The notes under the pieces: generated by a model | What the model was told of the DNA's origin: nothing | Database searches by the model: none | Seen by the model: the letters and a program-made list of their open reading frames with translations, nothing else | Source of the DNA: an uncultured delta proteobacterium | GTDB lineage: Bacteria > Desulfobacterota > Syntrophobacteria > BM002 | Assembly (NCBI GenBank): GCA_963712115.1 | Contig: CAVQGX010000063.1 | Span: 1 to 23,898 of the forward strand | Direction: 5' to 3' | Length of the DNA: 23,898 nt | Shown: one piece after another, positions 1-23,898 of the stretch | Layout: the number at the start of each line of letters is the position of its first letter | Numbering within the stretch: position 1 is the stretch's first letter | Position numbers and translations under genes: made by a program

Positions 1-2
1 GC

Positions 3-1784
3 TTCAGTTCGCTGGATATAGTAACTTTTCTCTACTACTATGAGATGAACACCGCCAAACTCGGCATAGACCACCCCGACCGGGATATTTATTTTTCCTC
101 GAAGGGGCACGATGCTCCTGGGCACTACGCCGTCCTTTATTCCTTGGGGATTATCCCAAAAGATAAGGCTATCAATTTGAGACGTCTTGGCGGCACCCAT
201 GGTCACCCGGATGTCAATGTCCCTGGCATCGAAGCGAATTCGGGCTCCCTTGGCATGGGTATTTCCAAGGCAAAAGGAATGGCCGTGGCCAAGAAAATGA
301 ATGGCTGGGGCGGACGCGTATTTGTAATGACCGGGGATGGGGAACTGCAGGAGGGTCAAATCTGGGAGTCTTTGCAGACTTCAGCCCACCAGGATGTTAC
401 TAATATTCAAGTCATTGTTGATTTTAACAAGATACAGACAGACAAGACATTAAATGAGATTATCGACTTAGGTGATCTGGAGAAGAAATTCCAAATATTC
501 GGCTGGCACGTTGAGCGCTGCGATGGGCACGATTTTAACCAACTGGAAAAGGTCTTCCAAAATTTCAGTCTAATAACCGACAAGCCAAAGGTTGTAATAG
601 CAGACACCATAAAAGGAAAAGGCGTCTCTTTCATGGAAGGACCCACCGCGCTGCGGAACGGCAAGGGACTCTACAAATGGCACGCAGGTGCTCCCGACGA
701 TGATTCCTTCATAGCAGGCTACGAAGAGATAGTTGAGCGGATAAATGGCCAACTCAAGGATCTGGGTCTGGAGTCACTGCACACCGAGCTTCTGGAGGCA
801 AGGGAGAAGCACAGGATAAAGCTCAAGGACACCGCTGAAAAGGTGGTGAACGCCTTCGGTGAGGCTCTGGTGGAGCTGGGAGCCAAAAGAAAAGATATCG
901 TGGTTCTGGATGCTGATCTTTCTGCCGACTGTGGACTGCGCCCTTTTGAGAATGCTTTCCCCGAGCGCTTTGTCGAGAATGGTATCGCAGAGCAGGACAT
1001 GGTTTCCATGGCGGGGGGATTAGCACTCCAAGGTCTGTTGCCCATAGTAAATTCCTTTGGAGTATTCCTGGCCTCCAGGGCAAATGAGCAGATCTATAAC
1101 AACGCCACGGAAAACACCAAGATAATTTATGTGTGCCACTACGCCGGCCTTATCCCTGCCGGTCCAGGAAAATCACACCAGAGTCTGCGGGACATCTCAC
1201 TTTTTGGCGCCTTGCCGAATTGTGTAATTCTGGAGCCCTGCAACGGCGCGGAGACAAAACGCGCTTTACAGTGGTGCGTTGAAGAAGCAGAAGCTAACTG
1301 TATGATGCGCTTAGTAATTTCCCCCTCTCCACGGACAATAACTTTGCCAGAGGACTATGACTTTTCATTCGGCAAAGGAACCGTATTGAAGGATGGAAAA
1401 GATGCTGTGCTATTTTCCTATGGTCCAGTAATGTTACATGAAGCCCTAACGGCTGCCGAAATGCTTACGGCGCAGGAATTCTCCTTGAAAGTAGTGAATC
1501 TACCCTGGCTGAACCGAGTAGATGATACGTGGCTGGCAGAAACTATTGGGGACTATCATACAATTTTTTCCTTAGATAATCATTCCGAATACGGAGGTCT
1601 TGGAGACCTATTGTTGAATGCACTAATGTCATCAGATAGTTTGCGTGACAAAAAGCTGATCAAATTTGCAGTTGAGGAACATCCCGCTTGTGGCACCCCT
1701 CCAGAAGCTCTTCGTTTTCACCAATTAGATGGTGAAAGCTTGGTTACGAGAGTTTTAAACGCAATAAGTGCCACTCAGACCTAG
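3..1784 (+). CDS. Transketolase, single-chain (N- and C-terminal domains fused); 5' end lies outside the window
   Basis: Motifs SKGH, GHP, SGSLGMG, ThDP-binding GDGELQEG..N, GIAEQDM and GKSHQ. The frame stays open upstream of the ORF-track Met at 45 (FSSLDIVTFLYY from position 3, typical of the transketolase N-terminus). Confidence 0.92.
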   Translation, partial: FSSLDIVTFLYYYEMNTAKLGIDHPDRDIYFSSKGHDAPGHYAVLYSLGIIPKDKAINLRRLGGTHGHPDVNVPGIEANSGSLGMGISKAKGMAVAKKMNGWGGRVFVMTGDGELQEGQIWESLQTSAHQDVTNIQVIVDFNKIQTDKTLNEIIDLGDLEKKFQIFGWHVERCDGHDFNQLEKVFQNFSLITDKPKVVIADTIKGKGVSFMEGPTALRNGKGLYKWHAGAPDDDSFIAGYEEIVERINGQLKDLGLESLHTELLEAREKHRIKLKDTAEKVVNAFGEALVELGAKRKDIVVLDADLSADCGLRPFENAFPERFVENGIAEQDMVSMAGGLALQGLLPIVNSFGVFLASRANEQIYNNATENTKIIYVCHYAGLIPAGPGKSHQSLRDISLFGALPNCVILEPCNGAETKRALQWCVEEAEANCMMRLVISPSPRTITLPEDYDFSFGKGTVLKDGKDAVLFSYGPVMLHEALTAAEMLTAQEFSLKVVNLPWLNRVDDTWLAETIGDYHTIFSLDNHSEYGGLGDLLLNALMSSDSLRDKKLIKFAVEEHPACGTPPEALRFHQLDGESLVTRVLNAISATQT

Positions 1785-2323
1785 TCATCAAATAGACAAC
1801 TCTGAGGTAGCAGTCAAGAGAATTATCACTATTCACGTTAAGGTTCGATTCAATAGATTTTCAGAAAGATGATACATGAAATCTTAGCATGCTGCTGGGA
1901 AAAAATCTTTTGATCGTGATTTAGAATCATCCAATGCAGAAGACAGTGAGTGCTCAATATTATTAGTTCTCACTGCTGCTTTCCAACATTCCGGAGATGA
2001 AATCATATTAGATGCTTCAAGAATATGGAGCGGTTTTTTCGGTATCCTCCGGCCCCTCTAAAGCTAAGCAACGGGCGTCGGAGGATCGGTTTTTTGTTGC
2101 GAAGATTCGTACGTGCCTCCAACCAGCGGAGGTTAATCGCATCTCGGTTGACGACACTGGCAAGAACTCGGGTAATTATTGATGCTAGAGCTTGATCGTC
2201 TTGCAAGCCTCATTTGGCGTTATCCTTCTGAGGAGTTGTTTAAGGCCTCCCGCAACCCTGCCTAAGGTTGCCTGGTCATGATTAATGGTAGAGGTATGGC
2301 TCCTTTGCAATGCGTCTAGCTTT

Positions 2324-2395
2324 ATCAAAGCAGTATTTGCAGTCGATGGATTCACACATTCGCTATTCGCCCGCGACCGAGCTAGGGCGTTAGTA
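2324..2395 (+). other. Degenerate attC-like recombination site A
   Basis: Right half CGACCGAG-CTAGGGC-GTTAGTA resembles an attC L'/R' end (6/7 match to GTTRRRY). Left TTGCAGTCGATGG partly pairs with CCGCGACCGAG. R'' is degenerate (ATCAAAG). Ends 24 bp before the ATG at 2420. Confidence 0.55.
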
Positions 2396-2419
2396 TTGAA
2401 TGAAAAGGAAGAAGGCAAC

Positions 2420-3250
2420 ATGAAAACTAAACCTGAAACAATGTATATCGAGTTGCTGAAGAAAACTCTAACATTTACTTTATGGCAAGAACCGCCAACT
2501 CCAATTGCTACTTATAATCATAAAAGAACTTTTATTATGCGCGCGCTAGCCTCTGCCATTTCAAGAGTTTTCCAAACAATGGGGCTCCAAGTTGTTCAAG
2601 ATAGGAAATTTTCAGAAAATGAAAGAGTTGAAGGTCGAATATGGCCTGGCTTGGCTCATACCATGATTGGCTTGAAACGTCTGGATAATCTAAAGTTCTG
2701 TATCGAAAAAGTGATAGAGGAAGGAGTTGATGGCGATCTTATCGAAACGGGTGTTTGGAGGGGTGGGGCATGTATCTTTATGCGAGGAGTTCTTGCTGCT
2801 TATGGTATAGAAGACCGTCGAGTTTTTGTTGCAGATTCTTTTGAAGGACTCCCAGAACCTAATGAGACAACCTATCCTAGCGACAAAGGTGACAAGCATC
2901 ACACATTTGACTTCCTGTCAGTATCTAAAGAAGAGGTTGAAAGAAATTTTGAAAAGTATGGTTTATTAGACAATCAAGTTGTATTCCTTAAAGGATGGTT
3001 TAAGGATACCCTTCCAGACGCACCGATTGAAAGACTTTCCATTCTCCGGTTAGATGGTGACATGTATGGTTCCACAATGGATGCGTTAGAGAATCTCTAT
3101 CCAAAACTGTCAAAAAGAGGATTCTGTATAATTGATGATTACGAGATGAAAGGTTGTAAGCAAGCCGTTGATGATTATCGAGCAAGACACAAAATTACTG
3201 AAGAGATGAAAGAAATCGATTGGACTGCGTACTATTGGAGAAAAAGTTAA
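2420..3250 (+). CDS. TylF/MycF/NovP-family sugar O-methyltransferase
   Basis: Motifs HTMIGLKRLDNL, GDLIETGVWRGG, DSFEGLP, KGWFKDTLP, LRLDGDMYGST, IIDDY. Start moved from 2285 to ATG 2420, which follows a purine-rich RBS (AAGGAAGAAGG). Confidence 0.93.
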   Translation: MKTKPETMYIELLKKTLTFTLWQEPPTPIATYNHKRTFIMRALASAISRVFQTMGLQVVQDRKFSENERVEGRIWPGLAHTMIGLKRLDNLKFCIEKVIEEGVDGDLIETGVWRGGACIFMRGVLAAYGIEDRRVFVADSFEGLPEPNETTYPSDKGDKHHTFDFLSVSKEEVERNFEKYGLLDNQVVFLKGWFKDTLPDAPIERLSILRLDGDMYGSTMDALENLYPKLSKRGFCIIDDYEMKGCKQAVDDYRARHKITEEMKEIDWTAYYWRKS

Positions 3251-3315
3251 TAAGCATCTCGTAAATCGCTATAGTGGACGTCACTTGACTGGGCGCCTTA
3301 GCTCCGACGTTAGGT
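3245..3315 (+). other. Degenerate attC-like recombination site B
   Basis: AGTTAAT overlaps the stop codon. The right half GCGCCTTAG-CTCCGAC-GTTAGGT is a typical attC end (GTTRRRY at 3309-3315). Length 71 bp. Confidence 0.6.
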
Positions 3316-3319
3316 CGCA

Positions 3320-4017
3320 ATGATAATGATGAGAAAAGATAAAGTTAGCGTTATCAGGTTATACTATCTGGTATAGGAAGAGCCAGAACAACCTTTTCCT
3401 AAAGCTTATTACAGGGCTAGGGCCTGACACAGGTTTTACTCACATACAAACCATGTCTTACAGATTAGCAATGCTGGTATGGAGTGTTCATTTACTTAGC
3501 CAAATGGCCCTTGTATTTTCAAGGACCCAAAACTTTATGATATGCTTGTAGATACTTTGAGCACGCGGAGATATAAAATCGGTCATGCGTTTAGACCTAA
3601 TGAGCGAATTGTTTTCAGCTGCCCAGAGCCCTACTGAATCTTCTCAAGAAACTTCTCGAGATTCTTTATCTAAAGGTGTCTCGAGATTACCCGGCAGGTT
3701 GTGACGTACTAAAAATCAATCAAAACATCAGGATATTCTAACACGACAACTGTATAAGATTATTCATGCAATTGTTTATTTCGAAGTACTATAAATATTT
3801 TTAGAATTTTCACACCTTACAAATGTTTTATTTTATATATAGACAAAACCACTTCCTAATATTAATGACGTTAGTTATGAATATTTAGAAAAAGCTTCGT
3901 CGCAATAGCGAAGAAAAAATTGGTAATATTGTTTGAGCAGCCAGTGTCTTCATCGACAAAAATTTTAGAATCTCTTAGCGATTTATTGCTCATGACAACA
4001 CAAAACTAAAGACCTAA
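3320..4017 (+). pseudogene. Multiply frameshifted sulfotransferase-fold/P-loop-like gene remnant (absent from the ORF track)
   Basis: Hand translation across frames gives ILSGIGRARTTF (3361-3396), FLKLITGLGPDTGF, NAGME, PCIFKDPKL, IGHAF, MSELFSAAQS and LPGRL*, broken by stops and frameshifts. These resemble G(T)GR(A)GTT and R-x7-S PAPS-binding motifs. Ends are approximate. Confidence 0.6.
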
Positions 4018-4076
4018 TTACCGCCAATAGAGCATTAAGAATAGAACCTTGATAACAATGAATGTGGAGGTTTTGT

Positions 4077-5045
4077 ATGACATATGAAGAGAACAATTAC
4101 ATTTCCAAGTTACTGAACGATTCCAGCAAACTCCATGACATTAACGACTTAAGAGGCTTCCTCAAGAGTCTTGACATTAAACTTATAGAAGAACAATTGG
4201 ATAATGAGATTACTTTATCTACTTCCCTTTCCGATAGAAATTTATATCAAAGATATCCAAAATATGAAAAACACTGGCTTACTTATGTCACAATTCTAAA
4301 AGATATTATTTTGTCCGGCGAAGAGAATCTATCTCGAGTGGCCAAAAAAGTTCAAGATTCTTTTCCGCTTAAACGCTCCAGGATCACCAACGAGGCTGTT
4401 TTCCTTGGTGAACTAAAAAAAGTCCCTCCAGAGGTGATCACCCCATGGCGTGATGCTCTTGCATTGGCATTTTTGGCTAAAAACTGCAACCAAGATACAG
4501 AATGTGTAATTGAAGTTGGATCTGGTCCAGCACTGATCTTATTTAAATTCTGGCTTTCAAATGGGCCTGTCGATGCTACCTATTATGCGCTCGAAATCAC
4601 CCAGACCGCTAGGCTCTGTGCGAACATTTTCGCTTGCCTTGAGCCTAGCATATCCTTTAACTCTTTGTTCTTCGACTATCAGAAACCAGATTTTTCCGCA
4701 TTACGCGATAAATACAAAAGAATTTTCGTTTTCACTCATGGCAGTATTGAGCAGATCCCTAAACTTCAAAAGACCTTCTTCACAGAGCTCTTATTAATAT
4801 CTGAACAACTTACGTGTGTTCACTTTGAACCTGTTGGTTGGCAGATTATCAAGCCAATCAAGCAAGATTCTTTAACAAGGAACCATCGGCGAAGATGTGA
4901 AAAAAAGAATCACAATACAAACCTTTGGCCTATGCTTAAGGAGTTTGAATCCAGAGAGTTAATACGAATTAATGATTATTCAATTAATCTCATAGGTAAG
5001 GCAGATCACTATGCAACTTATATTTCATGGACTAAGCTTCCGTGA
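4077..5045 (+). CDS. Putative class I SAM-dependent methyltransferase-fold protein
   Basis: VIEVGSG motif I, YYALE acidic motif II, FTHGSIEQIP and HFEP. GGAGG RBS at 4066-4070 favours ATG 4077 over 4062. Confidence 0.6.
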   Translation: MTYEENNYISKLLNDSSKLHDINDLRGFLKSLDIKLIEEQLDNEITLSTSLSDRNLYQRYPKYEKHWLTYVTILKDIILSGEENLSRVAKKVQDSFPLKRSRITNEAVFLGELKKVPPEVITPWRDALALAFLAKNCNQDTECVIEVGSGPALILFKFWLSNGPVDATYYALEITQTARLCANIFACLEPSISFNSLFFDYQKPDFSALRDKYKRIFVFTHGSIEQIPKLQKTFFTELLLISEQLTCVHFEPVGWQIIKPIKQDSLTRNHRRRCEKKNHNTNLWPMLKEFESRELIRINDYSINLIGKADHYATYISWTKLP

Positions 5046-5075
5046 TATTAGACCTGGCATCAACATTAAACAAAA

Positions 5076-5145
5076 ATCTGACTGATCCGAATCATACCAT
5101 TTAGAGCGGCGCTGCAAAACGGTCGCCTGATGACGCCCGTTAGCC
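5076..5145 (+). other. Degenerate attC-like recombination site C
   Basis: ATCTGAC (RYYYAAC with one change) ... CCTGAT-GACGCCC-GTTAGCC (5139-5145). Length 70 bp, ending 21 bp before the next ATG. Inner stem pairing is poor. Confidence 0.45.
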
Positions 5146-5166
5146 TCCAAACGAGGTTGTATTTAT

Positions 5167-5898
5167 ATGAACGACCTGGAGAAGTATTTTACCGAGAACA
5201 ATGGGAATCTTATTCACAAGTATAAACACTATTTTGATATCTATGATCGACATTTCTCAAGATTCAGGGGAACTGATGTTCACGTATTGGAAATCGGAGT
5301 ATCCCAAGGCGGTTCACTGCAGATGTGGAAAAGCTACTTTGGTCCCAGAGCTAAAATATACGGAGTGGATATAAATCCAGATTGCAAACAATTAGAAGAA
5401 GAACAGATTTATATATTTATCGGTGATCAAGCTGATAGGGGATTCTTGAGATCTCTCCTTGAAGCCATCCCCAGAATCGATATCCTGATTGATGATGGTG
5501 GTCATACGATGGCACAACAAATAAATACTTTTGAGGTGCTTTTCTCCCATATTGATAAAGAGGGAATATATCTGTGTGAAGATCTACATACGTCCTACTG
5601 GAAAAAATTTGGAGGGGGTTATCGAAAAAGTGGTACTTATATTGAGTATAGCAAGAACTTCATTGATTCTATTCATGCCTGGCATTCCCGGCAGCCAAAA
5701 AAATTGAACGTATCAGAATTCACGAGATCAGTGTGCGGATTACACTACTACAATAGTGTCCTTGTAATTGAAAAAAGGCCTATAGAAAAGCCTTACCACT
5801 TAAGGACTGGATACCCGCGGTTACCACCATTTAAAATGGGCAGGCCCTCTTTCTCAGAGCGTCTAGTTCACTGGTTGCGTCATAAATTTAAAACCTAA
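5167..5898 (+). CDS. Class I SAM-dependent O-methyltransferase (MycE-like / Methyltransf_24-like)
   Basis: VLEIGVSQGGSLQMW, IYGVDIN, IGDQAD, DILIDDGGH, EDLHTSYW. RBS GAGG upstream. Confidence 0.85.
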   Translation: MNDLEKYFTENNGNLIHKYKHYFDIYDRHFSRFRGTDVHVLEIGVSQGGSLQMWKSYFGPRAKIYGVDINPDCKQLEEEQIYIFIGDQADRGFLRSLLEAIPRIDILIDDGGHTMAQQINTFEVLFSHIDKEGIYLCEDLHTSYWKKFGGGYRKSGTYIEYSKNFIDSIHAWHSRQPKKLNVSEFTRSVCGLHYYNSVLVIEKRPIEKPYHLRTGYPRLPPFKMGRPSFSERLVHWLRHKFKT

Positions 5899-5990
5899 CA
5901 AAGGGCCATTTCCAACTTGATTTTTAATGACAAGTCCAGTTTTTCGACTAGATTTATCCTCCAGCACTAACCACATTGCCGACGCTAGTC
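5893..5990 (+). other. attC-like remnant D (intact R'' box, doubtful right half)
   Basis: Perfect RYYYAAC (ACCTAAC, 5893-5899) overlapping the TAA stop and followed by AAAGGGC. A possible mutated R' is GCCGAC-GCTAGTC at 5978-5990. Confidence 0.4.
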
Positions 5991-6119
5991 TATCATGGTG
6001 ATTTTATTGCAGGGGAAAGAGACCTGCTTTACAGGTAGTCCAAAGTCAGCGGACGGGTTTTCTTCTGGTGTATATGAGACATTTGGAGGAGGTAACGCCA
6101 AACGAGCGATATTTGTCAC

Positions 6120-6149
6120 TTGACACACAATTCTCCTTCAGGCTAGTAT
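6120..6149 (+). promoter_or_regulatory. sigma70-type promoter of paralog 1
   Basis: TTGACA (6120-6125), 18 bp, TAGTAT (6144-6149). Shares TCCTTCAGGCTAGTAT with the promoter at 22197. Confidence 0.75.
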
Positions 6150-6286
6150 CCGCTCGTGCTAAAATCAGATTATTGCTAGTCTGCTGCGACTGCGACTGCC
6201 TACGCGGCGCCGAGGAAAAAATAACACATGTTCCGGGTCAATTTTTGGCTGCGGGTTGAGGGACTGAGCGGAGGTCAACCGAGAAC

Positions 6287-7690
6287 ATGACATTTGAGAA
6301 GGCACCACTGCTAATTCCCGTGGAAAATCAGGTGCGCGAACTTGATCCCAAGCTTCTGCTCGCCTGCATTGCAGCGAGGCGTGGCTTTTCAGCGGTGATC
6401 GGCTCACACCGGGAGATAGACTTCCGCATTGCTTCATTTCCTAGAAGTCTATATCTCTGCAAAAGCTTTACGGTTCGTAACCTTAAGATGTTCCGCATTA
6501 TGCACAAGCTCGGACATGAAATCGTTTCTTGGGACGAGGAAGCGCTTGTCCACTTGCCGCCCGAAATGTATTACTCACGCCGTCTTTCTCCCTTAACAAT
6601 GAAATATATATCCCATCTATTTGCATGGGGAGCGGATAACGCCGAACTTTGGCGACAATATCCCGAATTCCCAGCCGGATTGCCGATTCATATAACCGGC
6701 AATCCTCGCAGCGACATGATGCGGCCTGAGATGTGTGCTTTCTACGAAAATGAGGTTAAAGAAATTCGAAGCCTTTACGGTGAGTTCATCCTCATCAACA
6801 CTAATTTCAATCACGTAAATGCCTTTTTCCCAGCACAGAATCTGTTTCAGCCGGTAAAAAGTCCTGGAGAGGAGCCGGAGTTCGGTAAAGCTGGGAGAGG
6901 GATGACCCGAGAATTCGCTGAAGGGTTTAGAGATCACAAGCGGGCTATTTTCGAGGACTTTCAACGCCTCGTCCCGCAGCTTGAACAGGCCTTTCCAAAT
7001 TATAAGATCGTTGTCCGGCCTCATCCGACCGAGAGTCAAGAAGTCTATAAAGAAATTGCTGCCCAATGCGAGCGGGTGCAGGTGACCAACGAGGGTAACG
7101 TTGTCCCCTGGCTCATGGCTACCAGAGCTCTCATTCATAATGGCTGTACCACTGGGGTTGAGGCTTACGTGATGGGTGTCCCCGCCATATCCTACAGGGC
7201 AACAATCAATGAGTACTACGACTACGGGTTCTATCGCTTGCCCAACCTGCTGAGTCACCAATGTTTTGACTTCGAAGAGCTGCAAATAACCCTGGGGAAA
7301 ATACTGGCCGGCGAACTTGGGGCTGCGGATGGAGAAGTACGAAAGAAATTAGTCGACCATTATTTGGCGGCACAGGATGGCCAACTAGCCAGTGAAAGGA
7401 TCATCAATGTTCTAGAAGAGATGGTGGAAAACCGTTCCACATTGCCAAGGCCTTCTCCACTCCAGCGATTTGGCGGCTGGTGCACGGCAAATGGCCGTCG
7501 CCTGCTGAAACGGGCCAAGGCTTATCTCCCTGGTACGCATGCCCCACCCGAGTTTCATCGACATCGTTATCCTGGTATTTCACTCGAGGAACTGAGTGCA
7601 CGTATAGGAAAATTCCAGCAGCTATTGAACGACGAGAGAGAACTGAGTCTAGAAGAACTATTTCCCCATATTTTTCGGATTAGCGCGTGA
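6287..7690 (+). CDS. Surface carbohydrate biosynthesis protein (TIGR04396-like), paralog 1, 467 aa
   Basis: PVENQVRELD.KLLLA N-terminus, WDEEALV, FAWG, TGNPR.D, ILINTNF, VVRPHPTE, IHNGCTTGVEA. GGAGG RBS. Confidence 0.85.
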   Translation: MTFEKAPLLIPVENQVRELDPKLLLACIAARRGFSAVIGSHREIDFRIASFPRSLYLCKSFTVRNLKMFRIMHKLGHEIVSWDEEALVHLPPEMYYSRRLSPLTMKYISHLFAWGADNAELWRQYPEFPAGLPIHITGNPRSDMMRPEMCAFYENEVKEIRSLYGEFILINTNFNHVNAFFPAQNLFQPVKSPGEEPEFGKAGRGMTREFAEGFRDHKRAIFEDFQRLVPQLEQAFPNYKIVVRPHPTESQEVYKEIAAQCERVQVTNEGNVVPWLMATRALIHNGCTTGVEAYVMGVPAISYRATINEYYDYGFYRLPNLLSHQCFDFEELQITLGKILAGELGAADGEVRKKLVDHYLAAQDGQLASERIINVLEEMVENRSTLPRPSPLQRFGGWCTANGRRLLKRAKAYLPGTHAPPEFHRHRYPGISLEELSARIGKFQQLLNDERELSLEELFPHIFRISA

Positions 7691-7709
7691 GGCAAAACGG
7701 AGGACCAGC

Positions 7710-8579
7710 ATGAAGATCTTTGTTTTAGGGACAGGAAAGTCTGGAACTACCGCTCTCTTATATAAGATTGCCGAAGGGCTGACAAACTGCAAGGTTTTTT
7801 CGGGAGGTCAACCTGGAAAATACGCAGGCGACTACGAAAACGTTGTCTACAAGCATACATACGAAGAGCGTAAAGGCAAAAGTTTCAATCTCCTCAATGA
7901 ACATCTCCAGAAAGAGCACTACGACCGTAAAATCTGGATAGCCAGAGATCCTAGGGATGCCGCTGTCAGCCGCATGCTCTACAGATGGCACAAGCTTTAC
8001 TGGTGGCACAGGGGCTATACGGAGAAGAAGAAGCAATATCTAGCGCATCTGGATCTGGTAATGAAAAAGGAAAGAGATCCGAGAGCCATTCCCTTTCACG
8101 TCATATGCCGCTACGCTGGTCACCGAAACGCCTGGCCTATCAGCGCGGAGGAAGTGGTGGAGGAAGAACGGATCCGCTATCGAAACATGTGTAACTTCGT
8201 GAGAAGTCTCGGTGAGGATTGGTATCATTTCACCTACGAGTCAATGGTGAGCAAGAATTTTGACGGCTTGAATGAATATGTCGGCTTTCAGGTAAAGGAA
8301 GACGCAGAGATCCCCACGTCCACGGGCAAGGCTAAGGTGGTCAGAAAGAAGACCACCGGAGACTGGCGCCATTGGTTCACCGAAGAAGATGTGGAACTTT
8401 TCAAGTCCGCTTACCTGTCCTACATGGCGTTGATCGGCTATGATTGCGACGATTGGGCTCTGAGCAAGAATCCTGTCATTGAGGCAGAGTACTCGTCCGC
8501 CTATATGCAGAGTCTACCTCGCAGAGCACCTTTGGATGTGATCCGACACTACAGGGAACGGTTGGTGAAGCGGGGTTGA
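7710..8579 (+). CDS. Sulfotransferase-domain protein, paralog A1
   Basis: 5'-PSB-like GTGKSGTT, 3'-PB RDPRDAAVS, YE motif and C-terminal RKK..GDWRHWFT. GGAGG RBS. Confidence 0.8.
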   Translation: MKIFVLGTGKSGTTALLYKIAEGLTNCKVFSGGQPGKYAGDYENVVYKHTYEERKGKSFNLLNEHLQKEHYDRKIWIARDPRDAAVSRMLYRWHKLYWWHRGYTEKKKQYLAHLDLVMKKERDPRAIPFHVICRYAGHRNAWPISAEEVVEEERIRYRNMCNFVRSLGEDWYHFTYESMVSKNFDGLNEYVGFQVKEDAEIPTSTGKAKVVRKKTTGDWRHWFTEEDVELFKSAYLSYMALIGYDCDDWALSKNPVIEAEYSSAYMQSLPRRAPLDVIRHYRERLVKRG

Positions 8580-8711
8580 AGCTAAGGGTCTGTCTTGCTA
8601 TCATTAATCAGCGTTCATCCGGAAACTCTAATATTTTGATGTTATTTGATAACCTATATTTTTAAGAGTTCCCCCATCCCAATTCCTGGACCTGCCCAAC
8701 AGGTAAACGAC

Positions 8712-9725
8712 TCACGAAGTCTTCCCCGGTGTTTCGCCTTTCTTTTTTAGCCGGTTTTTCATTCTTCTCATCCAGGGTTTCTTCCTTTTACGCCACTCAC
8801 GAATAGAACCGAGCCAGCTGCCCTCGCCCCATCTGTCCAGCGACCACACCAAGTACACAATCGATTGTCTCAAGGCAAGCAAGCGGAGCTTGAGGTCTCT
8901 ATCGTTCGGGCGAATGGCCGTATTCCAGGCCAGCGCAACTGAGTTCACAAGTGGCCAAGGAGTATAAAGGTACCAGGGTCTTCGTACGAAAAGAGATCTC
9001 TTTTGCCGGGAGATGCTGAAAGAAGCAAGATGCCTGCGGAACCACAATTCCGCGTCCACCTGATGGAAATCGCCGTGGAAGCAGAGCTCGAGGAGCAAGA
9101 TCGCGTCTGGGAACAAAACCCGACGAAAAGCGTTACACTGACGAAGGGCTTCTGCACGGAAGAGCCCGTACACCATCTCACCAAACAAACCGGGGCCATC
9201 ACGATATACGGTTCTAATCCTTTCAACCTCACTCATGCCATCGGTGGAAAGATAATCAAGGCCTCTCTTAATAAGTCTTTCACCTTCGGACGAGATGTGT
9301 ACGGTGCGCGGATAGACGAGTACCACATCTTGCTTGGCGTTTATTACCTCTACCATCGCTGCCAGCCAGGCATGGTCCCACACATCGTGGTCACTGACCC
9401 AGGCAAAGTAGTCGACGTCCCCGGCATGCTGGAAGCAGGCTCGCCAGTTACCCACCAAGCCTTTCCGTGACTCATTCTTGATATAGCATAGTCGACTGTC
9501 CTTGGCTGCAAACTGTTTAGCGATTTCACCTGGACCGGACTCAGTTGAGTCATCGACCATGATAAGTTGAAAATTTCTATAAGTCTGGGCTAGCAATGAG
9601 TTTAATGCTTCAGGCAGAAATTTGACCTGGTTATACAACGGCATTCCAAGAGAGATCTTCGGTCGCCCCTTTGCAGGGGTACAGTCGTCCATGACGCCAA
9701 ATCCTTTAGTGTCATTTATTTTCAA
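8712..9725 (-). CDS. Glycosyltransferase family 2 (start may be ATG at 9692)
   Basis: ISLGMPLYN, SLLAQTY, MVDDS, GLVGNW, YFAWVSDHD (DxD-like). Confidence 0.9.
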   Translation of the reverse strand: MKINDTKGFGVMDDCTPAKGRPKISLGMPLYNQVKFLPEALNSLLAQTYRNFQLIMVDDSTESGPGEIAKQFAAKDSRLCYIKNESRKGLVGNWRACFQHAGDVDYFAWVSDHDVWDHAWLAAMVEVINAKQDVVLVYPRTVHISSEGERLIKRGLDYLSTDGMSEVERIRTVYRDGPGLFGEMVYGLFRAEALRQCNAFRRVLFPDAILLLELCFHGDFHQVDAELWFRRHLASFSISRQKRSLFVRRPWYLYTPWPLVNSVALAWNTAIRPNDRDLKLRLLALRQSIVYLVWSLDRWGEGSWLGSIREWRKRKKPWMRRMKNRLKKKGETPGKTS

Positions 9726-10355
9726 TTAGTGAGAACCGGACAGCAGTGATTGGTATCCGGAGCAAACTCGCCACCCTAGAACACGATACTCATGTCTAAT
9801 TGAATTCCCGCGCTTCGAGAAATGGTGGATTTTGACCGCGGCAATAGGGCTTCATTAAGCCTTAATATCTATCACCGCATGGGATTATAAGTGGTTCCTG
9901 CTTTGCGTTCAAGAAAGAACTTCAAGTGATTTAGAGAGATTGCCAACAGATTTGGTAAAAAATATCCATTGGCGTCATTGCACCTTGACAGGTCGACTAG
10001 AGAGGGGGCGTGCGCCGTAACTGGACCAAGGAAGAATTTTGAGACTTTCCACCTCAGAATGTATTCCCCACTCATAGCAAATAGTGGCGGGAGTGAAAAG
10101 TTCCTGAGATTACGTCGACTTTGCTATTGAACCTGTTCCTCTAACTCTATGAGCTTAGTGGGCTCAGACAGAATCCTAAGAACAATGATCGAGAAAGAGA
10201 AGTAGCTATATCTTATATGCGATCTTTCTTCCTGTATTTGAGATCGTAAAACACTTCTCTCGCGTATTATATGCTCCTGAGGCTCAAACTACATGGCCAT
10301 GTTGCCAGCGATCTATGCTGTGATTGAAAAATTTCGAAGTGCTTTCTGATCGAAA

Positions 10356-11057
10356 CTATCTACTAATGAAAAATTGTTTAAAAAAATCTGTGTTCTTTAA
10401 ATTTAAAATCTTTCTTCTGTCTTCTTCTAAATGTTTGTAGGAAAGACTATCAATTATTTCTTCAGAGTAATTTAACATATCTTCTGGTTTCCCCCTGACA
10501 ATGATACCAACTCCGTGGTCACAATCTAATACAAAGATATTCAGATCTGTTCGGGTCGATCTGAGAAGAGCAATTGTTTTCCATACATCACCAGACCAAC
10601 TACCACTCCATCCTGGTAAGTTTAACTTTGCAGCATCATCTTGAGAGTCCGCAGGTTGTGCCTCTACCTCAGATAAGGGATTACAATCATGCATAACAAT
10701 GACGCCATCTTTGTTCAAGAAATCTAAACAATTTTGGACGTCCCTCAACGACTGTTTATATGTATGAAGACCGTCTATGAAAGCAACATCCAGACCGTTT
10801 AATCTAGCAAAGAGATCTGGATGTTTCTCAAAAAAATCGTCACTTGTCATTTCATAATATTCATTGAATATGTTTGTTATATTTTTAAAATAAGATTTAA
10901 TCTTTTGTTTCATATCAATTTTAAAATGAGTGTCGACCGCAATTTTTTTCCTCGCTTTAATTTTGAAAAACACTTTTCCCTTTTTGACACCTATTTCTAA
11001 ATAGGTTCTTGCTTTTTGGCGATTTACAATCTCTTGTAATATATCCAGTCTATCCAT
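10356..11057 (-). CDS. Class I SAM-dependent methyltransferase (Methyltransf_24-like)
   Basis: YLEIGV, MTSDDFF, FIDGLHTY, IVMHDCNP, WSGDVWK. Noticeably AT-rich. Confidence 0.85.
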   Translation of the reverse strand: MDRLDILQEIVNRQKARTYLEIGVKKGKVFFKIKARKKIAVDTHFKIDMKQKIKSYFKNITNIFNEYYEMTSDDFFEKHPDLFARLNGLDVAFIDGLHTYKQSLRDVQNCLDFLNKDGVIVMHDCNPLSEVEAQPADSQDDAAKLNLPGWSGSWSGDVWKTIALLRSTRTDLNIFVLDCDHGVGIIVRGKPEDMLNYSEEIIDSLSYKHLEEDRRKILNLKNTDFFKQFFISR

Positions 11058-11139
11058 ACTCTATAAGTTGGCACGTAATGGTTCGTTTCTCTACCTATTT
11101 AAATTATTTCGTTCTTTAAGATTCTCCTTTAGATATAAG

Positions 11140-11169
11140 ATAATATAAGCCGGAGTCTTTGTGTGTCAA
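11140..11169 (-). promoter_or_regulatory. sigma70-type promoter of the 10356..11057 methyltransferase
   Basis: On the minus strand: TTGACA (11169-11164), 18 bp, TATTAT (11145-11140). Confidence 0.65.
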
Positions 11170-11201
11170 GCGTCAATGTTCCTCTGTTCTTACAGCATGA
11201 T

Positions 11202-11760
11202 CTAATCGAGGCTTTCTCGGTCTCGTCCAGCATTTTGTTTTAACTCTTTAACCCGCTTCTTTAGCTTCTTCATCCATGGTTTTTTCCCCTGCGCCATTCT
11301 TGTGGTATGCCCCCAACCGACTTCCATCTCCACACGTGTCTACCCACCATCGGAAATACATTAAGGCTAACTTGAGTCCGAGGTAACGGTGCCTAAAATC
11401 CCCAACGCCAAGGCGAATCTCAGTGTTCCACGCTGGTACAAGGCTATTCATAAGTGGCCATGGCAAATAAATATACCAGGGCTTTCTCACAAGAAGCGAT
11501 TTCTTTTCCCGGTCAATATTGAAGCGGCAACACGTCTCAGATACCATAACTCATCATCTACTTGTTTGAAATCACCATGTAAGTAAAGCTCCACAAGGAG
11601 GACCACATCGGGGAACAATACTCGACGAAAAACCCCAGCCTGACGAAAAGCACTTGCTCGAAACAGCCCGTACACCATTTTGCCAAAATAACGAACCTCT
11701 CTACAAACGGCCGTGATCCTCAAATCTTCAGTCAGACGATTAGTGCCAAAAGAACTTTAA
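11202..11760 (-). pseudogene. 5'-truncated, frameshifted copy of the GT2 at 8712..9725
   Basis: Fragments FGKMVYGLFRA...FRRVLFPD...HGDFKQVDDELW, KKSLLVRKPWYIYLPWPLMNS and KPWMKKLKKRVK match the C-terminal half of the GT2 in different frames. The catalytic N-terminus is absent. Upstream boundary is approximate. Confidence 0.88.
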
Positions 11761-11879
11761 TGGCAAATCGTCATTTATTCCCACCTTCAGCATTCAGAGC
11801 TCTTCACAGCTCTGAACACCTCCAAAGCTCTACTGAACCACCAAGAAAACTGAGGCTAATCGGCCGGCGCTCGCCGCCC

Positions 11880-11909
11880 TTGACTCAAGCTGATCAGTCG
11901 GGCTAATAT
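11880..11909 (+). promoter_or_regulatory. sigma70-type promoter of paralog 2
   Basis: TTGACT (11880-11885), 18 bp ending GGC, TAATAT (11904-11909). Same geometry as paralogs 1 and 3. Confidence 0.65.
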
Positions 11910-12040
11910 CCATCTTTGCTTAAAAGATGTTTTTATCGGTTTCGCAGGCCGGCGACTGCCACGACGATATGACGGCTTTGCAGAGTCCGAGCGAACTGAT
12001 AAGTGTGGATTGAGGAACTGTCGCGGCGATAATCAATAGG

Positions 12041-13444
12041 ATGAAAACCACTAAGGCAACATTGCTCATGCCAGTTGAGAATCAGGTACGCGAACTTGAT
12101 TCCAAAGTCCTGCTCGCCTGTGTTGCCGCCAGACATGGTTTCTCCTCGGTGATCGGTTTTCGCCGGGAGATACACTTTCACATTTCTTCTTTTCCCCCGA
12201 GCATCTACCTCTCCAAGAGCATGACGGCGGCCAGTGACCTTGTGTTCCGAATTATGCGAAATCTGGGTCATGAAATTGTAGCCTGGGATGAAGAAGCGCT
12301 GGTGCACCTGCCGCCCGAGATCTATTACTCTCGCCGCTTATCCCCCGTGGCTATGGCCTTGGTATCCCACATGTTCGCCTGGGGGCTAGACAACGCTGAG
12401 CTCTGGCGCCGATATTCCCAATTGCCCAATGGGGCCGAAATCGATATTACCGGAAACCCTCGCAACGATCTACTAAGGCCCGAAATCCGTCCTTATTACG
12501 GCAAAACGGTGGAAGGGCTACGAAAGAAATACGGAGATTTCATTCTCATCAACACCAATTTCAATCACGTAAATGCCTTTTATCCGGGGCTAAATCTGAT
12601 CGTGTCCTCGAACAAACCGGGGGAACAACCCACGTATGGAAGGGCAGCAAGGGGCATGAGCCAGGAGTATGCAGAGGGACTGCGAGACCATAAACAGACC
12701 ATCTTTGAGAAATTCCAAGAACTTATCCCTGCTTTAGAGAAAGAGTTCCCAGAATGCACCATTGTTGTTCGCCCTCACCCCACAGAAAATCAAGAAGTGT
12801 ATCGCAACATCGCTGCACGCTGCAGTCGGGTGCGGGTAACCAATGAGGGCAATGTGGTTCCCTGGCTCATGGCCACACAGACGGTTATCCATAACGGCTG
12901 TACCACCGGTGTCGAAGCATACGCAATGGGCGTGCCGGCTATTTCATACAGGGCCGTGGTTAATGAGTATTACGACTACGGTTTCTATCGCTTACCCAAC
13001 CTGCTCAGTCACCAGTGCTTTGACTTCGAGGAGTTGCGGCTCACCTTGGGGGAAATTCTTGCCGGCAAGCTGGGGCCGGCTGCTGGAGAGGAGCGCAAGA
13101 TGCTAGCCGATGAGTATTTGGCGGCCCTAGATGGGCCACTGGCCTGTGAGCGCATAGTGGACATTTGTAATAAAATGTTAGATGGGTCGTCCGAAATCTC
13201 TAGACCACAATTACACCGTTGGCTGAAGGGATATTGCACGGCAAAGATCCGCACACTGAAAAGAAAATTCAAGGCGCGCCTTCCGAGGGCCCGCAATAAA
13301 CCGGAGTTTCACCGCCATCGCTATCCTGAAATTGCCCTCGAGGAGATGGGTGAACGAATATCAAGGTTTCAGCAAGTGCTGGGCGACACTGGGAAACTGC
13401 AGGTGGAAAAGATGATTGGTCAGTTTTTTCTGATCAGCCCCTGA
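12041..13444 (+). CDS. Surface carbohydrate biosynthesis protein (TIGR04396-like), paralog 2, 467 aa
   Basis: Colinear with 6287..7690, with the same motifs and length. Confidence 0.85.
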   Translation: MKTTKATLLMPVENQVRELDSKVLLACVAARHGFSSVIGFRREIHFHISSFPPSIYLSKSMTAASDLVFRIMRNLGHEIVAWDEEALVHLPPEIYYSRRLSPVAMALVSHMFAWGLDNAELWRRYSQLPNGAEIDITGNPRNDLLRPEIRPYYGKTVEGLRKKYGDFILINTNFNHVNAFYPGLNLIVSSNKPGEQPTYGRAARGMSQEYAEGLRDHKQTIFEKFQELIPALEKEFPECTIVVRPHPTENQEVYRNIAARCSRVRVTNEGNVVPWLMATQTVIHNGCTTGVEAYAMGVPAISYRAVVNEYYDYGFYRLPNLLSHQCFDFEELRLTLGEILAGKLGPAAGEERKMLADEYLAALDGPLACERIVDICNKMLDGSSEISRPQLHRWLKGYCTAKIRTLKRKFKARLPRARNKPEFHRHRYPEIALEEMGERISRFQQVLGDTGKLQVEKMIGQFFLISP

Positions 13445-13449
13445 AGTGA

Positions 13450-13466
13450 CCGGGGGGGATTGACCC
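13450..13466 (+). repeat. Left 17-bp target-site duplication of IS copy 1
   Basis: CCGGGGGGGATTGACCC, repeated exactly at 14873-14889. Confidence 0.95.
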
Positions 13467-14872
13467 TGTTATTGACAAGTGATTTGTCCGGTTCATTTTG
13501 ACAAATGAAATGTCCGCTCCATAGTTTTCAGTCCTCCCCCTGTTACCATGACGAGGCTTTAGCAACGGGGATACGGTTGGATGCCTGGAGTTCAGTGCTG
13601 TGAGTTACTTGTTTTGGTACCGGCTTTCCTTTGGCATTGTAGCGACCCAGCAATCTAGTACCCCACCAGACAGTGTGTGTATTATCGAGGTGTTTTCGCA
13701 CAATAACACGTAAGCCTGCACAGGAGGCTCTTCCTGGCTGTTTGTCTATTTGGAGTCGCACCTTGTTCATGACCACAGTATTGTCTTTAGCGACAGTGCG
13801 ACCTTCTTCGAGACAGAGAATTTGGTTGAGGTTAGCGTTGCCAGCAGTGACAAAAGCACTTTGTGGGAGAGCTGGCTCTCTTTTGAATTCTTGATTGTAC
13901 TGAGGCAAAAAGCGCTGACGCAGATACCGATTTGCCCCTTTGATGGTGGAGATTCTAGCGATTCGCAACTCATTAACCAACCGATCCTGTAGGGTGCGAT
14001 TGATGCGCTCACTTCGTCCTCGTGCTTGCGGCGAGTAGGAGGGAATATGCTCTACGCCGAGACGAGCCAAACAGCGTCCAACTTGGGTGAGGTTTTCCTT
14101 GTCCACCCGACCTCCTGCCTTGGGAGTATGGAAGGCCCAGCTGGCCCGATCGGTATACAGTGCCATGGGGATCCCGTAGGTTTCTGTGACCTCGCCCAGG
14201 GCTGTCATCACCGCCCAGGTGGACTCTTTTTTCCACAGCTGGGCATACAGAAGACCGTTGGTGGCGTCATCGACTACGGTAATCATCGTTTGGTATTGCT
14301 CTGCGTTTCGGGCCAACCACCTATGACGGCTGCCATCCAGATGGAGCATTTCTCCAAACAGGGCCCGGCGCTCTCGTCTTTTGCGGTGTCTGTCGCGTTT
14401 ACGTCTTTTTTTGACTAGGCCTGCTTCCTGGAGTGCTTTTTTGACAAAGCTGTATGAAAGGCTTACTTCATGTTCTCTGCGTGCAATCCCATGGAAATGG
14501 CGGACATTAAAGCCCTGATATCGCTCGCGGTAGAGGCGAAGTACCTTCTCAACCTCCGCCACCGGTGCCCGACGGGGCGAGGGTTTTCCTGTACGACGGT
14601 CCAAAAGACCGTCATAGCCATAGAGCTCGTAGCGCCCTCTCCAACGCCTCAAACTACGTGGGCTTATCGCCAAAATGTCAGCTGCTTGTGTCCACTTCAA
14701 CTGTCCGCTCATCGCTCTAAGGATCACTTCTTGAATCTTCATTGCCCGCTCCAGCGCGGATGGCCCGTACAGTTTCATAGGCAACCCTCCTCGGTTACCT
14801 TTGTACAGCCTTCCGCCGAAAAGCGGACATTTCATTTGTTAAAATATGCGGTCACATTATGTACCAACTACA
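13467..14872 (-). mobile_element. 1406-bp insertion sequence, IS1202-family/ISNCY (IS481-related), copy 1
   Basis: TGT...ACA ends. About 50-bp imperfect IRs share ACAAATGAAATGTCCGCT and carry an internally repeated TGTCCG-like motif. 17-bp direct repeats. Near-identical to 20775..22180. Confidence 0.93.
13543..14778 (-). CDS. DDE transposase (HTH + integrase core), ISNCY/IS1202-like
   Basis: LHLDGSRHRW, YTDRAS, SPQARGRSERINRTLQDRL. GAGGAGG RBS favours ATG 14778. Confidence 0.92.
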   Translation of the reverse strand: MKLYGPSALERAMKIQEVILRAMSGQLKWTQAADILAISPRSLRRWRGRYELYGYDGLLDRRTGKPSPRRAPVAEVEKVLRLYRERYQGFNVRHFHGIARREHEVSLSYSFVKKALQEAGLVKKRRKRDRHRKRRERRALFGEMLHLDGSRHRWLARNAEQYQTMITVVDDATNGLLYAQLWKKESTWAVMTALGEVTETYGIPMALYTDRASWAFHTPKAGGRVDKENLTQVGRCLARLGVEHIPSYSPQARGRSERINRTLQDRLVNELRIARISTIKGANRYLRQRFLPQYNQEFKREPALPQSAFVTAGNANLNQILCLEEGRTVAKDNTVVMNKVRLQIDKQPGRASCAGLRVIVRKHLDNTHTVWWGTRLLGRYNAKGKPVPKQVTHSTELQASNRIPVAKASSW

Positions 14873-14889
14873 CCGGGGGGGATTGACCC
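14873..14889 (+). repeat. Right 17-bp target-site duplication of IS copy 1
   Basis: Identical to 13450-13466 and directly followed by TTGACA. Confidence 0.95.
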
Positions 14890-14919
14890 TTGACACAGGT
14901 GGTTACTTTATCCTATAGT
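14890..14919 (+). promoter_or_regulatory. sigma70-type promoter of sulfotransferase paralog A2
   Basis: TTGACA (14890-14895), 18 bp, TATAGT (14914-14919). Confidence 0.75.
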
Positions 14920-15037
14920 CCGCGATTCTAGCAGAAAATAACCATCATTTCTGCTTGTCGGCTGATAGATTTCGCCCTTTTTGCAGATCGGATCGAGCCG
15001 TTAAGATTTAGCCTTTATCTTGTTTTGGAGAATCAGC

Positions 15038-15910
15038 ATGAAAATCTTAATATTAGGACGCGGAAAGACAGGAACTACGGCGATCTTGTTCAAAATAGCG
15101 GGAGGGTTACCAAATTGCCAAGCTTTTTCCGGGGGAGATGTGGGCAAACATTTGGCTAAAGATCTGGGTGACTATGAGAATGCTGTTTACAAGCAGACTT
15201 ACAGTGAGCGAAAAGGCAGAACTTTGGACGCCTACAGGGATCATGCTGCTAAAACAAATTACGATCGCAAGATCTGGATGGCCCGAGATCCCCGAGATGC
15301 AGCAGTGAGTCGAATGCTCTACAGATGGCACAAAGGTAACTGGGGGCAATGGAAGCTTTACGGAAAACATCTAGAGCTGGTCCAGAAAAAAGAACAGGAT
15401 CCCAGATCCATCCCCTTCCACGTGCTCTTCAGTTATATCGGGGAGGATGGCCGGCCCTTGACTACAGATGAATTGGTAGAAATGGAAAGGGTACGTTACC
15501 AGCAAATGAGCGATTTTGCCGAATCCCTGGGAAGCGATTGGTTCATTTTTAAGTATGAAGACATGATCGAGAAAAACTACGACGGGTTGAATGAATATCT
15601 CGGATTCGAAATAGTAGATGAGGCTGAAATTCCGACGACAACCAAGAAATCCAAAGTGGTTAGGAAAAAAGCGTACGGTGATTGGCGTCACTGGTATACT
15701 GAGGAGGACGTAGATCTTTTCAGGCCTGCTTACTTGCCTTACATGAAGACCATGGGCTACGACTGCAACGACTGGAGCCTTAGTGCAAACCCGGTAATCG
15801 AGCCCGAGTACTCATCCATGTACATGAAGGGCCTAATCCGCAAGCACACTCAATATATTATCCGTTCTATCAAAGACTTTGTCTTAAGGCCTTTTGTAAA
15901 ATCTCGTTAG
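15038..15910 (+). CDS. Sulfotransferase-domain protein, paralog A2
   Basis: GRGKTGTT, RDPRDAAVS, RKKAYGDWRHWY. Colinear with 7710..8579. GGAG RBS favours ATG 15038. Confidence 0.8.
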   Translation: MKILILGRGKTGTTAILFKIAGGLPNCQAFSGGDVGKHLAKDLGDYENAVYKQTYSERKGRTLDAYRDHAAKTNYDRKIWMARDPRDAAVSRMLYRWHKGNWGQWKLYGKHLELVQKKEQDPRSIPFHVLFSYIGEDGRPLTTDELVEMERVRYQQMSDFAESLGSDWFIFKYEDMIEKNYDGLNEYLGFEIVDEAEIPTTTKKSKVVRKKAYGDWRHWYTEEDVDLFRPAYLPYMKTMGYDCNDWSLSANPVIEPEYSSMYMKGLIRKHTQYIIRSIKDFVLRPFVKSR

Positions 15911-15943
15911 TGTCCATCCGGAAACCTAGTTTTCGGATGGACA
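15911..15943. terminator. Hairpin between convergent genes (bidirectional terminator or REP/MITE remnant)
   Basis: TGTCCATCCGGAAA-CCTAG-TTTTCGGATGGACA: 14-bp stem with one G-T pair and no clear U-tract. Confidence 0.55.
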
Positions 15944-15954
15944 ATGATTAACTT

Positions 15955-17061
15955 TCATTCAAACCTGACCACTTCCTTTAGTACCTGTGAATATTTTTCA
16001 CTGGTCATCTCCTCAATGGCCCCTAATTCCTGCCCGGTTGATGTTCTCTTGGTAGAGAGACGACCATCCGCAATACTATAATCTTCTGCATTGAAGCTCG
16101 TGTCTAGCTTAATCGAAAATTTATTGAAGGTCGGTCTTAATAGAATATCATCAAACTCAATACCCAGAAAATCTGCCAGATAGCGCATAACTGCTTCAGT
16201 CTTGCTTGGCAAGTCTTCGAACTTGATAAGACAAACCCTATCTCCGTATTTCTCTTTATTCCAAAGCATGGCTTGGGCGCACTCATTCCACTGGTGTAGT
16301 GCCAGGCTGACATCTTCATACCTCTCGGGCCAGTGAATCCTAGCAAGTGGAAGCCAATTTTTGGGGTCCCTGATTAGTGAAATCAAGCGTCCGTCTGGAT
16401 AAGTCTCAAAAAATAACTCCATATTCTCTTTAACTATTGCCAGCCTCGGGCTGAAAGCTGTAATGAACTTCTTTTGTCCGTTGTAGTTCTGATTGTTAAG
16501 CCAGGCGCCGAAGTAAGAAGTCAGGTAACCATTAAATATATCGCGTGCTGTTATCGGTTGAACTAAATCCACATATTCTAAAAAAATCTTTCTTTGCAAA
16601 GCAGCAATAAAGACAAAGGGGAAAGTTTCTTTGTCTTCTTTCCCCTTCACATAGCCTTCTTGGTTGTATTTGCTGACTATATCTTCAAAAAGAATTCCGA
16701 ACCAGCTCTCCGGACGGTCATTGAGATCTATTCTAGGCCAATGGTGTTTTTCCGGGTAGCCAATCATCAACTCGTGAGGATGATTATGTAGCTCTGGATG
16801 CCCATCAAAAAGCTGGTTTAGAAAAGATCCGCCCGAACCTTGAATCTGAGAAATCAGTGCAAGTGGCGAAGTCACAGGAAAAACATGTTCTAAACATATG
16901 CGACTTAGGTCCTCTGGATGCAACAGGCTTTCATTTGATTCCTTTCTGAGCATCCATATTCTGTATCTTATCTTGACGTATTTACCTATAAAATAGCTTA
17001 TGACTCTCTCACTAAGCCTTTGCTTTATATCTTTTTCTCTCTCCCAGTTTTGAGAATTCAC
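15955..17061 (-). CDS. Sulfotransferase-family protein, paralog B2 (PAPS motifs degenerate)
   Basis: Colinear with 18360..19409, but has QGSGGS and RDPKNWLPL in place of QRSGGT and RDPKNWYPS. Confidence 0.78.
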   Translation of the reverse strand: MNSQNWEREKDIKQRLSERVISYFIGKYVKIRYRIWMLRKESNESLLHPEDLSRICLEHVFPVTSPLALISQIQGSGGSFLNQLFDGHPELHNHPHELMIGYPEKHHWPRIDLNDRPESWFGILFEDIVSKYNQEGYVKGKEDKETFPFVFIAALQRKIFLEYVDLVQPITARDIFNGYLTSYFGAWLNNQNYNGQKKFITAFSPRLAIVKENMELFFETYPDGRLISLIRDPKNWLPLARIHWPERYEDVSLALHQWNECAQAMLWNKEKYGDRVCLIKFEDLPSKTEAVMRYLADFLGIEFDDILLRPTFNKFSIKLDTSFNAEDYSIADGRLSTKRTSTGQELGAIEEMTSEKYSQVLKEVVRFE

Positions 17062-17073
17062 CCAACAGTCCTT

Positions 17074-18351
17074 CTAATTCACTCTGCAATTTACAATGAA
17101 CTCCACATACTCTGCCAGTACGTCCCTATTGTTTTGACCACCGTAAACAACTTCCAATAGAAAGCTGTTCACATTCCCATCCCCATAGGGCACGCTCATA
17201 CTCTTTTTTCGTAATGACTCTAATGCCCGCTCTAGCTCAGCTTCGTTATGTATTGTCCAACACGCCCCACACTCTTCGAATAACATTGTATTTGCATGGA
17301 GATATTTCAGGTAAAGAACAGGTTTACCTTGCATGAGCGCCTCTGTGATGACGCTGGAACCGATAATAAGTACTACGTCCGCCCACTCACATAATTCTGG
17401 AGTAAGTACATGGGAAACATTGGGTAGCTGCATGTTATCAAAAAGGTAGGCCTCCCTACCAATACGCGTATGAGGCTTAACCACTGCTTCAATTTCTCTG
17501 AGACTTGCCAACAGGTCAATTGTATTATGCATCCTCTCTACATCAATCTTGCACCGCGGTTTCGATGGCATGAAGACTACTCTTAATCTTTCTGGATCCC
17601 TGCCAGTTGATTCAATTATTCTAGGCAATATTTTCTTGTTCTGAGCTATCCACTCACCACAAAATCTAGCACTTCCCAAGACAACTATTTTTTCTCTGGC
17701 AATGCCGGAACTTACCAGAACATCCTTGCGTAAATGGTTTTGAACAATCACATAGTCAAATCGATTAAACTTATAAAATCTTTGTCTTGACGAGGAACCG
17801 ACTTTGTTGAATTTATTGGTATACAAGTATACTCCATGAGGGAGGGCTAGAGTCGGTATAGATTTCTCTTTAGCTGCCGTCAGAAGCACGTTTACAACAT
17901 ATCGGTTTGGTATTATATGGTCAAAACACAAAGCTTGTGCTTTACTCTGTTCAAGTAGATAATGGGCCCAATTTGTTTGGTAAAATCCCATCCTCGTTAT
18001 CTCATATAATATGCGGCCTATTATCTTGGCTGTTATTTGACTCAGACTTACAAAAAGCGACTTTTTTTCTTGACCATGAGAATTAGATTTCTTGCGGTCG
18101 GTGGAAAACCACTGAAAAAGACAACGCATGGTATGATGCAAGGCATTCATTTTCTGGTCAAAAGCATCATAAATTGATGCTACTGTAACCCCCTGTTCTT
18201 TCAAAAAGTTGAGACGATAATCATTCTCAATATCGTATCGTGGATTTATGCAATAAACGGCAACTGCATAATTGTCTTGCTTCATCTTCCACACTATGGG
18301 CGTAATATGATCTACATCATTGAAATGTCTAACGCAAAACAAGTACATCAC
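17074..18351 (-). CDS. Putative GT-B-fold transferase (CDP-glycerol glycerophosphotransferase / nonulosonate-transferase-like)
   Basis: LPHG, VLGSARF, VVKPHTR, ADVVLIIGSSVITEALMQGKPV. Tightly linked between the two B sulfotransferases. Confidence 0.55.
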   Translation of the reverse strand: MMYLFCVRHFNDVDHITPIVWKMKQDNYAVAVYCINPRYDIENDYRLNFLKEQGVTVASIYDAFDQKMNALHHTMRCLFQWFSTDRKKSNSHGQEKKSLFVSLSQITAKIIGRILYEITRMGFYQTNWAHYLLEQSKAQALCFDHIIPNRYVVNVLLTAAKEKSIPTLALPHGVYLYTNKFNKVGSSSRQRFYKFNRFDYVIVQNHLRKDVLVSSGIAREKIVVLGSARFCGEWIAQNKKILPRIIESTGRDPERLRVVFMPSKPRCKIDVERMHNTIDLLASLREIEAVVKPHTRIGREAYLFDNMQLPNVSHVLTPELCEWADVVLIIGSSVITEALMQGKPVLYLKYLHANTMLFEECGACWTIHNEAELERALESLRKKSMSVPYGDGNVNSFLLEVVYGGQNNRDVLAEYVEFIVNCRVN

Positions 18352-18359
18352 CCGTGTCC

Positions 18360-19409
18360 TTAAAAGCGGATAGCCAAATTTAGTACTTGCCCATAAAGCT
18401 CCTTCGAAGTATTCTCGATAAATTCGAGTTCCTCATGCGCAAGAGTCTTGTATCTTTGGAGCGTACTATTGATAATACCGTTTTTTTCTGGTTCAAAACT
18501 GGTATTAGCTCTTATTGGATATTTATTAAAAGTGGGTTCCAACAAGATATCCTCAAATTCTATTTCTAAGAATCCAGCCAGATAACGCATCACTGATGCA
18601 GTTTTGCTGATCAAATCTTCAAATGTCAGGATACAAACACGATCTTCATATCTATCTTTGTTTCGTAACATTGCCTGGGCACTCTTTTTCCACAGGCCTA
18701 CTCCATCCCGAATACCCCGGCAAATTCTAGGCTTGTGTCTGATCGCGGAGGGATACCAGTTTTTCGGATCCCTAATAATGGAAATCAATCTGCCGTCGGG
18801 ATATATTGCGAAAAACGACTCCATATTATCCTTGGCCATTGACAGTCTTGCGGTGAAGGCTGTAATGAATCTCTTTTGGCCGCAAGTGTTTTGATTATTG
18901 AGCCAGGCGCCAAAATAAGAGGTCATGTAACCGTCGAATACATCTCTGGGTGTCAGCGAATCGATTGAACCCACGTAATCCAAAAATATTTCCCTTTGCA
19001 CAGAGGGCAGAAATAGAAAGAGAAAAGCGTCGTCTCGCTTTTTTTCCTTCTTGTAGCCCTTCTTAAAATGACTGAGGACACTGTACTCGAAGAGGGTTTC
19101 GAGCCACCCATTTGGATTGTCACTGAGATCTATTTTGGGCCATGTATACTTGGTTGGATAGCCAATCTTCAATTCATGGGGATGAGCATGGAGTTCCGGA
19201 TGGCCATCAAAGAGTTGGCTCAGTAAGGTGCCCCCGGAGCGCTGGACTTGAGAAATCAAGGCAAGGGGAGCAGTAACAGGTCGAGTATGTTCTACACAGG
19301 CCTGGTAGAGAGTAGGTAGATGGATCCTACTTTCTCTAAAGTCCTTATTTGTCTTCTTTATGTAAGAAATTCCCATAATGTTCCCAGCATAAGATTCGGC
19401 TGACCCCAC
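18360..19409 (-). CDS. Sulfotransferase-family protein, paralog B1 (start uncertain)
   Basis: QRSGGTLLSQLFDGHP (5'-PSB), IRDPKNWYPS (3'-PB), FEDLI. Confidence 0.85.
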   Translation of the reverse strand: MGSAESYAGNIMGISYIKKTNKDFRESRIHLPTLYQACVEHTRPVTAPLALISQVQRSGGTLLSQLFDGHPELHAHPHELKIGYPTKYTWPKIDLSDNPNGWLETLFEYSVLSHFKKGYKKEKKRDDAFLFLFLPSVQREIFLDYVGSIDSLTPRDVFDGYMTSYFGAWLNNQNTCGQKRFITAFTARLSMAKDNMESFFAIYPDGRLISIIRDPKNWYPSAIRHKPRICRGIRDGVGLWKKSAQAMLRNKDRYEDRVCILTFEDLISKTASVMRYLAGFLEIEFEDILLEPTFNKYPIRANTSFEPEKNGIINSTLQRYKTLAHEELEFIENTSKELYGQVLNLAIRF

Positions 19410-19423
19410 TCAATTTCGCGCCT

Positions 19424-19452
19424 AACCTAACTTCTCCCCTTCATTTTGTCAA
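19424..19452 (-). promoter_or_regulatory. sigma70-type promoter of the leftward three-gene operon
   Basis: On the minus strand: TTGACA (19452-19447), 17 bp, TAGGTT (19429-19424). Confidence 0.6.
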
Positions 19453-19470
19453 TGCAAACCCCTCAAGTAA

Positions 19471-20758
19471 GGTAACGTCAAGAGTTTTGTGTCAGCAGAA
19501 AAGGGGTAGCTATTCCCTGCTGTTTGTTCTCATAGGTGAACACTGCAAATAGTATTCTTTCCACGCTGGTTCTGTCTGAGAAGACGCCCATGGGGCGAGT
19601 TCTTCTTCTCACCTCTAGGAACCTACGTTCGATGGCATTTGTGGTTCTGGTGGCTCTTCTCCAGGCTTCATCTTGAAACTTGAAAAAGTTCATCAGGTCA
19701 TCCAGGTCGTCTCTTAGGCACTTTACGGCTTTGGGATAGATGTTTTGCCAATTGTCAGCGAAGAGTCGAGCAGCTTTGCGAGCTGCCCTTTTGTTGGTAG
19801 CGTACATGATTCGATGAAGGTCAAGTTTAATCGGTTGCTGATCTTTCTTTTTAGCCTTGTTCAGGATATTTCTGATTTTATGGGCCCAGCAGCGCTGCAG
19901 CATTATTTGTGGGTAGACCAGAGGCAGAGCGGCCAAAAGTCCGGCTCCACCGTCTGCCACGATCAGTTTTACACCCTCGCCGGTGAGGCCGCGACGGTAA
20001 AGATCGTTGACAAAAGACTCCCAGGCAATAGTGCTTTCTCCCGGCGCCAGGCGAAAGTCGATTATCTCTTTCTTGCCGTCCAGCCGAATGCCCAAGGCCA
20101 CCAGCACCGGACGACGAATAGCTCCAGCACCAGTTTTGCGAGCCATGACTACACCATCGAACACTAACACCTTGTAGTGATTGCCCAGAGGACGTCGATG
20201 AAAGGCTTCAACCACTTGATCAAGCTGTTTGCCCACGCGGCTAACCGTCGCGGCGCTGACCGGCTCTCCTAAAACAGGCAACAACGCTTTGGCCACCTTG
20301 CGGGTGGAAACTCCCAAGACAAAACAGGCCAGAATCATCCTATCGATGTGTTGAGCTCGTCTGGCATATGCTCGAACCACTTTGAGCCCACTGTAGTGAC
20401 GAGTGCGCGGCACCTGAAGCTCAATGTCTCCCAACTCGGTGAGCAAATGGCGACTGTAAGAGCCATTGCGCCGATCCGCCTCTGCACTAATGTCCAGCTC
20501 TTCAAGATAGGTGTCAATGTGGCCTCTCATCTGGCCTTCAAGAATCATCTTCAAAGCCGTTCTGCCATGAGATCGATAGTCCGAACTCCATTCGAATCCG
20601 TGAAGATTCATTTCCTTGATAACTTCGAAGGCTTGCGCTACATTGGTAATTGTCGCAGTTGCTTGCGGCATTGGGGTACCTCCTTTATTGGGGTTTCGGC
20701 AAAATTCCCCTATGAGGTACCCCTTTTCTTTCTCTGACACAAGAAATGATACATTACC
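19471..20758 (-). mobile_element. 1288-bp IS256-family element with a 9-bp target duplication
   Basis: IRs GGTAACGTCAAGAGTTTTGTGTCAG and GGTAATGTATCATTTCTTGTGTCAG. DR CTCAAGTAA at 19462-19470 and 20759-20767. Confidence 0.93.
19478..20671 (-). CDS. IS256-family (Mutator-like) DDE transposase
   Basis: RNGSY.R, VPRTR, GVSTRKV, VFDG, VADG, QRCWAH, TTNAIER. AAAGGAGG RBS favours ATG 20671. Confidence 0.95.
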   Translation of the reverse strand: MPQATATITNVAQAFEVIKEMNLHGFEWSSDYRSHGRTALKMILEGQMRGHIDTYLEELDISAEADRRNGSYSRHLLTELGDIELQVPRTRHYSGLKVVRAYARRAQHIDRMILACFVLGVSTRKVAKALLPVLGEPVSAATVSRVGKQLDQVVEAFHRRPLGNHYKVLVFDGVVMARKTGAGAIRRPVLVALGIRLDGKKEIIDFRLAPGESTIAWESFVNDLYRRGLTGEGVKLIVADGGAGLLAALPLVYPQIMLQRCWAHKIRNILNKAKKKDQQPIKLDLHRIMYATNKRAARKAARLFADNWQNIYPKAVKCLRDDLDDLMNFFKFQDEAWRRATRTTNAIERRFLEVRRRTRPMGVFSDRTSVERILFAVFTYENKQQGIATPFLLTQNS

Positions 20759-20774
20759 CTCAAGTAATGGCTGC
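20759..20774 (+). repeat. Left 16-bp target-site duplication of IS copy 2 (its first 9 bp are also the IS256 DR)
   Basis: CTCAAGTAATGGCTGC, repeated at 22181-22196. Confidence 0.93.
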
Positions 20775-22180
20775 TGTTATTGACAAGTGATTTGTCCGGT
20801 TCATTTTGACAAATGAAATGTCCGCTCCATAGTTTTCAGTCCTCCCCCTGTTACCATGACGAGGCTTTAGCAACGGGGATACGGTTGGATGCCTGGAGTT
20901 CAGTGCTGTGAGTTACTTGTTTTGGTACCGGTTTTCCTTTGGCATTGTAGCGACCCAGCAATCTAGTACCCCACCAGACAGTGTGTGTATTATCGAGGTG
21001 TTTTCGCACAATAACACGTAAGCCTGCACAGGAGGCTCTTCCTGGCTGTTTGTCTATTTGGAGTCGCACCTTGTTCATGACCACAGTATTGTCTTTAGCG
21101 ACAGTGCGACCTTCTTCGAGACAGAGAATTTGGTTGAGGTTAGCGTTGCCAGCAGTGACAAAAGCACTTTGTGGGAGAGCTGGCTCTCTTTTGAATTCTT
21201 GATTGTACTGAGGCAAAAAGCGCTGACGCAGATACCGATTTGCCCCTTTGATGGTGGAGATTCTAGCGATTCGCAACTCATTAACCAACCGATCCTGTAG
21301 GGTGCGATTGATGCGCTCACTTCGTCCTCGTGCTTGCGGCGAGTAGGAGGGAATATGCTCTACGCCGAGACGAGCCAAACAGCGTCCAACTTGGGTGAGG
21401 TTTTCCTTGTCCACCCGACCTCCTGCCTTGGGAGTATGGAAGGCCCAGCTGGCCCGATCGGTATACAGTGCCATGGGGATCCCGTAGGTTTCTGTGACCT
21501 CGCCCAGGGCTGTCATCACCGCCCAGGTGGACTCTTTTTTCCACAGCTGGGCATACAGAAGACCGTTGGTGGCGTCATCGACTACGGTAATCATCGTTTG
21601 GTATTGCTCTGCGTTTCGGGCCAACCACCTATGACGGCTGCCATCCAGATGGAGCATTTCTCCAAACAGGGCCCGGCGCTCTCGTCTTTTGCGGTGTCTG
21701 TCGCGTTTACGTCTTTTTTTGACTAGGCCTGCTTCCTGGAGTGCTTTTTTGACAAAGCTGTATGAAAGGCTTACTTCATGTTCTCTGCGTGCAATCCCAT
21801 GGAAATGGCGGACATTAAAGCCCTGATATCGCTCGCGGTAGAGGCGAAGTACCTTCTCAACCTCTGCCACCGGTGCCCGACGGGGCGAGGGTTTTCCTGC
21901 ACGACGGTCCAAAAGACCGTCATAGCCATAGAGCTCGTAGCGCCCTCTCCAACGCCTCAAACTACGTGGGCTTATCGCCAAAATGTCAGCTGCTTGTGTC
22001 CACTTCAACTGTCCGCTCATCGCTCTAAGGATCACTTCTTGAATCTTCATTGCCCGCTCCAGCGCGGATGGCCCGTACAGTTTCATAGGCAACCCTCCTC
22101 GGTTACCTTTGTACAGCCTTCCGCCGAAAAGCGGACATTTCATTTGTTAAAATATGCGGTCACATTATGTACCAACTACA
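20775..22180 (-). mobile_element. 1406-bp insertion sequence, IS1202-family/ISNCY, copy 2
   Basis: Same ends and length as copy 1. Three substitutions seen by eye (20932, 21865, 21900). Has its own 16-bp DR. Confidence 0.93.
20851..22086 (-). CDS. DDE transposase, ISNCY/IS1202-like (copy 2)
   Basis: Identical to the copy 1 protein except RRTGKP to RRAGKP. Confidence 0.92.
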   Translation of the reverse strand: MKLYGPSALERAMKIQEVILRAMSGQLKWTQAADILAISPRSLRRWRGRYELYGYDGLLDRRAGKPSPRRAPVAEVEKVLRLYRERYQGFNVRHFHGIARREHEVSLSYSFVKKALQEAGLVKKRRKRDRHRKRRERRALFGEMLHLDGSRHRWLARNAEQYQTMITVVDDATNGLLYAQLWKKESTWAVMTALGEVTETYGIPMALYTDRASWAFHTPKAGGRVDKENLTQVGRCLARLGVEHIPSYSPQARGRSERINRTLQDRLVNELRIARISTIKGANRYLRQRFLPQYNQEFKREPALPQSAFVTAGNANLNQILCLEEGRTVAKDNTVVMNKVRLQIDKQPGRASCAGLRVIVRKHLDNTHTVWWGTRLLGRYNAKGKPVPKQVTHSTELQASNRIPVAKASSW

Positions 22181-22196
22181 CTCAAGTAATGGCTGC
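22181..22196 (+). repeat. Right 16-bp target-site duplication of IS copy 2
   Basis: Identical to 20759-20774 and directly followed by TTGACA. Confidence 0.93.
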
Positions 22197-22226
22197 TTGA
22201 CAGAAAATCTTCCTTCAGGCTAGTAT
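22197..22226 (+). promoter_or_regulatory. sigma70-type promoter of paralog 3
   Basis: TTGACA (22197-22202), 18 bp, TAGTAT (22221-22226). Homologous to 6120-6149. Confidence 0.75.
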
Positions 22227-22360
22227 TCCAACTCGCTCATTGGAAAATTACCCGCAACAAAGTGAGATTATATTTTACCTTAAACCATCAACAATTACCT
22301 CCCACGAGGCGCGCACAGATCAGACTTGATCTGCACGCTAATGGGAAACCACGGGAGAGT

Positions 22361-23764
22361 ATGAACTCAGGCAAAGCTACATTGCTCATGCCAGTTGAGA
22401 ATCAGGTGCGAGAACTCGATTCCAAGCTCCTGCTTGCCTGTATAGCAGCAAGGCGAGGGTTTTCCTCGGTGATCGGACCCCGCCGCGAAATGCATATTCA
22501 GATAACCTCTTTTCCCAGGTCCATCTACCTTGCCAAAAGCATTCCAGTCCACCGCAACATTATATTCAAGATTATGCGCAAGCTTGGCCATGAAATCCTG
22601 GCGTGGGATGAAGAAGCACTAGTCCACCCTCAAGCCGAGACCTACTACAAGCGTCGCGTCTGTCCTCTGGGGATAAAATATGTGTCACATCTCTTTGCTT
22701 GGGGTGAAGATAACGCCCAGTTGTGGCAACAGTATCCAGAATTGCCCGCCGGGATACCTATCCATGTCACCGGTAATCCGCGTGGTGACTTGCTGCGACA
22801 TGAAATGCGCCATATTTACCAGGGGGATGTCAAACATCTCCGCAGTACCCACGGCGATTTCATTCTGGTAAATACTAATTTCAATCACGTAAATGCCTTT
22901 TCTCCAGACCTGAATCTCTTTAGCCCAGCTAAAAAACCCGGAGAGGAGCCCAAGTTCGGCCGAGCTGCCAAGGGCATGAGCCGTAATTACGCCGAAGGAT
23001 TACGTAATCATAAGAAAGCCATTTTCCGAGACTTCCAGCGAATCATCCCTGCTCTCGATAAAGCATTCCCGCAATACACCATTGTTGTCAGGCCTCATCC
23101 CACAGAAGACCAGGAAATTTATCGTAATATTGCATCACAGTGTGAGCGGGTGCGGGTAACTAACGAAGGCAACGTTGTCCCATGGATTTTGGCCTCACAG
23201 GCGGTCATACACAACGGCTGTACCACTGGGGTGGAGGCGTATGTTCTGGGGGTGGCTGCCATTTCCTATAGGCCAACAGTAAATGATTATTATGACTTGG
23301 GCTTTTATCGTCTACCAAATTTGCTTAGCTACCAGTGCTTCGATTTAGAGGAGTTGCGGGGTACGCTTGGAGATATTCTTGCAGGCAGGCTCGGACCTCC
23401 AGATGGCGATGAGCGCGAAGTGCTTATAAACCACTATTTGGTAGCACTGGACGGCCCTCTGGCCTGTGAGCGCATGGTCGACGTGCTCGAGGGAATCGTG
23501 CAGGGCAGCTACGAATTGTCAAGGCCCCCGGTGCGTGATCGTTTGGCAGGCCGGTCCATGTCAGCCATCCGCACCCTTATAAAGCGATGCAAGGAACACA
23601 TTCCTGGTTCACACAACCGTCCTGAGTTCCAGCGCCATCGTTACCCTGGAGTTTCGCTCGAAGAAATTCAGGCGCGACTGTTACGGTTTCAGCAGGTACT
23701 AGGCGACAACAGAGAATTGAAGGTGGAACAGAAATCCCAACACTTCTTCGTGATTAGTGGATGA
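22361..23764 (+). CDS. Surface carbohydrate biosynthesis protein (TIGR04396-like), paralog 3, 467 aa
   Basis: Colinear with the other two paralogs when started at ATG 22361 (GGGAG RBS). Same motifs. Confidence 0.85.
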   Translation: MNSGKATLLMPVENQVRELDSKLLLACIAARRGFSSVIGPRREMHIQITSFPRSIYLAKSIPVHRNIIFKIMRKLGHEILAWDEEALVHPQAETYYKRRVCPLGIKYVSHLFAWGEDNAQLWQQYPELPAGIPIHVTGNPRGDLLRHEMRHIYQGDVKHLRSTHGDFILVNTNFNHVNAFSPDLNLFSPAKKPGEEPKFGRAAKGMSRNYAEGLRNHKKAIFRDFQRIIPALDKAFPQYTIVVRPHPTEDQEIYRNIASQCERVRVTNEGNVVPWILASQAVIHNGCTTGVEAYVLGVAAISYRPTVNDYYDLGFYRLPNLLSYQCFDLEELRGTLGDILAGRLGPPDGDEREVLINHYLVALDGPLACERMVDVLEGIVQGSYELSRPPVRDRLAGRSMSAIRTLIKRCKEHIPGSHNRPEFQRHRYPGVSLEEIQARLLRFQQVLGDNRELKVEQKSQHFFVISG

Positions 23765-23898
23765 TGGAAGTTTGAAGCAACGATATCGCCAAGTTATCAC
23801 CCTTGTCTAAGCCCGCCAATCGCCTCTTGAAACTGGCCCTGGATTATCGAAACGAAAGGAACTGTAGACCAGTCCCTTTACTACCGGATGGGAAAGCA

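Follow-up and report, generated by a model that had tools for sequence, protein, structure and literature searches.

Insertion sequences (IS) of the long-duplication branch of the IS1202 family are shown here to follow a common target rule whereby the element integrates in a single orientation at predicted sigma70-type promoters, directly against the -35 box. The rule surfaced in a 23,898-nucleotide stretch of DNA from an uncultured delta proteobacterium (hereafter, the window), and its generality comes from comparison of the flanks of related elements. This comparison further shows that the apparent target is the whole sigma70-type promoter, beyond the -35 hexamer alone, because flanks that lack TTG retain a -10 motif in the proper register.

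An IS1202-family element beside two putative promoters

The window contains two IS copies that differ at 3 of the 1406 positions (Table 1). At both copies, the duplication on the IRL side (IRL being the IS end nearest the start of the transposase gene) is followed with zero gap by TTGACA, an 18-nt spacer and a -10-like hexamer. This arrangement agreed with the original prediction, as did the TGT..ACA ends, the two duplications of 17 and 16 bp without sequence relation to each other, and the transposase gene pointing away from the promoter: because the transposase ORFs are on the minus strand, their transcription is directed away from both promoters.

Table 1. Features of the window; the promoters flanking the IS copies are assigned by motif only
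Feature	Position	Strand	Description
IS copy 1	13467..14872	-	1406 bp; TGT..ACA ends; IRL at 14872, IRR at 13467
Transposase ORF, copy 1	13543..14835	-	430 aa as called
Target duplication 1, IRR side	13450..13466		17 bp, CCGGGGGGGATTGACCC
Target duplication 1, IRL side	14873..14889		17 bp, CCGGGGGGGATTGACCC; between IS and -35 box
Putative promoter 1	14890..14919	+	TTGACA (14890-14895)-N18-TATAGT (14914-14919)
Gene after promoter 1	15038..15910	+	paralogue of sulfotransferase-domain gene 7710-8579
IS copy 2	20775..22180	-	1406 bp
Transposase ORF, copy 2	20851..22143	-	
Target duplication 2, IRR side	20759..20774		16 bp, CTCAAGTAATGGCTGC
Target duplication 2, IRL side	22181..22196		16 bp, CTCAAGTAATGGCTGC
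Putative promoter 2	22197..22226	+	TTGACA (22197-22202)-N18-TAGTAT (22221-22226)
Gene after promoter 2	22262..23764	+	one of three paralogues
Paralogous promoter without IS	6120..6149	+	TTGACA-N18-TAGTAT; precedes 6287-7690
Third paralogous promoter	11880..11909	+	TTGACT-N18-TAATAT; precedes 12041-13444

For promoter 2, the original prediction had cited independent support from an uninterrupted homologue at 6120. This support holds: the identity between 6120-6149 and 22196-22226 amounts to 87%, and the repeat occurs once more at 11879-11909. The gene at 6287-7690, the only one of the three paralogues that was tested, matches TIGR04396 (surface carbohydrate biosynthesis protein). Among the assembled contigs of public sequencing runs, one from an RNA library spans 15092-15300 only, and the uncovered parts carry no weight as evidence.

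Judging from its sequence, this IS1202-family member is intact, was active recently and probably belongs to the long-duplication (ISTde1-type) branch. Defining features of the family are 5'-TGT ... ACA-3' ends and, around position 20 of each end, another conserved block; the first signature is present at 13467 and 14872, and TG.CCG occupies IRL positions 19-24 in 152 of 160 related loci. Copy 1 additionally carries a 24-nt subterminal inverted repeat (13495-13518 and 14822-14845). The transposase scores 340.6 bits with the NCBIfam profile NF033594 (ISNCY_2; cut-off, 250), compared with 113 for the IS481 profile (cut-off, 224), and contains helix-turn-helix (HTH) Pfam matches. The residues D167, D189, D190, D229, E276 and Q283 are invariant among 23 homologues and two transposases of the ISAba32 subgroup, so that the predicted IS1202 affiliation is borne out. 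The Pfam search yielded no match of the IS transposase to the Transposase_mut or MULE profiles; such a match belongs to an unrelated IS256-type gene nearby (19478-20740). The translation start is likely the ATG at 14778, behind GAGGAGGG, because the homologues begin there, which gives a protein of 411 aa.

In an AlphaFold2 model (mean pLDDT 72.8), helices at residues 25-72 and 92-137 are followed by an RNase H fold (163-317) and strands (341-399), so that the predicted domain order, HTH1-HTH2-RNase H-beta-barrel, is that of the IS1202 family. The best structural matches are IstA, TnsB and MuA (8q4d, 7svw and 4fcy), along with intasomes. The duplications of the ISTde1 subgroup (15-18 bp) encompass those in the window and those of 45 of 47 relatives, which are 16-18 bp long. 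By definition, this subgroup carries a 5-10 aa insertion between the second D and E; in an alignment of the query and three relatives with the two ISAba32-subgroup proteins, the D229-E276 interval of the former is only about 3 residues longer. For ISCARN53, a member of the ISTde1 subgroup, Table 7 of PMC10132070 gives a length of 1404 bp, a 16-bp duplication and a 407-aa transposase. The present element shares with this subgroup the size, the ends, the duplication length, one transposase that combines two HTH domains with a DDE domain and a beta-barrel, and a broad spread across phyla in shotgun assemblies; unlike in the present case, where insertion at predicted promoters is shown, the literature we consulted describes no target for the subgroup.

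Target sites in the source genome and in relatives

The source genome harbors 7 copies of the IS with 99.6-100% identity. In all five cases in which the IRL-side flank is assembled, TTGAC[A/T] directly follows the duplication; for a sixth site, a 99% identical IS-free stretch reads duplication-TTGACC; at the seventh site, the duplication begins TACCTCATC, and the IRL-side flank lies beyond the contig end. The duplications at the other sites of this genome are 16-17 bp long, and -10 boxes, identified at the motif level, are located 17-18 nt downstream; one putative target promoter, also motif-level, lies directly upstream of tRNA-Pro. An empty site was found as well, in a public metagenome contig where 13448 adjoins 14872 and 1423 bases (1406 + 17) are skipped.

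For a broader survey, we collected 135 unique IRL-side flanks from relatives with 48-88% transposase identity, representing several phyla and metagenomes, with the IS tip as their sole anchor. TTG is found 15-18 bp from the tip in 113 of the 135 flanks and TTGAC in 81, against a TTG background of about 1.2% per offset elsewhere (binomial p about 1e-126 for 113/135, to be read with the reservation that copies in one genome and in related genomes are not independent and that the relatives are mostly metagenome bins). A TAnnnT motif follows 16-18 nt after TTG at 79 of the 113 sites (56/81 with TTGAC and 23/32 with TTGnn), compared with 1.1% of random positions. Among the 22 flanks without TTG (about 16% of the 135), 11 carry an in-register TAnnnT and 16 the looser nAnnnT, compared with 2.0% and 17.4% in the respective controls; a few flanks contain no promoter motif at all. 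An ORF of at least 100 aa starts soon after the -10 motif in 70 of 79 flanks, compared with 271 of 395 controls drawn at random (p = 2e-4); this is a weak discriminator in G+C-rich genomes and carries no weight in our reading.

Where the duplication could be verified (47 unique sites), its length is 16 bp (30 sites), 17 bp (11), 18 bp (4), 15 bp (1) or 14 bp (1), and 40 of these flanks start with TTG. Several loci were dropped or flagged: the duplication of L156 is spurious and lies within the end of a different IS, L108 is the L016 site again, L089 is without the IRL pattern, and the start of L091 is ambiguous. In a logo of 42 verified-duplication sites, positions +1 to +5 are T40 T36 G39 A29 C29, and the -10 region stands out with T26 at +24, A30 at +25 and T30 at +29; the IRR-side flank is flat. 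The initial T of the -35 box is in exact register with the joint, with the spacing between -35 and -10 varying from 16 to 18.

In a long-read genome with 44 identical copies (2 of the 44 were missed by end matching), 38 host flanks were recovered, of which 33 contain TTG and 28 TAnnnT; this genome also contains pairs of IS copies with exactly one duplication as the spacer. Of five more distantly related elements, which share 28-46% identity and have duplications of 15-17 bp, three have TTG. A search within the same phylum covered 29 loci, of which only 5 had a verifiable long duplication, and the 27-28 bp duplication of the IS1202 subgroup proper turned up in none of these 29. In a Mesorhizobium plasmid, a truncated copy lies 17 bp from TTGTCA-N17-TATATG, upstream of phd/vapC. 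The transposase query matched 5 of 40 kin genomes, at 34% identity at best, and added no further sites.

The pattern that the original prediction expected in oriented flanks, TTGACA at offset 0-1 with a -10 box 17-18 bp further on, was recovered at all 6 readable sites of the source genome, among the 135 flanks of relatives and in the 44-copy genome. Contrary to the refuting outcomes named there, TTGAC shows enrichment, insertion has a fixed orientation, and a -10 box accompanies it. These observations bear on the trivial explanation that TTGACA belongs to the element itself or reflects assembly errors, in favor of which we see nothing beyond the small number of cases (2) noticed first. The duplication separates the IS from TTGACA, IS-free homologues retain TTGAC beside a single copy of the duplication, and 113 of 135 flanks of relatives obey the pattern; together with the flanks in the source genome and the empty-site contig, this refutes chance or artefact, to which we assign a negligible probability.

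Possible modes of promoter recognition

The arrangement of the sites gives the geometry of integration. One joint coincides exactly with the upstream border of the -35 hexamer, and the second is located 16-17 bp further upstream; after repair, one copy of the duplication separates the IRL from the -35 box. With this duplication in between, the predicted promoter keeps its -35 and -10 boxes and 16-17 bp of native upstream DNA, and the transposase gene is transcribed divergently from it. Transposition probably proceeds via a circular copy-out-paste-in intermediate; if the ends abut in the circle with a spacer of 0 bp, a junction promoter would arise from the conserved TTGnnA ... CATGAT. The original prediction, that the transposase recognizes either the -35 box or promoter-bound RNA polymerase or sigma and leaves the core promoter intact, is supported as such an either-or statement.

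We consider it somewhat more probable than the converse that the element targets promoters by recognizing them as the holoenzyme sees them, probably by docking of the transposase, most likely on sigma region 4 or on another part of the holoenzyme at the -35 box. A complex prediction that combined the transposase alignment with residues 500-590 of RpoD from the source genome reached a best score of 0.30, against a mark of 0.32, which speaks neither for nor against such docking.

A less likely yet serious competitor is direct reading of DNA combined with selection, under which a part of the transposase, perhaps the one that binds the hexamer at the IS ends, would recognize (C)TTGAC, and -10 boxes would be seen at the sites only because insertions in genes are lost whereas those in front of promoters are harmless. 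Indeed, TTGAC is the strongest signal and is in exact register with the joint, and the base preceding TTG is C or G at 98 of 113 sites versus 59% expected from composition. In the window IS, -35-like hexamers occupy positions 6-11 of both tips (IRR, TTGACA; IRL, TTGGTA), and the transposase itself may bind such hexamers. At natural promoters, the -35 box is less conserved than at the insertion sites, and the strong conservation at the latter fits direct base reading by the transposase. Purifying selection against insertions within genes could also inflate the share of promoter sites. However, TAnnnT at 16-18 nt after TTGAC is rare outside the insertion sites, being found at only 607 of 10839 TTGAC occurrences in the host genome and at 5 of 268 random TTGAC occurrences in the same loci of relatives, as opposed to 56 of 81 insertion sites. 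Furthermore, very recent expansions (the 44 identical copies and the 7 copies with at least 99.6% identity) already follow the rule, and the in-register -10 motif persists at 11-16 of the 22 sites without TTG, a register that selection for harmlessness cannot set.

Another reading, which appears improbable, is that the transposase responds to the structure of promoter DNA, for instance to bending, wrapping further upstream or melting brought about by the polymerase, and makes no specific protein-protein contact. In its favor, sequence conservation is absent from the duplicated 16-17 bp in the relatives' flanks, and the duplication lengths of the three IS1202 subgroups (5-6, 16-17 and 27-28 bp) are spaced by about one helical turn, which is suggestive of a geometric ruler. 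Nevertheless, the initial T of the -35 box is in exact register whereas the spacing to the -10 box varies from 16 to 18 nt, which is a better fit to an anchor at -35 than to a diffuse structural cue.

Comparison with known systems and implications

In the two papers that define the IS1202 family, targeting is a matter of the short-duplication subgroup: Harmer et al. 2023 did not find a target for the long-duplication groups, and the other paper reports targeting solely for the short-duplication subgroup. The latter (ISAjo2/ISAba32, inserting at dif, pdif or xrs) shares with the present element the DDE plus DD plus Q signature (28% identity to two members), the fixed orientation, a target on the IRL side one duplication away and the absence of an accessory targeting protein, but differs in having a 5-6 bp duplication next to a XerC/XerD site instead of 16-17 bp next to a -35 box. 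For ISAjo2/ISAba32, contact with DNA-bound XerC is proposed in PMC10132070, and docking on the holoenzyme would parallel this proposal. The TnsB (Tn7/CAST) and MuA transposases served Harmer et al. as modelling templates for TnpAjo2. Together with IstA (IS21) and retroviral integrases, they resemble the predicted structure of the present transposase, and several of them are aimed by a partner protein; however, they employ separate ATPases or host tethers, whereas the present IS encodes the transposase alone.

Oriented insertion 15-17 bp upstream of the -35 box of sigmaA/sigma70 promoters, with a proposed contact to the polymerase initiation complex, is described for TnGBS integrative and conjugative elements, ISLre2 and ISKra4 in PMC3942029. 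This position corresponds to the distal joint of the present IS; those elements sit 15-17 bp away from the -35 box, whereas here the duplication fills this interval and one joint abuts the box. They belong to the Mutator/IS256-like superfamily, unrelated to IS1202 and TnsB-like transposases. Membership of the present element in this group was rejected, as its transposase is not of the Mutator-like (p-MULT) type, so that the two are alike in the mode of working only. In the literature searched, promoter targeting was described only for these Mutator-like elements, and no link of IS1202, ISTde1 or ISNCY elements to promoters was found in the article texts.

Taking these comparisons together, we propose, at slightly less than even confidence, that a widespread branch of IS1202 is tethered by the transcription machinery, with the transposase docking at -35 on region 4 of sigma70 or another part of the holoenzyme, and with one cut at the border of the -35 box and a second 1.5 helical turns further upstream. 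On this view, the 5-6, 16-17 and 27-28 bp duplications, each a turn longer than the one before, would stem from one and the same type of transpososome, directed by different DNA-bound host proteins (XerC or sigma), and promoter targeting would have arisen independently of TnGBS.

If the promoter rule is true for the branch, it would explain how dozens of copies (44 in one genome) can accumulate without gene damage, as well as the length of the duplication, and would add a second, independent system in which promoter reading by a transposase can be studied. Each IS copy would point at a promoter and so serve as a free, motif-independent promoter marker in uncultured phyla, and orientation-specific insertion beside promoters by a single protein is a possible genetic tool. 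To our knowledge, few bacterial transposons choose their targets via host DNA-bound machinery; if tethering is true, the branch would be a bacterial counterpart to the tethering of Ty3 and retroviral integrases.

The paired insertions and their transposase

Both IS1202-family insertion sequences (IS) of this contig lie upstream of a promoter-like sequence, with one copy of the target duplication in between (see the table). In a pairwise comparison, the two elements mismatch at 3 of 1406 positions; each carries a 24-nt subterminal inverted repeat, and their duplications show no sequence kinship. The insertion is oriented, with the transposase gene pointing away from the promoter; the -35 hexamer abuts one joint with its 5' edge, 16-17 bp separate this joint from the other one upstream, and the promoter core survives together with 16-17 bp of native upstream DNA. 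When re-read at the same coordinates, the original prediction's description of the two sites (duplications, abutting TTGACA, spaced -10 box, and orientation) proved exact, and the uninterrupted homolog at 6120 that it had cited in support of promoter 2 was recovered along with a third version. The duplication of copy 1 also contains a second hexamer, TTGACC (13460-13465 and 14883-14888), 7 bp upstream of the abutting TTGACA.

Coordinates of the insertions, their duplications and the adjacent predicted promoters
Feature	Coordinates	Strand	Description
IS copy 1	13467-14872	transposase on -	1406 bp, TGT start, ACA end
IS copy 2	20775-22180	transposase on -	1406 bp, TGT start, ACA end
Transposase ORF, copy 1	13543-14835	-	sole ORF of the element, 430 aa
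Transposase ORF, copy 2	20851-22143	-	sole ORF of the element, 430 aa
Duplication of copy 1	13450-13466, 14873-14889		17 bp, CCGGGGGGGATTGACCC, direct repeats flanking the IS
Duplication of copy 2	20759-20774, 22181-22196		16 bp, CTCAAGTAATGGCTGC, direct repeats flanking the IS
Predicted promoter 1	14890-14919		TTGACA-18 nt-TATAGT, immediately after the right-hand repeat of copy 1
Predicted promoter 2	22197-22226		TTGACA-18 nt-TAGTAT, immediately after the right-hand repeat of copy 2
IS-free paralog of promoter 2	6120-6149		from repeat-family comparison within the window
Third version of promoter 2	11880-11909		from repeat-family comparison within the window

The transposase of copy 1 likely starts at the ATG at 14778, preceded by GAGGAGGG, because homologs start at that residue. 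The protein matches NCBIfam NF033594 (ISNCY_2) with 340.6 bits, above the cut-off of 250, and profile matches also include N-terminal HTH families; assignment to IS481 failed (113 bits against a cut-off of 224). The IS1202 signature is described as a DDE triad with two extra conserved D between the first two D and a Q seven residues past the E (bioRxiv 10.1101/2022.12.17.520857; PMC10132070). The corresponding residues, D167, D189, D190, D229, E276, and Q283, are invariant in an alignment of 23 homologs and also in comparison with two ISAba32-subgroup transposases, one of them annotated ISKpn21. The NF033594 score, this signature, and the TGT..ACA ends bear out the predicted family membership, and by its duplication of 16-17 bp the element belongs to the ISTde1-type branch. 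In a small alignment, the D229-E276 interval has about 3 extra residues relative to ISAba32-subgroup proteins, and the 5-10 aa insertion in this interval by which the ISTde1 subgroup is defined was not clearly seen. In AlphaFold2 modeling (mean pLDDT 72.8), two bundles of helices are followed by an RNase H fold and a beta-barrel; the solved structures nearest to this predicted fold are IstA, TnsB, MuA, and retroviral integrases, the same neighbors as reported for TnpAjo2 (Harmer et al., PMC10132070).

Each of the three versions of promoter 2 precedes one of three paralogous genes, in cassettes (within 6287-8579, 12041-15910, and 22262-23764) that share the promoter and have a leader some 135 nt long; of the paralogs, 6287-7690 was tested and fits TIGR04396 (surface carbohydrate biosynthesis), and two of the three cassettes have a sulfotransferase-like gene downstream. 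The locus as a whole is one of glycan modification: it encodes methyltransferases (TylF-like and others), sulfotransferases, a GT2 glycosyltransferase, and a transketolase-like protein. A separate IS256-family element occupies 19471-20758 (transposase 19478-20740; PF00872, NF033543), with the ends GGTAA.GT...TTGTGTCAG and a 9-bp duplication, CTCAAGTAA (19462-19470 and 20759-20767). On the right, these 9 bp coincide with the first 9 of the 16 bases duplicated at copy 2, so that promoter 2 is preceded by a stack of two different IS.

Insertion sites in the host genome and in relatives

The window is a complete contig of a 4.9-Mb, 70-contig assembly, in which the C-terminal half of RpoD is identical to proteins labeled Syntrophobacterales or Syntrophobacteria by their sources. 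BLASTN of this genome yielded 7 IS copies (99.6-100% identity), all with an open transposase frame. With all copies read in one orientation, five flanks are assembled on the side of IRL (the IS end next to the 5' end of the transposase gene; IRR is the opposite end): four run from the duplication into TTGACA and one into TTGACT. Motif-level -10 boxes follow 17-18 nt after the -35, and one IS-adjacent predicted promoter has a tRNA-Pro gene directly downstream. Two copies end at contig ends, and the promoter side is lost in one of them; for the other, an IS-free 742-bp stretch elsewhere in the assembly, 99.06% identical to the left flank, reads the identical 16 bases and then TTGACC. The base before TTG is C in five and G in one of six own-genome sites. 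One public sediment metagenome contig (depth 2.5; shorter side 31 letters) is a naturally occurring empty site: it joins 13448 to 14872, skipping 1423 bases, exactly the IS and one 17-bp repeat. The copies on contigs C62 and C35 have swapped duplications, either because copies recombined or because the assembly switched between them. Contigs C53, C32, C44, C9, C35, and C34 share kilobase-long mutual repeats at 98-99.8% identity, with contamination estimated at 5.99%; the assembly is probably a mixture of close strains, and the IS-free counterpart of the C53 site may be a strain variant.

A protein search returned at least 7998 homologs at E <=1e-20, and scanning of one-genome-per-species contigs and metagenome contigs led to 160 loci whose transposases show 48-88% identity; their bins are labeled Rokubacteria/Methylomirabilota, Acidobacteriota, Gemmatimonadales, Deltaproteobacteria, Chloroflexi, and others. 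At 47 unique sites, the ends are TGT..ACA and the duplication could be verified; it is 16 bp (30 sites), 17 bp (11), 18 bp (4), 15 bp (1), or 14 bp (1) long; the IRL-side flank starts with TTG in 40 and with TTGAC in 24. A position count over 42 of these sites gives T40 T36 G39 A29 C29 at +1 to +5 and T26, A30, and T30 at +24, +25, and +29, which amounts to TTGAC, 17 nt, TAnnnT; the IRR-side flank is featureless. In a second set, IRL was located solely by its own pattern, TGT-N15-TG-N-CCG, so that flanks play no part in the choice of sites; 152 of the 160 loci have the pattern, and it matches 46 of the 48 pattern-bearing starts defined by duplication. Among the resulting 135 unique flanks, each at least 60 nt long, TTG lies 16 nt from the IS tip in 66, 17 in 34, 18 in 8, and 15 in 5, and at each remaining offset in 0-5 (p about 1e-126); TTGAC is found at offsets 15-18 in 81. 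Such an oriented flank comparison, which the original prediction had proposed, came out in its favor both in the host genome and in relatives. In the relative at L038 (3749-3790), a stub of ~12 nt matching the IRL tip (TGTAGGGAGCAG) directly follows the right-hand duplication and may be left over from an earlier insertion at this promoter.

Among more distant relatives, the family profile matched in 32 of 300 other same-phylum genomes, and a duplication of 15-17 bp could be verified at 5 of the 29 loci examined; the transposases of these five share only 28-46% identity with the query. Three of these five flanks start with TTGACA or TTGATA and one reads TGGAAT-N17-TAGACT; no clear promoter was seen in the fifth. 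On a plasmid of a cultured Mesorhizobium (NZ_CP083955, 1393-2440), a truncated copy with 47% transposase identity, in which similarity ends after about residue 359, has its IRL 17 bp from a promoter-like TTGTCA-N17-TATATG facing an annotated phd/vapC toxin-antitoxin operon.

Promoter or hexamer

A -10 motif follows at 16-18 nt in most flanks: TAnnnT in 56 and nAnnnT in 73 of the 81 with TTGAC, and in 23 and 27, respectively, of the 32 with TTGnn, against 1.1% and 10.9% at random positions of the same loci. TAnnnT at this distance follows 5 of 268 random TTGAC in the relatives' loci and 607 of all 10839 TTGAC of the host genome. Even the 22 flanks lacking TTG, for which five windows were tried, contain TAnnnT in 11 and nAnnnT in 16 (five-window control, 2.0% and 17.4%), and carry degenerate -35-like hexamers such as CTGACT, TAGACG, TTTACG, or TCGCCA. 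Going by these motifs, the elements very likely target sigma70-type promoters.

The transposase may read DNA alone, binding a -35-like hexamer itself. The -35 at insertion sites is more conserved than is usual in natural promoters, and of the 113 relatives' flanks with TTG, 98 have C or G and only 4 have T as the last duplication base before it, which may reflect a preference of the transposase, not of sigma, at the joint. Furthermore, positions 6-11 of both tips of the window's IS resemble a -35 box, reading TTGACA in IRR (13472-13477 and 20780-20785) and TTGGTA in IRL (14862-14867), where relatives have TTGACA, TTAGCA, or GGAGCA; this may be a transposase binding site, and hints that the transposase is able to read such a hexamer. 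However, a reader of TTGAC alone would not yield sites with a poor -35 and a -10 correctly spaced from the IS joint, and selection for harmless insertions is unable to set such a register. Mainly for these reasons, we favor, with moderate confidence, recognition of the promoter in the form seen by the polymerase holoenzyme, via a polymerase/sigma complex. The flank sets support the earlier interpretation, that the -35 box or promoter-bound RNA polymerase/sigma is recognized and the core promoter left intact.

In a recent burst, selection would have had little time to sort insertions. Such a burst is seen in a long-read Terriglobia bin, where a 1415-bp relative is present 44 times, the copies being essentially 100% identical; loci L057-L063 of the relatives set come from the same bin, so the census is not independent of that set. 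It covers 42 recovered copies, of which 38 have host flank, with TTG at the expected place in 33, TTGAC in 17, and TAnnnT at 16-18 nt in 28. The other four are second members of IS pairs (L194, L198, L199, and L219), whose members face the same way at a distance of about 16-21 bp by coordinates; the three inspected (L194, L198, and L199) read IS, 16-17 bp, IS, the spacer being exactly the first member's duplication, as expected if one promoter is targeted repeatedly. Matching duplications are missing at many copies, flanks pair up between different copies, and the outer flanks of second pair members match those of other copies, which points to recombination among the 44 copies.

Proposed mechanism and known systems

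By general DDE chemistry, the 3' end of IRR would attack the template strand at the -35 edge and that of IRL the other strand about 1.5 turns upstream, with gap repair producing the duplication. Sigma region 4, or another part of the holoenzyme, on the -35 would probably position the transpososome. This docking would parallel the proposed XerC contact at dif of the ISAba32-type sister subgroup (PMC10132070) and a published proposal for TnGBS (PMC3942029). The duplications of the IS1202 subgroups, 5-6, 16-17, and 27-28 bp (bioRxiv 10.1101/2022.12.17.520857), appear to differ by about one helical turn, and cut sites would therefore stay on one DNA face, a remark not found in the searched passages of the IS1202-family literature. 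When the ends are abutted in silico, TTGnnn in IRR and nAnnnT 17 nt later in IRL are each present in 26 of 33 distinct elements (TTGTCA or TTGCTA; CATGAT or CATAAT), the window's element reading TTGTCA-N17-CATAAT. This could be the junction promoter of a circular intermediate, if the circle has no spacer; the same bases also belong to the inverted repeats.

Promoter targeting, 15-17 bases upstream of the -35, has been described for the Mutator-like TnGBS, ISLre2, and ISKra4 elements (PMC3942029), to whose transposases the window's transposase is unrelated by domain matches. For the IS1202 family, the consulted passages of Siguier et al. (bioRxiv 10.1101/2022.12.17.520857) give targeting only for the 5-6 bp subgroup, and Harmer et al. 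(PMC10132070) state that no target was found for the groups with long duplications. Full-text literature searches yielded no paper in which IS1202, ISTde1, or ISNCY elements are connected with promoters. The original observation is confirmed, and the host genome, the relatives, and the 44-copy census support its interpretation: a second, unrelated transposase lineage homes to promoters, which supplies a target for a subgroup whose target had been reported as not found.
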